This document shows positions 1-64,000 of a stretch of 64,000 nt of DNA, in pieces. A program made the position numbers and the translations under genes. The notes below the pieces were generated by a model. That model was not told where the DNA came from, did no database searches, and saw only the letters and a program-made list of their open reading frames with translations. Source of the DNA: Ostreococcus lucimarinus (taxonomy: Eukaryota); NCBI GenBank assembly GCA_000092065.1, contig CP000593.1. The stretch is one strand, 5' to 3'. The stretch's first letter is position 1, and each line of letters starts with the position of its first letter.

Positions 1-1078
1 CCCACTTCTTTCGCAAATCGTCGTCGAGCGTGCGATACACGCCGTGATCAAGCAGCACAATGCCTCCCTTATCTGTAATCAAGATGTTCCCCGGGTGCGG
101 ATCAGCGTGCACGAATCCGTGCACAAAAGTCATTTGCGCGAATATTTTCTGTATTCTCGCCGCGACGTCGGCTAAATCGATCCCCTTGCCTTTGAGCGCC
201 TCGACGTCGTCTATTCTCACCCCGGGCACAAACTCCATCGTGAGCACTCGCTTACCGCTCAAATGTCTGTGCACGCGCGGTATCTTCAACTCACTCTCGT
301 CGAACTCATCCGCGAGCATCTTGCTCGCCTTGAGCGCGTTCGCTGCCTCGCGAGTAAAATCCATCTCCTCTCCCATGTGCCTTCGCGTCTCCTTTGCCAG
401 CCACCCAAATCGCAACGACGGCACGAGCCATTCCATGAGCGAGTAATACCCTTCTATCGTAAAAAGATCGCTCTCCAGGAACCTCGCCACCGGTCGCTGC
501 TGAATCTTCACCGCGACATCTTCCCCCCCGAACGTTTTCGCTCGATACACCTGCGCCAACGACGCCGACGCCACCGGCGTCTCGTCGAACTCCGCGAACG
601 CCTCTTCGATTTCCAACCCGGTTTCCTCCGCGAACGTCTTTCGATCCTCCTCAAACGGCCGTCGCGCCGCGTCGTCCATCAGCGCTCGCAGCACGATTTG
701 AAAAGGTTTCGGCGCGATCGGCTGCGCCGCCAGGTGTTGCCCAGCCTTGACGTATATCCCTCCCAGCGCCCGCGCGCACGCCAAAAATCGCTCGCTCACC
801 GCGCGCCACAAAATTTGTCTCGACGCCCGTCGCTCGTCCTCGCTCGCGCTCGCCCCGAGCGCGCGCACCCGCGCGCGGTGTTCGCGATAATCGATCGCGT
901 ACATCGGCACGAAGTGCGTCGACGCCACGGCGAAGCGCCGCGCGGACGTCACCGCGCGATCGACGTCGTCGACGAGGCGTCCCGGCGTCGGCGTCGACGT
1001 CGACGTCGCGACGTGCGCGAGCGCGGCGCCGCACGCGAGCGCGGGCGCGAGGGCGCGCAACGCCGGCGCGCGCGCCAT
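1..1078 (-). CDS. ABC1/UbiB-family atypical kinase (ADCK-like); C-terminal part lies beyond the window start
   Basis: Absent from the ORF track because it has no stop inside the window. Hand translation of the minus strand from ATG 1078-1076 (an in-frame TGA lies about 70 nt upstream) gives MARAPALRAL...GIYVKAGQHLAAQP...ASLAQVYRAKTFGGEDVAVKIQQRP...EMDFTREAANALK...RVLTMEFVPGVRIDD...FVHGFVHADPHPGNILITDKGGIVLLDHGVY. This is the ABC1 domain with its HADPHPGN signature. Confidence 0.85.
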   Translation of the reverse strand, partial: MARAPALRALAPALACGAALAHVATSTSTPTPGRLVDDVDRAVTSARRFAVASTHFVPMYAIDYREHRARVRALGASASEDERRASRQILWRAVSERFLACARALGGIYVKAGQHLAAQPIAPKPFQIVLRALMDDAARRPFEEDRKTFAEETGLEIEEAFAEFDETPVASASLAQVYRAKTFGGEDVAVKIQQRPVARFLESDLFTIEGYYSLMEWLVPSLRFGWLAKETRRHMGEEMDFTREAANALKASKMLADEFDESELKIPRVHRHLSGKRVLTMEFVPGVRIDDVEALKGKGIDLADVAARIQKIFAQMTFVHGFVHADPHPGNILITDKGGIVLLDHGVYRTLDDDLRKKW

Positions 1079-1168
1079 GCCGAGCGCGCCGCGTCGCGTC
1101 CGCGCGCGCGAGTGCGGTCCGACGGGCGGACGAGGCGACGACCGTCACGTCGCGACGCGTCGCGCGGG

Positions 1169-2224
1169 ATGCGAGGCCGCGCGCGCGCGGTCGCGGCGCG
1201 ATCGGCGCGTCTGATCGCGCGCGATGCGCGACGGCGCGCGGTCGTCTCGCGCGCGAGCGGTGATGGGCGCGAGGCGCTCGTGCCGCGCGCGCGCGAGGGA
1301 GCGACGGCGCTCGCGACGCTGAGCATGGCGAGCTACTGGCGCTTCGGACAGCGCGGATACTTCGACGCGGACGCGCGAGAGGCGGAGTTAGACTTCGCGA
1401 CGCCGCTTGGATTCGAACCGCTGATAGGAGACGGGCGAGCGCTGCGGCGAGCGACGCTGGAGGCGTTTCCAAAGCTGAAGCGACTGTCGTGGAACGACGG
1501 CGGCGAGGCGACGACGCGCGCGGGGGTGTTCGCGACGAGCGATGAGGAGTGGGTGGTGGTGGTTTTCAGAGGTACGACGCCGAGCCCGCTGAGAGGGTTG
1601 ATTCGAGAGTCGCAGATCAACGGTAGGGCGGGGCAGGTGAAGATGAAGGAAGGACGCGCGCACGCGGGATACGCGCGGGCGTACGAGGCGTTACGAGACG
1701 AGATCGAGACGACGGTGCGCGATGAACTAGAGCGTGGACGCGGAAAGAAAGTCGTCGTCACGGGACACTCGTTGGGGGGGGCGCTGACGACGCTGTGCGC
1801 GGCGTCATTGGCGGAGGCGCACGCCGACGTCGAGGTGGAGGCTGTGACATTCGGACAACCGCGCGTGGGCGACAAAGCCTTCGCGCGTTACCTCGATCAA
1901 GGGTTGACAAATTTGAATTACGCCCGCATCGTGCACGGCGGCGATTTATTCGCTCGCGTGCCAACGAGCGGTTATTGGTTGCCGTCCGCAAATGACGGGA
2001 AATTTGCCGTCGAGTACGCGCACGCGGGTTCGATGCTCTGGACGAATTCAAACTCAGGCGGCGGTCACACGTACGTCGCCAAGGGCGAAGAAGAACCCGA
2101 AGAGTTTTCTCGCGACGTGCGCATGCTGAATCCAATCACGGTGGCGAACCATCACAGCGGGTACGCGCGTTTCTTCGAGGACTCGACCATCGCCGACGCG
2201 TGGCCGAAGGCTGGTCTACTCTGA
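1169..2224 (+). CDS. class 3 (GxSxG) lipase / triacylglycerol-lipase-like protein
   Basis: Downstream third of ORF 263..2224. Conserved core: VVVVFRGT...KVVVTGHSLGGALTTLCA (nucleophile elbow)...VTFGQPRVGD...HHSGY. ATG 1169 is the first ATG that does not overlap the neighbouring ABC1 gene and opens an Arg/Ala-rich presequence-like 52 aa. The conservative alternative start is ATG 1325 (MASYWRF). Confidence 0.75.
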   Translation: MRGRARAVAARSARLIARDARRRAVVSRASGDGREALVPRAREGATALATLSMASYWRFGQRGYFDADAREAELDFATPLGFEPLIGDGRALRRATLEAFPKLKRLSWNDGGEATTRAGVFATSDEEWVVVVFRGTTPSPLRGLIRESQINGRAGQVKMKEGRAHAGYARAYEALRDEIETTVRDELERGRGKKVVVTGHSLGGALTTLCAASLAEAHADVEVEAVTFGQPRVGDKAFARYLDQGLTNLNYARIVHGGDLFARVPTSGYWLPSANDGKFAVEYAHAGSMLWTNSNSGGGHTYVAKGEEEPEEFSRDVRMLNPITVANHHSGYARFFEDSTIADAWPKAGLL

Positions 2225-2429
2225 GACGCGACATCTAGCGCGCTTGGAATCGCACAGTAGCGCATCGTTGTATTTCATTGTTGTATTTTATGAAATTTTA
2301 TGAATTGATCGCGCGATTCGCGCGCGCCTTCGCGCCGATCGTCCGCCCGCTCTTCGCCTTGCGCGCGCCTTCGCGTCTCGCGAGCGCGAGCTCGCTCGTT
2401 ATCCAAGCCTCACACACGCGCTCGACGCG

Positions 2430-3110
2430 ATGTCCGCGCGCTCTTTCGCGTCCACCGCGCGACCGCACGTCGCGGTGCGATCCAAAGCCCCGTCGCGCAC
2501 CGTCGCCGTTCGCCGCCTCGCCGCGATTCCGTGCACGGCGAGCGCGTCGTCGTCGTCCGAAGACGACGCGCGCCACGTCACCAAGCGTGGTCGTCGACCG
2601 CTCATCGTGCTCCCGCTCGCCGGCGCCGCGCTCGCGGCCTCCGCGCCGAGCGGCGACGCGAAGGCGAACGGTGAATTCGTCACCGACGCCCAGCTCGCCG
2701 TGCTCGAGCGACGGGGACCGATCGCGTTCACGGAGGATGAGTGGAAGAACAAGCTGGAACCGTTCTCGTACAAGGTGCTGCGGAAAGAGGCGACGGAGCG
2801 ACCGTTTTCGAGCGAGTTGAACTCGGAGAAACGAACTGGACGGTTCGTGTGCGCTGGGTGTGGAACGCCGCTGTTCGACTCGAAGGCGAAGTACGATTCG
2901 GGGACGGGTTGGCCGAGCTTTTACGAGCCGCTCGCGGGCGCGGTGATGGAGGTTCCGGATTACTCCATCATGTTCTTACCGCGCTCGGAGGTGCGATGCA
3001 CGGCGTGCCAAGGGCACCTTGGGCATGTGTTCGAAGATGGGCCGCCGCCAACGGGCTTGCGATACTGCATGAACGGTGCGGCGATGAAATTTGAGCCGGC
3101 GTCGGCGTAA
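2430..3110 (+). CDS. MSRB: methionine-R-sulfoxide reductase B (SelR/MsrB) with organellar-type presequence
   Basis: ATG verified at 2430. The C-terminal ~130 aa carry two CxxC pairs (CAGCGTPLF, CTACQGHLGHVF), GWPSF and the catalytic RYCMNG motif. The catalytic residue is Cys (TGC), not Sec. The N-terminal ~90 aa are Ser/Ala/Arg-rich. Confidence 0.9.
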   Translation: MSARSFASTARPHVAVRSKAPSRTVAVRRLAAIPCTASASSSSEDDARHVTKRGRRPLIVLPLAGAALAASAPSGDAKANGEFVTDAQLAVLERRGPIAFTEDEWKNKLEPFSYKVLRKEATERPFSSELNSEKRTGRFVCAGCGTPLFDSKAKYDSGTGWPSFYEPLAGAVMEVPDYSIMFLPRSEVRCTACQGHLGHVFEDGPPPTGLRYCMNGAAMKFEPASA

Positions 3111-3128
3111 AAAATATTGCACGATATG

Positions 3129-5726
3129 CTAGAAATTTGTAGTGTCGGAAACCGCACAGTTTTGTTCGTCGATCCACTTAAACCAACTTCGCCACATCTC
3201 ATTGTTTGACAAAGTTTTGCGATTTCCGAGGACGATCAATCCACGTTTCGCTCGCGTGATTCCCACGTTGAGCCGGCGCGGGTCGGCGACGAAGCCGATG
3301 TCTCCAGACGGGTTGCTTCGCACGGTGCACAAAACGATCACTTCCTTTTCTCTGCCTTGGAATCCATCAACGGAACGTATTTCGAGCTCCTCTATTTTAT
3401 CCTCTTCGGTGTAGTCCAAGTAATTTCGTTTCGGACTTCCTCCTACGCCGTATTCTTCTTGCAACCGTCGAACTTGCGCGGCGTACGGCGAGATGACGCC
3501 GATGTCCCCGGGTCCCGCTAAATCGCCCGCCGCGAGAAGTTTTCTCACCACACCGATGGCCATCTTCGCTTCTCCGACGTTATACAGACTGTTTCCATCG
3601 GGTGCTCGCGATTCAGGGGCGGAGATTTCTACGAAGGCTACTGGAACGTTCGGCGACGGCCAAGCGATACCCGGCACCAACGGACGATCTTGCGGCGTCG
3701 GTACCGATCCTACTTTCCCTTTGTAAAACGCCAGAGACGGAAATTCGGCGATTTGCGGATGCATGCGGTACTGCATGTCTAGCAAAGACACCTTCACCCC
3801 GAGCCTCTCCATGCGCTCAAAGATTGAAACTTGTAAGCCAGCGTCGACGGCGTCACGAGACACCACCGTGGGAGGCAATTGCTTGGAATCACCCACGAGC
3901 ACGGCGCTCAAGGCTTTCGTGAGAGAGATTAACGCTCCTGGTTCGGTGCATTGTGTCGCCTCATCCACGACAGCCACTGGGAACGTGAAGTCCTCCAGTA
4001 ACTCGTCGCCTGCGCCGACGCATGTGGTGCACACGACATCCACAGACTTTAATATGCTCTTCGCAGCCGTCAGTTCCAACTGCGTCGCTTGCTTGCGCTG
4101 GCGAGCAAACGCTGGACCAGATTGTCCTCGGATAGCTTCACGCATGGCCGCCGCTTGACGCCCGAGAGGGTGCAACGCGATTTGAGCATCCAGCGTGAGT
4201 TGCTGAAGCCAAGGTTGCACCTTTGCGGGCGCTCCCACGCGCACGACTCGCAGCGGTCGTCCATCGACGATGAAAGATTCTTTTGCCAGTCCTTCGAGGA
4301 TATTATCCACGGCTACGTTCGACGCAGCGGAAGCGAGAACGATCGGACCCCTTCCTCGCCTCTTTTGGATGGACGCCAGGTGTACGGCAGCACCGATGTA
4401 CGCTATGAGCGTGCGAGTCTTACCCGTACCGGGCGGACCTTGCCAAACCGCGAGCGAAGAGCTTAGCGCGCTTTTCACGGCGACGCGCTGGCTTGGGTTC
4501 AACGGCTCTCGCACTTCCTTCAACGCCATCGCGAGTTGCGGCTTTTGCGCCTTGCCCGCCCAATGCGGCGGCGTCGCCGCCAATTCCTCCAGCGTTCCGT
4601 TTTCATCGGGCACGCCGAGCAAGGCGCGCTGCAAAGTTGCGTACGCCGTGGAAGAACTGTTCTTATCGCTCGCGCGCGTGGACATGGAAGACGCGCCGGA
4701 CATGCCTCCCGGTTCAGAAAATGCGACGAGCGCCGCGAGCGAGCGATCGTGGGCCACCGTGTTCGCGCTCAAATCCACCCTCCATCTCGAGCCTTCGGAC
4801 ACGAGTCGAGAGAGATCATCCTCGTGAATGGCGACGGTGATGAAAAACATCGACCTCAGCGCGACGACGCCCGTGATTCCACCCGCGGCTTCGTGGTCGT
4901 CGCCTTCGCTGAGCTGTACCATGTCTCCAGTCGTGAAGCGATGATACGGCAACTCTTGTCCGAGCGGATTCGCCTCGCTCGCGTCCTTGTAAGGAATCGT
5001 CAAACGCACGAGCGAATCTCGCTGAAGCGTTCCTTCGTACTTCGCGCGCACGCCTAAAATCGCGTATCCCTCCGCGACGAGCCGCTCTCGCGGCCACGTG
5101 TTCAATCGCTCCTCCGCGAGCGCCATCTCTTCCTCGAGCTCGCACTTCAAACCTTTCGCAAACCTCTCCCTGTGCGCGGCGTACCCCAATCGCAGCGCCG
5201 CTCGATTACTCCCTCTCGATCTCGACGACGACGACGCGGACGAAGACGCGTTCCTCGCGTCTCCGTCGAGCAAGTGCGCGTACCGCGCGCCCCCGCTCTC
5301 GCCGCCCGTCGCCCCCAACCGCGCCCACATCTTTTCCCGTTCCTCCGCCGCCTTCCTCGGATCTCTCGCCCCCGCCTTACTGTACCCGATCGTCTTCTCC
5401 GCCCTCTCCGGCGTCGCCGTCAAGTCCCTCACCCTCGTCCGTCGCCGCGCCGGCGCCGCGCGCGTCCCCTCTCCTCCCCTCGTCGTCGCGTCGCCGCGTC
5501 CCGTTCCCTCCACCTTTCGTCGCGCGCGCGCCGCCCGACGTCGCTCGCCCCTCGCGCTCGCGCTCTCCGTCCTCGTCGCCTCCGTCCCGTCGTCGCCATC
5601 GCGCGCGTCGTCGCCCGTCCGTCGTCGTCGTCCCGTCGCCGCGACGCGACCGCCCCGTCCCTTCCCGCGCGCCGTCGTCGTCGCGACGCCGCGACGCGCG
5701 CCATCGCGCGACGCCGCGACGCGCAT
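3129..5726 (-). CDS. UPF1-like superfamily-1 helicase (DNA2/NAM7 family, IGHMBP2/SMUBP-2-like)
   Basis: ATG verified at 5726-5724. Motifs: Walker A GPPGTGKT, motif II VVDEATQ, SVDGFQGREKEVIVLCTVRSN, RRLNVGITRAKRG. The region upstream of the helicase core (LVAEGYAILGV...FTTGDMVQL...GVVA) resembles the IGHMBP2 barrel domain. The first ~190 aa are low complexity, so the true start may be internal. Confidence 0.8.
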   Translation of the reverse strand: MRVAASRDGARRGVATTTARGKGRGGRVAATGRRRRTGDDARDGDDGTEATRTESASARGERRRAARARRKVEGTGRGDATTRGGEGTRAAPARRRTRVRDLTATPERAEKTIGYSKAGARDPRKAAEEREKMWARLGATGGESGGARYAHLLDGDARNASSSASSSSRSRGSNRAALRLGYAAHRERFAKGLKCELEEEMALAEERLNTWPRERLVAEGYAILGVRAKYEGTLQRDSLVRLTIPYKDASEANPLGQELPYHRFTTGDMVQLSEGDDHEAAGGITGVVALRSMFFITVAIHEDDLSRLVSEGSRWRVDLSANTVAHDRSLAALVAFSEPGGMSGASSMSTRASDKNSSSTAYATLQRALLGVPDENGTLEELAATPPHWAGKAQKPQLAMALKEVREPLNPSQRVAVKSALSSSLAVWQGPPGTGKTRTLIAYIGAAVHLASIQKRRGRGPIVLASAASNVAVDNILEGLAKESFIVDGRPLRVVRVGAPAKVQPWLQQLTLDAQIALHPLGRQAAAMREAIRGQSGPAFARQRKQATQLELTAAKSILKSVDVVCTTCVGAGDELLEDFTFPVAVVDEATQCTEPGALISLTKALSAVLVGDSKQLPPTVVSRDAVDAGLQVSIFERMERLGVKVSLLDMQYRMHPQIAEFPSLAFYKGKVGSVPTPQDRPLVPGIAWPSPNVPVAFVEISAPESRAPDGNSLYNVGEAKMAIGVVRKLLAAGDLAGPGDIGVISPYAAQVRRLQEEYGVGGSPKRNYLDYTEEDKIEELEIRSVDGFQGREKEVIVLCTVRSNPSGDIGFVADPRRLNVGITRAKRGLIVLGNRKTLSNNEMWRSWFKWIDEQNCAVSDTTNF

Positions 5727-5968
5727 GTCGGCTTGTTCGCTTCGTTCGCGCGTCGCGTCGCGCGCTCGCGCCGACGCGTCTCGCCGCGCGCGTCGACGCG
5801 CCGAGCTGTCGCCGGCGGATTCGAATCGGATTTGAATCCGTGTTGTGAACGAGTCTCGAATGCGTGACGGTCCGTGTGTGAGAACACCGACACGAAACCG
5901 AACCGACGGCGACCCGCGCGACGGCGACGGAGCGCGACGCGCGAGCGACGGCGACGGCGCGACGCGCG

Positions 5969-7066
5969 ATGATGCTGACCGCGACGACGACGACGACGAC
6001 GACGACGGTGCGGTGCGCGCGCGCGAGACGGACGCCGACGACGACGGGCGCGGGACGGGGACGCGCGCGGTTGACCTCGCGCGCGCGCGCGACGGGACGC
6101 GCGACGCGCGCGCTGGGACGCGAAACGACGCGCGAGCGCGCGAGCGGGACGCGGGATGGACGCGACGCGGCGCGGAGAGGCGCGAACGGGCGCGCGAGGG
6201 CGACGAGGGATGGGATGGAGGGCGACGCGCGCGAGGACGACGCGCGCGAGGGTCTCGCGCGCGAGGACGCGCGGGAAAAACGCGGTCGGGCGCTCGGGGC
6301 GTGCGCGATGGTGGCGTGCGCGGTGGCGGTGACGGCGATGGTGATGCCGGAGAGCGCGCTCGCGGCGAAAGCGGCGGCGGTGGCGTCGTCGAGCGAGGGC
6401 TTGTTGGCCAAGGCGTTGTCGTGGGTGATGCACTTGGACAAACACCTCGCCGAGTTGTTCGTGAGTCAGGGGATGTTTGCGTACGGGATCTTGTTCGCGA
6501 TCATCTTCGCCGAGACTGGGTTCGTGGTGACGCCGTTCTTGCCGGGGGACTCTCTGCTGTTCGCCACCGGCGCGCTCGGCGCGCTGGGCGTGGTGAACTT
6601 TCCGTTGACGTGCGCTCTGCTCTTCGCCGCGGCGACGCTCGGGGACACGGTGAACTACTCCATCGGCTCTTACGTCGGTGCGAATTTCATGGAGACGCAT
6701 CCGAAAATCTTTCCTCCTGAATATATCGCGAAAACACGAAAGTTTTACGATCAGTACGGTGGTAAGACGGTGGTCCTCGCGCGCTTCTTCGTAATCGTGC
6801 GCACGTTTGCGCCGTTCGTCGCCGGCGTGGCAAACATGAACTATTCCAAGTTCATCACGTACAACGTTGTGGGTGCCGCGTTATGGATCGCGAGTTTCAT
6901 GGGACTGGGTTACTTTTTCGGCGCCATTCCCGCGGTGCAGGAGAACTTTGCCCTCGCCGTTGCCGGCATCGTCGTTCTCTCGCTCGTGCCCGTCATCGTA
7001 GAAATTATTCAACACGCCACGGGCAGTAAAGGGGACGAGAGCGAGACCGCCCCGGCCGCGACGTAA
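5969..7066 (+). CDS. DedA/VTT-domain (SNARE-associated, TVP38-like) membrane protein with presequence
   Basis: ATG verified at 5969. Conserved block: YGILFAIIFAETGFVVTPFLPGDSLLFATGAL...GDTVNYSIGSYVG...YGGKTVVLARFFVIVRTFAPFVAGVANM, plus C-terminal TM helices. The N-terminus is MMLTA(T)8VR, followed by about 130 aa rich in Arg/Ala/Asp. Confidence 0.8.
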   Translation: MMLTATTTTTTTTVRCARARRTPTTTGAGRGRARLTSRARATGRATRALGRETTRERASGTRDGRDAARRGANGRARATRDGMEGDAREDDAREGLAREDAREKRGRALGACAMVACAVAVTAMVMPESALAAKAAAVASSSEGLLAKALSWVMHLDKHLAELFVSQGMFAYGILFAIIFAETGFVVTPFLPGDSLLFATGALGALGVVNFPLTCALLFAAATLGDTVNYSIGSYVGANFMETHPKIFPPEYIAKTRKFYDQYGGKTVVLARFFVIVRTFAPFVAGVANMNYSKFITYNVVGAALWIASFMGLGYFFGAIPAVQENFALAVAGIVVLSLVPVIVEIIQHATGSKGDESETAPAAT

Positions 7067-7160
7067 ATCTCTTACAACATTCGTTCAATTTCGTGCGTTG
7101 CTTTTCAATATCCATTTTTCAATAGTTTTCGCTCGGCGCCGCACAACGCCGCTCTCGACG

Positions 7161-7877
7161 ATGGCGTCTCTCGCGCGCGTAACCCCTCTCCTCCCATCGC
7201 TCTCGCGAGCGCACGCCCGTCGACGCGCGTCGACGATTAGAGCATCCTCGAGCGGCCCGAACGAAGGGCAGAGTGGGTACCTTCCCGGAACGATGGCGTC
7301 GGCGGAAGAGATTCTCATGCAAGTCATCGACCGAAGAGAGTTCAAGCCCACGAGCGAAGAGTGCCCGTTCTGTCGCGAAGCGCGCGTGAAAGAGAACGGG
7401 TCGAAGTGCTTGGGGATCTGTCGAAACCCGCAAAACGTGCCGGGGCCTCTGGTGTACCCGCACGCGATGCAAACGTGGGAAGACGCGGTTGATTGTATAT
7501 TGTGGGCGATGAGAGACATATCGACGCCGCGAACCGACCACGGCGTTCAAGTGATGTGGGAGTACGCCGTGGAGCACGGAAATATGGAACGCTCGCGATT
7601 CTTTGGGTTTTCGAGTGATATGTATCACTTTGACCATTTCATCGGCAAGGCTTTGAACACTTACGACGCCTTCGTGAGGAACACTGGGCACGAAATCACG
7701 CAAGTGTCGACTATGGAAGACGGCCGAACAAGAGTTGATGTTCGAGTGAAGGATAGGGTAGGAGAGGAGACCGAATGGATTTTCATCATGGTGCGTAGGA
7801 CGTTTGGGAAATACGAGGGCTGCATCCAGGCTCATCGGATCGTGCGCGCGGATTTTCCGCACCTCGGCGATATTTAG
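7161..7877 (+). CDS. conserved hypothetical protein (Cys-rich segment plus possible NTF2-like/DUF4864-like domain)
   Basis: ORF 7098..7877 begins at TTG; the first ATG is 7161 (MASLARVTPLL, presequence-like). Amino-acid composition is balanced. Features: CPFCREARVKENGSKCLGIC, then ...VQVMWEYAVEHGNMERSRFFGFSSDMYHFDHFIGKALNTYDAFV...WIFIMVRRTFGKYEGC. The family assignment is from memory only. Confidence 0.55.
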   Translation: MASLARVTPLLPSLSRAHARRRASTIRASSSGPNEGQSGYLPGTMASAEEILMQVIDRREFKPTSEECPFCREARVKENGSKCLGICRNPQNVPGPLVYPHAMQTWEDAVDCILWAMRDISTPRTDHGVQVMWEYAVEHGNMERSRFFGFSSDMYHFDHFIGKALNTYDAFVRNTGHEITQVSTMEDGRTRVDVRVKDRVGEETEWIFIMVRRTFGKYEGCIQAHRIVRADFPHLGDI

Positions 7878-7898
7878 GCCTTGTCATATCATAATCCT

Positions 7899-8954
7899 CT
7901 AGACATTCTCTACTTCGCGCGGCATCTCGCTCATTTCCTCGCTTCTATCTAAATCTACTTCCCTAAAGGCTCCTGGATCGCGATGCGTCGGCTGGAACGA
8001 TTTGCTTATCGCGGTGAGAAGAGGCGTGCCTTTCGGCGCGTACGTCCAACCGCTCTTCCACGCCAACAAGCACAAAATCCCAAGCGAAAACACCTGCACG
8101 AACTGATAAAACGTCGGCACGCCGCTCGCGACGCCGACGACGTTACACGCCGATCCTGCGCTCGATGCGCACGACGGATCGTCCTCAAATGAGCTTAAAA
8201 TCACCGCCAACGAGATGGCGGTGTTCTGATAGCACACCTCGATGGCCACCGCCAGGGCTTGAGGCATATCCAACCGAGTCAATTTGGCGAATCCCAAACT
8301 AACCACTAATCCAGCGACGCAGGGCACGATGAGGGCGACGTAGAACTTCCATTCGCGATCCCAAATCGGCGCCGAAGAATTTGACGAAAAGAAGAACCCC
8401 AAGAGCACAAGCAAGACGCCGCACACGTTGCCCACAAAGTTGAGAGGCGCGCGCGCTTTCGGCGCTCGCCGACCGACAAACAACCCCAACACGATCCCGC
8501 TAATCACCATCGAGATCGACAGAAACAGTCCCCCCCATTTCATCCGCACATTCGTTCCGTTAGGATACGCTCCCTCGGTGTACATGTACAGATTCAGCGG
8601 TAAAAATCCCACCGATAAAATCGAACTCACCGTCGTCATCGCCACGCTCAGCGACAGGTCCGCGTTGAACAGTGACGTCCACCAATTACTGTACGAACCC
8701 CCAGGCGAGCTCGTGGTGATAATGAGCGGTATTCCCAGCGCCGGTTGATCCCACAGCAGCGTCCGCGCCATCGTAAACCCAAACAGCGGTAAGAAGACGA
8801 ACTGCGAAAACACGCCTATGACCAAACCTCGGCTCCTCAACGACTTTTTAAACGCCTCGAATTCCACCGTCACCGCTAATCCGAGCACCAGCGCGAATAA
8901 CAGCACGTTACCCACGATCGCGGCCCACGACCCGAGCCCACCGCTCACCGCCAT
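7899..8954 (-). CDS. sodium/bile-acid symporter family (SBF/BASS, SLC10-like) transporter
   Basis: ATG verified at 8954-8952. It has about 9-10 hydrophobic segments. ITTSSPGGSYSNWWT matches the (C/S)PGGxxSN signature region of the family. Confidence 0.8.
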   Translation of the reverse strand: MAVSGGLGSWAAIVGNVLLFALVLGLAVTVEFEAFKKSLRSRGLVIGVFSQFVFLPLFGFTMARTLLWDQPALGIPLIITTSSPGGSYSNWWTSLFNADLSLSVAMTTVSSILSVGFLPLNLYMYTEGAYPNGTNVRMKWGGLFLSISMVISGIVLGLFVGRRAPKARAPLNFVGNVCGVLLVLLGFFFSSNSSAPIWDREWKFYVALIVPCVAGLVVSLGFAKLTRLDMPQALAVAIEVCYQNTAISLAVILSSFEDDPSCASSAGSACNVVGVASGVPTFYQFVQVFSLGILCLLAWKSGWTYAPKGTPLLTAISKSFQPTHRDPGAFREVDLDRSEEMSEMPREVENV

Positions 8955-9100
8955 GACGTCTCGAACGTTCGATCAAACGCGCAGTCAATCGGCCGGAGAC
9001 GACGCTCGCATCTCCGCTCGAGGTCTTCGCCCGCGTCGCGTCGACGCGCGCGCGTTTTCGTCGATCGATCCGCCGTCCGACGAAAGATACAGCGCGCGCG

Positions 9101-9136
9101 CGTCGCTCGCGTCGCTCGCGTCGCTCGCGTCGCTCG
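9101..9136. repeat. 9-bp tandem repeat cgtcgctcg x4
   Basis: Counted directly. It lies in the divergent spacer between the BASS-like gene and ORF 9294. Confidence 0.9.
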
Positions 9137-9293
9137 CGCGCGCGACTGTGACCGGATAAACAGCGCGCGGCGACCGGACGCTTTTGCGGTCGGTCGCCGC
9201 GCGCGGACGTTGGCGCCACGCGAATGTTGATTTTGCGACACCGCGAGGCGGCGACGACGCGGCGTCAGATCGCGCGCGCGACCGACGCCGACG

Positions 9294-10169
9294 ATGGCGC
9301 GCGATCCGCGCGGGTTAGATCTGTTACTGCGCGCCGCGCGCACGGCGACGGAGGCGCGAGCGAGGGATAGGGATGAGACGGTGAAGAAGAGCACGACGGT
9401 TCGATTTCAAACCGCCGACGCGACGGGACGAGTCGAGGCGAAGACGAGACGACAGGGCAAAGCGCGAGCCGATGGGGCGATGCGGGACAGGACGAACGAT
9501 TTTGAACGAGGCGGGACGGCGGGTAAAGGGAAGAGAGGACGCGGGCGAGCGACGATGACGATGAAGGCGAAGGCGAACGCGCCGCCGCCAGACGTCGACG
9601 ACTCGGCCGAGGCGACGACGGTGCGCGAGGAAACGTTAGCGATCGGGGCGGAGACGTTGGCGAGGGAACACGCCGATGTGGTGATTGAACGTGTGCGGCA
9701 GTGGTTAGATGTGATGATGAGCGATGCGCGCGGGCGGTTAACGGCGCTCGAACGGAGCCAAACGAGGACGCATCGCGCGCTGGAAAAATACGACTCAGAG
9801 GAAGCACAGGACGACGTCGGGATCGAGATGCTGGTCGAGTTCGATAAGACATTGGAAATCGAGCGCAGCATCCTGGAGGAGACGATGAAGAATTTGGAGG
9901 CGATGCGCACGAAGGTTGAGTTTGAGAGCGCGAATTTGGCACTTCGGTGGTTACGCCGCTCAAATTGTGGAGGCGATGACGACGGCCAGGCGAGCGAGGA
10001 AGATCAAGCGACGGATGGACGCAAGTATTTTTATTCCTCGAGTGCGTACGCATTTCTTCAAACCGCCATCGGTGCGTTCATGAACGACACCACGCCCGCA
10101 AAGTCGGCAAAGAGCGCCGATGCGCACTCGCCGAGCGGCGTTCTAGACGCCGCGCGACTCTTTACGTGA
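9294..10169 (+). CDS. hypothetical coiled-coil protein
   Basis: ATG verified at 9294. From about 9600 onward the ORF has balanced, Glu/Leu-rich composition (VIERVRQWLDVMMSDARGRLTALERSQ...LEIERSILEETMKNLEAMRTKVEFE). The overlapping minus-strand ORFs are Ser/Pro/Arg low complexity. I recognise no family, and the start is uncertain. Confidence 0.5.
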   Translation: MARDPRGLDLLLRAARTATEARARDRDETVKKSTTVRFQTADATGRVEAKTRRQGKARADGAMRDRTNDFERGGTAGKGKRGRGRATMTMKAKANAPPPDVDDSAEATTVREETLAIGAETLAREHADVVIERVRQWLDVMMSDARGRLTALERSQTRTHRALEKYDSEEAQDDVGIEMLVEFDKTLEIERSILEETMKNLEAMRTKVEFESANLALRWLRRSNCGGDDDGQASEEDQATDGRKYFYSSSAYAFLQTAIGAFMNDTTPAKSAKSADAHSPSGVLDAARLFT

Positions 10170-10345
10170 TCCCACTCGCACTAGGCCGCACTAGGCGCTG
10201 AAAAACGTAGTACGAATTGAATGCCGATCTTAGCCGCGCGCGTAGCATTTTTAATCGGTAACCACGCCGTCGACAGATTGACGCCAAACCCTGGCGCGCG
10301 TACGAGTGCGCGCGCGCCTGCGTTCGTCCCCAGAAGCCGCCCGTC

Positions 10346-11446
10346 ATGCCCGTCGGCGTGTGCGTCATCACCGGTTTTCTCGGCAGTGGCAAGACGACGC
10401 TGGTGAATTACATCTTAAAAGCTGATCATGGGTACAGGATAGCCGTCATTCTCAACGATTTCGGCGCCGAACTCGGCGTGGAGAAGATGCTCGTCCAACA
10501 GGATGGCGTCGACGGGGACAACGCCTCGCGCACGCTCGTCGAGGATTGGGTCGAACTTAACAACGGATGCGTGTGTTGCACGGTTAAGGGGAGTTTGGTG
10601 CAAACCATCGAGGGTTTGCTGGAGAAGCGGAAGGAGATGGGGGAAAAGTTTGACTTCATCCTCCTCGAAACCACCGGACTCGCTGACCCGGGGCCAGTGG
10701 CGCGCGAGCTGTGGGTAGACGACGAACTCGTGGAGGAAGACGGGGCAGTTTTAGACTCCATCGTGACTTTAGTCGACGCATCGAACATCGAGAAGCAGAT
10801 CGAGGAGAACAAAGAGGCGACGCTGCAGGTGGCGTATGCGGATACGATTTTGTTAAATAAAGCCGACTTGGTGAAGGCGGAAGACTTAGAGCGCGTGAAA
10901 GCGCGAATAGCAGCGATTAACGCCGAAGCCGAGATAGTGGTGACGACGAGATCGAGCGTGGATTTAGGCATCGTGCTCAATCAAGGCACGGTCGCCGGTG
11001 GAGGTTGCGGTAGGAAGCCGGTTTTAGGCGAATTCGCGTCGGCGCCTCCGAGCGCGGTGGTCGCCTCGGGGGGCGGTTTCTGGGCCAAGGGTGTCGAAAA
11101 GTACGCACCTGCGTCGAGCGTGCACAATTCAGACATCAGAACCGTGTGCATCGCCACGAGTGGGTTCTTGGATGGCGAATCCTTTCAAAACTGGCTCGAA
11201 GACTTGCTGTGGGAACGACGAAACGCCGAGGGCGGCGCGGACATTTTACGCGCCAAAGGTCTCGTTTACACCGCAGGATCGGACAAGCGCCGAGTGTTAC
11301 AAGCGGTTCGCGAAGTGTACGAAATCACGGACGGGCCCGTCGAAGAGAACTCGGACGAAGTGATGAACAAGCTGGTGTTCATCGGACGTAACTTGGACGA
11401 AGACGCCTTGGCAGTCGGCCTGAAATCGTGCGTCGCGCGCGACTGA
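10346..11446 (+). CDS. CobW/HypB/UreG-family G3E GTPase (COBW-domain, ZNG1-like metallochaperone)
   Basis: ATG verified at 10346. Features: P-loop GFLGSGKTTL, metal motif NGCVCCTVKG (CxCC), LLETTGLADP, ILLNKADL, and a C-terminal CobW_C-like region (ILRAKGLVYT...VFIGRNLD). Confidence 0.85.
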   Translation: MPVGVCVITGFLGSGKTTLVNYILKADHGYRIAVILNDFGAELGVEKMLVQQDGVDGDNASRTLVEDWVELNNGCVCCTVKGSLVQTIEGLLEKRKEMGEKFDFILLETTGLADPGPVARELWVDDELVEEDGAVLDSIVTLVDASNIEKQIEENKEATLQVAYADTILLNKADLVKAEDLERVKARIAAINAEAEIVVTTRSSVDLGIVLNQGTVAGGGCGRKPVLGEFASAPPSAVVASGGGFWAKGVEKYAPASSVHNSDIRTVCIATSGFLDGESFQNWLEDLLWERRNAEGGADILRAKGLVYTAGSDKRRVLQAVREVYEITDGPVEENSDEVMNKLVFIGRNLDEDALAVGLKSCVARD

Positions 11447-11503
11447 CTGTGTTTCATAGAATTCTTTCCATGTATGTAATGTACAAATTGTGTTGCTATC
11501 GCG

Positions 11504-12220
11504 CTAACGTTCGGCCTCGATCTGCGCCAGCGCGCTCACGAGCTTGGGCGCGAGCTCCTCGACGCCGCGTTTCTCGCCATCCTTGGCGCCGACGTTTGCG
11601 CCGTGCTTCGCCAGTCGAATCGCCGCTTCGTCTTGCCCCGCTTCGCACGCCACTAAAAGCGGCGTCTGTCCGCGCTTATCTCTCGCCTCGAGCGCCATTT
11701 TCGGCACCTCTGTCGTCCCGTTCGCGAGCGCGTCCACCAAGAAATCGATCGCCCGCAGCTCCCCTCGCGCCGCCGCCCGATGCAACGGCGTCGCCCCGAC
11801 GTCGTCCTCCATCGTCAACCACCCCCTCCCTCCGCTCACCAGCGTCTCCAGCGTCCCCACGCGTCCCTTGCTCGCCGCGTAGTGCCCCGGCGTCTGCCCC
11901 CCCGGCGTCCGCGCCTCGCAATCCGCCCCTCGCGCGAGCAGCGTCCCGCACGTCTCCCGCTCCCCCAGCGCCGCGCTCGTGTGCAGCGGCGTCCACCCAC
12001 CGTCGTCCGCCGTCGTCACCACCCTCGCCATCGCCTCGCCCTTCATCCGTTCGCGCGCCAGTCGCGTCACGTCGCGTCCGCGCGCGCCCGCGGCGCACGC
12101 GCGATGAAAGCTCGTGCGTCCGTCGTCGTCGCGACGCGTCATCGCGCGCTCGAGCGCGTCGTCGTCGAGCGCGGAGAACCACGCGGCGTCGCCCGCGCTC
12201 GCGCGCTCGAGCGCGTCCAT
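11504..12220 (-). CDS. ankyrin-repeat protein, gankyrin/PSMD10-like
   Basis: ATG verified at 12220-12218. It has five to six ANK repeats (GWTPLHTSAALG, GQTPGHYAASKG, GATPLHRAAARG, GQTPLLVACEAG). Size and layout resemble 26S proteasome regulatory subunit 10. Confidence 0.7.
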   Translation of the reverse strand: MDALERASAGDAAWFSALDDDALERAMTRRDDDGRTSFHRACAAGARGRDVTRLARERMKGEAMARVVTTADDGGWTPLHTSAALGERETCGTLLARGADCEARTPGGQTPGHYAASKGRVGTLETLVSGGRGWLTMEDDVGATPLHRAAARGELRAIDFLVDALANGTTEVPKMALEARDKRGQTPLLVACEAGQDEAAIRLAKHGANVGAKDGEKRGVEELAPKLVSALAQIEAER

Positions 12221-12399
12221 CGGCGCCGCCGTGTGCCGGTCGCGGGCCGGGGTGATTGCGCGATGACTTCCCGGACTGTTTGCCCATACGGAAACTGCCG
12301 CGGACGATTTCGAGCCGTTCGTTCGCCCGTCGCCGCACCGCGCGACGCGCGACGACGGCGACGCGGGCGCCGACGCGCGGCGCGGCGACGACGGCGACG

Positions 12400-15300
12400 A
12401 TGACGCCGCGCGTCGCGACGACGGCGACGACGCGCCCGACGCCGCGCGCGACGCGAGACGAGAGACGCGCGCGCGGAGGACGACGCGCGGCGGCTGCGGC
12501 GCACGATGGACGACGAAGCGACGCGATGGGACGCGCGATGACGACGCGGGGAGGCGAACGAACGACGCGAGGACGATCGACGTCGTACGATGAAGCGATG
12601 ACGACGCGGGAGTCGGGAGAGACGCGACCGAGACGCGCGGAGACGACGATGGAGGGCGAGGGCGGGTGCGCGGCGACGGCGACGCGGACGACGAACGCGC
12701 AGGGCGTGCACACGGTGTCGATCGCGCTGAAGACGCTGCCGAAGGGAGTGGCGAACGCGAGGGAGGTGACGTTTCATTGGGGGGTGATGCGGGAAAAGAC
12801 GGGGAAGACGTGGCAGGTGTTGCCGAGCGAGTTGCACCCGCCGAACACCGAATATTACAAGGGCGACAAGGCGATGCGGAGCGCGTTTCCGGTGTGGGGA
12901 CCGGTGAACTTAGTGCTCGATCCGCAGGCGAAGAGCGTCGCGTTCGCGCTGTACGTCGAAAAGACTGGAGAGTGGATCAACGCGGTCGGGGGTGGGAATT
13001 TCGAGATCGACCTCGCGGCGGAAACGCCGTCGACGGCGGTCAAAGCGGCGGCGAGCGCCGTCGAAGCGCCCGCGCCGACGCCGAAGGAGGAAATCCTGAA
13101 GACGGCGCCGAAGGTGACTGTGAAGGCGACGGCGACAGAGATGACGAGTGCACTCACCGATCCCATCGAGCTTCTCATCGCGGACATGGCTCGTGTGGAA
13201 TGGGAAGCCGTCGGACGTCCGGGCCTCGACGCCCAGACTCGGGACGACATGCTCAGGCGCGCGGCGGATCAAATCAAAAGTAAGCTCGCCGAGGGTATGA
13301 GTTTTGAGCAAATCGCGGCCGGTGACGCTAGCGTGAAGAGTGTTCCCAAGGTTGTCGCGACTGAAGCGCCCAAGGTGGTTGCGAAGACGATTGAGACGCC
13401 AATCGCGACGAAGAAGTTTTCCCTCGAGGATTTCCAGGCTGTCGCGCAGGACAGAGCGACCGACGACACGAACGTCAAGTGGAATAAACTGTACGAAGAA
13501 GGTGGTACGACGATATTCGTGGAGGCGCGAGAAGTGAATGGTAGTGGGATCCAATTACACGTCTTGGCGGACTCCAAAGACGATCTTATCATTCATTGGG
13601 GCGCGACGACGACGACGGATGGCTCATGGAAACCGCCGCCGCACGGTTTCAGCACTCAACCCTCTCGTTCATGGGCTTCCTCGGGCAGCAGTTGGGAGAC
13701 TGAGCTCGAACGCATCAGTCCCAATCTTCGAGCGGTGACTTTGGATGTGCCGTTGGATGTAAAAGCGCGCGAGGGCATCATCTTTGTGCTACGAACAACG
13801 TCAAACAAATGGATCAAGAATGGTCGAGACGACTTTTTTGCCTCCCTCGAGGGTTCGGTTCTCGAGCGTCCGGCTAAGACGGAGAAAAAGTCGGAGCGTC
13901 GCAAAGATTCCCAACAAGATCGATCGCGTAAAGAGAGCCGTAGCGAACCAGTCGTCGTCAAAGTCGCGAAGAAGGAGAAGCCTGCGCCAATCAAGCGAGA
14001 CCGCTGGGACGTCGACGACATCGCGCTCGATCAGGGCGTATTCCAAAACTTGGGCGGTTTTGTCGCGCAGGATATGGTTGACAGGATTTGTGGCGAAGAA
14101 TCGGGTGCAACACGATCTTTGATGCATCGATACAACGCTGGCGCAGACATGTTGGGCGCAATGCACGGCGCGGGCGAACCCGGACTCACCGCCCTCTTCT
14201 GTTGGTTCCGCTTCATGGCGTTGAGACAGTTGGTCTGGAATAACGATTACAACATCAAGCCACGAGAAATTAGTGCAGCGCAGGCGAGAATGACAGAGGG
14301 TCTGAGTGCGATTTACAGACAAGATCCTGAGTACAGAGACATCGTGCGTCTCATCATGGCTACGATTGGCAGAGGTGGCGACGGAGACGTCGGTCAGCGC
14401 ATTCGAGACGAGATTCTTGCCGTTCAGCAAAAGAACAACTGCAAGGGTGGAATGATGGAAGAGTGGCATCAAAAGTTGCACAACAACACGTCGCCGGACG
14501 ATGTTCCTATTTGTGAGGCGTTGCTCAAATTTATTGCGGCAGATTGCGACATCAGCGTTTATTGGGCGCACCTTCACGCCAACGGCATTGACGCCGCGCG
14601 GATGAAAGCTTACGACCGCCAAATTTGTAGCGAACCCAGCTTCTCTCGAGATCAATACGAAGGTTTGACGGCTGATTTGACCGAGTATCTTCGCACGCTG
14701 AAGGCGGTGCACTCTGGTGCTGATCTTGATTCAGCCGCAGAGGCGTGCCTCGGTTACCACCAAGATGCGTGCAAAGGTAAGGAGATCAATATTCCTCCGA
14801 TTCGTGAAGTTGCGAGCGAACGTCTGGAAGAGCTCTTATGCGCAGCGCGAGAGTTACGTTCTGAAGATCCTTTGCTCGCGCTCGAAGCGATGATTGAGGC
14901 GAGAAGATACCTTTGGACGTGGACTCGTCCCGGCGGAAAATCAAACGATCGCATCAAGGATGTCATTTATCTCGATCTTGCGTTAGAAGGTGCGGCGCGT
15001 TCGGTCATCGAAGGATCTCTTGAATCTTTGCCTACTCGAGCTCCTTACGAAGTTTTGAGAATCATGAGCCTCGTCCTCGAGAATCTTTGCATGTCTGCAA
15101 GCGGCAACCACGAGTTGCGCATTTGCCTGAAAGAGTGGCAAAATGTGCTTGAAGCAGCGAGACGCCAAGGAGATTGGGCTTTGCAGGCAAAAGCGGTGTG
15201 CGATCGACTGCAAAACTCGCTTGGCGAAATTTCTCAGCGCTATATTGACGCACTTCAGCCGACGGCACAGAGCATGGGAAACAAGCTCGGTGTGGATGGA

Positions 15301-16833
15301 CACGTGCTCGACCTGTTCTCGGAAGAAATCATCCGTGGAACTGCAGCGGCGCCACTTTCTCAAATGCTCAGAGTTCTCGACCCAGTTATTCGTAATGTTG
15401 CGAACATGGGCAGCTGGCAAATCGTCAGTAACGCCGAGTGTAGTGGCGTGATTGTTTCGGTCGCATCCCTCGCCGATGTGCAAAATGTCAAGTATTCTCA
15501 ACCGACTGTCATTATTGCCGACCGCGTTGGTGGCGAAGAGGACATTCCGGTTGGCGTGGTCGCGATCGTTACTCCTGATATGCCAGATGTGCTGTCTCAC
15601 TGCGCCGTTCGCGCCCGTAACGAAAAGGTTCTTTTCGCTACTTTGTTTGACGTGAATGTTCTAGAACAGATGAAAGCCATGACCGGGAAATCCGTGCAAC
15701 TCAAGCCGTCTGCGCAGGGCGACGATTTGCAATTCGATGTTGTCGACGGCATCATCGGTACCGACGCGGAGGTCATAGCAACATCGTCGAGCGATTCCGT
15801 TTCGAGTGACATATCGATCATCAAACGTCCGTTTCAAGGAAAATTTGTCGCCACGTCATCAGAGTTTACCCCAGAGCTTGTCGGCGGCAAATCTCGAAAC
15901 TTGCAACTCCTTCGCGGTCGAGTCTCAAACCTCATAAAGTTACCGCCGTCCGTTGCGATGCCTTTTGGTACGTTCGATGCAGTTCTTGATGTCCCTGAGA
16001 ATGCAGGCGCAAAGAGACAAATTGCAGAGTTAGTCAAACAACTTGAAGCGTACGACTCCACAGACGGCGTTGGCTTCAAAGCACTCATTGCGGAAGTCAA
16101 GGCATGTATCGCCACTTTAAAACCGACGGCCGACCTGTCGAAAAGTTTGAAAGTCGCCTTCGAAGCCGAATCACTCGGTTGGCCGGGAGATCTCGTGACG
16201 AGCGCTCAAGGTCAAAAGGCATGGAAGACGATTCTTGGCGTATGGGCAAGCAAGTACAACGAGCGAGCCGTTTTGAGTTGCAAAAAGGCAGGGCTGAATC
16301 ACGCCGATTTGTCCATGGCTGTGCTTTGTCAGCCCGTCGTTCGTGCGCGATACGCATTCGTACTGCACACAGTGAATCCACAAAACAACGACAAGAGCGA
16401 AATTTACGGTGAGCTTGTGTGTGGTCTGGGCGAAGCGCTCGTCGGTAACTTTTCTGGTCGAGCATTGTCATTCAAGACATCCAAGAGCAATTTGGATAAT
16501 CCGACCGTCGTCGGGTTCCCTTCGAAGTCAAAAGGACTTTTCATGGAGCAAGATTCACTTATTTTCCGATCCGATAGTAACGGCGAAGACCTGGAAGGGT
16601 TCGCCGGTGCGGGCTTGTACGATAGCATCACCATGGAGGAGGCAACGTTGAAAAACGTCGACTACTCCACCGACAGCCTCATTACGGACGAAACCAAGCG
16701 ACAAAAGCTTTTAGCGACCATCTCCAAGGTTGCACTAGAGATTGAGACACTTTGTGGGTCTCCTCAAGACATTGAGGGCGCGATATCTGAAGATGGGCAG
16801 CTCTACATCGTTCAAACGCGACCTCAAGTGTAG
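12400..16833 (+). CDS. GWD: alpha-glucan, water dikinase (GWD/R1/SEX1-type starch phosphorylating enzyme)
   Basis: ORF 12256..16833 begins at TTG; the first ATG is 12400 (MTPRVATTATT). It has two N-terminal HWG repeats (VTFHWGV, LIIHWGATT) like CBM45 modules. The phosphohistidine loop is TPDMPDVLSHCAVRARNEKVLFAT. The C-terminal PPDK-type nucleotide-binding domain shows GGKSRNLQ...FRSDSNGEDLEGFAGAGLYDS...LYIVQTRPQ. Confidence 0.9.
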   Translation: MTPRVATTATTRPTPRATRDERRARGGRRAAAAAHDGRRSDAMGRAMTTRGGERTTRGRSTSYDEAMTTRESGETRPRRAETTMEGEGGCAATATRTTNAQGVHTVSIALKTLPKGVANAREVTFHWGVMREKTGKTWQVLPSELHPPNTEYYKGDKAMRSAFPVWGPVNLVLDPQAKSVAFALYVEKTGEWINAVGGGNFEIDLAAETPSTAVKAAASAVEAPAPTPKEEILKTAPKVTVKATATEMTSALTDPIELLIADMARVEWEAVGRPGLDAQTRDDMLRRAADQIKSKLAEGMSFEQIAAGDASVKSVPKVVATEAPKVVAKTIETPIATKKFSLEDFQAVAQDRATDDTNVKWNKLYEEGGTTIFVEAREVNGSGIQLHVLADSKDDLIIHWGATTTTDGSWKPPPHGFSTQPSRSWASSGSSWETELERISPNLRAVTLDVPLDVKAREGIIFVLRTTSNKWIKNGRDDFFASLEGSVLERPAKTEKKSERRKDSQQDRSRKESRSEPVVVKVAKKEKPAPIKRDRWDVDDIALDQGVFQNLGGFVAQDMVDRICGEESGATRSLMHRYNAGADMLGAMHGAGEPGLTALFCWFRFMALRQLVWNNDYNIKPREISAAQARMTEGLSAIYRQDPEYRDIVRLIMATIGRGGDGDVGQRIRDEILAVQQKNNCKGGMMEEWHQKLHNNTSPDDVPICEALLKFIAADCDISVYWAHLHANGIDAARMKAYDRQICSEPSFSRDQYEGLTADLTEYLRTLKAVHSGADLDSAAEACLGYHQDACKGKEINIPPIREVASERLEELLCAARELRSEDPLLALEAMIEARRYLWTWTRPGGKSNDRIKDVIYLDLALEGAARSVIEGSLESLPTRAPYEVLRIMSLVLENLCMSASGNHELRICLKEWQNVLEAARRQGDWALQAKAVCDRLQNSLGEISQRYIDALQPTAQSMGNKLGVDGHVLDLFSEEIIRGTAAAPLSQMLRVLDPVIRNVANMGSWQIVSNAECSGVIVSVASLADVQNVKYSQPTVIIADRVGGEEDIPVGVVAIVTPDMPDVLSHCAVRARNEKVLFATLFDVNVLEQMKAMTGKSVQLKPSAQGDDLQFDVVDGIIGTDAEVIATSSSDSVSSDISIIKRPFQGKFVATSSEFTPELVGGKSRNLQLLRGRVSNLIKLPPSVAMPFGTFDAVLDVPENAGAKRQIAELVKQLEAYDSTDGVGFKALIAEVKACIATLKPTADLSKSLKVAFEAESLGWPGDLVTSAQGQKAWKTILGVWASKYNERAVLSCKKAGLNHADLSMAVLCQPVVRARYAFVLHTVNPQNNDKSEIYGELVCGLGEALVGNFSGRALSFKTSKSNLDNPTVVGFPSKSKGLFMEQDSLIFRSDSNGEDLEGFAGAGLYDSITMEEATLKNVDYSTDSLITDETKRQKLLATISKVALEIETLCGSPQDIEGAISEDGQLYIVQTRPQV

Positions 16834-16835
16834 AT

Positions 16836-16851
16836 GCCCGCGCGCGCGGGC
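16836..16851. repeat. perfect 16-nt GC palindrome gcccgcgcgcgcgggc, starting 3 nt after the GWD stop codon
   Basis: The sequence is self-complementary when read directly. Its role as an RNA hairpin or protein-binding site is unknown. Confidence 0.9.
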
Positions 16852-17045
16852 ACCCATCAAGTATACATCTGCAACGCGCTTCAATTAGTAGTTATTGTAA
16901 ACTTAACGCACGCTAATGATAACGTGAAAGTGAGTCCGAATTTTATTTGACAAAACCGCTATCGAACCGTGATGTACGTACAGTAAATGGAGTGTTGTTA
17001 TAAGCGCAAGATGCGAGTTTTAAGGCGACCGAGTTACGTGTCAAA

Positions 17046-18809
17046 TCACGCGACGGTTCCAATCTTCGCGTCTGGAGAGAGATATTTCTTCAAGACGTTC
17101 GGAGGGTGGAGCATGTTGAACTCTTCAGTGGCATCCTTTCCGGCGAAGAGCATGATCGCTTTCTTTCCACCTGGATGATCGGGCAAGAAAGTCGTGAGAT
17201 CGTAAACGGCGCCCTCGATGATGACCCAGAGGTCGCCCTCGGAGTTGTGCTTCGCGATTTCATCCATGGTGATAGCGCGAGCACCGCCACCGCTAGACAC
17301 TGGCGCGGCGGACGCCGTGCTCATGGATGGGTTGATCTTGTCGTTCAAGTTAGCGACGCGATTAAGAGCGACGGATTGACCAGATCTAAGCGCCTTGATA
17401 GCCGTCGCCATGAGGTGTCGAGAAACTGAGGCACCCGCGACGCGACCAAAGACGACGCAATCCAACAGAGAGTTACCACCGAGTCGGTTACGGCCGTGAA
17501 TACCCCCAACGACCTCGCCCGCACCGTATAAACCAGGAATCGGTCCTGACGACCCGACGATTTGCGAATCAGTGTTGATGGCGAGTCCACCCATGGTGTA
17601 GTGCACGACGGTGCACACGATGGCGGAGTGAAAGAAATCATTCATTTCGAACGGAGCGTTGGTGAAAAACTTTTTACCGAACGGACACTTCTTCGTTCGA
17701 GCGGCTTCGTTGTACTTGGCAAAGGTGTCGGCGAGCTTTTGTGGACTGATGCCCATTTCTTTTGCAACTTCGGCACCCGTATCGTGACGCTTCATGATGC
17801 CTCGCCCGACGTAATGCTTGCAGTGCCATTCGATCTCCTTTGAAGCCTTGCCGTTCAGAATCAAACGGAAAGGCCCTTTGTTTCTGTTCATTTCACCACT
17901 GACGTAGTCTCGTCGACCGAGCTCATCGGCGAATCTGTTCCCGTCTGCGTCCAGGAGGATGCCTCCGACGCCTCGAAGCGCCTCGGCGGCTAAGAACTTC
18001 ACCTTGGAATCTGGCTCTGAAGGGTTGACTAATCCGGTAGGATGCACTTGCACAGACTCCATATCGATCGTATCCGCTCCGACGGCCAAGGCCATCTTGA
18101 TTCCATCCCCCGTGCAGTGGTCACCGTTCGTCGTCGGCAGCGCCTGCAAGTCGGGTCGGTACTTTTTCAACAACGAGTCTGACTGGTAATCCGCACCGAA
18201 ACCACCGGTAGCGATGACGACTGGACCGTACTCTTGATGTAAAGCGCCACCCTTCTCGTATTCCACCCCGATCACGGTACCACTTCCGTCCTTTAGCAAC
18301 CGCTTTGCCTCGGCTTTGGTCACGATTCGCGCAATTTCCCCATTCGTCTCCTCCATAATCTTCTCCAACCCCTCCATCAGGGCGTACGTGATCGTGAACC
18401 CTGGGAACCGCTCTTTGCCTCGATGCGTTCGCGGGAACGAGTGCCCACCGAGCTGCGCGACGAGGGACAAGTCAAGGTTAAACTTTTCCATCAACCAATC
18501 CACGCTCGAACCGCTTCCTTGCGCCAGCACCTTTGCGAGCGGCACCGTGTGTGCCGGCGCTTCGGTGTGCCCGACGCCCGCCGCGCCCTTGATGATATCA
18601 TCTTCAAACTTATCAGCGCTGTCGGGAATGTTCAACCGCGCCTGCGTCTTCGTCAACGCTCCGTTAATCCCACTCGTCGCCTTCGTGCTGTTCCCGCCCA
18701 GGAAGGAACATTTGTCGAGCAACACGACGCGCGCGCCGTGTTCGATGACGGTGTGCGCCGCGGACAGGCCCGCGAGACCACCGCCGATGACGATGACTTG
18801 ATCAGCCAT
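17046..18809 (-). CDS. soluble FAD-dependent fumarate reductase (OSM1/FRDS-like) fused to a C-terminal cytochrome b5 domain
   Basis: ORF 17046..18938 begins at GTG; the first ATG is 18809-18807 (MADQVIVIGGGLAGLSAAH, a dinucleotide-binding fold). FRD motifs: GGNSTKATSGINGA, VQVHPTG, HYTMGG, GGIHGRNRLGGNSL. The last ~80 aa (ITMDEIAKHNSEGDLWVIIEGAVYDLTTFLPDHPGGKKAIMLFAGKDATEEF) form a cytochrome b5 heme-binding domain. Confidence 0.85.
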   Translation of the reverse strand: MADQVIVIGGGLAGLSAAHTVIEHGARVVLLDKCSFLGGNSTKATSGINGALTKTQARLNIPDSADKFEDDIIKGAAGVGHTEAPAHTVPLAKVLAQGSGSSVDWLMEKFNLDLSLVAQLGGHSFPRTHRGKERFPGFTITYALMEGLEKIMEETNGEIARIVTKAEAKRLLKDGSGTVIGVEYEKGGALHQEYGPVVIATGGFGADYQSDSLLKKYRPDLQALPTTNGDHCTGDGIKMALAVGADTIDMESVQVHPTGLVNPSEPDSKVKFLAAEALRGVGGILLDADGNRFADELGRRDYVSGEMNRNKGPFRLILNGKASKEIEWHCKHYVGRGIMKRHDTGAEVAKEMGISPQKLADTFAKYNEAARTKKCPFGKKFFTNAPFEMNDFFHSAIVCTVVHYTMGGLAINTDSQIVGSSGPIPGLYGAGEVVGGIHGRNRLGGNSLLDCVVFGRVAGASVSRHLMATAIKALRSGQSVALNRVANLNDKINPSMSTASAAPVSSGGGARAITMDEIAKHNSEGDLWVIIEGAVYDLTTFLPDHPGGKKAIMLFAGKDATEEFNMLHPPNVLKKYLSPDAKIGTVA

Positions 18810-19051
18810 GTCGACGGCGAGTCTGACGACGCACGACGACGCGTTATGACGACGAACACGCGCCGCAATCCGATCGCGATTATTTTTAACGACCTCGCGA
18901 TGGGACGTCGGTCGAGGTTCGCGAACCGCGCTCGGCACCGGGACGAGATTTTAGAGACTGTGCTCGACAAACGACGCGATGAAGTCGTCGAGGGGGGAGA
19001 GAGTGGAGCGAAAACGACGCGATGACAACACAAAAATAGTATAATGTTACA

Positions 19052-21655
19052 TCACGCCGCGAGCTCTGTCGCGAGCGCGCTCAAGAGGACGTCGCACGCG
19101 TCTTTGGACGTCGTCGGCGCGCACATGAGGTAGACGACGTTACCCAGAGGACGCGCTTGGATGGAGTGGGGAAGAAGACGCATGACGACGTCTCGAGCGG
19201 CGTTGGAGCTATAACCACCTTCACCTTCGACCTCGAGCTCGACGGCGAGGACACAACCCTGACCGATGACTCGGCGAACGTTGCTCAAAGTGGAAATTTT
19301 CTTCAACGCGTCCTCGTCCCAGAGCTCGCGAAGCACCGACGTAGGCTCGCCCGTACTCGAAGACTTTGAGACGATCACGTTGCGATTTTTCGCGGGGTCT
19401 TTGTACATAGAAAGCGCTTTCGCCGCCACGGCGCATCCCATGGGGTATGCCGTGTACGAGTGCCCGTGTAACAAGCCCTGGGCTTTTCCAGGGCCGTAAA
19501 AAGCGTCGAAGACATCCGCCGTCGCGAGCGTGGCTGACATGGGAATGAGCCCACCAGTGAGAAGTTTTGCGTAGCACGAAATATCGGGTTTTTCGCCTAT
19601 GATTTCCCACGCACCTTCCGTGCCTAATCGCCAAATGCCAGCAAATACCTCGTCCAAGACGACTGGAATCTTTCGCTCGCGGCACGACTTCATGAGAATG
19701 TTTTGAAACAACGGATCAATCAAAACCATCCCACCTGCACCGTGAAGCACGGGTTCCATGATTAAAGCCCCGACGTGACCCATGTTATTATCCTTGGCGT
19801 CTTTCGCGGCGCGTTCTAAGACTTTGTCGATCGCAATTTTGTATTCTTTTGCGAGCGGGCTGTCGAGACGCGCAGCGATGTTGAAAGCCGCCTCCTTGCT
19901 AGTCCAACTGGTGTTCTCATCCACATCTTTGCCTTCGCGGAAGAGTCGATCGCCGTCGTTCAATAATCCATCACGCGGCAACGCCACGTTCCAACGTCCT
20001 TCTCTGATCGCTAAACTCGGAGGCTGAAGGAACAGTCCGCGAGGTTGGTACCAGGGCGTTTGCATTGGACCCGTAAAAACGCTCGGTGATTGCATATCCA
20101 TCGCACCGAGAGTATCACCGTGATACGAACCATCCAATGCTATTATTCGCAGCGGAGGTAAGTCATCGGCTCCTTTGTTGACGAGATCTTTCGCTCTCTG
20201 ATTGCCGTCTTTAGACACAAAGCCTGCGTCGACGTAAAACTTGCGAAAAGCCATTTTCAACCCAACCTCTGTCGCAGTCGATCCGTTGTCGGAATAAAAT
20301 GCTCTAGCTGCCCAACCTTTCCCAGGTCCTTCTAATAATGCCGTCGTCGCGTCCACGGCGGGCTGGTGCACGTTTTCTGGAAACATCGCGTGCCCGAATC
20401 GTCCCGCCGCATGCGTCGCGGTGCGAACCAACTCTTGCTGCAATTCTGGACTCAAACCTTGCGTCCACCAACTCGCTGAACCATCAAAGCGAAGTACTAT
20501 GGAGCCATCTTTCGATGAGTGCGTGTTTTGGGCGTAGATTGCGAAATCTTCACCATATCTCCCATCGATCACCGTGACGGCGTCGCGCTCCACCATCGCG
20601 TGCTGCGTAAACGGCCACCAAATCTTCGTCAGAGCCTCGTCTGGAAGACTTTGCAGAGTTTTGATGCGATCGTCGTGCCATTTTGTGATGTATTTCAGTA
20701 AATCGTCGAACGTGTGCTTTGAGTCTTCGAGCCAAGCGTCCGCTTGTCCTTCTGGGGGCAGAGGCGGAAGCGCCCAGACGCGGGTTTCGCTCGGCAAAAT
20801 CTTTGCCATGGCTTTGTGATTGGCCAAACCATCATCGTCCGCCATGACGATGGCGACGATGTCGTACCCTCTCGCGTGCAGTGATTCGTACGCGGCCGTG
20901 GTGGCAGATATCCCGCCCAAACGCCCGTCACCCACGAGTATGGCTGGCAATCGTAGCCCGCGCAAAAGCTCGCATTGCAGCGTTCCCGACGGCCCCGGAC
21001 TCGCCACCCCTCCCGCGGTTTCGACGAGCGCCAACGCTCGCTGCTGCCCCGATTCGTTCGCTCGCATTTTTTCCGCGAATTCTCTCAAATATCTCGACGT
21101 CGCTCGCACGATGTCATCGTCTAAAACGCCTCTCCCCTCCTCCGCCGCGCTCACGTGCGGCCCCGCGGGGCGTCGCCACGCAAACTCGGTGTGCGCCCAC
21201 GCCCCTCGATCGCCCTCTAATCCTTTCCTCGCCGTTTCTCCCGCCGCCACCGCCGCGTGTTCGCCCATGCTCTCCACGCCACCGCTCACGCGCGCCACGA
21301 ACGCGGCGTCTGAATCTTCTGGGAATCCCGTCTGCACGGGTTTCACGAAGAGCGTCCCCGCCTCCGCGCTCCGCGCCGCGCGCGCCAGTCCTCCCGACAC
21401 CAGCGTCTTCCCGACCGCGGTGTTCGCCCCCCACACCGCGAACGCGGCGCACGTCAGTTCGACGTCCCGCGCCGCCCGCGTCGCCAGCGCGCGGCGTCCC
21501 GCGTCCCGCTCGACCCGTCGCTCGCGCGCGCGCGGTAACCGCCGCGCCGTCGTCGTCGTCGTCGTCGTCGTCGTCGCGCCCGTCGTCGCGCCCGTCGTCG
21601 CGCCCGCGCATCGTCGCGCGAGCGCGCGCATCGCGTCGCGTCGTCCGCCTCGCAT
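19052..21655 (-). CDS. BIO3-BIO1: bifunctional dethiobiotin synthetase / DAPA aminotransferase (plant-type BIO3-BIO1, BioD-BioA fusion)
   Basis: The N-terminal half has the DTBS P-loop FAVWGANTAVGKTLVSGGL...KPVQTG. The C-terminal half is a class-III aminotransferase (WWPFTQH...GSYHGDT...VLDEVFAGIWRLG). The ORF extends to 22021, but that extension overlaps the CSN7 gene. The first sensible ATG is 21655-21653 (MRGGRRDAMRALARR). Confidence 0.85.
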   Translation of the reverse strand: MRGGRRDAMRALARRCAGATTGATTGATTTTTTTTTARRLPRARERRVERDAGRRALATRAARDVELTCAAFAVWGANTAVGKTLVSGGLARAARSAEAGTLFVKPVQTGFPEDSDAAFVARVSGGVESMGEHAAVAAGETARKGLEGDRGAWAHTEFAWRRPAGPHVSAAEEGRGVLDDDIVRATSRYLREFAEKMRANESGQQRALALVETAGGVASPGPSGTLQCELLRGLRLPAILVGDGRLGGISATTAAYESLHARGYDIVAIVMADDDGLANHKAMAKILPSETRVWALPPLPPEGQADAWLEDSKHTFDDLLKYITKWHDDRIKTLQSLPDEALTKIWWPFTQHAMVERDAVTVIDGRYGEDFAIYAQNTHSSKDGSIVLRFDGSASWWTQGLSPELQQELVRTATHAAGRFGHAMFPENVHQPAVDATTALLEGPGKGWAARAFYSDNGSTATEVGLKMAFRKFYVDAGFVSKDGNQRAKDLVNKGADDLPPLRIIALDGSYHGDTLGAMDMQSPSVFTGPMQTPWYQPRGLFLQPPSLAIREGRWNVALPRDGLLNDGDRLFREGKDVDENTSWTSKEAAFNIAARLDSPLAKEYKIAIDKVLERAAKDAKDNNMGHVGALIMEPVLHGAGGMVLIDPLFQNILMKSCRERKIPVVLDEVFAGIWRLGTEGAWEIIGEKPDISCYAKLLTGGLIPMSATLATADVFDAFYGPGKAQGLLHGHSYTAYPMGCAVAAKALSMYKDPAKNRNVIVSKSSSTGEPTSVLRELWDEDALKKISTLSNVRRVIGQGCVLAVELEVEGEGGYSSNAARDVVMRLLPHSIQARPLGNVVYLMCAPTTSKDACDVLLSALATELAA
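21547..21609. repeat. (CGT)9 followed by a 12-bp repeat (cgcgcccgtcgt) x~3, inside the BIO3-BIO1 presequence
   Basis: On the coding (minus) strand this encodes GATTGATTGATTTTTTTTT. The units were read directly from the sequence. Confidence 0.85.
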
Positions 21656-21787
21656 CGCCCTCGACCGCGCCGACGTCGCGATGTGACCGCGGAGAGAAGA
21701 ATGGATGCGTGGATGGATGGATGAACAGATGGCGCGATTGGGATTCGGGGCCGATCGATCGACACTCGCGCGCGTCGTTCGCTCGCG

Positions 21788-22564
21788 ATGCGCGCCGACG
21801 ACGAGGACGATGCGATGGCGTCGATGACGCCCGACGACGGCGCGGTGACGCGGTGCGCGACGTCGATCGCGACGACGAAGACGCTCGATCGCGACGCGCT
21901 CGGCGAGGCGCTCGAGGCGCGCGACGCGATGCGCGTGACGAAGATACTGCACGCCATGGAGCGCACGGAGGGGTTCGAGTGCGCGGCGGAGGTGCGCGCG
22001 ATGGTGGAAATATTCGCGCACGGCACGCTGCGCGAATATCGCGCGCGAGCGGCAAACGAAAAGTTGCCGACGCTGACGACGCGCGAGGAGGCGAAACTGA
22101 AGCGACTGTCGACGTGCGCGCTGTGCGCGGAGGGAGGGACGATCGCGTACGTACGATTGATGCGAGAGCTGGAGTTCACGAGCGAACGCGCGATGGAAAA
22201 GTTCATCGTCGACGAGTGCCTGGGAGAAATCGTGTGGGGAAGGCTCGATCCGAAAAATAAAGTTTTACGGGTTCGACGCGCGAAGGCGAGAGACGCGCGA
22301 GCGAGCGCGCTCGACGGCGTCATCGCGGACGTCTCGCGGTGGCACGCGATAACGGAAACGATGTTGGCGAGTTTGAATGAGCAAATTGCGTACGTGTCGA
22401 GTGAAAAAGCGGAATCACTGGCGCGCGAGGACGAGCTCAACGCCGCGATAGAGGAGACGAAGAAACAACTCAAAGCCGCCGAGCCGGACGTCGCCGAGCG
22501 CGTCGACGAGGACGAGGACATGGACGAGGACGGTCCGAGCACGGGCGTGAAACGAAGACGATAG
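21788..22564 (+). CDS. CSN7: COP9 signalosome subunit 7 (PCI-domain protein)
   Basis: ATG verified at 21788. VEIFAHGTLREYRARAANEKLPTLTTREEAKLKRLSTCALCAEGGTIAYVRLMRELEF...FIVDECLGEIVWGRLDPKNKVLRV matches the CSN7 PCI core. It also has a coiled-coil tail and an acidic C-terminus. Confidence 0.75.
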   Translation: MRADDEDDAMASMTPDDGAVTRCATSIATTKTLDRDALGEALEARDAMRVTKILHAMERTEGFECAAEVRAMVEIFAHGTLREYRARAANEKLPTLTTREEAKLKRLSTCALCAEGGTIAYVRLMRELEFTSERAMEKFIVDECLGEIVWGRLDPKNKVLRVRRAKARDARASALDGVIADVSRWHAITETMLASLNEQIAYVSSEKAESLAREDELNAAIEETKKQLKAAEPDVAERVDEDEDMDEDGPSTGVKRRR

Positions 22565-22712
22565 CTACGTCACGATTAGATGCGGCGCGATGATGTGTAA
22601 TTTTAGTTGAATGCGCGTTTAGGAATTTGGTTTGAGCAGGCGTTGCTTCGTTCAATTACACAGTCTCGCTATTTGCTAAGAACGTGAACGAAAGCCAGTA
22701 AGCGTGAGCCGC

Positions 22713-23986
22713 TTACATCATGCCGGTGCCCACGGAACCGACCGACCAAACGCGAATGACGTTATCGGTGTAGCCCGTGTAGAGGGTGGAACCGTCCGCC
22801 GACCATTGGAGGGAGGTGCAGTACGGTTGTTGGGACTTCTTGCCAACCGGCGGGAACTCCGGGCGGAGCTCGTCGACGATGGACTTGGATTCGAGGTCCC
22901 AAATCTTGACGCAGGACTCGGTCGCCGCGCACAACCAGTAGCGGTTGGGGGAGAAGCACAAGCCGTAAATGATGTCACCCGCATCGAGGGAGTACAATCG
23001 CTTGCCCTCGCCGAGATCCCAAAGCATGGCGACGCCATCCTTGCCGCCGGAGGCGCACAAGGAACCGTCCGGAGAGACGGTGACGGCGTTGATGTAGCCG
23101 GTGTGACCAACAAGGTTGGTGCGAATCTTGCAGTTGGTGAGGTTCCAGACCTTGACGAGCTTATCCCAGCCCCCAGACACGATGATCGGGTTGGAGGTGA
23201 CCGGGGAGAAGCGCACGCACGACACCCACTCGGAGTGCGCGTCGGCGTCTTGAATCGTGTACTTGCACTCGCCGAGCGTGTTCCACAACTTGATCGTCTT
23301 ATCCCGGGAGCCGGAGACGATTTGGCGGTTGTCCACGGAGAAAGCCACCGAAAGGACATCCTTGGTGTGTCCGACAAAGCGTCGGGTGGTGGTACCGGTG
23401 TTAAGGTCCCACAATCGAAGGGTGCCGTCCCAAGACCCCGAGAGCGCGAATTGCCCGTCCGAGGAGATGACGACGTCTTGCACGAAGTGCGAGTGTCCGT
23501 GAAGCGATCGGCGCGGGTAACCGTAGTTCTCTTCCTCGCGCGTCAGGTTCCAAAGGATCACCGTCTTGTCTCGCGAGGACGACAAGAGAATGTCAGAGTT
23601 ATCCAACGGAGTCGCGATGGACGTGACCCAGTTTTCGTGCCTGCGCGGAAATGAAAAAAACGTGTGGGTTAGTGTCGTCGTTCGACGTCGTGATCGAGCT
23701 CGTCGAGCTCGAGTCCGTTTCGCGTGAACGGTCACGCGCTCGAGACGACGCGCGTTCGACGCGTGAAATAATCATCGCACGAACGCGTCGCCGTCGTCGC
23801 GCGTCCCATCGCCGCGCGCCGCCGCCGCGAGCGTCAACGTCCGCCTCGTTCGATGGCGCAGACCCTATTCCACGAACGATCGGTTCGCCGCGCGTTCGCC
23901 GTCGACGCGACGCGACGCGCGCTCGGATCATCGATTCGCGCGACGCACCCCTTGAGCACGCCTCTGAGCTGCATTTGAGTCGCCAT
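22713..23986 (-). CDS. RACK1: RACK1 (receptor for activated C kinase 1, WD40 ribosomal scaffold), two exons
   Basis: Structure: join(23986..23949, 23640..22713), 321 aa. Exon 1 encodes [13 protein letters not shown], and exon 2 continues [16 protein letters not shown]...[17 protein letters not shown]...[31 protein letters not shown]. The unspliced ORF start at 23735 gives a non-homologous N-terminus. Confidence 0.9.
23641..23948 (-). other. spliceosomal intron of RACK1 (308 nt)
   Basis: Read on the minus strand: AAGGG|gtgcgtcgcgcg...cactaacccacacgtttttttcatttccgcgcag|GCACGAA. Exons of 38 + 928 nt sum to 966, which is divisible by 3. Confidence 0.85.
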
Positions 23987-24127
23987 GTCGCGCGTCGAAC
24001 GCGTCGCGTAGAGGCGGACGTCGTCGCGCGCGCCATCCACCCGGTCGCGCGCGCGGGTGATTGTGATGGTCCGTGTGTTTGACACCGCGGGCGGTCTCAC
24101 GACGTCCCGACGCGCGCGGTCGTTTCA

Positions 24128-24133
<6 letters not shown>

Positions 24134-24178
<45 letters not shown>
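24134..24178. repeat. (GAC)15 trinucleotide microsatellite in the RACK1-ADA2 divergent spacer
   Basis: A perfect run of gac units, counted directly from 24134 to 24178. Confidence 0.95.
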
Positions 24179-24180
<2 letters not shown>

Positions 24181-24307
24181 GCGCGAGTCGCGCGTGAACG
24201 CACGCGAGTGAGCGCGCGCACGACCGTCGAGGACGCGCGCGACGGGAACGCGGACGCGGAGGTAACGCGACGCATCGGCATCGGCGTTCGGCATCGCATT
24301 CGGCGCC

Positions 24308-25954
24308 ATGGCGAGCGCGCTCGTGCCGAAACGGCGACGGGTGGCGACGGAAAACGCGATGACGAAGCTGAGTGGGAACGGGGAGTCGTGCGCACTGTTT
24401 AACTGTAACTATTGCCAAAAGGACATCTCGAACGTGGTGCGCGTACGGTGCGCGGAGTGCGCAAACGTGGATCTGTGCACGGAGTGCTTCGCGGTCGGCG
24501 TGGAGCCGCACCCGCACAAGGCGTATCATCAGTATCACGTCATCGACAACATGTCGTTTCCGCTGTTCACGCGAGATTGGGGGGCTGACGAAGAGTTGTT
24601 ATTGCTGGAGGCAGTGGAGATGTTCGGGTTGGGGAACTGGACCGAGGTGAGCGAACACGTCGGGACGAAGACGCGCGCGCAGTGTCACGCGCACTATTTT
24701 GAAGTCTACGTCAAGTCTCCTTGCGCGCCGTTACCGGATATGTCGAAGATTTTAGGAAAAGGCGTCGCGCGTATGACATCAGACGAGCTCAAAGCGGAGG
24801 CGGAGCAAAAGGCGAACGAAAATAAGGATGTGGAGGAGGAGGAGAAGCTTCTCGAATCGCTTGCTAACCCGAACGCAGTGAAGACGGAGGGCAACGTGCA
24901 GGAACTCACAGGTTACAACATCAAGCGCAATGAGTTCGATCCCGAATACGACATGGATGCCGAACTTCCCCTGGCGGAGATGGAATTTCGCGAAAACGAC
25001 ACCGAAGAAGACGTCCAGATGAAGCTGCGAATGATTGAAATCTACAACAGCCGGCTTCAAGAACGAGCGAGAAGAAAACAATTCATTCTCGAACGCAATC
25101 TGCTGAACGTGAAAAAGCAACAAAACGTGGAAAAGAAGCGTTCACAATACGAGCGCGACTTACACGGCACCATGCGTATATTTGCACGCTTTCTCACGAG
25201 TACCGAGTACGACGTCTTGCTCGAGGGTCTCGCCGCGGAGCACCGAATCCGAACCCGCATCACCGAACTGAAAGAGTACAGACGCAATGGTATTCATACC
25301 ATCGCAGAGGGCGAGGATTACGATTTGGAGAAGCGTCGTCGTGAGACGGAGTTCGCTCGTCTACACGCGATCGAGCATCCAACTAGCAAGAACATAGCCA
25401 GAGCGAACAAGTTCATCGTGCGAGATGCCACACAAATCAATGAGCAGTTGACTCGCATGAACGACGAAGACAAGACGGTATCCGTGATCCCGACGCCTCG
25501 TACGTCGAGCTTAGGTCCTCGCCGTCGAATGTACTTGTCACTTGATCTCGCCGATCTTCCAGGCGTAGACCTTTTGAACGACGACGAAAAGGAGTTGTGC
25601 AGGAGCTGTCGCTTATTGCCTGTGCAGTATCTCTCGATGAAGGTGGAGTTGATGCGAGAGGGTCTCAAGTCCGAAAAGCCGCTCAACAGAAATCACGTTC
25701 GGAATATGTTCAAAGTAGACCCACTCAAGGCTATTCGTGTGTATGAGTTACTCCTACAGCACGGCTGGGTGTTGGAAGACGGCTTCGTGAACCCAGGTGA
25801 GGATGAAGACTCCGAACCTGCGCCGAAAAAGTCAGCCAGCGCAGACGAGGAGGAAGACGAGGAGGACGATGAAGTAGATTACGAAACCGACGATAACGAC
25901 GAAGACGAGGACGAGGAAGACGACGAGGAAGAGGATAGCGAGGAAGACGATTAG
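24308..25954 (+). CDS. ADA2: transcriptional adaptor ADA2 (ZZ finger, SANT, SWIRM)
   Basis: ATG verified at 24308. ZZ finger: CNYCQKDISNVVRVRCAECANVDLCTECF...HPHKAYHQY. SANT: WGADEELLLLEAVEMFGLGNWTEVSEHVGTKTRAQCHAHY. C-terminal SWIRM: LLNDDEKELCRSCRLLPVQYLSMK. The tail is acidic. Confidence 0.85.
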   Translation: MASALVPKRRRVATENAMTKLSGNGESCALFNCNYCQKDISNVVRVRCAECANVDLCTECFAVGVEPHPHKAYHQYHVIDNMSFPLFTRDWGADEELLLLEAVEMFGLGNWTEVSEHVGTKTRAQCHAHYFEVYVKSPCAPLPDMSKILGKGVARMTSDELKAEAEQKANENKDVEEEEKLLESLANPNAVKTEGNVQELTGYNIKRNEFDPEYDMDAELPLAEMEFRENDTEEDVQMKLRMIEIYNSRLQERARRKQFILERNLLNVKKQQNVEKKRSQYERDLHGTMRIFARFLTSTEYDVLLEGLAAEHRIRTRITELKEYRRNGIHTIAEGEDYDLEKRRRETEFARLHAIEHPTSKNIARANKFIVRDATQINEQLTRMNDEDKTVSVIPTPRTSSLGPRRRMYLSLDLADLPGVDLLNDDEKELCRSCRLLPVQYLSMKVELMREGLKSEKPLNRNHVRNMFKVDPLKAIRVYELLLQHGWVLEDGFVNPGEDEDSEPAPKKSASADEEEDEEDDEVDYETDDNDEDEDEEDDEEEDSEEDD

Positions 25955-26072
25955 CATGAGACGTTTTCTCCTCATTAGATTTTACAGTGCTGTAGTGACA
26001 TATGACGGGAGTCATTTATTATTAATTTTTTCCCCAGCGTAGAAGCGATCGCCCCGTGCTGCCTGTCGTCTA

Positions 26073-27905
26073 CTACGTGAATTTCACTCTGTTTTGAGGG
26101 TCCATGCTTTCTTTGATTCCACGATACACCAATCCAAGCGAACGGCCTGCGTTAGAGAGAGTAAGTCGATGCACAAAATAATTAATTTCAAACGCACCAA
26201 TTAATGTCACCAGTAACCAAGAAGCCACCCGGCTGCAGTTGTTCAGTGCGCTTCTGAACAAGGGAAGGCTCACATCAGCGAGTTCTATTATCATAGAAAC
26301 AGCTAAACGAAATCCCTTCACCTTTGCGAGCTCTGGCTGGCGACAAACGTGAATTTTCCTCGTCACGAGCTGTGTGAAAAATAATTAATTTCAGCGACAA
26401 ATTAAAAAATTAATTCAAACGCGCCGTCGCGCGGAGATACGTACCTCGCCGTTTGCATTCATGCCCCACAATTTATGCCAATCTTCGTACATCGCGACCA
26501 CGTCGTAATAATTGCGTGCAAGCCACGTGCGCAATGATGTTTCATTTCGAAATTTTTCCAACGAACGTGTGCTCTTCAAGCGAACGCTCAACGCGTCTCT
26601 GAACGGTGGAATGCGCACGACCGCTCCTGTGTCCTCCGTACGTGCGACTCCACCATTTACAGGCGCTTGTAGCCCGCTTTCACGCGCACACGTCACGTAA
26701 GCACACGCCACGGAGTCGGCAATATTTAATACCACGTCCTGCAAAACCGAAACGCACACCGAAGCCATAGGAGAATTGAAGAATTCCAGCACCGGTTCGA
26801 CGTCTTGAGTGTTAATTTTCGTCGATTTCTCAACGACTTGAACGCTTTCGGAAATATTGTCCGTTCGATTGGAGTTCTGCGATGATTGAAATAATTCAGA
26901 ATAATTAAATAAATATTTGTGAAGCTCAGCGAAAGTTAGACGTACCTTGGCCAAATACATCATCACTCCGGCATACAAAGCCATCTTACTTCCTTCAAGT
27001 ATTTCTCCTGTGAAAAACGCGATCAGCTCGGTCGAAGACGAAAGCGAGATCATACGTACCGTTCTGCCAAATTTTTTCATCGGCCACGTCTCCGGCCACG
27101 CGAACCACCCGAGCGCACCGCTCCTTGGCGCCGATGTCAAGCGCCATCGAATTCATCCAATCATTCGCGGAGACCCTAGCCACTGTTTGAATGAGTTCAC
27201 GCAAGCTTCCGTTGCTCTCTTCTATGTTCTCGAGCCCTTCTTTAAGCGCCAAGAGCACCACCCCTATGAGTTGTGCCCTGGCGCCGTCGTTGAGCGCCTG
27301 CAATTCAAGTTGCGGGGACGTGCCTTCTACCCCGCGTGAGTCCCACCAACCAATCGCTACGACGTCGCCTCCGACACCAGCTAACCCTTGACCCGCGGCG
27401 TGGAATATATCATCTCTTCCCGCGTCGGGCTTAAGCAAACTCTCCACGCGCGCCTGGGTGAGCTCTGCGGCTCGCGTTCTCGAGTTTGTCTTCGCGGCGT
27501 CTAACGACTCGTTTTCCCGCTCGATTTCGACAGTATCGTCGTGTCCAAGCAGTATTGGTAACGCCTTCGATGCCTACGAATGAAAATAAATCGGTCAGCC
27601 TCAATCTTCGTCGCGTTTGCGCTCGTTTGCTTCACCGAGAGCGTGCGGCGAGAGGCAACAAAACCACTCTTGACATCGCTCTGTCGGCGCGCACCGATCG
27701 ATTTTAGGTCCGAATCTCGCGCTTGTCGATAACGTACCCTTTGAACGAACGTCTCCAACCCGTTTCTCGCCGCGTCGACGAGATCGACGCCGATTTGCGC
27801 CCGTCGAACCGTTTCTAACCTGCTCCCGCCGCGACGCCCACGCCATCCTCGGCGCGCCGTCGGTGCGCTCGCGAGCGATCGCGACGACGTCGAAACCGAG
27901 AGCAT
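26073..27905 (-). CDS. six-exon gene for a conserved green-lineage protein (DUF3685-like, name from memory)
   Basis: Structure: join(27905..27738, 27573..27060, 27007..26946, 26876..26445, 26369..26198, 26146..26073), totalling 1422 nt (473 aa). All phases are consistent. The splice pattern joins pieces of ORFs 27501..27983, 26995..27447, 26415..27140 and 26073..26366. The C-terminus ...LKSTRSLEKFRNETSLRTWLARNYYDVVAMYEDWHKLWGMNANGE|LVTRKIHVCRQPELAKVKGF...LVTLIG|RSLGLVYRGIKES resembles DUF3685 proteins. Confidence 0.75.
26147..26197 (-). other. intron 5 (51 nt, AT-rich)
   Basis: TTAATTG|gtgcgtttgaaattaattattttgtgcatcgacttactctctctaacgcag|GCCGTTCG. Phase 1 is restored, yielding ...TLIGRSLGL. 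Confidence 0.8.
26370..26444 (-). other. intron 4 (75 nt, AT-rich)
   Basis: GGCGAG|gtacgtatctcc...ttgaattaattttttaatttgtcgctgaaattaattatttttcacacag|CTCGTG. Confidence 0.8.
26877..26945 (-). other. intron 3 (69 nt, AT-rich)
   Basis: GCCAAG|gtacgtctaactttcgctgagc...tatttatttaattattctgaattatttcaatcatcgcag|AACTCC. Confidence 0.75.
27008..27059 (-). other. intron 2 (52 nt)
   Basis: CAGAACG|gtacgtatgatctcgctttcgtcttcgaccgagctgatcgcgtttttcacag|GAGAAATA. Phase 1 is restored across the splice. Confidence 0.7.
27574..27737 (-). other. intron 1 of the six-exon gene (164 nt)
   Basis: CAAAGG|gtacgttatcg...ggctgaccgatttattttcattcgtag|GCATCG. Exon 1 and exon 2 lie in different frames, and exon 2 has an in-frame TAG just upstream of it. 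Confidence 0.65.
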
Positions 27906-28277
27906 GTTCGTGTGGACGCTTTCGCAAATTTCGCCGCGCGCTGTGACGCGCGCGCGGTCTCGCGCTCTGGTTCGGCGCTTCAACGGTCGCCACGAACGTC
28001 GCTTCGTTCGCGCGCGCGGCGCGCGGGGGCCGACGCGGCGTTTATCGCGCGCGTACCGTGTTTGCAGATAGTTCTAAATTGTCTTTGAGTGCGTGATTTT
28101 TCGACGACGATTTCGTAGGGTTGCGCGCCCTCGAGACGCCCACGAAATCGCTCGACGCGCGTTCGTTTTGGCGTTCGTTCGTTCGAAATCGACTCGACGC
28201 GCGTCCACGTCGACCGCGCGCGTGATCGGCGGTGCGCCCGCAGACGGACGCGCGCGGCGCGCGTGCGGACGAATATC

Positions 28278-29312
28278 ATGCACGTCACCAACGTCGGCGG
28301 TTCGTTAACCACCGCCGTGTGTCTGTCTCTCATCGCCTGGTCCGTGCGCGTCTTGCGAAGCGCCAAGCACAGAGATCGAGCGAGACAGCGAACGACGTCG
28401 AGCTCGCAACCGACGGTGAAATTGAACAAACAGACGTACGGGGTGCTGAGTGCGAAAGCGTTTTGGATGTTGGTTCAAACGAAACCGGTGAAATACTTGC
28501 TATTAGACGTCAGACCGAAGAGCGAGGACGGGGGGGCGACGGCGGTGACGAAGCTGAGCGACAGACTCGCCGTGACGCACATCTTACCGGAAGAGTTGGC
28601 GAACTTGTTGCGCAATCGTAACACACTGTGGAAGAAGAGATTTCCAAACATTCCCGTGCCGAGTTTAAGGACGACGATGATTTTTGTGAGCACGCACGGG
28701 CATAGCTCGTCGCACGCCGCGGCGCTCGCGACGAGCCTGGGATTCACGCGGTGCTCCATCGTGGACGGCGGACTCGCCGCGGCGGTACCTCTAGCACACT
28801 TCGACGAACCCGCTGTGTTTTCATCAGGGAAAGATCGAGCTCTGAGCTTCGACGCGGTGTTACTTCTCCTGGAAACGGTGAGAGACGACGGCAATGCGCT
28901 GGGACTAGTGATTTTGGACATTCGAAGGTTTGACGAGCGCGCGCTTTACGGAACACTCGAGGGGTCAACGCACGTCCCGGTGGATCATCTGCCCAAAGCA
29001 GTGCATATGAACGATGAAGAGTGGGTGCGGATGTTCCGATTTCACAAGCCGACGTCGGATAATCTCATCTTGTTGCATAGCCGAAGCAGTAGTTCCGCGG
29101 CGTGGGCGAAGCAGCTGCTTTCAGACGCCGGTTTGCACAACTGCCATTCTTACGTCGACGGCGCGTATGCCGGTCCTGATGGGACTTTAAGAAGTTACGA
29201 GGCATACGAAGAGGGTGGTGCACCCCCGGAGCCGGTGAGTATCGGACAAAGTGTGACGTTTAATCGAACGAGCGCCGAGCGAGAGTTGCTCAACTTGAGA
29301 ATTCGTGTGTAG
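28278..29312 (+). CDS. membrane-anchored protein with two rhodanese-like domains, both lacking the catalytic Cys
   Basis: ORF 28263 begins at GTG; ATG is at 28278 (MHVTNVGGSLTTAVCLSLIAWSV, an N-terminal hydrophobic anchor). Domain 1: YLLLDVRP...MIFVSTHGHSSSHAAALATSLGF...VDGG. Domain 2: LVILDIRR...LILLHSRSSSSAAWAKQLLSDAGL...VDGAY. The position of the active-site Cys is Ser or Thr in both loops. Confidence 0.75.
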   Translation: MHVTNVGGSLTTAVCLSLIAWSVRVLRSAKHRDRARQRTTSSSQPTVKLNKQTYGVLSAKAFWMLVQTKPVKYLLLDVRPKSEDGGATAVTKLSDRLAVTHILPEELANLLRNRNTLWKKRFPNIPVPSLRTTMIFVSTHGHSSSHAAALATSLGFTRCSIVDGGLAAAVPLAHFDEPAVFSSGKDRALSFDAVLLLLETVRDDGNALGLVILDIRRFDERALYGTLEGSTHVPVDHLPKAVHMNDEEWVRMFRFHKPTSDNLILLHSRSSSSAAWAKQLLSDAGLHNCHSYVDGAYAGPDGTLRSYEAYEEGGAPPEPVSIGQSVTFNRTSAERELLNLRIRV

Positions 29313-29431
29313 TTTGTAAGTTAGAATTAGATCAAAACAATGATGAGGCGGAGGTGTAAGTATATCACAATAATCGTATTTCTGTCGTTTGCTCGTTTGA
29401 AGTCAACAAGCGCGTAAGGTAAGTTATAATT

Positions 29432-31051
29432 CTAATTGATGGCTGGCGAAAGTTGCGGGTTCGCGAACTTCGGAAGTAAAACGTCGTCGATTTGCTCCGC
29501 CGTGCCCATGTCTCTGACGAATTTCCAGAACGCGACGAAAATGCCGGGAAGTGTTCTGTATGACGAGTAAGGAATGCCCATCTTCGCCGCTTCTTCCGCG
29601 ACAATTTTCGCGATCGCGGGGTAGTGCACAAAGCAAATCGCCGGGAACAGGTGATGCTCGACTTGCAAGTTCAGACCGCCGGTGAAAAAGTTTCCAATCT
29701 TTCCACCCCAGTCAGCGCTAGTCACCAACTGCTGCACGCCCCAATCTCTTTCCCACGCCTCTCCACCGGTATCTTCAGGGAGTTTGGCCTCGGGCACGTT
29801 GTGACTCACCGCGAACGTACACGCGAGGACGACTCCTTGGCACGCCATGAAACCGACGATGCCGGCGACGACGGCGGAAGCCGCGTGGCTCATCAAAGGT
29901 GCAGCCAACAAACCGAAGTGCACAAACTTGCCGATAACTACGGTGGCAAGTTCCCAAGTGGTCGCCCCGTGGAGCTTTGCGCCTTCGGTATCGCGAGTGA
30001 ACAAACCGACGATGTCGCCGACTTGGAACGCCACCTGCAACAACGGAAAGGCCAAGAACATGTACCAGTGCTGGAAGCGGTGGTACCACGCCTTGGGACG
30101 ACGAGCGTCGAAACGCAAGAGAGGCATGGCGGTGTACACGTCTTGATCCATAGCATTGTCGTTGCAGTGAATGTGGTGGCTCACCTGGTGGTGGTATCGC
30201 CACATCAAAGACGAGCCGCCGATGAGATCGTTCGTCAAACCGAGGACGCCGTTGACGGCGGGCGACGGTGACATCGCCCCGTGATTGGCGCAATGCTGAA
30301 TCGTGAGCCCGATCCACGCACCAGCTAAGCCAAGGAGGCAACCCGAGAGAAAGCCCGGGATGGTGGCGTACACACCGTACGCAAACGCGGCGAAAGACAA
30401 AATCGTTATCGTCGCGTGGTCGCCACCCATTCTGTGTTTGTTCTTCCCTTCTTCCGGGAAAAGTTCCTCGCGAACGCGATTGCGGATGTTGTTGTACAGC
30501 GGCGAATCGTTCGGTCTCGGTGACTTCGCCACGGCGTCGACCGGGAACCCCTCGAGCTTGGGTAACATCCTGAAGCGCGCCGTCGCCACCTCTGGTCGCA
30601 AGTGATAGGATTCCATGAGCGCCGTGCAGTCGCGACCGATGGCGAGGTTCAACAACCAGTTCCCGCCCGGATGCTTCTCAAAGAACGGTCCGAGGTCGTA
30701 CGCCACGTCTCGAAACACCGTCCACTTCACCTTTTGCCACTTCTCATCGTTCCACGGATCCTCCATCCCCGGCGCCGCGACGTCCGGGCGCGGCAACCTC
30801 AGCGCCTCGCGTCTCGCCTCCAGGGACATCATCTTCTCCCCCTCCTCGCCCTCGACGCTTCTTTCGACGACCGCGGCGTTCCCTTCGCCCTCGATCGATC
30901 GCGGAACGATCGCATACCTCCCCGATCGCGCGCGCCGCGCGTCCGCGCGCACCGCGCTCGTCGTCGCGCGCGTCGTCGTCGCTCGACGGCGATAATCACA
31001 CCTCGCGCTCGACGTCGTCGTCGTCGCGAACGCGCGCGCGACGGTGCGCAT
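29432..31051 (-). CDS. front-end fatty-acid desaturase with N-terminal cytochrome b5 domain (regiospecificity not assignable by eye)
   Basis: Cytochrome b5 motif: FEKHPGGNW. His boxes: HCANHGA, WRYHHQVSHHIHCN and QVEHHLFP (a Q-type third box, typical of front-end desaturases). The likely start is ATG 31051-31049 (MRTVARAFATTTTSSARC, presequence-like). An upstream in-frame ATG at 31297 is also possible. Confidence 0.85.
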   Translation of the reverse strand: MRTVARAFATTTTSSARCDYRRRATTTRATTSAVRADARRARSGRYAIVPRSIEGEGNAAVVERSVEGEEGEKMMSLEARREALRLPRPDVAAPGMEDPWNDEKWQKVKWTVFRDVAYDLGPFFEKHPGGNWLLNLAIGRDCTALMESYHLRPEVATARFRMLPKLEGFPVDAVAKSPRPNDSPLYNNIRNRVREELFPEEGKNKHRMGGDHATITILSFAAFAYGVYATIPGFLSGCLLGLAGAWIGLTIQHCANHGAMSPSPAVNGVLGLTNDLIGGSSLMWRYHHQVSHHIHCNDNAMDQDVYTAMPLLRFDARRPKAWYHRFQHWYMFLAFPLLQVAFQVGDIVGLFTRDTEGAKLHGATTWELATVVIGKFVHFGLLAAPLMSHAASAVVAGIVGFMACQGVVLACTFAVSHNVPEAKLPEDTGGEAWERDWGVQQLVTSADWGGKIGNFFTGGLNLQVEHHLFPAICFVHYPAIAKIVAEEAAKMGIPYSSYRTLPGIFVAFWKFVRDMGTAEQIDDVLLPKFANPQLSPAIN

Positions 31052-31535
31052 GGCGGGCTCGATCGCTCGGCGCGGATTCGTGGCGTTCGGATCCGTCTCG
31101 GGCGCTTCGCGCGTTCGGGCGTTCGAGCGCTCGCTGTCCCGGACGCGCGCTGTGACGAGCCGACGCGACGACGCCGACGCGACGACGCCGCGCGCGGATC
31201 GGATCGCGTGACGTCGGTCGGGGCGCGTCGGGCGTCGAGGGACTCGTTCTCGAGTCGAGACTCGTCGATGGGATCGGTGTGGTCCGTGTGTATCCATTCA
31301 ATCGCACCATCGGTCGCATCGTCCGATCGCGACCGCTCGCGACCGCTCGCGCTCGCGCTCGAGGCGGACGCGCGGGACGCCGCGGGACGACGACGAGACG
31401 ACGATCCGACGACGCGACGACGCCCGGCACAGCGACGCGCGTCGTCGTCGTCGACGTCGTCGTCGACGAGTCGCGAGCGTCGTCGACGCGCGCGCGTCGT
31501 CGACGCGCGAACGCGACGCGCGCGCCGTCGACGCC

Positions 31536-31673
31536 ATGGCGCTGGATAGGGCGCTCGCGACGCGCGCGCGCGCGAGCGGGGCGTCGACGTCGACGTCGAC
31601 GCGCGACGCGAGCGGACGGCGACCGGGACCCGGCGCGCGAGGACGGCCGGCGAAGGGGCGCGGACGGGGGAAG
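31536..31673 (+). CDS. SGR: candidate first exon (transit-peptide-like) of STAY-GREEN
   Basis: This is the only nearby ATG whose frame reaches a GTGCG-type donor in phase 0 (GGGAAG|gtgcgcgg at 31674). It encodes MALDRALATRARASGASTSTSTRDASGRRPGPGARGRPAKGRGRGK. The model is inferential. Confidence 0.35.
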
Positions 31674-31865
31674 GTGCGCGGCGACCGACGCGACGCGACG
31701 CGCGCGCGACGCGCGTCGATCGGGACGGGACGGGACGTCCGAGGCGCGGTTTTCGCGCGATGGGGGGGGACGGCGACGTCTAAAACCGCGAGCGACGCGC
31801 GAGAAAGGCGCGAGTGCGACTCGATGGAATCGTGACACTGACCGACGGCGATCGCGCGCGCGCAG
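31674..31865 (+). other. candidate SGR intron (192 nt)
   Basis: The acceptor end is well supported: two in-frame TGA codons at 31833 and 31839, then gacactgaccgacggcgatcgcgcgcgcgcag|ACGACG (a CTGAC branch-like motif about 20 nt upstream of CAG). The donor position is tentative. Confidence 0.4.
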
Positions 31866-32507
31866 ACGACGACGAACGCGGTTTTCGACGCCTTGAAGTT
31901 TGACCCGGACAGAGTGTCGGTGGCGTTCGACGCGAGCTCGACGCGGGTGGAACCGGAGTCTTTATTGCAGCGGCGTTACACGCTGACGCACAACGATGTG
32001 ACGAGGAATTTGACGCTCACGGTAGGCGACGCGTTCAACGACGATCAAACGTCGATATGGTACACGAGATTGCTCAGAGACGAGGTGCTCGCGGAGTGGC
32101 GCGAGGACGGCTTGCACGTGTTTTGTCAGGTGAGCGCGAAGGAGGCTTGGTGGATACGATGGGCGGCGCCCCTTCGTTCGGTCGTGTTTCGTCAAAAATT
32201 ACCGTTGGTGTTAGATACGTTGCGTTACGCCGAGAGAGAGCTACTGGCGACGTATCCAGAGTTGTTTGACAGTCCGGTGTACGTCAACTTTGGCTCCGCG
32301 GACGGACCGGGGGACAAGGAGTATTGGGGAGATTTCAGAACGGCTGGATCGGAAGAGACGCGATCGAGTCGAGTGACGTGCGCGGATGGTGCAGGACTGG
32401 ATCCCAGAATAGCAGACAATGTTAGAAACACGATAATCACAGGGCGTGGTTCTCGCGTCGAGGTCGGCGGAGTGATTTTGGAAAACTCCCCAGCGCCTCC
32501 TCGCTAG
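31866..32507 (+). CDS. SGR: STAY-GREEN (SGR) magnesium dechelatase, main exon
   Basis: ...RRYTLTHNDVTRNLTLTVG...WYTRLLRDEVLAEWREDGLHVFCQVS...FRQKLPLVLDTLRYAERELLATYPELFDSPVYVNFGS...EYWG matches the SGR core (RTYTLTHSDITAKLTLAI...RDEVVAEW...LHVHCHIS...CKELPVVLKAF...YPEL). ORF 31893 starts at TTG, and this reading frame contains no ATG. Confidence 0.85.
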   Translation, partial: TTTNAVFDALKFDPDRVSVAFDASSTRVEPESLLQRRYTLTHNDVTRNLTLTVGDAFNDDQTSIWYTRLLRDEVLAEWREDGLHVFCQVSAKEAWWIRWAAPLRSVVFRQKLPLVLDTLRYAERELLATYPELFDSPVYVNFGSADGPGDKEYWGDFRTAGSEETRSSRVTCADGAGLDPRIADNVRNTIITGRGSRVEVGGVILENSPAPPR

Positions 32508-32733
32508 CGAATGCGTTTTGAAGACCACGTCGTCGTCGTGCCGGCGGGCGAGCGACGCGGTCGAGTTTAGGACTTTTTATTACCACCTTTCTCATTAGTA
32601 CTCATCATTCTTCGCACGATTCGAGCGGTGCGAGGAGCCAACGAGAGCTCGCCGACTTCGCAGCCGCTCTTCTGCTCGCCCGACGAGTGACCGCAGACCG
32701 CGCTTCGCACGCGCGTCTCGGTGCGTCGCTACC

Positions 32734-34215
32734 ATGCGACGCTCGGCGTGTTCGCGCCAACACCGCGAGCTCTGTGAGAATTTGTTCTCGTTCGCGCACA
32801 GAGCGCGCGCACGAGCCCGCACATCGACCGCATTCGCGACGGTGGACGAAGCGTTGCGGGACTTCGTCAATCACGAAAAGAGCGGCGTCCCGCGAAACGC
32901 TGGGACGGATACGACGGACGGATTCGATCTCGGACGCATGCATAGATTGTTGCGAGACTTTGACGATCCACACAGGGCGTATAACACGATACACGTGTCG
33001 GGAACGAAGGGGAAAGGAACGACGGTTTCCGTGCTCGCGAGCGTCCTGCGCGCCGCTGGATTACGAATCGGCACGTATAAGAGCCCTCACGTGTATACCG
33101 TGGCGGAAAGGATTCGGAGTAGCGAAAGTGATGCGTCTGCACAAGTTCTCGACGTACTGCGCGATTTAGAGCGAGAGATAAAGTCTGCACAACAGCGTGA
33201 GGGCGGTCAGTTGTCGTACTTTGAAGTCCTCACGGCGCTCGCCTTTGCATACTTTAAAAAGGCAAACGTCGATTTAGCGCTCGTGGAAGTCGGTCTCGGG
33301 GGAAGTCGAGACGCCACAAACGTACTCGCGGCAGAAAATCTAGAAGCAGCGGTGATCACACACATAGGTGAGGAACACCTCGAAGCGCTCGGCGGTTCGA
33401 TTGAGACAATCGTAGACGCAAAAGCTGGCATCGCGCATAAAGGTCGTCCGGTGTTTTGTGCCCCAAACGTGGACGAACGAATAACAACAATGTTGAAAAC
33501 TGCGCTCCGCGCGCGTGGGGCGAACGTTATCGATAACGTATGCGTAGACACGCGTCTCGTGCGGTATCACGTGGAAGACTCGATCGCTTCGCAGGACGTC
33601 GACATCGACATCAAAGTGGATGGTAAAATAGCGTCCACCCTTTCGAACGTTCGAATTCCTCTCGCTGGGCCGCACCAGCGCGAGAACATAAGTCTTGCGC
33701 TTCGTGTTCTGTGGTGGCTTCGCGCTCAAAACAAAATCGACGCATCTCTGGAAGATATTCGAAGAGGCTTGGAAACGACGCGCAGTCCGGGGAACTTTGA
33801 AGTATTTGAGACGAGTGGAGGGCCCACGATGATTGCTGATGGCGCGCACACCAAAGGTTCCGCTCGAGTTCTCGTGAACACGATTCGTGAGGTTTATCCC
33901 GACCGAAAACTTTTGTTCGTCGTAGCGATGGCGGACGACAAGGATCACGGAGGATTTATTGAAGAGCTGTACAGGGCGGATCCCGTCGGTGTGGTGTGCA
34001 CTCAAATGCAAGTCGCCGGCGCATCGTCTCGAACGACGCCCGCGAAGACGCTCGCGAAGGCTTATATCGGCCCAGCGCATGGTCCGACTCCCACCTCAGA
34101 AGATGATTTCGAGAAGGCCTTGAAAGGAGCGCTCTCGCGCGGCGACGACGAGATTGTCGTGGTCGTGACGGGATCACTTTACACGTTCAAAGCGCTTAGC
34201 AAGGCGTTACTGTAG
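32734..34215 (+). CDS. FPGS: folylpolyglutamate synthase / dihydrofolate synthase (FolC, Mur-ligase family)
   Basis: ATG verified at 32734. Motifs: P-loop IHVSGTKGKGTTVSVLASVL, YFEVLTALAFAYF, VEVGLGGSRDATNV, ITHIGEEH, ADGAHT. Confidence 0.85.
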   Translation: MRRSACSRQHRELCENLFSFAHRARARARTSTAFATVDEALRDFVNHEKSGVPRNAGTDTTDGFDLGRMHRLLRDFDDPHRAYNTIHVSGTKGKGTTVSVLASVLRAAGLRIGTYKSPHVYTVAERIRSSESDASAQVLDVLRDLEREIKSAQQREGGQLSYFEVLTALAFAYFKKANVDLALVEVGLGGSRDATNVLAAENLEAAVITHIGEEHLEALGGSIETIVDAKAGIAHKGRPVFCAPNVDERITTMLKTALRARGANVIDNVCVDTRLVRYHVEDSIASQDVDIDIKVDGKIASTLSNVRIPLAGPHQRENISLALRVLWWLRAQNKIDASLEDIRRGLETTRSPGNFEVFETSGGPTMIADGAHTKGSARVLVNTIREVYPDRKLLFVVAMADDKDHGGFIEELYRADPVGVVCTQMQVAGASSRTTPAKTLAKAYIGPAHGPTPTSEDDFEKALKGALSRGDDEIVVVVTGSLYTFKALSKALL

Positions 34216-34278
34216 AGACACCGTAGACGTAGACTAGCGTAGATTAAGTAGTTTAGTTACAGCCGCGTTAGACTAAAT

Positions 34279-36039
34279 CTAGAACTCAGCGCTACCCGGG
34301 TAACGGGGGAAAGGAATGGCGTCACGAATGTTCTCCACACCTGTGACGTACTGAACGAGGCGTTCAAAACCGAGGCCGAAACCGGCGTGCGGCTGCGAAC
34401 CGTATCGTCTCAAATCTAAGTACCACCAGTACGACTCCTTTTCCAAACCAACCTCTTCGATTCGGCGCTCCAAGACATCAAGGCGTTCTTCTCTTTGGCT
34501 ACCACCCATCAACTCACCAACGCGGGGCACCAAGACGTCCATTGCGGCGACGGTTTTGTTGTCGTCGTTGAGACGCATGTAGAACGCCTTGATATCTTTC
34601 GGATAATCGCGCACGATCACGGGGCGATCTTTGAAGACTTCTTCTGAGATGTACCGCTCGTGCTCGCTCTGAAGATCCGATCCCCATTCGATTGGGAACT
34701 CAAACTTCTTCTTCGCGTTCAACACGTGCTCGACGGCTTCGGTGTACGTGATGCGCGCAAACTCTTGCGACGCGACGTTTCGAAGTCGCTCTCTCAGGTT
34801 GTCTTTGGAGATGTTCTTCTCGAAGAATTCAAGATCTTCGTCGCAGTGCTCGAGGACGTGGTTCAGGCAATACTTCAAGTACGCTTCTGCGCAATCCATG
34901 TCGTCGTTCAAATCCGCGAACGCGAGTTCGGGCTCTACCATCCAAAACTCAGCCAGGTGGCGCGACGTGTTGCTATTCTCCGCGCGGAACGTCGGACCGA
35001 AGGTGTAGATGTCGTTGACCGCGCAAGCCATGATTTCACCGTTCAATTGCCCAGACACGGTCAAATAAGACGGTTTGCCGAAGAAGTCTTGAGAATAGTC
35101 GATGGAACCATCCTTATTCTTCGGCAAGTCGGACGACGGGCGATTGTTCTTCAGCGCCTCGACGCTCGCCTTGAGATCTAAAAGCTTCGCCACGGCCTCA
35201 TCAACTTGCTCTTTCGTCGCGTCTCCCGCTTTCTTCGCCTCCTTCAGGGCCTTCACCGCGTCACCCTGTGCCTTCACCATGGCTTCTTGCTCGTCCACGA
35301 CCGAGGCCGGCGTCGTCCACTCGCCGGCGCCGAAGCCGTTCAACAGCGTCGTCACTTGAAACTGTTCCCCAGCGCCTTCGCAATCCGACGCGGTGATGAT
35401 CGGCGTGTTGGCGTATAAAAACCCATGCTCTTGAAAGAACGTGTGCGTCGCGTACGCCAACTGATTGCGCACGCGAGCCACGGCGCCGATGGTGTTTGTG
35501 CGAGGTCGCAAGTGCGCGATGCTTCGAAGATATTCCAGCGTGTGTCGCTTCTTTTGCAGCGGATACGTCTCCGGATCCGCCGTTCCGATGACATCAATCT
35601 CCTCCACCGCCAATTCCGCCGCTTGCTTCCCTCCCGGACTCGCCACGAGTTTCCCCTTCACCCTGAGCGCCGCCCCCGTGGAGACGCCGCCCGCGTCGAG
35701 CGCGTCCCACGCCGCGCTTCCCTCGTTCACCACCGCTTGCATCCCCGAGATCGCGCTCCCATCGTTCAGGTCGATGAACGCCATTCCCTTCTGCGTCCGC
35801 ACCGATCGCGCCCACCCTCGCAGTTCCAACGCCTCGCCCACGCGCGACGCCCCCCCGTCGTTTCCCTTCACGCGCGCGATGCGCTCGGGTCGTCCGTACG
35901 TCGCCCGCGTCGCCACCGCGCGCGCGCTCCGCGCGTGTTTGATCGCTCCCGGCGTCGCTCTCGCCCGCATCGCGAGCGCACCGAGTCGCGCGCCGAGTCG
36001 CGCGCCGCGCACCGCGTCCACGGACGCGCGCGACATCAT
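34279..36039 (-). CDS. asparaginyl-tRNA synthetase, bacterial/organellar type, with presequence
   Basis: Class IIb signature: FGPTFRAENSNTSRHLAEFWMVEPELAF...GGSQREER...GFGLGFERLVQYVTGVENIRDAIPFPRYPG. An anticodon-binding OB fold is present (LRGWARSVRTQKGMAFIDLNDGS). The likely start is the MM pair at 36039/36036 (MMSRASVDAVRGARLGARL). An upstream in-frame ATG at 36156 is possible. Confidence 0.88.
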   Translation of the reverse strand: MMSRASVDAVRGARLGARLGALAMRARATPGAIKHARSARAVATRATYGRPERIARVKGNDGGASRVGEALELRGWARSVRTQKGMAFIDLNDGSAISGMQAVVNEGSAAWDALDAGGVSTGAALRVKGKLVASPGGKQAAELAVEEIDVIGTADPETYPLQKKRHTLEYLRSIAHLRPRTNTIGAVARVRNQLAYATHTFFQEHGFLYANTPIITASDCEGAGEQFQVTTLLNGFGAGEWTTPASVVDEQEAMVKAQGDAVKALKEAKKAGDATKEQVDEAVAKLLDLKASVEALKNNRPSSDLPKNKDGSIDYSQDFFGKPSYLTVSGQLNGEIMACAVNDIYTFGPTFRAENSNTSRHLAEFWMVEPELAFADLNDDMDCAEAYLKYCLNHVLEHCDEDLEFFEKNISKDNLRERLRNVASQEFARITYTEAVEHVLNAKKKFEFPIEWGSDLQSEHERYISEEVFKDRPVIVRDYPKDIKAFYMRLNDDNKTVAAMDVLVPRVGELMGGSQREERLDVLERRIEEVGLEKESYWWYLDLRRYGSQPHAGFGLGFERLVQYVTGVENIRDAIPFPRYPGSAEF

Positions 36040-36273
36040 CGCGCCGTCGCCCGCGGGGACGTCCAGTGACGTCGCGCGCCCGTAATTCGTCGTCGGCAAA
36101 GGCGCGGTCGGTCGCCGAGACCATAAAATCGCGTTCGACGGCCACTTGCGAACCATTGAGTTGATCGTTTTTTTCTCGTGTGGACGACTTTTTCGCTCGA
36201 CGCGCGTCGTCCGTCGGGCGTCGCGGTCGACGCGCGCGACGGGACGGGAGACGGCGTCGGGGGCGTGACGCGC

Positions 36274-37398
36274 ATGCGGGACGAGATCGCGCTCGTCGAG
36301 CGCGCGCGCGTGGTCGTGGCGGACGACGGCGCGCGCGCGCGGCGAGACGCGGTCGCGCGGGCGACGACGCGACGGTTGATTTTGACGTTCGAGACGACGG
36401 CGACGGCGGCGGCGGCGGGGAGCGCGGCCGAGGGTGGGACGGTGATCGAGTACGACGACGTGGCGGCGTGCGAACGAGCGCAGGAGTCGCGGTCGACGCT
36501 GGGTGGGTTGTTCAGGAGGCGCGAGCGCGGGGTGGCGCTGGTTTTGACGAGCGGGAGACGGGTGACGATCGGCGCGCGAGGGGCGAGCGCGGAGGAGGTG
36601 TGCGGGAAAATCGAGAACGCGATCGTAAAGTATAAGAGACAGAAAGCGACGGCGGCGGTGGAGACGACGCGGGAGGATGCGAGGCGGCGGGCGAGCGGCG
36701 CGTCGGCGGCGACGGCGGGCGTCGGCGGCGCGGTGAATCGACAGCTCGAACGCGCGGAGGCGACGAATAAGACGATGGACGAGGCGTTTACCGATCTCAG
36801 AGCGCTCATGGCGAAGGCTGGAGAGATGGTGACGCTCGCCGAGCGGCTCGCGGAGTCGATGGACGGGAAAGGGGAAAGTTCAGAGCTTCAGCGTCTCGTG
36901 CTCAGTCTCGGGATTACGAGTCCGGTGACGCGCGCGAACGCGGGGGCAGAGTTTCATCGAGAATTAGGTAAACAATTAGCGGATTGGATAACGCCCGTGG
37001 TGCAAAAATCGAACGGCATCATTACCGTCACCGATGCGTTCTGTTTGTTCAATCGCGCGCGAGGCACGGAGTTAGTTTCCCCGCAAGACATGCTTCGCGC
37101 GAGCGAATCGTGGGAGTCGCTCGGGGTCGATTTGCACTTGCGTAAATTTGAAAGCGGAGTGATGGTGATTCATACCGTAGAACGCACAGACGAGGAAGCG
37201 TGCGCGCGATTGCTCGCGCGATTGCCGTCTTACGAGCATTCAATCGATTCGTACGAGGCGGCGCAAATATTAGCGACGACGCCCGAAATAGCGCTCGAGT
37301 ACCTCTACATGGCAGAAAGCCGAGGCGTTTTGTGTCGAGACGACGGACCTGCGCAGATGAGATTTTATGCAAACATGTTCGAGGCTAGATTGACGTAG
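36274..37398 (+). CDS. VPS36: ESCRT-II subunit VPS36 (EAP45-like)
   Basis: ORF 36178 begins at GTG with an in-frame TGA at 36157; the first ATG is 36274. The C-terminal winged-helix region ITVTDAFCLFNRARGTELVSPQDMLRA...LRKFESGVMVIH...LEYLYMAESRGVLCRDDGPAQMRFYANMF matches VPS36. Confidence 0.72.
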   Translation: MRDEIALVERARVVVADDGARARRDAVARATTRRLILTFETTATAAAAGSAAEGGTVIEYDDVAACERAQESRSTLGGLFRRRERGVALVLTSGRRVTIGARGASAEEVCGKIENAIVKYKRQKATAAVETTREDARRRASGASAATAGVGGAVNRQLERAEATNKTMDEAFTDLRALMAKAGEMVTLAERLAESMDGKGESSELQRLVLSLGITSPVTRANAGAEFHRELGKQLADWITPVVQKSNGIITVTDAFCLFNRARGTELVSPQDMLRASESWESLGVDLHLRKFESGVMVIHTVERTDEEACARLLARLPSYEHSIDSYEAAQILATTPEIALEYLYMAESRGVLCRDDGPAQMRFYANMFEARLT

Positions 37399-37469
37399 AT
37401 TTTTATTGAACAACTCACAAATTAGCCACGGGTGATTGATGATGCTACACAATTTTCAAGCGCGCGCGC

Positions 37470-37898
37470 TTAAATGTCATTAATGTCGTCGAAATCGAAG
37501 AAGTCATCGTTCTCGTCGCGCTCTTCTTCGAACGTATCCGTATCGTTCACGCGGAAAGTGTCCGGGAGTTCCCCGTACGCCTTCAACGAGCGCGCCTCGT
37601 CGGCCAAGTACTTCAAGATGACGTCCGCCTTTTCGTCTTGAAAGTCCCGCAAGCCCAACAGGATGATGTCCCCGGTGTTCACCCAAACCTTTTTCCGCAT
37701 TTTACCGCGAATGTGACACAAACGCTTCACCCCATCGATGCACTGCGCCTCTAAGCGCCCGTTCCCGAGCATGCGCAACACTTGCGCGTACTCTTGACCG
37801 TCCTCTTTGAAGATGAGTTCGCGCTTCTCGTCTTCGCCGCCCCCTTTCCCGCGACGACGGTTCTTCCCTCCCTTTCCCTTGGAGTTACTCTTCGGCAT
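37470..37898 (-). CDS. EIF1A: eukaryotic translation initiation factor 1A
   Basis: ATG verified at 37898-37896. [18 protein letters not shown]...[73 protein letters not shown] is the S1-like eIF1A core. The tail is acidic. Confidence 0.95.
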
Positions 37899-38337
37899 CG
37901 TGCGTTTACGACGCTCGCGTGTCTAAAACTTTACGCAGTCCCTCGATCGAGGACGAGTCGCGGATGAATGCGATTTCGGCGTCGTTCAAACTGAAGACCC
38001 TAGAACTTTCTTCGCGCGTCCGTCGCGCGCGTCCGTGCGCGCGAGGCGTGCGGTGAATCGATCGAACGCGCGTGCGTGACGTTTACGTGCGTGGAGCGCG
38101 CGCAAAGATCGGCCGAGTCCGGGTCGTCGACGGCGGGGCGTCGAAAAGAGACGGATGGGCGCGGGCCGAGCTCGACGTCGTTCGAGCGAACGCGCGGCGA
38201 AATCGAACCCGACCCCGTGGGCCAGGGTTGATGCGAGCGTTCGTGACTCAAGGAGTGGGGACTCGATCGGCGCGCGCGCGCGCGTCGAGAGGAAGTCGGT
38301 CGCTCGGGCGCTCTACAATCGGCGACGACGCTATGAA

Positions 38338-41300
38338 CTATAAATACTTCAGCCCGACGATCTTCGCTCGACGCTGGAGGGTGTGCTGGGTGACGACGGC
38401 GATGAGACTGGTGAAGGCGAGCGCGCGCACGGAGGGAATTTTTGAAAGAAACGGCGCCACGACGGCGAGCGGGGCGGTCAAGATGAGCGTCATCCCGTCC
38501 GTGCGAACGCTCGTGGCGAGGTAGTGCACCAAATTGATGCTATTCACCGAAGCGAGGAGCAGACTCAACGCGTTGAGCGTCATCCACGGCAACTTGGAGG
38601 CGGTCGCGGCGAGAACGTGAACTCGGTTCGGGCCGGCGAGGATGGCGGCGACGGCGTCCCAGCACATCTTACCCACGATCATCGCGAGCGGTGGAGCGTA
38701 TCGTTGGCTGTCTTCCAGTATAGGAAATATCACCGAGTCTTGGTGAAGAAGAAGCAGAATGGGCGCGAGGACGAAGACCGAAAACGCGGAGCCATCGGCC
38801 AACTCATCGCTCAGCACCACGCACGCGAGAAAGGACGTGAGCGTGGCGATGTTCCCGATGATTGGCATCCAAGCGATCGCCTTTGCCTTGAGTTCTCTGT
38901 GCTCGTTTCTGCTCGCGACACCGCGGAAATATTCCGGACGACTGCGACCAGTGGCGGGAAGGAACGGTGAAGTACCGCCTTGACGTCGTCGATGTTGCAC
39001 GCTCTCCAGGCTCGTTTTGATTCTCAACTTCAGAGCAAACGCGATTTGCAGCGAAGTCCCGGCGAAAACGCCGACGACACCGAATTTTCCTTCCATTCTC
39101 GCCTGATGGTCGTCCACAGTCTCGTCTGAGCCACCCATTTGTGTGACGTACGCCAAGCCGAGAACGGAGACGAACGATAAATACACGTAAGGCAACCAGC
39201 GCGAAGACTTCGGCGAAGGGCTGTACGTGAAAGACAAGAACACTCCCACCAGCGCACACGCGACAAATAGTAGTGCCGTCAGCGCCACTTGCTGGACGAA
39301 GAATTCCAGCGCCATATATAAACCAACGCTCCCACCGCACACGGCGCTTAAGGCGATTCGAATCGTTGACGTTGATTTTGTCTGTTGTCGTGGAGACGAG
39401 ACGGCGAATATCGCGGTGAGCGCGGCTAACATCAGCAACCAGCTCGGCCATCCATGATGCGCGTTCTCGCGCACGCCGTACATTCTCGCTTCGTCTTCTT
39501 CAGAGTCGGGAACGTGTTCGGCGTCATACCACATGCCCACCTCGCCCTTCCAAGGCATCGGCGGTCGGAAGGTGATGAGAAAGACGCCACAGAAACTCAA
39601 GAGCATCATCAATCGTTTGCTAAACATGTCATCACCGTAACTTTGTCGCGTTACCACGGACGCCAAGCTCGCCCCCGTGATCAGGAGGAGTCCACCGAAG
39701 AGCGTCGCGTCCGTCGGTCGGTGACCCGAGAGTTCAAATATAACGTCAAACATCGCAAACCGAGCGAATACCAAAGAGAACACCAAAGCGACGCAATAAC
39801 CAACGCTCGCGCCCGGAGATAATTGAGTCATTCGCCGTGACATCGCGTGCGGAGCGGTGATGGCGAGCACGACCACCAAGACGCTGAACATTTCCTTCAA
39901 ACCGCGAACAAAGAGCATGGAGAGCTTTGCGCCGCACACGCTCTGCATCACCCAGCCAAATTCGCGACTGATTCTCCCGCTGATGACGAGGCCTCGACTC
40001 GCCAAGAAGCCGCTGATGGAAGTGACGATGACCAAATATGGTGGATAAATCAAAGAATCGTCGTCATGCGTCGCTTGACTCAGGATTTGTTCAATCGTTG
40101 CGAGCGCCGAGACGTAACAGACGACGAGGACGCCAACCGTCGGCGCGCGCGCGCTTTTCGTATTCAACACCGCTGGCAAAGCCAAAGCCGCCACGGCGAG
40201 GAGTAATATGGCGACACACAATTGTTTGACGTCGAAAGCTCCCACGCGCACATCGAGTGACCAGAAATTCTTCGAAAGAAACCACGAAAAGCATCCGACG
40301 CAACTCGCGGCAAACACGCCGTAATCCTTCGGCTCTCGGTCCTCGTAATAATATTTGACGAATGACGATGATCCGGCGATGGGGATCGGAATCATCCACA
40401 GAGGTGCACCCAAAGCACAAATTGCGGTCGACGTAGACAGAGCCAACGTCGCCTTCACCGCACCCGTCGGGACGCCGTCGCCGACGGCGTTTGCGTAGCA
40501 CGCGGCGAAAACTGCCAGCGCGCTGTGGACGGAAACCGTCACCATGATGTAATTCAAAGGAGCCATGATTTCGATGTACTCGGCAAATTCACTAAATATT
40601 ATTCCACCTTCAACGCTCACCGCAAATCCAGTGAGTGCGAAGAGGAGCACGGCGGTTTCCATCCTTTTCGACGCCACGTCGACGCCGCGCGCGCGCCACC
40701 ACAACGACTTCTCCGTGCCGGCGGCTATTAAATACAACACCGGGACCGTCACCAACGCCCCACACGCGAAGACGTGATCGAGGGACTTGAACAGTGTGTC
40801 GAGGTTCGTCCATAAATACAACGCGACGGGTAAGCCGAGCGTGGCCACGGTGGCGTACTCGGCGTCGCTCTCGGTCAACGCCGAGCGCTTGTCCGACGGA
40901 GGCCCGTTCGTCTTCGTCACCGCCGCGCACGCGCTCGCGCACGGAAACAAAAACATCCGATGCGTGATCAACGACACGACCGAGCCGTAAAACGCCGCTC
41001 TCTCAGCTCCCGCGCTCGCGCTCGCGAACGCCCACGTCAGAATCGTCGTCGTCGTCGGCGGACACAGCGCGAAAATCAAACGCTCGCACGTCGCCGCCGC
41101 GCCCGCGTGCGACTCGTGTATCCACCGAAATTGCAGCGTGCACCACGAGCAAAATAAAAACAAATTCACCCCATTCACCGCGAGCAGCGCGCACGACGTC
41201 CCGACCGTCGCGCTCGTCCGCCAGCTCCCTCTCGTCAGCAGCGTCCCGAGCGCCGCCGTCGCCGTCGTCCAAATCGCGCCCAGCGCCCCCTCTCCGTTCC

Positions 41301-41508
41301 CCATCGCGTCCATCCCGCGCGCCGCGCTCGCCCCGATCGCGACCACGGTCACCATCGTCTCCCCCCCGCTGCCGAGCGTGACGCACAGCGCCGGCGCGAG
41401 CGCCGTCAGCGCGCGCGTCGAGTGTCCCCAACGACATCCCGCGCGTCGTCGCGTCGCCTCCTCGCGCGCCCCCGTCGCGCGCTCGCGCCCGCGTCCGCGC
41501 GCGCGCAT
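38338..41508 (-). CDS. large polytopic membrane protein (~20 TM segments), possibly NEF1 (no exine formation 1)-like
   Basis: ORF 38338..41766 begins at GTG; the first ATG is 41508-41506. The reading frame is continuous and hydrophobic. LLLLHQDSVIFPILEDSQRYAPP and the C-terminal ...TQHTLQRRAKIVGLKYL recall plant NEF1, but that name is from memory only. Confidence 0.75.
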   Translation of the reverse strand: MRARGRGRERATGAREEATRRRAGCRWGHSTRALTALAPALCVTLGSGGETMVTVVAIGASAARGMDAMGNGEGALGAIWTTATAALGTLLTRGSWRTSATVGTSCALLAVNGVNLFLFCSWCTLQFRWIHESHAGAAATCERLIFALCPPTTTTILTWAFASASAGAERAAFYGSVVSLITHRMFLFPCASACAAVTKTNGPPSDKRSALTESDAEYATVATLGLPVALYLWTNLDTLFKSLDHVFACGALVTVPVLYLIAAGTEKSLWWRARGVDVASKRMETAVLLFALTGFAVSVEGGIIFSEFAEYIEIMAPLNYIMVTVSVHSALAVFAACYANAVGDGVPTGAVKATLALSTSTAICALGAPLWMIPIPIAGSSSFVKYYYEDREPKDYGVFAASCVGCFSWFLSKNFWSLDVRVGAFDVKQLCVAILLLAVAALALPAVLNTKSARAPTVGVLVVCYVSALATIEQILSQATHDDDSLIYPPYLVIVTSISGFLASRGLVISGRISREFGWVMQSVCGAKLSMLFVRGLKEMFSVLVVVLAITAPHAMSRRMTQLSPGASVGYCVALVFSLVFARFAMFDVIFELSGHRPTDATLFGGLLLITGASLASVVTRQSYGDDMFSKRLMMLLSFCGVFLITFRPPMPWKGEVGMWYDAEHVPDSEEDEARMYGVRENAHHGWPSWLLMLAALTAIFAVSSPRQQTKSTSTIRIALSAVCGGSVGLYMALEFFVQQVALTALLFVACALVGVFLSFTYSPSPKSSRWLPYVYLSFVSVLGLAYVTQMGGSDETVDDHQARMEGKFGVVGVFAGTSLQIAFALKLRIKTSLESVQHRRRQGGTSPFLPATGRSRPEYFRGVASRNEHRELKAKAIAWMPIIGNIATLTSFLACVVLSDELADGSAFSVFVLAPILLLLHQDSVIFPILEDSQRYAPPLAMIVGKMCWDAVAAILAGPNRVHVLAATASKLPWMTLNALSLLLASVNSINLVHYLATSVRTDGMTLILTAPLAVVAPFLSKIPSVRALAFTSLIAVVTQHTLQRRAKIVGLKYL

Positions 41509-41792
41509 CCCGGACGCGCGCGCGCGTCGTTTCCTCGCCCGATTCGCGCGCGTCGTCACCGCATCGCCGCCGCGCGTCGCTCGATGGCGTCGTTCGTCGT
41601 CCGTCCGACCGCCCGCGCGCCCGCGCCGCCCGCGCTCGCGCCTTCCGTTCGACGAGACCGTCCGATTGAGACCGTCCTCGCGCGCGCGCCCTCGCGCGCG
41701 CGCCCTCCGCGCGCGCGCCGCGCCGCGCGGACCCCGAACGCGCGCGGACGCGACGCGTCGCGACACAACGCGACGACGCGAAGCACGACGCG

Positions 41793-42221
41793 ATGGCGAC
41801 GCCGCGCGCGATGACGATGACGCGCTCGCGCGCGCTCGTCGCGACGCGCGTGACGACGCGAAGAGGGACGGCGACGACGCGACGCGCGCGCGCGACGCGC
41901 CCGAAGATCGAAAGCCTCGGTGGGTTCGGGCCGAACATCGACGCGAAGGAGATTCAACGACGCATGGCGGAGAAGCAGCGAAAGATCGACGAGAACAAGC
42001 GCAAGGCGCGGGGCGCGAAGGAGGCGTCGACCGCGTTCGGGGCGCGAAGGGAGTTTCAGAGGACGATCTCGAGCGCGAGACCGTCGCGCGCGGGACGGAC
42101 GATGCCGGGGGGCGGCGTCGCCGCGGGGACGACGTCGAGCAAGACGAAGACGACGAGCGGGAAGGGCGGGAAGGGCGGGAAGGAGGAGGCGCCGAAGAAG
42201 AAACTGTTCGGATTGTTTTGA
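41793..42221 (+). CDS. small basic hypothetical protein with presequence-like N-terminus
   Basis: ATG verified at 41793. Third codon positions are G/C-biased like neighbouring genes. Sequence: MATPRAMTMTRSRALVATRVTTRRGTATTRRARATRP then KIESLGGFGPNIDAKEIQRRMAEKQRKIDENKRKARG...KKKLFGLF. I recognise no family. Confidence 0.45.
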   Translation: MATPRAMTMTRSRALVATRVTTRRGTATTRRARATRPKIESLGGFGPNIDAKEIQRRMAEKQRKIDENKRKARGAKEASTAFGARREFQRTISSARPSRAGRTMPGGGVAAGTTSSKTKTTSGKGGKGGKEEAPKKKLFGLF

Positions 42222-42495
42222 GCGACGACGACGGGCGCGAGTTTGTAACGAACGAGTCATTCTAATCGCTCGCGAGTCGACGCGACGACGCGAATGCGCG
42301 CGCGCGTCGACGCCACAATTCGACGACGTCTCGACGCGACGTCTCGACGCGATCGCGCGATCGCGATCGGTCGACGGCGAGAACGCGACGACGGCGCGAT
42401 CGCCGACGCGCGATCGGGCGTGAGTCGTCGCGACGGGCGCGCGGGGCGACGACGACCGACAACACGTGGCGCGATCGACGGTCGACGACGACGCG

Positions 42496-43378
42496 ATGAG
42501 CGCGCAGGCGACGCGAGATCAGCTGCGGACGGCGTTCGCGGAGTTAGAGTGCGTCGCGCGATGCGATGGGATGGGATTCGAGCGACGCGAGCGACGCGAC
42601 GAGACGGAATACGCGCGAGGGACGGGACTGACGGAGCGAGCTCGCGACGCGTCGGCGCAGGGACGGATTCAAGCGTAAGGACGTTCTCGAGAGCCGCGAG
42701 ACGTCGGTGTCGAGCGGACACTTGAAAAAGTTGACCAATAAAATGGCGGAGAGTAAAAAGCTGATCAAGGAGTTTGAGAGACGGGCGCTGAGCGAAGGGG
42801 CCATGGACGCGAACGCGTTGGCGGCGGCGAAGAAGGAATACGTGTCGAGGTTGAACAAGTTTGTGCAGATGAAGAAGGAGGCGCAGATTGCGATCGCGGA
42901 GAAACAAGAAGAGAGGAAGAGCGAGGTTGGTAGTCAGGGCGGGGAAGCGAGCACGTCGGGAGGGGTGACGACGTCGACGACGGCTACGTCGACGGCGTTT
43001 ACGTTGCCGGCGTTCCGGCCAAAGCCAAAGGGGGAGATTGTAGAGGATGAGCAGTTGCAACTCATGGAGGCTGGGGATTTGATTGATCACGGTAGGAACG
43101 TCATGGACCAAACGGATAAGAGCATCATGCGAAGCGAAGCGGTGGTTGAGGAGACGATTCAAATAGGGACGCAAACCGCCGAGGCGTTGCGCGGGCAGAC
43201 AAAACAACTGGAGAAAATCGTAGATGATCTCGATGAAATCCACTTTTCGTTGAAAAAGTCGTTTGGCGTGCTGAAGGACATCACCCGTGGGTTAGCGACG
43301 GATAAGTGCATCATGCTCTTGCTCTTTTTGGTCGTCGTCGGCGTAGTTGTGGTCATCATTACGAGGTTCGTGAAGTAG
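42496..43378 (+). CDS. NPSN: NPSN-type (novel plant SNARE) Qb-SNARE, two exons
   Basis: Structure: join(42496..42548, 42661..43378). The spliced N-terminus MSAQATRDQLRTAFAELEDGFKRKDVLESRETSVSSGHLKKLTNKMAESKKLIKEFERR parallels NPSN11 (...FRALSNGFQKLEKIKD...LEELTDKMRDCKSLIKDFDRE). The SNARE motif and tail anchor are VVEETIQIGTQTAEALRGQTKQLEKIVDDLDEIHFSLKKS...ATDKCIMLLLFLVVVGVVVVII. Confidence 0.85.
42549..42660 (+). other. spliceosomal intron of the NPSN SNARE gene (112 nt)
   Basis: GAGTTAGA|gtgcgtcgcgcgatgcg...gggactgacggagcgagctcgcgacgcgtcggcgcag|GGACGGATTC. The phase-2 junction creates GAG (Glu). Confidence 0.8.
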
Positions 43379-43608
43379 CGCGTATCTAAATAAAAGAAGT
43401 TTCGCATCTTAAACATCGCGCGTCTACTTCATCGTCATCAGTTTAATTGCTGAAATTAAAAATTGGATATTCTTTCGCTCGGTAGCGTCGTCGTCGTCGT
43501 CGTCGTCATCTCGCAATCATCCCAGACCGCGGTTGTCATCCTTCGTCGTCGCCAGCGTCGTTTTTCCGAGCTCCATCGTTGTACAGTACAGTATGCTAGA
43601 ACATTCGT

Positions 43609-45387
43609 TTAGTTTTCGCGCATCGAATCAGGTTCAAAGTCGGCATCATCGTCGTCATCCTCTTCTGGCGCATCCGCAGCATCGACGAGCGCTCGAGACC
43701 ATCTCGCGAGATTTTCGCCGCGGTGGTCGTCGTCGCTATCGGTGCTCGCTTCGTCTTCATCGTCTTCATCCGTATCTTCTTCTTCCTCGTCATCTTCTTC
43801 GTCAAATCCCCAAGCGTCGTGTTCATCGCGCATGGGAGGGGTGCCGAGATGCACTCCACCATCACCAGCTTCGAAGACGCGCACGTGATTGTCTATACCG
43901 CAGCACACGATGGTCGGCAAGTGCGGGTGCGGCAAAACGGTGTTCACCACCTGACTGTCTGCTTGCATTTTGCACACGAGCTCGCACGTATCTTTGTGCC
44001 AGACGTATACGTTGCCATCGTCACCACCCGTCGTGACGTACTCATCGTCGCACATAAAAGCGACACCCTTTAAGAAGGTTTTCACATTTCTGCGTCCGAC
44101 GTACCTCTTCGCCGCCTGATGCGTGATCGGCATTTCCCACGGCACGGAGAACGACTTAAAAATACGTTCCTCAGAATTGATATTCGCCGCCGCTCGGCGA
44201 GTGTCCAACAGGTACACGTCGTCGCCTTTGCAGTTAATCGCGAGTTCGCCCTTGGACGAGTAAGCCAGGCCAGATATACCCTCAAAGCCCGGGCTTCGCA
44301 CGCCTCGACCGAGCTCGAGCGGACTGAGCATCATGACGCACGGAATGTCGTGATTCATCGAAGGCCGAGGCGATCTCAGAAACATCGGTTGACCCGTGGG
44401 CGACGTGCTCGGACTCGGTGCCGCTGGACATTCGCGCGCCGCTTCTCGCCGGTTACTCTTGACGTGTCTGAGATCAAACACGCGCACGTGAGGATCGTCC
44501 GAGCACGCGGCGAACGTCGTAGGCGCCGTCGGGTCGAACACGATTTCCGACGTCGGCCCGCACGCGCTCAAATCGACGACGATTTCGTGTGAGTTTCCTT
44601 CGAAACCACCGTGACTTTGCCTCAAGTCGAACAAACGAACGCGACCGTCTTGATGGCACGACAAAAACGTATTCGGTTCGTTCGGCACGAACGTCATGCC
44701 GAACCCCATCCCCGCGCCTCGACCGTGCCAGAGCGAGCGACTGCACTCGGAATTCGGTTGATTCGCCCCGCGCAGGCGATAACCGTAATGCGCGGGCGCG
44801 GGCCCTCGAAACCCACGCTCTAAATCCACCAACCGCACGTCTCCATCCGCGGACGTCGTGACGCAGTACGCGCTGTTCGATTGCGGCACGAATTCGCTCG
44901 CGAAGACGTTGTGCGTGTGCCCCGTGAACGCCGACCCCTTCAGCGGCATCTTCGCCCCGCACCCCCACACGCACACCGTCATATCATCGCTCCCAGAGAT
45001 CAACAGCGACGCATCGTCGTTCCAACTCACGCAATTCACGCACCCACCGTGCTTCTCCAGCGTCTCCCTCAGCCTCAATTCCTCCACGAAGCGCTTATTC
45101 GAGCACCGCAGCGCCGTCGCCCCCGTCTTCGCGCTCGCCGCGCCTCCCCGTCGCTCCCCGATCTGCCGCTCTCTGCACCACTGCCGTCGCTGCGCGTCGG
45201 CGAATATATTTCGACTCCGTCGCGCGAATCCTCCCGCGCCGTCCTCGTCCATCCGCGTCGTTCGCGTCGTCGTCGCCGCCCCGTCGTCGCGCGCCGCCTC
45301 CGCGCCTCGTCCCGCGCCGTCTTCGTCCTCGTCCCGCGCCGTCTTCGTCCGCGCTCTGGCGCGCGCGCTTCTCGCGCCGTCGTCCAT
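43609..45387 (-). CDS. WD40-repeat protein, DCAF8/WDR42-like (DDB1-CUL4 associated factor)
   Basis: ORF 43609..45486 begins at GTG; the first ATG is 45387-45385. NKRFVEELRLRETLEKHGGCVNCVSWNDDASLLISGSDDMTVCVWG resembles the DCAF8 entry into the WD propeller. Later WD repeats and a long acidic C-terminal tail are present. Confidence 0.72.
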   Translation of the reverse strand: MDDGARSARARARTKTARDEDEDGAGRGAEAARDDGAATTTRTTRMDEDGAGGFARRSRNIFADAQRRQWCRERQIGERRGGAASAKTGATALRCSNKRFVEELRLRETLEKHGGCVNCVSWNDDASLLISGSDDMTVCVWGCGAKMPLKGSAFTGHTHNVFASEFVPQSNSAYCVTTSADGDVRLVDLERGFRGPAPAHYGYRLRGANQPNSECSRSLWHGRGAGMGFGMTFVPNEPNTFLSCHQDGRVRLFDLRQSHGGFEGNSHEIVVDLSACGPTSEIVFDPTAPTTFAACSDDPHVRVFDLRHVKSNRREAARECPAAPSPSTSPTGQPMFLRSPRPSMNHDIPCVMMLSPLELGRGVRSPGFEGISGLAYSSKGELAINCKGDDVYLLDTRRAAANINSEERIFKSFSVPWEMPITHQAAKRYVGRRNVKTFLKGVAFMCDDEYVTTGGDDGNVYVWHKDTCELVCKMQADSQVVNTVLPHPHLPTIVCCGIDNHVRVFEAGDGGVHLGTPPMRDEHDAWGFDEEDDEEEEDTDEDDEDEASTDSDDDHRGENLARWSRALVDAADAPEEDDDDDADFEPDSMREN

Positions 45388-45450
45388 CGACGTTCGCCTC
45401 GTCGCCTCGTCCCGTCGTCCCGTCGTCCCGTCGTCGCGCGTCGTCGCGCG

Positions 45451-45480
45451 TCCGTCCGTCCGTCCGTCCGTCCGTCCGTC
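45451..45480. repeat. (TCCG)7.5 tetranucleotide microsatellite
   Basis: tccgtccgtccgtccgtccgtccgtccgtc, counted directly. It lies just upstream of the DCAF8-like ATG. Confidence 0.95.
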
Positions 45481-45680
45481 AACCACCGCGTCCGTCGCCC
45501 CGTCGGTCCTTCGTCGGTCGCCTCGCGTCGCGCCTCGCGTCGCGGCCGACGGTCCGCGTCAGCGCGCGCGTCGCGATCGCCCGGCCGACGCGCGCCGCCG
45601 ACTGCCGCGCGTCGCGCGCGTCCGCGTCCGCGTCGCGCGCGCTGACGCGGCCCGTCGGCCGGCGACCGCGCTGGACGTCG

Positions 45681-45797
45681 CCACACGAGGGTGTTTTTCG
45701 TCCGGGATCGCCATACGAGGGTATTTTTCGTCCGGGATCGCCACACGAGGGTGTTTTTCGTCCGTCCGGGATCGCCATACGAGGGTTGTTTTTCGTC
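45681..45797. repeat. 30-bp tandem repeat array (about 3.8 copies) with alternating variants
   Basis: Copy 1, 45681-45710: ccacacgagggtgtttttcgtccgggatcg. Copy 2, 45711-45740: ccatacgagggtatttttcgtccgggatcg. Copy 3, 45741-45774: ccacacgagggtgtttttcgtccgTCCGggatcg. Copy 4, 45775-45797: ccatacgagggttgtttttcgtcg (truncated). Confidence 0.95.
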
Positions 45798-45922
45798 GAG
45801 TCGGCGCGGGACGATTGGGCGACGAGGATTGGGCTCGCGACGCGCGACGACGGGAGAGGACGGCGCGGTGCGCGCGGGACGCGAGGTGCGCGAGGTGCGC
45901 GAGGTGCGCGGTGCGGCGCGCG

Positions 45923-48199
45923 ATGGTGCACCGGTGGTGCGAGACGTGCGGGAAACGGGTCGCGGCGGAGACGAACGAGGCGAACGGGTTCACGTGCTGC
46001 ACGACGTGCGGGAAGATTTTAGACGAGCGCGCGGCGTTCAGCGCGGACGCGACGTTCGTGAAGAACGCGCAGGGAGCGTCCGTGCCGGATGGACACTACG
46101 TGCCGGAGAGCGGGGTGGCGCACGGGGTGATACGGGCGACGCGAGGCGGAAGACTGTACGGCGTGCAGTTGGACTCGCACGAGCGCACGCTGTATCGAGG
46201 GAAGCTGGAGATTAAACAGTTGGCGGATCGGTTGGGGATACGACCGAGGGAGGACGTCGTGGACGCGGCGCATCGGCTGTATAAGCTCGCGGTGCAGAGA
46301 AATTTTACGCGAGGGCGAAGGATTTCGCAAGTGGCGGGGGCGTGCATGTACATCATCTGTCGACAGGAATCGAGACCGTACATGTTGATTGATTTCGCGG
46401 ATATTTTACAGACGAACGTGTACGTTTTGGGGGGCGTGTTCTTACAGTTGTGTCGGTTGTTGCGACTGGAGCAGCATCCGCTCATGCAAAAGCCGATCGA
46501 TCCGAGTCTGTTCATTCATCGATTCGCGGACAAGTTGAACTTGGGACGACGGATGCACACCGTGGCGAACACGGCGCTGCGGCTCGTGGCGTCCATGAAG
46601 CGGGATTGGATGCAGACTGGTCGTCGTCCGAATGGAATTTGTGGTGCCGCGTTGTGGGTCGCCGCTCAAATTCATGGATTCAGTCCGAGCAAGCGCGATG
46701 TCGTGGCTGTGGTGCACGTCGGCGAATCGACGCTGAAGAAGCGTCTGAGCGAATTCGAAAACACGCCGAGCGCGGCGCTGTCGATCGAGGAGTTTGACAC
46801 GCAAGCTCGCACGTTTGAGGCTGAAGAAGAAGCGAATAAAAACACAAAATCGCTAGCGTCGAGCCCAATGTCGGTGCTGAGCTGTGTGCACAAAGACAAC
46901 GAAAACATTCCGCACTTTGCGCACGGAATGTGTCGCGCGTGTTACGTGGATTACGTTAGAATTTCGGGGGGTTCGGTGGGAGGCGCCGATCCGCCCGCGT
47001 TCATGCGCGCAGAAGCGAAGCGGAAAATCGATGCAAAACAAAAGCTTTTGTTGCCCGCGCTGTCGTCGGGCGAATTGGGAGACGAAGACGCGTTGACGCA
47101 AGAATTTAACTCGGCGCTCGAGCAAGACTTGAGCGCGCTGCTCGCGTCGCCTACGCCGTTGAATTCAGTTCAGCCCTTGGCCTTACCTTGCTCGTCGAAA
47201 CGCGCGACTTCGGCGAGGAATATGACGAAAAAGGGGCAAAAGCAGCAACAGCAACATCACGTTCAAACTAGTCGCCGCGAGCCGGTCGACGCTGATTTCT
47301 TGAGACGCGCCGAGGACGCCCTGCGCCTGCTCGTCGGATCTCGATGGGCCGAACTCGTTTGCTTACCGTTTACAAGCGATCTCTCCAAGGCGCGACTGTC
47401 GAAGATGCATATGTGTGAGCTCCATCCAAACTACGAAACCTTTGTGAACAACGAAGGTGAACGCATCGCGCAAGTGGACGCGCTGGTCTTACACTTTTTA
47501 ATAGCCGCGAAGTGTTTCGACGATTCAGCTCTGGCGCAGTTGGCAAAGCATTCGCCGCACGACGTCGAGGCTTTCCAAACGACGCCGTTCGATCCATCGC
47601 AAACGTCATCGAAGGCCGCGCTTGCGGTCGTTGAAAGCGACGGTCTCGTCGCCAAGGAGGATAACGAAGTCATCGATACGCTCTCGGACGTTGACGACGA
47701 TGAAATCGATTCGTACATTCACAACGAAAACGAAGTCAACCTTCGTCGTTTGGTTTGGTCTGAGATGAACAAGGAGTACTTGGAATTCCAAGCCTTGAAA
47801 GAGCAAGCCGCCAGCCGCACGAGCGCGCCGACGAAAAAGAAGCATAGAAAAGCCCCCGACACGCTGCCCGCGGAGACTCCCGCGGAAGCTGCGCGTCAAG
47901 TCTTAGCTAAAAAGAAGGGCAGCTCGAAAATCAACTACGAAGCGTTGGAAAATCTCTTCAAAGTTTCTGATGGTTCGCAGCCGCCTCCGAACTCAAAAGC
48001 GACGTCTGACGTCGAAAATGACGCTTCTCCGACAAAGTCTCCTCGCACGAGACGCGCGCGTCCCGCAGGCTTACCCTCGAGCGCTCCGATGTCGACGAAA
48101 TCAACCGCCAAGCGTCGCGGCTCGAGCGTCTCGACGCACGCGCCGTCGTCCGCGCGTCCGAGCGGTCTCGCGAAGAAGCCATCGGCGAAGAAAAAGTGA
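45923..48199 (+). CDS. BRF1: TFIIIB subunit BRF1 (TFIIB-related factor, RNA polymerase III)
   Basis: In-frame ATG at 45923 (MVHRWCETCGKRVAAETNEANGFTCCTTCG, a zinc ribbon). Two cyclin-fold repeats are present (AAHRLYKLAVQRNFTRGRRISQVAGACMYIICRQE...; ...TALRLVASMKRDWMQTGRRPNGICGAALWVAAQIHG). The BRF1-specific block is DDDEIDSYIHNENEVNLRRLVWSEMNKEYLEFQ. The upstream 355 codons of ORF 44858..48199 are antisense to the DCAF8-like gene. Confidence 0.85.
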   Translation: MVHRWCETCGKRVAAETNEANGFTCCTTCGKILDERAAFSADATFVKNAQGASVPDGHYVPESGVAHGVIRATRGGRLYGVQLDSHERTLYRGKLEIKQLADRLGIRPREDVVDAAHRLYKLAVQRNFTRGRRISQVAGACMYIICRQESRPYMLIDFADILQTNVYVLGGVFLQLCRLLRLEQHPLMQKPIDPSLFIHRFADKLNLGRRMHTVANTALRLVASMKRDWMQTGRRPNGICGAALWVAAQIHGFSPSKRDVVAVVHVGESTLKKRLSEFENTPSAALSIEEFDTQARTFEAEEEANKNTKSLASSPMSVLSCVHKDNENIPHFAHGMCRACYVDYVRISGGSVGGADPPAFMRAEAKRKIDAKQKLLLPALSSGELGDEDALTQEFNSALEQDLSALLASPTPLNSVQPLALPCSSKRATSARNMTKKGQKQQQQHHVQTSRREPVDADFLRRAEDALRLLVGSRWAELVCLPFTSDLSKARLSKMHMCELHPNYETFVNNEGERIAQVDALVLHFLIAAKCFDDSALAQLAKHSPHDVEAFQTTPFDPSQTSSKAALAVVESDGLVAKEDNEVIDTLSDVDDDEIDSYIHNENEVNLRRLVWSEMNKEYLEFQALKEQAASRTSAPTKKKHRKAPDTLPAETPAEAARQVLAKKKGSSKINYEALENLFKVSDGSQPPPNSKATSDVENDASPTKSPRTRRARPAGLPSSAPMSTKSTAKRRGSSVSTHAPSSARPSGLAKKPSAKKK

Positions 48200-48334
48200 A
48201 GCACGAGATGATCGTTCATTACCATTCCTGCACGTCGCCTCGCTCATTGTTGTTTGTATTCATCATGTACTGTACATTACATTAATTATTCGCCCACCGC
48301 CAGCCGCCAGCCGCGCCAACCGCGCCGGCGCGCT

Positions 48335-48362
48335 GCATTTCGCATTTCGCATTCCGCATTTC
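48335..48362. repeat. 7-bp motif gcatttc x4 (one copy gcattcc)
   Basis: gcatttcgcatttcgcattccgcatttc, counted directly. It lies 115 bp upstream of ATG 48477. Confidence 0.9.
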
Positions 48363-48476
48363 GCGTTCGTTTCATTGACGCGCGCTCAACATCGCCGTCT
48401 CATCGCCCCGAGCACCATCACGTTCACGAACGACGACGCGTAACACATCGACGAACACCACACGCCGACGCGCGCG

Positions 48477-48899
48477 ATGTCGTCCGCCAAGGTGCAGTTC
48501 ATGATCACGAACGCCATGCGCGCGATTTTGGTTGATGATTTGGATTATCTCGACGCCGAAGTCGACGTGATGCGACCCGAGATCGCGGCACAGCTCATCG
48601 AAACGCGAACGAAACGACCGTTTGGCGATCGCCCGATGCCGGAGGCGTGGAAACGAGGAGGGAACATGCCGCAGAGACGAGGGGGAGGGGCGCTGTCGAA
48701 TAATCTGGTAAAGCTGTTCCTCGCCGGCGTCTGTTGCCTGGGCGCGGCGGTGATGAGCGGGAGAGTGTCCGTGGGAACTCTTCTCGGTGGGGCGCCGCTG
48801 GGGAGGAAACCGTTGAAGAAACTTTCGAGCGAGATGAAGTCGACGAAGAAGCGGAAGAGTTCGTCGAAAAAGCGAAGAAAAAAAACGGCGGCGGCGTAA
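48477..48899 (+). CDS. small hypothetical protein with one predicted TM segment and a Lys/Arg-rich tail
   Basis: ATG verified at 48477. Composition is balanced: MSSAKVQFMITNAMRAILVDDLDYLDAEVDVMRPEIAAQLIE...LVKLFLAGVCCLGAAVMSG...KKRKSSSKKRRKK. I recognise no family. Confidence 0.5.
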   Translation: MSSAKVQFMITNAMRAILVDDLDYLDAEVDVMRPEIAAQLIETRTKRPFGDRPMPEAWKRGGNMPQRRGGGALSNNLVKLFLAGVCCLGAAVMSGRVSVGTLLGGAPLGRKPLKKLSSEMKSTKKRKSSSKKRRKKTAAA

Positions 48900-48949
48900 C
48901 GCGCAACGCGACTCGGGAAGGAAGTTGTTATATTAAACGTAGCATATAT

Positions 48950-51900
48950 CTAAATGTATCCTCGTCGATACGCCTGAATCGCGCCAACCATGATGAACAC
49001 GCTACCTTCACTCCAAACGTACCAGATGGCGATGATGGACCATATGATGGCTCGGCGTATGAAAGGAAGCGCGTCTTGCATCGTCGGCATGGCGGTGATG
49101 GTGTCGCGATAAGACGCGAACAAAATGTCCCTAGCGAAAATGAACAGCATGAGTTGATCCCAACCCACGGTACCGATGACGGATCCCGCGAGAATACCGA
49201 GCACCTTGTATCTAAAAGCGTCGTCCGGCATCGATACGAGTTGGAGCTTCTTGTTCAACCATGGGATGACTTCGAACGCGCACACGAAGGCGCCGATGAC
49301 CATAGACGCCATCGATCCCATGAGAGATTTGTTCTCCATCGCACCGAGCATGAACGGACGTCCTTTGTAGTTGACGAGCATGACACATACTCGCTGCACG
49401 GTGTCAACGAGGAACACGACGGTGTTCAGCAAGCACGGTTCAAAAGGCGGTCCCTGTTCCCAGAAGCTTCGCTGCGTTTCGTTCGCTGCTTTTTTAACCT
49501 CCTGACTCACCACAGCCACCTTTTCAGCAGTAGGGAAAGCAAGCTCTTCCCCAGTCACGGACTTAACAAGATGTACAGCGTAAACCATGGCGGCGAGGTG
49601 GATGACGAGTTGGCCAAAGAGGGACAAAAAGTTTGCCGGGTGGAAAATCGAGCGGAGAGGACGAACCTCGCTCAACGTGTGGACCGGTGTTGCGTACGAA
49701 AACGCAAGCCCGGCTACCGTGAGCGCGGTTCCAGCCGCCATCATTTGACTTTCGCTGTTGCGAACACCGTCCAAGTACAACACGGATAGAGAGTACGCGG
49801 AAATCAGGCAACTCAACATCAACACTTGCTGCATTTGAATGGCAGAGACGAGCGTGCATCGACCTTGACGGATGATATCAGCCGTGGCTTTAATGCTCGG
49901 GGCTCTGCTCGTGAAAGGTGCAGCCATGGAGGCGTCACCAAGCTTAACTTTCGGCACTTCCCCGTCCGTCTCTTCCAACTCTGCAAACACTTGCTGCAGC
50001 GACTGCCCAGTCCCAGCAACCTTTGATCTGGCAGCTTGTCTACGCTTTGCCTCTTGTACTAGTCGTTGCGTCGCCACTTTCATGGCGTTCAATTGAGCCC
50101 ACTTTTCTCCAGCTTCTAAGCGAACCTTCAACTCCTCTTCGTACCATTGAGTTTGAAGTACTTGTAATTCTGCACGGTCTGCCGCCTGCGCGAGCTTTTC
50201 CTTTTCCTTGTCCGCCTTTATCTTTTCGGCTTGCTCCTTGACGCGGGCCATCTTTTCGGCGAAAGTTTCCGTCTTTGTGGCAATTGTAGCGGCACCTTCC
50301 TGCTTCTTCGTGTTTGCACTACCAAATCCGCTCAACAAGGCGACGCCGACGTGCGCTTGCTTGAGTGCGCCGACATCGTTTGCGCCATCGCCGCACATCA
50401 GGGTATGTTTTCCTTGCGTCTTCAAACGTTTTAGAACTCTCTCCTTGTCGTCAGGAGACATACGAGCGTAAATGCTAATTTGATCCAGGTTATCCCAAAG
50501 TGTACCGGAAGCCGTGAGAGCGACGTTCAGGCTTTTACCGGTGACGCACAAACTGTACTCTTTCGCAAGTTCGCGAATGGATGTTTCTTCGTATGGGAAA
50601 ACTTTCATAGGCTTCATGTGCTCATCAACTCGAGCGCTCTGCCACTCCAATTTATCCAACTGGTCACGTGCTAATATCAACGCTCCATCGAGACCACCTC
50701 GAGCGATCCCAACTTCGTTACCGACGTGTAACGCCGTGAGCGTTGCGTCGCCTGTCGCCATCATCACATTATTAGAACTCGCCTGTAGTGCGTGAATGAT
50801 CTCAGCAGAGTCAGCGCGGACCTTGCAAGCGAACGCAAAAAATCCATCAAACACGAGATCTGATTCCGCTTCATCCCGAGTCAAAGGTGTGGACTGGGAG
50901 CCAACTCGAGCGCTCTCTTCGGCGCTCAATTCCTTGTGCGCCAGAGCAATCACTCTCATACCTTGCTCGGCCAAGCCGCGGTACGCGGCATCATAACCTT
51001 GCGGAACGTTCTTCAACAGTGATTTGATCATCTCTGGAGAACCCTTCACCAAAGACCATCGACTAACGGTTGAATTACTCGAGACGTCTGCAATGACGCT
51101 CATTCGCTGCAATGCTGACGCAAAGTGATTGCGCACCAAAATCTTCACAGAAGTGTTCTCAGCGCCAGTCCACGATCGAGTAATCTTATCATCAAGTTTT
51201 GGCGTTCCTAAGTGAGTGGCGGGATCGTACTTCCATTTGATTCCCAAAAGAGCAGCCTTTTCGAGAGGGTCGCCAAACGTTTTTCCGTCGATTTCAAGCA
51301 GTGCGTGACAACCACCGATGACAATGGATACGTTCTTGTCCGCTTCTACGGGTTGTTTAAGCGGAGCGCCCTTGGTCAAATCACTTAGGACTCCCTCGGC
51401 AACGAGACGGTCGCTCGTGATGGTGCCAGTCTTGTCGAATAAGCAGCAGTCCACCTTACCGGCGACGGGAACGCGGAACGGCTCTGTGCAGTAAACGGAA
51501 GCTTTCACCAAAGCAATGAGAGCCGTGTTTACCGCCATCGCTGTTTGCATCGGAAGATCCGGAGGCACAACACTTGTGACGATCATAATGCATCGCAGGA
51601 TGAGTTCATACTGACTCCGTTTCCCATCTGCAATGCCTTTGACGTAAACGTTGTAACTCGCCGCTAAAGCAAAGATGAGGAGAATGAAGAGTAAAACGAG
51701 CGTTTCCTTTGTGTCTCCAGTGACTTGCTCACTGCTAAATTCCATCATACGCATCAATTTACCTTGCGTAGACGCGAAACCCGTTTGAAGGACGTAGCAC
51801 AAGCATCCGCCATCCGGCGTGGTCACTTGGAGCGCCGACGATTCGCTTTCTGTCTTTGAGGTGTGTTGCATCAACGTCGTGCCGCTGTAGAGAATGTGTA

Positions 51901-53215
51901 CTTTGTGCAAGCCATTCATATCAAGTCTTTCATCCTTCGACACCTCCGGGTTGATGTGCTCTTTCATTTGCGGGACACTTTCGCCGGTCAAGCTCGCTTC
52001 GTTGACGACAGCTGATCCGGCAAGGAGCACGCAGTCGCAAGGAACCGGGACTTCTTCGCCTCCGTTACGCTTAATGGAAATGATATCGCCAGGGTACAGC
52101 TCTTCAGTTGAGTGATCTTCCCATACACCACCACGTCGCACAAGGATGCGCCCAGCTTTTTGACCCATACCCCGCAAAGTGGCGATGTTTCTCTGCCGCG
52201 AAAACGCCGTAGTGCCTTCAAAGATCAACAAGCTCAACGCGCTGAACAGGGCGTACTTCCAGTACTCATCCATGAGCCAAAGGAGTACGGTAAAGATTTG
52301 GAAAACAGTCACCGGACCCGTGAGTTGCTCTTTGTACAAGTTCCAAAACGTGGGAATGTTGACTTGGAGCGCGTTGTCGCCGTATCGTTCATGACTGTGG
52401 TGTACCTCTTCTCCGGAAAGACCTCTCGACTTGACGTAATGCGAAAGCGGTAAATCTTTTGGCGTCTCGATTTCGCGAAGTTCGCCTTGACCTTTGCCGC
52501 GAGCTTCGTCCCACTCAATCTCCACGTACTCGTACCGCTGGCGCTGAAACACGCACCAAAGCATTGTTCGTAAACTACCATCCGCGTCAAACACTCGTAA
52601 GCGCGACACCGGCACGATTTCCGGTTTCCCTTGATGCGCGTGCGGAGTAATGATAAAGTAAGACCCCTCGGTCACGCGGTTGATGGGTTTGTACTGCACG
52701 AAGCACCGAATACGAACGCTCCAATGTTGCGCGAAGAGCAACAACGCGTGCGCCGTCGCGATGGACGCGAACGCCAAAACCGTGGGAAAGTCCGGCAACC
52801 ATCGCGCGGGCAGCGTCGGCGGTACTTCATACTTGACCTCTTCATCCACCGTGGCCCCAGCGTCGTCCTCGCTCGCTTCCGGCTCCCCCGCGTCCCACGC
52901 CCCGCTCGCGTCGTCCCCGCCGTCCCCGCTCGTCCACTCGTCTCGCACTCGCCCTTCGCCAACCCGCGTCTTCTCCACCCCGACCGCATCGAACACCGCG
53001 GGATCGTATCCAGCGTCGATGTGATGCGCCAGCGCCGCCCTGTACGGGTTTCCAGACGTTTCGTAGCACTTTTTCAGCGAGATCGCGTAGAGCACGAAGA
53101 ACGGCAGATGAATCAATCCGACCGCGTTCGCGACGCGGTACCGCCGCGTTCGCGGTCGCGCGTCGTGCACGTGCGCGGGCACGCTCACGCGCAGGTTTCC
53201 ATCGCGCGGCGCCAT
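48950..53215 (-). CDS. P5A-type P-type ATPase (Spf1/ATP13A1/MIA-like)
   Basis: ATG verified at 53215-53213. Motifs: phosphorylation site CLFDKTGTIT, SLTGES, VVPPDLPMQTAMAVN (the P5A PP(E/D)LP signature), MCGDGANDVGALK. It is long, with about 10-12 TM segments. Confidence 0.88.
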   Translation of the reverse strand: MAPRDGNLRVSVPAHVHDARPRTRRYRVANAVGLIHLPFFVLYAISLKKCYETSGNPYRAALAHHIDAGYDPAVFDAVGVEKTRVGEGRVRDEWTSGDGGDDASGAWDAGEPEASEDDAGATVDEEVKYEVPPTLPARWLPDFPTVLAFASIATAHALLLFAQHWSVRIRCFVQYKPINRVTEGSYFIITPHAHQGKPEIVPVSRLRVFDADGSLRTMLWCVFQRQRYEYVEIEWDEARGKGQGELREIETPKDLPLSHYVKSRGLSGEEVHHSHERYGDNALQVNIPTFWNLYKEQLTGPVTVFQIFTVLLWLMDEYWKYALFSALSLLIFEGTTAFSRQRNIATLRGMGQKAGRILVRRGGVWEDHSTEELYPGDIISIKRNGGEEVPVPCDCVLLAGSAVVNEASLTGESVPQMKEHINPEVSKDERLDMNGLHKVHILYSGTTLMQHTSKTESESSALQVTTPDGGCLCYVLQTGFASTQGKLMRMMEFSSEQVTGDTKETLVLLFILLIFALAASYNVYVKGIADGKRSQYELILRCIMIVTSVVPPDLPMQTAMAVNTALIALVKASVYCTEPFRVPVAGKVDCCLFDKTGTITSDRLVAEGVLSDLTKGAPLKQPVEADKNVSIVIGGCHALLEIDGKTFGDPLEKAALLGIKWKYDPATHLGTPKLDDKITRSWTGAENTSVKILVRNHFASALQRMSVIADVSSNSTVSRWSLVKGSPEMIKSLLKNVPQGYDAAYRGLAEQGMRVIALAHKELSAEESARVGSQSTPLTRDEAESDLVFDGFFAFACKVRADSAEIIHALQASSNNVMMATGDATLTALHVGNEVGIARGGLDGALILARDQLDKLEWQSARVDEHMKPMKVFPYEETSIRELAKEYSLCVTGKSLNVALTASGTLWDNLDQISIYARMSPDDKERVLKRLKTQGKHTLMCGDGANDVGALKQAHVGVALLSGFGSANTKKQEGAATIATKTETFAEKMARVKEQAEKIKADKEKEKLAQAADRAELQVLQTQWYEEELKVRLEAGEKWAQLNAMKVATQRLVQEAKRRQAARSKVAGTGQSLQQVFAELEETDGEVPKVKLGDASMAAPFTSRAPSIKATADIIRQGRCTLVSAIQMQQVLMLSCLISAYSLSVLYLDGVRNSESQMMAAGTALTVAGLAFSYATPVHTLSEVRPLRSIFHPANFLSLFGQLVIHLAAMVYAVHLVKSVTGEELAFPTAEKVAVVSQEVKKAANETQRSFWEQGPPFEPCLLNTVVFLVDTVQRVCVMLVNYKGRPFMLGAMENKSLMGSMASMVIGAFVCAFEVIPWLNKKLQLVSMPDDAFRYKVLGILAGSVIGTVGWDQLMLFIFARDILFASYRDTITAMPTMQDALPFIRRAIIWSIIAIWYVWSEGSVFIMVGAIQAYRRGYI

Positions 53216-53309
53216 TCGTTGGCGCGCGAACGACGCGTCGATGTGACGCCTTCGCTGCTCCGCGACCTTTCGTCACAGCGCGACGGCGCCGCGCGCGAGA
53301 CGACGCGCG
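53216..53309. promoter_or_regulatory. 94-bp divergent spacer between the P5A-ATPase and photolyase start codons (inferred shared promoter/5' UTRs)
   Basis: The coordinates follow from the two verified ATGs (53215 minus strand, 53310 plus strand). Confidence 0.4.
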
Positions 53310-54926
53310 ATGGCGTCTCTCGCGATTCGAGACGCCGTGCGCGCGCACGGCGCGCGCGCGCGACTCGCGCGCGCGCTCGCGCGACGGCGCGCGGGCGCGA
53401 CGACGGGCGCGCGCGGTGCGACGACGACGACAGCGACGGCGACGACGACGCGCGGTGCGCGCGATGGCGTGGACGCGCGACGGTGCCGAGGGATGAACGA
53501 CGCGGCGAAGGCGGCGTTGGATGCGTCGGCGCGCGCGCGCGCGAGCGCGAGCGCGAGCGCGAGCGCGGGGCCGGTGGTGTACTGGTGCGACCGGGACAGG
53601 CGGTGCGCGAATAACGACGCGCTGGGACGAGCGATGGAATTGGCGAACGAAAGGCGCGTCCCGCTCGTCGTGGCGATGCACGTGGGGACAGATTTGAGCG
53701 GGAGCGGCATCGGAGGCGCGCGCAGGGCGGTGTTCGCGCTGAAGGGGTTGAAGGAATTGGATGAGGATTTGCGAGCGCGAGGAGTGTCGACGCGAACGAC
53801 GACGGGAAGCGACGTCGCGGGAGGAATCGTGGAGACGTGCGAGACGCTGAATGCGAGTGCGGTCGTGTGTGACTTTTCGCCGTTGCGAGAGGGGCGTGCG
53901 GCGAGGGAAGCGGTGGCGCGTGTGGTGGAGGTTCCGGTGATTGAAGTGGACGCGCACAACGTCGTGCCGGCGTGGGTGACGAGCGATAAGCAAGAGTACG
54001 CGGCGAGAACGATTCGGCCGAAGATTCATCGAAATCTCGGGGATTTTCTCACCGCACCGCAAGCGTTAGATGATCTCATCGCCGCGCCGGACGCGTTGAC
54101 GCCAAGTGAGACGGATTGGGACGCATTGATTGACACCGCGCGCGTCAAGGGCGCGCACGTCCCAGAGGTTGACTGGATCAAACCGGGTGAACGTGCCGCC
54201 TTAGCCGCGCTGCTCGATCCGAATGTCGACTCTTTCCTCCCACAGCGATTGACACTCTACGGGGAGCGAAACAAGCCGACGTCGCCGCGCGCCGTGTCTC
54301 GCCTCTCGCCGTACTTGAATCACGGCCAGCTGTCGCCACGTCGCGCCGCGTGGGAAGCTGCGCAACTTCGGGGAATCGTAGACGACGAGGCGATCGATAG
54401 CTACTTGGAAGAGCTCATCGTTCGAAGGGAATTATCAGACAACTATTGTCTCTTCAATCCGTATTACGACTCGTTGCAAGGAGCGAGTCAATGGGCGCAA
54501 GATTCACTGAGTTTGCACGCCCGCGACGTTCGCGAGTACGTGTACGATTACAAAACACTCGAGCGTGGCAACACGCACGACGAGCTTTGGAACGCGGCTC
54601 AGAAAGAATTATACCATCTCGGACGAATGCATGGGTTCATGAGAATGTACTGGGCGAAGAAGATTCTTGAGTGGACGCCGTCGCCGGAGGTGGCCCTGCA
54701 GACGGCGATTCAACTCAACGACGCTTACGCGTTAGACGGTCTCGATCCCAACGGCTACGTTGGTTGTATGTGGAGCATTGCCGGTGTGCACGATCAAGGA
54801 TGGAAAGAGCGCGCGGTGTTCGGTAAAGTGCGGTATATGAATTACGCCGGTTGCAAGAGAAAGTTTCAAATCCAAGATTACGTAGCGGCGGTCGACGCTG
54901 AGATAAGCGGAATAGGTCGCAAATAG
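53310..54926 (+). CDS. class II CPD photolyase (deoxyribodipyrimidine photo-lyase)
   Basis: ATG verified at 53310. VVYWCDRDRRCANNDAL...LSPYLNHGQLSPRR...GFMRMYWAKKILEWTPSPEVALQTAIQLNDAYALDGLDPNGYVGCMWSIAGVHDQGWKERAVFGKVRYMNYAGCKRKF is the class II photolyase FAD-binding region. Confidence 0.9.
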   Translation: MASLAIRDAVRAHGARARLARALARRRAGATTGARGATTTTATATTTRGARDGVDARRCRGMNDAAKAALDASARARASASASASAGPVVYWCDRDRRCANNDALGRAMELANERRVPLVVAMHVGTDLSGSGIGGARRAVFALKGLKELDEDLRARGVSTRTTTGSDVAGGIVETCETLNASAVVCDFSPLREGRAAREAVARVVEVPVIEVDAHNVVPAWVTSDKQEYAARTIRPKIHRNLGDFLTAPQALDDLIAAPDALTPSETDWDALIDTARVKGAHVPEVDWIKPGERAALAALLDPNVDSFLPQRLTLYGERNKPTSPRAVSRLSPYLNHGQLSPRRAAWEAAQLRGIVDDEAIDSYLEELIVRRELSDNYCLFNPYYDSLQGASQWAQDSLSLHARDVREYVYDYKTLERGNTHDELWNAAQKELYHLGRMHGFMRMYWAKKILEWTPSPEVALQTAIQLNDAYALDGLDPNGYVGCMWSIAGVHDQGWKERAVFGKVRYMNYAGCKRKFQIQDYVAAVDAEISGIGRK

Positions 54927-55011
54927 GACAGCAATCTTTGTTATTCTTAGAGATTTTAGGTAGAAACGTTACAATCACTAGCGACGTACTACTGACACAC
55001 GACGTACATAC

Positions 55012-56691
55012 TTACGGTGCGCCTTCGGCGGAGCAAAGGAAAGGATCTAAAGGCTTCCCAAGCGCATACACAATGAAACCAATGTCCTTCAACTTCTGGT
55101 GGTCCAAGATGAGGCGGCCGTCGAACACAAAGGCCGGCTTTTGCATGACGCCATAGATCGCTTCCCAGTCGTACGTCTTGAACTCGTCCCATTCCGTCAT
55201 AATGCACACGGCGTGCGCACCAGTCAAAGACTCAGTGTGAGTCTTGCAGCACGTGATGGATTTCATCGCTTCCTCGCCCATGTCCAACGCGATTTGCGCC
55301 GCAGCAACCTTCGGGTCATAAATATTGAGCTTCGCACCGTCTTCGATGAGGCCGTGACCGACGTCGATAGCCGGAGACTCACGAGTATCACCCGTATCTT
55401 TCTTAAAAGCGTAACCGAGCATTGAAATCTTCTTGCCGCTGATCGTGTTGAACATGGCGGAAATCATGCGCTTGACGAAGCGGCTCTTTTGGTAGTCGTT
55501 CATGCCGACAACGCTGTGCCAGTACTCCGCCACTTCCGGCAAGCCGTGGCACTCACAAATGTATGCCAAGTTTAAGATATCCTTTTGGAAGCACGAGCCA
55601 CCGAAACCGACCGAGGCGTTCAAAAATTTGGAGCCGATACGCGTGTCGGTGCCGATGGCGTGCGAAACTTGCTGGACATCCGCGCCGGTCGCTTCACAAA
55701 GCGCGCTCATGGCGTTGATGGAAGAAATGCGCTGCGCCAAGAATGCGTTCGCAGCGAGCTTTGAGAGCTCGGCAGACCACAAGTTAGCGGTCAGAATGTT
55801 CTCTTTCGGTACCCAGTTGGAGTACACGCCTACGAGCGCGTCCACCGCCGCTTGACCTTTGGCGTTTTCAATCTTACCCCCGATCAACACGCGATCGGGC
55901 GCATCCAAGTCTACAATGGCCGTACCTTCGGCCAAGAATTCTGGGTTGGACAAGATGTCGAATCGCACGCCGTCGTGCGGGCAGTTGCGCTGGAGCACCT
56001 TTTCAATGGCCTCCGCCGTTCGCACGGGCACCGTAGACTTCTCAACGATGATCTTATCACTCTCGGAGCACGCCGCGATGGTGCGCGCCGCCAACTCCCA
56101 GTACGTCAAATCCGCCGCCTTACCTTTTCCTAAACCAGTCTTCTTCGTCGGCGTGTTCACGGAGACGAAAATCATCTCGCAGTCTCGAATAGCCCCTTCG
56201 ACATCCGTCGAAAAGAACAAGTTCTTCCCTCTGCACTCGAACACGATCTCATCCAACCCGGGCTCATAAATCGGCAGCTCGCTCGAGTTCCACGCGTCGA
56301 TCCTCGGCTGCGAGATGTCCACCACCGTGACCGAGATCTGCGGGCACTTCTTCGCGATCATCGCCATCGTCGGCCCGCCCACGTATCCCGCGCCGATGCA
56401 ACATACTGCGTCGTCCCCGAAACCGCGCGCGTCGTCAGTCCTTCGTCCTCGCGCGCCTCCATTCGCACCGTCGCGCGCTCTCCCATCTTTCGCGCCCGTC
56501 CCAACGCTCTCCCGTCGCCGTCGTCGCGTCTCCGGTCGTCGCCGCGTCTCGCGGATGGTTTCCGGACATCTTTCCGACGACCGTCGCGATCGCCCTCGTC
56601 GCGTCGTCTCGCGCGTCGCGTCGTCTCGCGTCGCGTCGCGTCGCGTCGCTCGCGTCGTTCTTCACGCACTCGTCGTGATCGGCCTCGTCAT
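55012..56691 (-). CDS. UGD: UDP-glucose 6-dehydrogenase, two exons
   Basis: Structure: join(56691..56670, 56405..55012), 471 aa. The spliced N-terminus [29 protein letters not shown]... matches plant UGD ([21 protein letters not shown]). The rest is collinear ([22 protein letters not shown]...[12 protein letters not shown]...). Confidence 0.9.
56406..56669 (-). other. spliceosomal intron of the UDP-glucose dehydrogenase gene (264 nt)
   Basis: ACGACGA|gtgcgtgaagaacgacg...aaggactgacgacgcgcgcggtttcggggacgacgcag|TATGTTGC. The phase-1 junction creates ATA (Ile). There is no in-frame ATG between an upstream TGA (inside the donor) and the GxGxxG motif. Confidence 0.85.
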
Positions 56692-56912
56692 GCCGCGATC
56701 GCGTCGCGTCGCGTCGTCGCGCGCGCGCGTGTGCGGGGCGACCGGATCGCGCGCGCCTCCGAGGCGTCGATGTCGTGTGGGTAAACAGTCCGACGTCGCG
56801 GTCGGTCGTGTATTGGCACCGCGCGCGGGTGTGATTTCGAATTCGATTTCGAAATCGACCTCGCGCGTCGCCGGCGCCGACCGACGCGCGGCGCGCGACA
56901 CCGACGCGCGCG

Positions 56913-58190
56913 ATGGCGACGGCGACGACGACGACGACGGCGCGCGCGATGCCGTCGCGATGGCGCGCGCGCGCGACGACGCGAACGAACGCGAGGGCGA
57001 ACGCGAGGGCGAGCGCGGCGGCGGACGAGCGGTACGCGATGCGCGGCGTGAGCGCGTCCAAGGAGGACGTGCACGCGGCGATAAAGAAGGTGGACAAGGG
57101 ATTGTTCCCGAAGGCGTTCTGTAAGATCGTGGAGGACATCGCTGGGGACGAGGCGTACTGCACGTGCATGCACGCGGACGGCGCGGGGACGAAGACGAGC
57201 CTGGCGTACGCGTACTGGAGAGAGACGGGAGATTTGGGAGTGTGGCGAGGAATCGCGCAGGATTCGATCGTGATGAACACGGATGATTTGTTGTGCGTCG
57301 GGTGCGTGGATAACATATTCGTCTCGAGCACGATCGGGAGGAATAAGGCTTTGATTCCGGGGGAGGTGCTGAGCGCGCTCATCAACGGGACGGAGGAGGT
57401 TTTGGAGACTTTGCGCGAGTGTGGGGTCGGGGTGAAGTCCACGGGAGGTGAAACCGCGGATTTGGGTGATTTAGTGCGCACGGTGGTGGTGGACACCACG
57501 GTCACGGCGCGCATGCGAAGAGACGCGGTGGTGAGTAACGACAACATTCGCGCCGGAGACGTCGTCGTCGGTTTGGCGTCGTTCGGTCAAGCGACGTACG
57601 AGAGCGAGTACAACGGCGGAATGGGAAGCAACGGATTGACGTCTGCTCGACACGACGTGTTTGCGAAGAATTTGGCGGAAAAATATCCGGAAACGTTCGA
57701 TCCGAACGTACCCGAATCGTTGGTGTACAGCGGCAAGTATCAGCTCACCGACGTCGAGCCGGAAACCGGCGTGACGGTTGGCAAGTTGGTGCTCAGTCCG
57801 ACGCGAACGTACGCCCCCGTGGTGAAAGCCGTGCTCGATGCCATGGACGTGAGGGATATTCACGGCATGGTGCACTGCAGCGGCGGCGCGCAGTCCAAGG
57901 TTGGACACTTTCTCCTCGACGGCTTGCGCGTCGTCAAGGATAACATGTTCCCCATTCCCCCGCTCTTCCGCTTGATCCAGGAGTGCTCCAACACCGAATG
58001 GAGCGAGATGTACAAAGTGTTCAACTGCGGACATCGTCTCGAGTTTTACTGCTCCCCCGAACACGCGCAAAAGATTATCGATATTAGCCAGAGCTTTAAC
58101 ATCGACGCCCGCGTCGTCGGCAGAGTCGAAGCCAAGGATGGCAAGTCTGAAGTCGTGGTGAAGAGTGAATACGGTGAGTTTACGTATTAA
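56913..58190 (+). CDS. PurM-like (AIR synthase-related) protein of the non-canonical type, with presequence
   Basis: ATG verified at 56913. RYAMRGVSASKEDVHAAIKKVDKGLFPKAFCKIVEDIAGDEAYCTCMHADGAGTKTSLAYAYWRETGDLGVWRGIAQDSIVMNTDDLLCVG, plus a C-terminal PurM-type domain. From memory it resembles the Bacteroidetes-style PurM rather than classical plant PurM. Confidence 0.75.
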   Translation: MATATTTTTARAMPSRWRARATTRTNARANARASAAADERYAMRGVSASKEDVHAAIKKVDKGLFPKAFCKIVEDIAGDEAYCTCMHADGAGTKTSLAYAYWRETGDLGVWRGIAQDSIVMNTDDLLCVGCVDNIFVSSTIGRNKALIPGEVLSALINGTEEVLETLRECGVGVKSTGGETADLGDLVRTVVVDTTVTARMRRDAVVSNDNIRAGDVVVGLASFGQATYESEYNGGMGSNGLTSARHDVFAKNLAEKYPETFDPNVPESLVYSGKYQLTDVEPETGVTVGKLVLSPTRTYAPVVKAVLDAMDVRDIHGMVHCSGGAQSKVGHFLLDGLRVVKDNMFPIPPLFRLIQECSNTEWSEMYKVFNCGHRLEFYCSPEHAQKIIDISQSFNIDARVVGRVEAKDGKSEVVVKSEYGEFTY

Positions 58191-58212
58191 TACGTAATAT
58201 AAAATCAAAAAT

Positions 58213-58932
58213 CTAAACCACCCCTTGTTTCGTCGTCCCCGTCGGGCGATCCTGCTTGCCCTCGGCGATTTCCTTTGCCTTGCGCGCGTCGCGCCGCGCT
58301 CGCAACTCTTCGATGCTCACCCCTCGAAGCTCGCGCCTGTAAAACAACAACCAATTCGCCACCTGCGCTCGACGCGTCATGTTCGGCGTCAACCCTTCCA
58401 TCTTAAACCCTTTCCATCCCAACGGCGTGAGCGTCGTCTTAATCCCTTGCTTGTGTTCCTCCGGCACCGACCGCGTCAACGCCGCGCACGCCACCTTCAC
58501 CGGCGCGTCAATCTTCGGATCGTACTTCCTCGTCACCCCGATCACGTCCGGTGGTTCGGGATAACTTTTCGCCCAATTCGGAAACACCTCATCCGGCGTC
58601 CACACCTCGTTCGCCGTGAGCGTCTCCGCGTCCAGCTCCACGCGCGAGCGATAGCCCAGCGCGTTCCACACCAGCCGGTTCACCTCCTCATCCGCGAGCT
58701 CCGAGCGCACGATCGACAGCAGCACCTCGTTCGACAGCGGGTCCGCCCCATCGCGCGCGTCGTCCCACGGCTTCGCGCCCCACTCGTCCTCACCAGCGCG
58801 CGTCTCGACGCGTCTTCGTCCCGAGGGCGTTCGCACCGCGGCGGCGCGTCGCGGCGTCGCGCGTCGCGTCGTCGTCGCGTCGCGCGTCGCGCGTCGCAGC
58901 GTCGTCGCGGACGTCGTCGTCGAGCTCGCCAT
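58213..58932 (-). CDS. conserved cyanobacterial/green-lineage protein (DUF1823-like, name from memory), presequence-bearing
   Basis: The first non-overlapping ATG is 58932-58930 (MASSTTTSATTLRRATRD). Conserved-looking core: LSNEVLLSIVRSELADEEVNRLVWNALGYR...VFPNWAKSYPEPPDVIGV...GFKMEGLTPNMTRRAQVANWLLFY. The longer ORF reaching 59307 overlaps the LMBR1-like gene. Confidence 0.65.
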   Translation of the reverse strand: MASSTTTSATTLRRATRDATTTRRATPRRAAAVRTPSGRRRVETRAGEDEWGAKPWDDARDGADPLSNEVLLSIVRSELADEEVNRLVWNALGYRSRVELDAETLTANEVWTPDEVFPNWAKSYPEPPDVIGVTRKYDPKIDAPVKVACAALTRSVPEEHKQGIKTTLTPLGWKGFKMEGLTPNMTRRAQVANWLLFYRRELRGVSIEELRARRDARKAKEIAEGKQDRPTGTTKQGVV

Positions 58933-59062
58933 CGCGCGTCGTCGCTCGCGCGCGTCGTCGTCGAGCGGGCGCGTCGAGGTGTCCCGAGCCGTCCCGGCGC
59001 CGTCGCGACGCCGTCCGCACACGCGCGCGCGCGTCCGCGAGCGCACGTCGCGCGCTCGAGCG

Positions 59063-61150
59063 ATGGAGTGGACGACGCGCGACGTCGCCGCGGACCCGCG
59101 CGCGACGCGCGCGCGCTGGACGCGCTCGGCGGCGGAAACATCGTCCGGGAGCGGTGCGGACGATGGATTCTTCGCGTCGTGGTCGACGCCCGTGTTCGTC
59201 GTCGCGGCGTGCGTCGCGGCGCTCGCCGTGGCGCGATTCGCCGATCGTCGGGTCGGCGCGGCCGTGCGCGCGCACTGTTTCGTCGCGTGGACGCTGGCGC
59301 TGATCATGGTGGGGATCGTGCCGACGGATGTGACGGCGACGCTGCGCGCGGGAGAGGCGCCGCGCGGGTTGGACGCGACGTGGGACGTCGCGTACTGGAG
59401 TACGTACGCGCTGACGTGGATCGTGCTGCCGCTGCACCAGTGTTACGTGGACGCGGCGGATTTTTCGTCCGTGGGACGATTGAAGAGAGCGGCGCGGGAG
59501 AACGCGATGTTTTTGGGAATCGCGGCGACGGCGATGTTCGTGGGCGCGGCGGCGCTGTTGGCGACCGAGTCGCTGTCTTTGGACGCGATGCGCGCGTATG
59601 GGATCGTGGTGGCGAACGTGTGGGGTATTTCGACCGGGGTTTTACTCATGGGGTTTGGTTTGGTGGACGTGCCGCGGGCGATTTGGCGGCGAGCGGCGTT
59701 TAATAATCGTCTCACGCGGTCGTACAAGCGCGTCGCCGGAGTGTCGCGGGCGCTCGGTAACGCTCACGCGCGCTTGGCACGGCAAGTTGTGGCGGTAACG
59801 ACGACGAGTCGAGTGATGCCACGGCGACATAGTTTGCGTTGGGCGATGAGCGTCATCGAAAACGAGACGCCAGAGTTCTCAGAAATGCACCGAGGAAGCT
59901 TAGATGAAGCGTTGGACGCGACAGAGGAAGACGTGCTGGATTACGATTACGATGAGTTGAACGATTTAGTTGCGCTGCGTCGCGCGGTTCGCCGTTCGCT
60001 GAGGCAGTACGATCGCACTAAGGCGCAGTACGTGATAGCGGTGAAGGATGCGTTTGAAGCGGAAGCCGCCGAGCAATCGCGGGCATCGTCAACTCGACGA
60101 TTGCATCGCCCGCCAAACTCGGTATCTCGTAGCGGCTCGCTCGGAAAGTGTATGGATGATGTGCAGTACACGTGGTCGATCGTCATCGTGCCCGTCCTCT
60201 TGAGAGTCATCGCCACTGGTTTGGCCTTTTTTTCGGTATCCATCATCATCGCAGAGAGCAGTATTTGGATCGGGAAACTGTGGGAAGAGGCGGATCAGAT
60301 ATCTCTTTTGAGCGTGATGCTGGAAAACGCTGAAGATTCGACATCGGGTTTGACCTCCATGCACGTCGTCGTGGCGTTTCCGCTCGCTTACATGTGCCTT
60401 TGCACGTTTCATTCCCTCCACAAGCTGGGCATGTTTTCGTTTTACACGCTCGTGCCTCGACACACGGATGCGTTTTCGCTCTTGGTGAACGCGAGTCTGG
60501 TATGCCGTTACTCAGCGCCGCTGAGTTTCAACTTTCTCATGCTTTTGCCCATTATTCGCGCGAGTGGCAAGATGACAACCTTCTCACGGAAGATGGCCAA
60601 CAACGTCCCAGAGCTCGCGGGTGAGCTGAACATCATCGTGCCCACGTTTTTGGGCTTGTACTGCGTCGCCATCGCCCTCGGCTGGTTCGACCGCATCGCA
60701 CGCGTACTCAACGTGGAGGGGTTTAAATTCGATAGCGACAAAGACGTGAATGAGAGCACGGAAACTGGAAAGTCAATCGTAGACAGGGAACGCGCCGAAG
60801 TCATGGACGGCGCCGAAATCGGAAGCTCGCACGAATCTTTCGTCTCTGAGACTGCGCCTCGCGAGCAAAGGCTTCCGCCAATTGCTTCGAATAGTAACGA
60901 GTGGAACGACGTCGAGCACGACGCTCGAGGAGGTCTGCTATCGACCTATCCCGATCCGGAATCCGCGAGCGCACGGTGGGAGACGCAAAAAGCCCGTCTC
61001 GCCCAAGCCACGCAAGCGAGCGCCGCAAGAGCCGTACCGCGCGGGTCGCCGCTCTCGCGAACTGGTCGAGACAAAGTGAGCGAACTCGACTTCATGTTCT
61101 CGAACCTCGGTCGCCGCAGCAGCGGCGGTGAATCGTTCTCGGATGAATGA
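59063..61150 (+). CDS. LMBR1-domain (LIMR family, LMBD2-like) multipass membrane protein
   Basis: ORF 58979 begins at GTG; the first ATG is 59063. WDVAYWSTYALTWIVLPLHQCYVDAADFSSVGRLKRAARENAMF is the typical LMBR1 N-terminal block. There are about 9 TM segments separated by a long coiled loop. Confidence 0.72.
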   Translation: MEWTTRDVAADPRATRARWTRSAAETSSGSGADDGFFASWSTPVFVVAACVAALAVARFADRRVGAAVRAHCFVAWTLALIMVGIVPTDVTATLRAGEAPRGLDATWDVAYWSTYALTWIVLPLHQCYVDAADFSSVGRLKRAARENAMFLGIAATAMFVGAAALLATESLSLDAMRAYGIVVANVWGISTGVLLMGFGLVDVPRAIWRRAAFNNRLTRSYKRVAGVSRALGNAHARLARQVVAVTTTSRVMPRRHSLRWAMSVIENETPEFSEMHRGSLDEALDATEEDVLDYDYDELNDLVALRRAVRRSLRQYDRTKAQYVIAVKDAFEAEAAEQSRASSTRRLHRPPNSVSRSGSLGKCMDDVQYTWSIVIVPVLLRVIATGLAFFSVSIIIAESSIWIGKLWEEADQISLLSVMLENAEDSTSGLTSMHVVVAFPLAYMCLCTFHSLHKLGMFSFYTLVPRHTDAFSLLVNASLVCRYSAPLSFNFLMLLPIIRASGKMTTFSRKMANNVPELAGELNIIVPTFLGLYCVAIALGWFDRIARVLNVEGFKFDSDKDVNESTETGKSIVDRERAEVMDGAEIGSSHESFVSETAPREQRLPPIASNSNEWNDVEHDARGGLLSTYPDPESASARWETQKARLAQATQASAARAVPRGSPLSRTGRDKVSELDFMFSNLGRRSSGGESFSDE

Positions 61151-61208
61151 ATATATTGTTGCAACATCGCTCGCGCGCCTAGATAAAATTACACCCCTCT
61201 ACGACAGC

Positions 61209-61856
61209 CTACTCCTCCGGCAACAGCGCCAGCGCGTGCCCATCGACGCACACCGTCCCACACTTCACTTTCCGCACCACCGTCTCGTACCGCGCCCTCG
61301 TTCCCGATCGTTTCACCAATTTCAACTCAATCTCCAGCTCCTCGTCCACGCGCACCGGTTCCCTGAATTTCAACTCTTGGCTCGCGTACACCGTCCCCGG
61401 CCTCGCGCGCGCCAGCAGCGCCCCGAACGCGCTCGCCGCCAGCATTCCGTGCACCGCGCGTCCTCGCAATCGATTCTCGCCGTCACCCACCGCGCCGTCG
61501 TCGAAGTGAATCGGATTCTCATCGCCCGTCAACCGCGCGAACGCCGCGCAATCGTCCGCCGTGAACGTCCTGCGCTCGCGCAGCGCGTCCGCGCGCGTCG
61601 ACGACGTCGCGGACATCCCGCGCCGCGCCGCGGACGACCGCGCGAGCGCGCGCGCGACGATTCGCGCGCGCATCACCGTCGGTCGCGCGACACAGCGCCG
61701 CGCGCCGGCGTCTGCGGCGTCGCGCGATGTCCGCGTCGGTCGACGCGCGCGCGCGCGCGCCGACGACGCGGTGGACATCGCGCGCGACGACGCGCGCGGC
61801 GACGAACGGCGCGGCGCGCGCGCGGCGAAGGAGTCGCGAGGGAATCGCGCGGGCAT
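61209..61856 (-). CDS. MaoC-like hot-dog-fold dehydratase (R-specific enoyl-CoA hydratase / HTD2-like)
   Basis: ATG verified at 61856-61854. RTFTADDCAAFARLTGDENPIHFDD...RAVHGMLAASAFGALLA...GTVYASQELKFREPVRVDEELEIELKL. A long Arg/Ala/Ser presequence means internal ATGs are alternative starts. Confidence 0.75.
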   Translation of the reverse strand: MPARFPRDSFAARAPRRSSPRASSRAMSTASSARARARRPTRTSRDAADAGARRCVARPTVMRARIVARALARSSAARRGMSATSSTRADALRERRTFTADDCAAFARLTGDENPIHFDDGAVGDGENRLRGRAVHGMLAASAFGALLARARPGTVYASQELKFREPVRVDEELEIELKLVKRSGTRARYETVVRKVKCGTVCVDGHALALLPEE

Positions 61857-61936
61857 TCAATTCCGGCGGCGGCTCGACGACGCGCCGCGGACGCGCGCTT
61901 CGCGTCGCTCGACGCGGTGCGGACGCGGACGACGCT

Positions 61937-62737
61937 ATGATGGACGACGACGACGACGACGACGCGAGCGCGAGCGCGTCGGGACGCGCGGCCGAGGACG
62001 CGCGGTGGCTGGACGAGGACGAGGCGCGACGCGCGCGAGGGGCGACGGCGTCGGCGTCGACGCGACAACGGCGAGCGGCGCGAAGGGAACCGCGAGAGCG
62101 ACGAAACGAGCGACGGGATCGAGGTGGAGCGCGACCGAACGTGCTGGTGCTGACGCAGCGGGATTACGAACGCGTGCTGCCCATCGCGGCGACGGGGGAG
62201 CAATACGGGTACTTTTGGGGGGATAACGATACCGCGTTTCAACGCGTGGGGTTGTCGCTGTTGACGACGGTGTTGACCGCGAATGCGGCGCCGGCGCTCG
62301 CCGTGCCCGCGAGCACGTTTTTTTTGTGGGCACCCGTGGCGTTAGCGGCGCGACGTAACTCAAAGGTGCGAAGCGCTAAATACGCGGGCCTGTGGCGCGC
62401 CAGAGTCATCTCAGTCGAGCCCGTGGAGACGCGCGGGACGTCGAGCGTAGATTGGATGTTTAACCTAGTCGTCGGAGATAGATCCGGGGCGCGAGTACCG
62501 CTGAAAGTTCCTTTAAAAGCGGAGTACGCGGATATCAACGTAGGCGACGACGTCGAGCTCATCGTGACATCAGACGACCCGTACTTTTACACGTTTCAAG
62601 CCGTTCGCGAGGCGTATTTTCCGTTCCTTAACGTCTGGGTGGGCGAGTATCCGTTCCTCGACCGTCGTGGGATGGTGAGCGTGAGCGATCGTTTAGCCGG
62701 GGAAGAGGAGGCGCGTCGCGCCAGGGCGAGAGGATAA
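61937..62737 (+). CDS. hypothetical membrane protein (acidic N-terminus, two hydrophobic segments, conserved-looking C-terminal domain)
   Basis: The in-frame ATG pair at 61937/61940 (MMDDDDDDD) is the first start that does not overlap the MaoC gene. Sequence: ...GEQYGYFWGDNDTAFQRVGLSLLTTVLTANAAPALAVPASTFFLWAPVALAA...VELIVTSDDPYFYTFQAVREAYFPFLNVWVGEYPFLDRRGM. I recognise no family. Confidence 0.55.
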   Translation: MMDDDDDDDASASASGRAAEDARWLDEDEARRARGATASASTRQRRAARREPRERRNERRDRGGARPNVLVLTQRDYERVLPIAATGEQYGYFWGDNDTAFQRVGLSLLTTVLTANAAPALAVPASTFFLWAPVALAARRNSKVRSAKYAGLWRARVISVEPVETRGTSSVDWMFNLVVGDRSGARVPLKVPLKAEYADINVGDDVELIVTSDDPYFYTFQAVREAYFPFLNVWVGEYPFLDRRGMVSVSDRLAGEEEARRARARG

Positions 62738-62778
62738 ACTGATAAAAGCGCCGCACTTACACTGCAATAGAACACTAC

Positions 62779-63427
62779 TCACTTCTCGTCCAATTCGTCC
62801 ATCATCTTCTCCAGCTCGCTCGCCGGCATTTCTTCCAAACGCTTTTGCATCACCGCGTTTTCGTACTGTTTAACCATCGTCGAAACGAAACGTCTGAGCG
62901 TCAGTCTTCGGTTCGCGTTTTCTTTCTCCTTCGCGTTTCGTCTCGCGCTCTCGCCTCGTTCGCTTCGCACGCACATCCTTCAACTGCTTCGCGTAAGTCA
63001 TGTCCTTATTGAACACTCGCATGACGTACGACCCCACCCACGCGAGCGTCAATCCGAGCACGAACGTCAACTGCACCGCGTTGCCCGCCTTCGTCGAATC
63101 CATCCCCGCGAACGATTGCAACCCGTAGTACGCCGCGAATCCCGCGCCCGTGACCCCGGTCCCGATCAGCATCACGTCCGCGCGCGTGTACCCGAACGGC
63201 ACGTCGCCTTCATCGTCCGCGGGCGTCGCGCGCGTGCGCGTGGTCTTCCCGACGCGCGGCGATTCCAGCCTTCGCGTCGTCGTCATCGTCTTCGTCGTCG
63301 CGCGCGCGCGCGTCGCGCTCGACCGCGCGGCCGCGAACACGCCGCGCGCGCGTCGCGTCGTCGCGCGTCGCGTCGTCGCGCATCGCGCCGTCGTCGTCGT
63401 CGCGCGCGTCGTCGTCGCGAACGTCAT
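62779..63427 (-). CDS. DUF3007-like small membrane protein (cyanobacterial/plastid lineage, name from memory), two exons
   Basis: Structure: join(63427..62975, 62865..62779), 179 aa. Splicing joins ...AGNAVQLTFVLGLTLAWVGSYVMRVFNKDMTYAKQLKD to YENAVMQKRLEEMPASELEKMMDELDEK, which lies in another frame (ORF 62779..62976). The presequence is MTFATTTRATTTTARCATTRRATTRRA. Confidence 0.78.
62866..62974 (-). other. spliceosomal intron of the DUF3007-like gene (109 nt)
   Basis: AAGGAT|gtgcgtgcgaagcg...ccgaagactgacgctcagacgtttcgtttcgacgatggttaaacag|TACGAA. The junction is phase 0; exon 1 is 453 nt and exon 2 is 87 nt. Confidence 0.75.
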
Positions 63428-63438
63428 CGTCTCGATCG

Positions 63439-64000
63439 ATGATGCGTCGACGAATGGCGCGACGCCGCAGAGCGCGCCTCGCCGCGGGCGCGATGCGCGC
63501 GACGCCGGCGACGCGCGCGAGCGGGGACTCCGAGCGCGGCGCGCGCGACGCGATCGCCGCCGCCGCCGCCGACGCGTCGGTCCCGACGGTCGATGACGCG
63601 AACGACGACGACGACGCGAACGATGTCGACGCCGACGCCGACGCGCGACGCCGACGCGCGGGCGACGACGCGAACGCGTCTCGAGCGACGCGCGCCTCGA
63701 TGACGCCGGCGCGCGCGCTGTACGCGCGCTTCGTCGCCGTGGGCGTGGGGACGCTGTTCCCGTGGAACGTCTTCATCACCGAGCGCGCGTACTTCGCGCG
63801 ACGGTTCGCGAACGATGGCGCGAACGATGGGTCGTTCTTCGCGGCGAATTTCGAAGGGACGTTCGCGAACGCGTACGCGCTGAGCAATCTGATCGGATGC
63901 GCGGGGTTGGTGAAATATGGGGACGCGCGCGGCGCGGCGACGGGTTCGCGAGCGACGGCGAGCGCGCTGGGAATCGCGGCGGTGGGGATATGGACGTGTG
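63439..64000 (+). CDS. equilibrative nucleoside transporter (ENT/SLC29) family, N-terminal part; continues past the window end
   Basis: Not in the ORF track because there is no stop before position 64000. Hand translation gives ...ALYARFVAVGVGTLFPWNVFITERAYFARRF...GTFANAYALSNLIG, which contains the GxGxLxPWNxFxT motif of ENTs. In-frame ATGs lie at 63439, 63442, 63454, 63493 and 63700, so the start is uncertain. Confidence 0.7.
   Translation, partial: MMRRRMARRRRARLAAGAMRATPATRASGDSERGARDAIAAAAADASVPTVDDANDDDDANDVDADADARRRRAGDDANASRATRASMTPARALYARFVAVGVGTLFPWNVFITERAYFARRFANDGANDGSFFAANFEGTFANAYALSNLIGCAGLVKYGDARGAATGSRATASALGIAAVGIWTC

What the first reader, a model, noticed from the sequence alone, without database searches (positions are those of the whole stretch)
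31536..31900. STAY-GREEN coding frame contains no ATG, and its start exon is unresolved
The SGR-homologous frame (31866-32507) has no Met codon. The track start is TTG, and two in-frame TGA codons (31833, 31839) lie upstream. A ctgac...gcgcgcag acceptor at 31865 is convincing. My best exon 1 (ATG 31536 to AAG|gtgcgc at 31674, phase 0) would add a 46-aa Arg/Ala/Gly/Ser-rich transit-peptide-like leader, but the donor is weaker than the others in this window. The gene sits head-to-head with a presequence-bearing desaturase.
Basis: inference. Interest (0 to 1): 0.5.

Follow-up and report, generated by a model that had tools for sequence, protein, structure and literature searches.

The report
Two-exon STAY-GREEN gene, already annotated
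The chlorophyll-degrading STAY-GREEN gene of the tiny green alga Ostreococcus lucimarinus lacks an ATG in its main reading frame because its start codon and targeting leader sit in a short first exon, separated by a typical 192-base intron; this matches the existing public gene model, so the finding is correct but ordinary.

Summary
Frame 31866-32507 encodes a full Staygreen domain (Pfam E 4e-37). It contains no Met codon, and in-frame TGA codons lie at 31833 and 31839.

- Exon 1 is ATG 31536 to 31673 (46 codons).
- The intron is 31674-31865 (192 nt, phase 0).
- Exon 2 is 31866-32507.

The spliced 259-aa product is identical, residue for residue, to RefSeq XP_001420948.1 / GenBank ABO99241.1 of Ostreococcus lucimarinus CCE9901. 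The start exon is therefore already resolved in public annotation.

Further support:
- **Splice signals:** donor GTGCGCG matches 6 of 7 positions of the published genus consensus GTGCGTG, and the branch point ACTGAC matches it exactly.
- **Conservation:** the ATG, a phase-0 RAG|GTGC donor, the CTRAC branch point and the YAG acceptor recur in six other Ostreococcus lineages. Intron lengths there are mostly not multiples of three.
- **Spliced sequence:** a public contig (Logan ERR9850558) joins 31673 directly to 31866.
- **Sister-species transcript:** an O. mediterraneus transcriptome protein uses the same ATG and acceptor.
- **Selection:** exon 2 has dN/dS 0.03-0.13, and both catalytic aspartates are present.

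Chloroplast import of the leader is inferred from composition only.

Verdict: a functional, ordinary two-exon gene. It is already known and of low interest.

The parts
31536..31673 (+). Exon 1 of the SGR gene: start codon plus a 46-codon basic leader rich in Ala, Ser, Thr, Gly and Arg (MALDRALATRARASGASTSTSTRDASGRRPGPGARGRPAKGRGRGK). It is the presumed chloroplast transit peptide.
   Evidence: The product of exon 1 plus exon 2 equals XP_001420948.1 exactly. An M(A)LDRA start and a phase-0 end are conserved in L001-L008. Net charge is +10 and A+S+T+G+R make up 78%. Identity to the closest lineage L003 is 81%, with net length preserved.
31674..31865 (+). Spliceosomal intron, 192 nt, phase 0. Donor GTGCGCG is at 31674-31680, branch-point ACTGAC at 31837-31842 (branch A at 31841) and acceptor CAG at 31863-31865. 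It contains the two in-frame TGA codons (31833, 31839).
   Evidence: Sequence read directly. It matches the published O. lucimarinus non-chromosome-2 consensus GTGCGTG / (G)ACTGAC(G) (PMC2483917). The mean intron length in this species is 187-188 bp (PMC2367439). It is precisely absent from contig L010. The acceptor and branch point are conserved in all sister loci.
31866..32507 (+). Exon 2: 213 codons plus TAG. It holds the whole catalytic Staygreen (Mg-dechelatase) domain and a C-terminal tail, and contains no ATG.
   Evidence: Pfam PF12638, E 3.9e-37, profile positions 1-146 of 147. PDB 7Y5Y (bacterial SGR homolog) matches at E 2.2e-25. dN/dS is 0.03-0.13 against six lineages.
31896..32342 (+). 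Staygreen domain proper (residues 11-159 of exon 2). It includes the RRYTLTHNDVT motif and the RDE motif that carry the two catalytic aspartates (D90 and D118 of the 259-aa protein).
   Evidence: Domain limits come from the Pfam match. Columns R82, R83, Y84, T85, T87, H88, D90, T92, R117, D118 and E119 are invariant in an alignment with bacterial homologs whose numbering matches AbSGR-h R26, Y28, T29, T31, H32, D34, T36, R61, D62 and E63. D34 and D62 are essential for activity (PMC8531759).
31052..31535 (.). A 484-nt divergent intergenic region shared with the desaturase gene. It is the presumed bidirectional promoter and holds both 5' UTRs.
   Evidence: It lies between the desaturase ATG (31051, minus strand) and the SGR ATG (31536). 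The head-to-head arrangement recurs in L001, L002, L013 and the Bathycoccus-like L014. The promoter function is inferred.
29432..31051 (-). Neighbouring gene: a cytochrome-b5 fusion ('front-end' type) fatty-acid desaturase of 539 aa with a basic Thr/Arg/Ala-rich N-terminal presequence. It is context only, not part of the SGR gene.
   Evidence: Pfam Cyt-b5 and FA_desaturase. The 539-aa form starting MRTVARAF is in the protein collection.

Best explanation
This is the nuclear STAY-GREEN (SGR, magnesium-dechelatase family) gene of Ostreococcus lucimarinus CCE9901, and it has two exons.

Exon 1 (31536-31673) supplies the AUG and a 46-residue basic leader rich in Ala, Ser, Thr, Gly and Arg. A standard Ostreococcus spliceosomal intron of 192 nt (31674-31865; donor GTGCGCG, branch point ACTGAC, acceptor CAG) is removed in phase 0. 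Exon 2 (31866-32507) encodes the complete catalytic domain.

The missing ATG and the upstream TGA codons follow directly from this structure: the TGAs are intronic, and one of them is part of the branch-point motif.

The 259-aa product most likely enters the chloroplast by means of the leader. There it would remove Mg2+ from chlorophyll a to give pheophytin a, as shown for plant SGR and for a bacterial homolog.

Shown here: the gene structure, identity to the public model, precise intron removal in one public contig, conservation of the structure, purifying selection, and presence of the catalytic residues. Inferred: chloroplast targeting and enzymatic activity.
For: 1. The spliced product is identical over all 259 residues to XP_001420948.1 / ABO99241.1.
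2. Contig L010 (Logan ERR9850558) carries window 31645-31673 joined directly to 31866-32582 at 100% identity, so the intron is removed exactly at the GT..AG boundaries.
3. In six other Ostreococcus lineages (L001, L002, L003, L004-7, L008, L009) the acceptor YAG sits at the same codon, with CTRAC 20-27 nt upstream. No lineage has an ATG in exon 2.
4. Every lineage whose locus reaches that far upstream (all but the short L009) has an upstream ORF starting M(A)LDRA.. (MTPMGS.. in L008). Each ORF ends in a phase-0 RAG|GTGC[GA][CT] donor. Intron lengths are 187, 188, 190, 169, 162 and 172 nt, mostly not multiples of 3, so only splicing keeps the frame.
5. The O. mediterraneus transcriptome-derived protein P0141 (UniRef100_A0A6U0E8P7) and its contigs L011 and L012, compared with genomic L007, show the same ATG and the same acceptor in use.
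6. The published consensus for O. lucimarinus introns outside chromosome 2 is GTGCGTG and GACTGACG. ACTGAC occurs in 87% of EST-confirmed introns (PMC2483917). The mean intron is 187-188 bp (PMC2367439).
7. The Bathycoccus-like homolog (L014) has the leader and the domain in one continuous 370-aa ORF. An N-terminal extension is therefore ancestral to the protein.
8. Exon 2 has dN/dS 0.03-0.13. The Pfam domain is full length, and the catalytic D34 and D62 equivalents are invariant.
9. The leader has net charge +10 and is 78% A/S/T/G/R, compared with -7 and 39% for the mature part.
Against: - The library type of ERR9850558 is unknown. L010 diverges from the window at both ends (5' of 31645 and 3' of 32582), so it is chimeric or comes from a rearranged copy. 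Only its junction is informative.
- The RefSeq model is itself a computational prediction.
- Two junction-specific scans of JGI metagenome contigs found nothing.
- In O. mediterraneus the donor actually used (GAG|GTGAGA) lies 33 nt downstream of the site that aligns with the window's donor. Donor position is therefore not strictly conserved.
- Leader composition is weak evidence for targeting, because GC-rich non-coding DNA of this genome translates to Arg/Ala/Gly-rich peptide in any frame.
- No import predictor or experiment was available.
Confidence: 0.93

Rival explanations
1. There is no first exon. Translation starts at a non-AUG codon inside the SGR frame (TTG 31893, or an ACG at 31866-31874), giving a leaderless protein of about 204-213 aa.
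For: Prokaryote-style gene callers produce exactly such models (TTG or GTG starts) for this gene in many metagenomes: P0001, P0002, P0006, P0135, P0136. Exon 2 alone covers the whole region homologous to the free-standing bacterial enzyme.
Against: The 'M' in the sister models is GTG, placed directly after a conserved YAG acceptor and branch point. The upstream ATG-initiated ORF and its phase-0 donor are conserved across lineages. The junction is observed in L010, and spliced transcripts are observed in O. mediterraneus. Bathycoccus- and Micromonas-like homologs carry contiguous N-terminal extensions of about 80-120 aa. A plastid enzyme without a targeting leader would be unusual (established knowledge of SGR localisation in plants).
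Confidence: 0.03
2. The locus is a decaying or untranscribed pseudogene that has lost its start codon.
For: There is no ATG in 213 codons, and stop codons lie just upstream. One near-identical contig (L013) carries a 290-nt deletion that removes most of exon 1 and nearly all of the intron.
Against: dN/dS is 0.03-0.13 over dS up to about 4. The Pfam domain is full length and the catalytic residues are invariant. A precisely spliced sequence exists. The same architecture is kept in all Ostreococcus lineages examined.
Confidence: 0.01
3. The annotated exon 1 is one of several 5' ends. An alternative upstream exon, alternative donor or trans-joined leader is also used, giving isoforms with another N-terminus.
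For: The 5' 234 nt of L010 do not match this window. They are joined to the last 29 nt of exon 1 after ...AACTACAG. O. mediterraneus uses a donor 33 nt downstream of the aligned site, which shows that donor choice can shift in this gene.
Against: The genomic bases before 31645 are not AG, so there is no canonical internal acceptor there. The 3' end of L010 is also joined to unrelated coding sequence, which points to an assembly or library chimera. In the window, 31674 is the only phase-compatible GT with a consensus-like sequence.
Confidence: 0.05

Closest known systems
RefSeq XP_001420948.1 / GenBank ABO99241.1 (also XP_001422946.1 / ABP01305.1), predicted protein of Ostreococcus lucimarinus CCE9901; UniRef name 'Staygreen protein domain-containing protein'
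   Same: Identical over all 259 residues to the product of exon 1 (31536-31673) plus exon 2 (31866-32507). It is the same gene and the same model.
   Different: Nothing differs at the protein level. The public record names it only 'predicted protein' and gives no functional or targeting annotation.
Ostreococcus mediterraneus SGR (UniRef100_A0A6U0E8P7, transcriptome-derived, 275 aa; P0141)
   Same: 80% identical. It has the same MDRAL.. start, the same acceptor position directly before ..T[SN]AVFDALKFDP, a CTAAC branch point and the same leader-plus-domain layout.
   Different: The donor is GAG|GTGAGA, 33 nt (11 codons) downstream of the site that aligns with the window's donor. Its intron is 129 nt rather than 192 nt, and its leader is 59 aa rather than 46 aa.
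Bacterial SGR homolog AbSGR-h from Anaerolineae (PDB 7Y5Y; PMC8531759)
   Same: It has the same catalytic domain. E is 2.2e-25 over residues 80-204. The residues R26, Y28, T29, T31, H32, D34, T36, R61, D62 and E63 are all conserved.
   Different: The bacterial protein is about 155-160 aa, with no N-terminal leader, no intron and no C-terminal tail. Position D114 (a structural salt bridge) is Glu in the alga.
Land-plant SGR1/NYE1 Mg-dechelatase (Shimoda et al. 2016, as cited in PMC9306834 and PMC8531759)
   Same: It belongs to the same Pfam family. The expected reaction is the same (chlorophyll a to pheophytin a), and the protein is likewise nuclear-encoded with an N-terminal plastid-targeting extension.
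   Different: The algal protein lacks the C-terminal cysteine-rich motif of plant SGR1/2, having a single Cys in its tail (my own knowledge of the motif; sequence). Its physiological role in a unicellular alga is untested.

Membership tests
Staygreen / SGR Mg-dechelatase family (Pfam PF12638) | Full-length match to the Staygreen domain profile above the curated cut-off | tested here: met
   127.8 bits against a cut-off of 27, E 3.9e-37, profile positions 1-146 of 147. PDB 7Y5Y matches at E 2.2e-25.
Staygreen / SGR Mg-dechelatase family (Pfam PF12638) | The two aspartates essential for catalysis (AbSGR-h D34 and D62) and the surrounding R-x-Y-T-x-T-H-x-D-x-T and R-D-E motifs | tested here: met
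   RRYTLTHNDVT and LRDEV are present. These columns are invariant across algal and bacterial homologs. Residue roles are taken from PMC8531759.
Staygreen / SGR Mg-dechelatase family (Pfam PF12638) | Mg-dechelating activity on chlorophyll a | not testable with these tools
   This needs a recombinant-protein assay, as done for AbSGR-h and Arabidopsis SGR.
Staygreen / SGR Mg-dechelatase family (Pfam PF12638) | Gene under purifying selection (a functional member, not a relic) | tested here: met
   Pairwise dN/dS is 0.03-0.13 against six Ostreococcus lineages.
Land-plant SGR1/SGR2 subfamily | C-terminal cysteine-rich motif (several clustered Cys). The definition is from my own knowledge. | tested here: not met
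   The C-terminal 60 residues contain a single Cys (..RVTCADG..). The protein is therefore filed as an algal SGR-family member, not as SGR1/2.
Nuclear-encoded chloroplast protein with a cleavable transit peptide | N-terminal extension beyond the bacterial-type domain that is basic, rich in hydroxylated residues and Ala, and poor in acidic residues | tested here: met
   The 46-aa leader has net charge +10, 20% S+T and 2 acidic residues. Leaders of sister lineages are similar. The extension lies upstream of the point where bacterial proteins begin.
Nuclear-encoded chloroplast protein with a cleavable transit peptide | Predicted or demonstrated import into the plastid | not testable with these tools
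   No TargetP or PredAlgo was available, and no localisation experiment could be done.
Canonical Ostreococcus (non-chromosome-2) spliceosomal intron | GT..AG boundaries with a 5' splice site close to GTGCGTG | tested here: met
   GTGCGCG matches 6 of 7 positions, with C for T at +6, and the intron ends CAG. Consensus from PMC2483917.
Canonical Ostreococcus (non-chromosome-2) spliceosomal intron | ACTGAC branch-point motif a short, constrained distance upstream of the acceptor | tested here: met
   ACTGAC lies at 31837-31842, with 22 nt between the branch A and the AG. The motif occurs in 87% of EST-confirmed introns.
Canonical Ostreococcus (non-chromosome-2) spliceosomal intron | Precise removal from transcripts | tested here: met
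   L010 joins 31673 to 31866 at 100% identity. Caveats: the library type is unknown and the contig is chimeric at both ends. The homologous intron is removed in O. mediterraneus transcriptome contigs.

The most novel reading that the evidence does not exclude
The intron may be a gain specific to the genus Ostreococcus, placed at the seam between the targeting leader and the bacterial-type catalytic domain, with its donor sliding by 33 nt between species.

- Bathycoccus-like and Micromonas-like homologs encode the leader and the domain in one continuous ORF.
- Every Ostreococcus lineage examined has the intron at the same codon.
- O. mediterraneus uses a donor 11 codons downstream of the one used in O. 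lucimarinus.

This would be a small, datable example of intron gain and splice-site migration in an intron-poor, highly streamlined genome.
Probability: 0.45. Interest if true: 0.25.

Novelty: already known. Interest (0 to 1): 0.08.

Why it matters
This result has little biological importance in itself. It confirms that a public gene model is right and explains why the SGR frame lacks an ATG.

Its practical value is as a caution. Prokaryote-style gene callers applied to marine metagenomes routinely truncate this gene at GTG or TTG codons and lose the targeting leader. Many such models are in public databases, and some are labelled "magnesium dechelatase". Users of picoeukaryote metagenome proteins should therefore expect short 5' exons to be missed.

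Tried and rejected
1. **Junction scans.** Two exact-match scans of JGI metagenome contigs found nothing. One targeted the window/L003 lineage (GGACGRGGSRAGACGAMGACGMACGCGGT) and one the L001/L002 lineage (GAGGATCGAGGTGGTGACGARCGCGGTGTT). These give no extra transcript evidence and no evidence against.
2. **Contig look-up of the 259-aa product.** The look-up of encoding contigs has no gene with this exact product on record. The identification therefore rests on the cluster look-up.
3. **My first guess for the O. mediterraneus donor.** I chose AAG|GTGCAT at L007 793 by alignment with the window. This was wrong: the transcriptome protein shows GAG|GTGAGA at 826. I therefore do not claim strict conservation of donor position.
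4. **Non-AUG initiation.** The 'M' of the sister metagenome models looked like an ATG that had been lost here. The DNA shows it is GTG, placed directly after the acceptor, so this was rejected.
5. **Pseudogene.** Rejected on dN/dS and residue conservation.
6. **Source of the 5' 234 nt of L010.** There was no match in the window or in any fetched locus, so this is unresolved.
7. **Literature on Ostreococcus SGR.** No paper in the library discusses it specifically.

Full report
**What is in the sequence.** The window is GC-rich (about 52-67% in 2-kb windows). At 31866-32507 on the plus strand there is an open frame of 213 codons ending in TAG.
- It matches the Pfam Staygreen domain PF12638 over profile positions 1-146 of 147, E 3.9e-37.
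- It contains no ATG. The mechanical ORF list starts it at TTG 31893.
- In-frame TGA codons lie at 31833 and 31839.
- Upstream, an ATG at 31536 (context gacgccATGG) opens the same frame. After 46 codons comes AAG|GTGCGCG, with the intron G at 31674.
- ACTGAC lies at 31837-31842, and ...GCGCGCAG ends at 31865.
- Exon 1 is therefore 31536-31673, and the intron is 31674-31865 (192 nt, phase 0).
- The second TGA is part of the branch-point motif acTGAc.

All statements in the observation are correct.

**Identity of the locus.** I built the spliced product, 46 + 213 = 259 aa, and looked it up by exact sequence.
- It is in the collection as XP_001420948.1 / ABO99241.1, and also as XP_001422946.1 / ABP01305.1, 'predicted protein [Ostreococcus lucimarinus CCE9901]'. 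UniRef names it 'Staygreen protein domain-containing protein'.
- The 204-aa TTG-start form is also in the collection, but only from metagenome and Logan gene calls. This explains the 'track start'.

**Is the intron a typical Ostreococcus intron?** Irimia and Roy (PMC2483917) analysed EST-confirmed O. lucimarinus introns outside chromosome 2.
- They report an atypical, strong 5' splice-site consensus, GTGCGTG.
- They report the branch-point ACTGAC in 87% of these introns, extended to GACTGACG in 66%.
- The donor here is GTGCGCG, matching 6 of 7 positions. The branch point is an exact ACTGAC, with 22 nt between the branch A and the AG.
- The mean intron length in this species is 187-188 bp (PMC2367439). 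This intron is 192 nt.
- A pattern scan of the window found three other candidates that join long open frames: 42549-42660 (+), 56669-56406 (-) and 23948-23641 (-). All have GTGCGT.

**Comparative test.** A protein search with exon 2 returned near-identical and roughly 86%-identical homologs. I fetched their DNA.
- The loci are syntenic where they are long enough: rhodanese, desaturase, SGR, folylpolyglutamate synthase.
- In all of them a YAG acceptor sits at exactly the same codon, directly before [TVA]-x-T-[NSH]-AVFDALKFDP. CTGAC or CTAAC lies 20-27 nt upstream.
- No sister lineage has an ATG in exon 2. The 'M' at the start of the metagenome models P0002 and P0006 is a GTG chosen by a prokaryotic gene caller. 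In L004-L007 the acceptor itself is an in-frame TAG.
- Every lineage with enough upstream sequence has an ATG-initiated ORF. It begins M(A)LDRA[LM].. in five lineages and MTPMGS.. in L008. It runs 46-63 codons and ends in a phase-0 RAG|GTGC[GA][CT].
- The implied introns are 187, 188, 190, 169, 162 and 172 nt. Most are not multiples of three, so the frame between the ATG and the SGR domain is maintained only through splicing.
- Between the window and its closest relative L003, identity is 95% in exon 2, 81% in exon 1 (net length preserved), 70% in the intron and 68% upstream.
- Between two O. mediterraneus-type loci, the only indel (7 nt) falls in the intron.

**Transcript-type evidence.** This comes from two sources.
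- *A spliced contig of this species.* Cluster member P0130 reads ..RPAKGRGRGK|TTTNAVFDAL...
  - Its contig L010 (Logan assembly of ERR9850558) matches window 31645-31673 and then, without a gap, 31866-32582, both at 100% identity.
  - That is precise removal of the intron at its GT..AG boundaries.
  - L010 is unrelated to the window 5' of 31645 and 3' of 32582, and its library type is unknown. I rely only on the junction.
- *A sister-species transcript.* P0141 is a UniProt entry from O. mediterraneus (UniRef100_A0A6U0E8P7). I take it to be transcriptome-derived.
  - Its contigs L011 and L012 match genomic L007 in two blocks (526-828 and 953-1685).
  - These blocks define an intron at 826-954.
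  - The ATG and the acceptor are the homologous ones.
  - The donor is GAG|GTGAGA, 33 nt downstream of the AAG|GTGCAT that aligns with the window's donor.
  - The structure is therefore conserved, but donor position has shifted between species.

**Is the gene functional, and what does it do?**
- Pairwise dN/dS for exon 2 is 0.03-0.13 across lineages whose dS ranges from 0.07 to about 4. This rules out a pseudogene.
- The protein matches the crystallised bacterial homolog (PDB 7Y5Y) at E 2.2e-25.
- In an alignment with bacterial homologs whose numbering coincides with AbSGR-h, these residues are invariant: R82, Y84, T85, T87, H88, D90, T92, R117, D118 and E119. They correspond to AbSGR-h R26, Y28, T29, T31, H32, D34, T36, R61, D62 and E63.
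- D34 and D62 are the residues shown by mutagenesis to be essential for Mg-dechelation (PMC8531759).
- The structural D114 of AbSGR-h is Glu here.
- The bacterial proteins begin at the position aligned with LKFDP. Exon 2 therefore corresponds to the whole free-standing enzyme plus a tail, and exon 1 is purely an N-terminal extension.
- The extension has net charge +10 and is 78% A/S/T/G/R, against -7 and 39% for the mature part. Its composition resembles the presequence of the neighbouring desaturase.
- The Bathycoccus-like homolog (genomic scaffold L014) has a similar, longer leader contiguous with the domain in a single 370-aa ORF. The Micromonas-like homologs have contiguous leaders of about 80 aa.
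- I infer that the leader is a chloroplast transit peptide and that the mature protein converts chlorophyll a to pheophytin a. Neither point could be tested here. Composition is weak evidence in a genome whose GC-rich non-coding DNA also translates to Arg/Ala/Gly-rich peptide.

**Rivals.**
- *Non-AUG initiation inside exon 2.* This is what prokaryotic callers assume. It is contradicted by the conserved acceptor and branch point, the conserved upstream ORF and donor phase, the observed junction, and the ancestral N-terminal extension.
- *Pseudogene.* This is contradicted by the selection analysis and residue conservation.
- *An additional alternative 5' end.* This cannot be excluded because of the unexplained 5' part of L010. 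However, there is no canonical acceptor at that point in the genome, and the contig is chimeric at its 3' end too.

**Comparison with what is known, and verdict.** The locus is a member of the SGR/Staygreen family. The domain, the catalytic residues and purifying selection were tested and met; activity is untestable here. It lacks the Cys-rich C-terminal motif of land-plant SGR1/2 (my own knowledge of that motif), so it is an algal-type SGR. The intron meets every tested criterion of the canonical non-chromosome-2 Ostreococcus intron. The exact gene model is already public. The finding is a correct piece of ab initio gene modelling, not a discovery.

Three things remain mildly interesting:
- the apparent restriction of the intron to Ostreococcus;
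- the 33-nt donor shift in O. mediterraneus;
- a near-identical contig with a 290-nt deletion that would disable the annotated start.

Noticed in passing
L013 nt ~3150-3160 (= window ~31563/31574 to 31852/31863): A Logan contig from SRR31183261 is 99.4-99.9% identical to the window over 6.8 kb and syntenic with it. It lacks 290 nt between two 11-nt CGCGCGCGCGC direct repeats. The gap removes exon 1 from about codon 10 and nearly all of the intron, and it puts the ATG out of frame with the SGR domain. It could be a natural or laboratory deletion allele, or a reverse-transcriptase or sequencing artefact at the repeat.
   Followed up: partly
L010 nt 1-234 and 981-1063: The contig that carries the exact spliced junction is joined at both ends to sequence absent from the window. 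The 5' part ends ...AACTACAG and itself contains a consensus GTGCGTG. The 3' part looks like the C-terminus of another enzyme. It is probably an assembly or library chimera, but its origin is unexplained.
   Followed up: partly
L007 793 versus 826 (O. mediterraneus-type genomic locus); L011/L012: The transcript-verified donor in O. mediterraneus is GAG|GTGAGA. It lies 33 nt downstream of the AAG|GTGCAT site that aligns with the O. lucimarinus donor. The splice donor has therefore migrated by 11 codons between congeners, lengthening the leader to 59 aa.
   Followed up: yes
L014 2501-3613 (Bathycoccus-like Tara scaffold); P0021/P0024/P0034 (Micromonas-like): Homologs outside Ostreococcus encode the leader and the SGR domain in one uninterrupted ORF. 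The intron therefore appears to be specific to Ostreococcus. The taxonomic labels of these metagenome loci are my inference from similarity and composition.
   Followed up: partly
window 29432-31535; L001, L002, L013, L014: The head-to-head pairing of SGR with a presequence-bearing cytochrome-b5 desaturase is conserved across Ostreococcus lineages and in the Bathycoccus-like scaffold. This suggests a long-lived shared divergent promoter.
   Followed up: partly
protein cluster (P0121): The identical 259-aa protein has two RefSeq/GenBank accession pairs (XP_001420948.1 / ABO99241.1 and XP_001422946.1 / ABP01305.1) on two contigs. This fits the reported chromosome 21 of O. lucimarinus, said to be built from duplicated segments of chromosomes 9 and 13 (PMC2367439). 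The link to chromosome 21 is my inference.
   Followed up: no
P0001, P0002, P0005-P0007, P0135-P0148: Dozens of public metagenome gene calls for this gene are truncated at GTG, TTG or internal codons, or read through the intron. Some carry the JGI name 'magnesium dechelatase'. None includes the true first exon, which is a systematic artefact of prokaryotic gene callers on picoeukaryote DNA.
   Followed up: yes
window 42549-42660 (+), 56669-56406 (-), 23948-23641 (-): Three further candidate canonical introns (GTGCGT..ACT[GA]AC..CAG) join long open frames in phases 2, 1 and 2. They were not verified against gene models.
   Followed up: partly
window 31268-31549 (+): An out-of-frame ATG lies 268 nt upstream of the SGR start. 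It opens a 93-codon frame that ends at TAG 31547-31549, overlapping the SGR ATG. It would act as an upstream ORF only if the 5' UTR reaches that far, and the transcription start is unknown.
   Followed up: no
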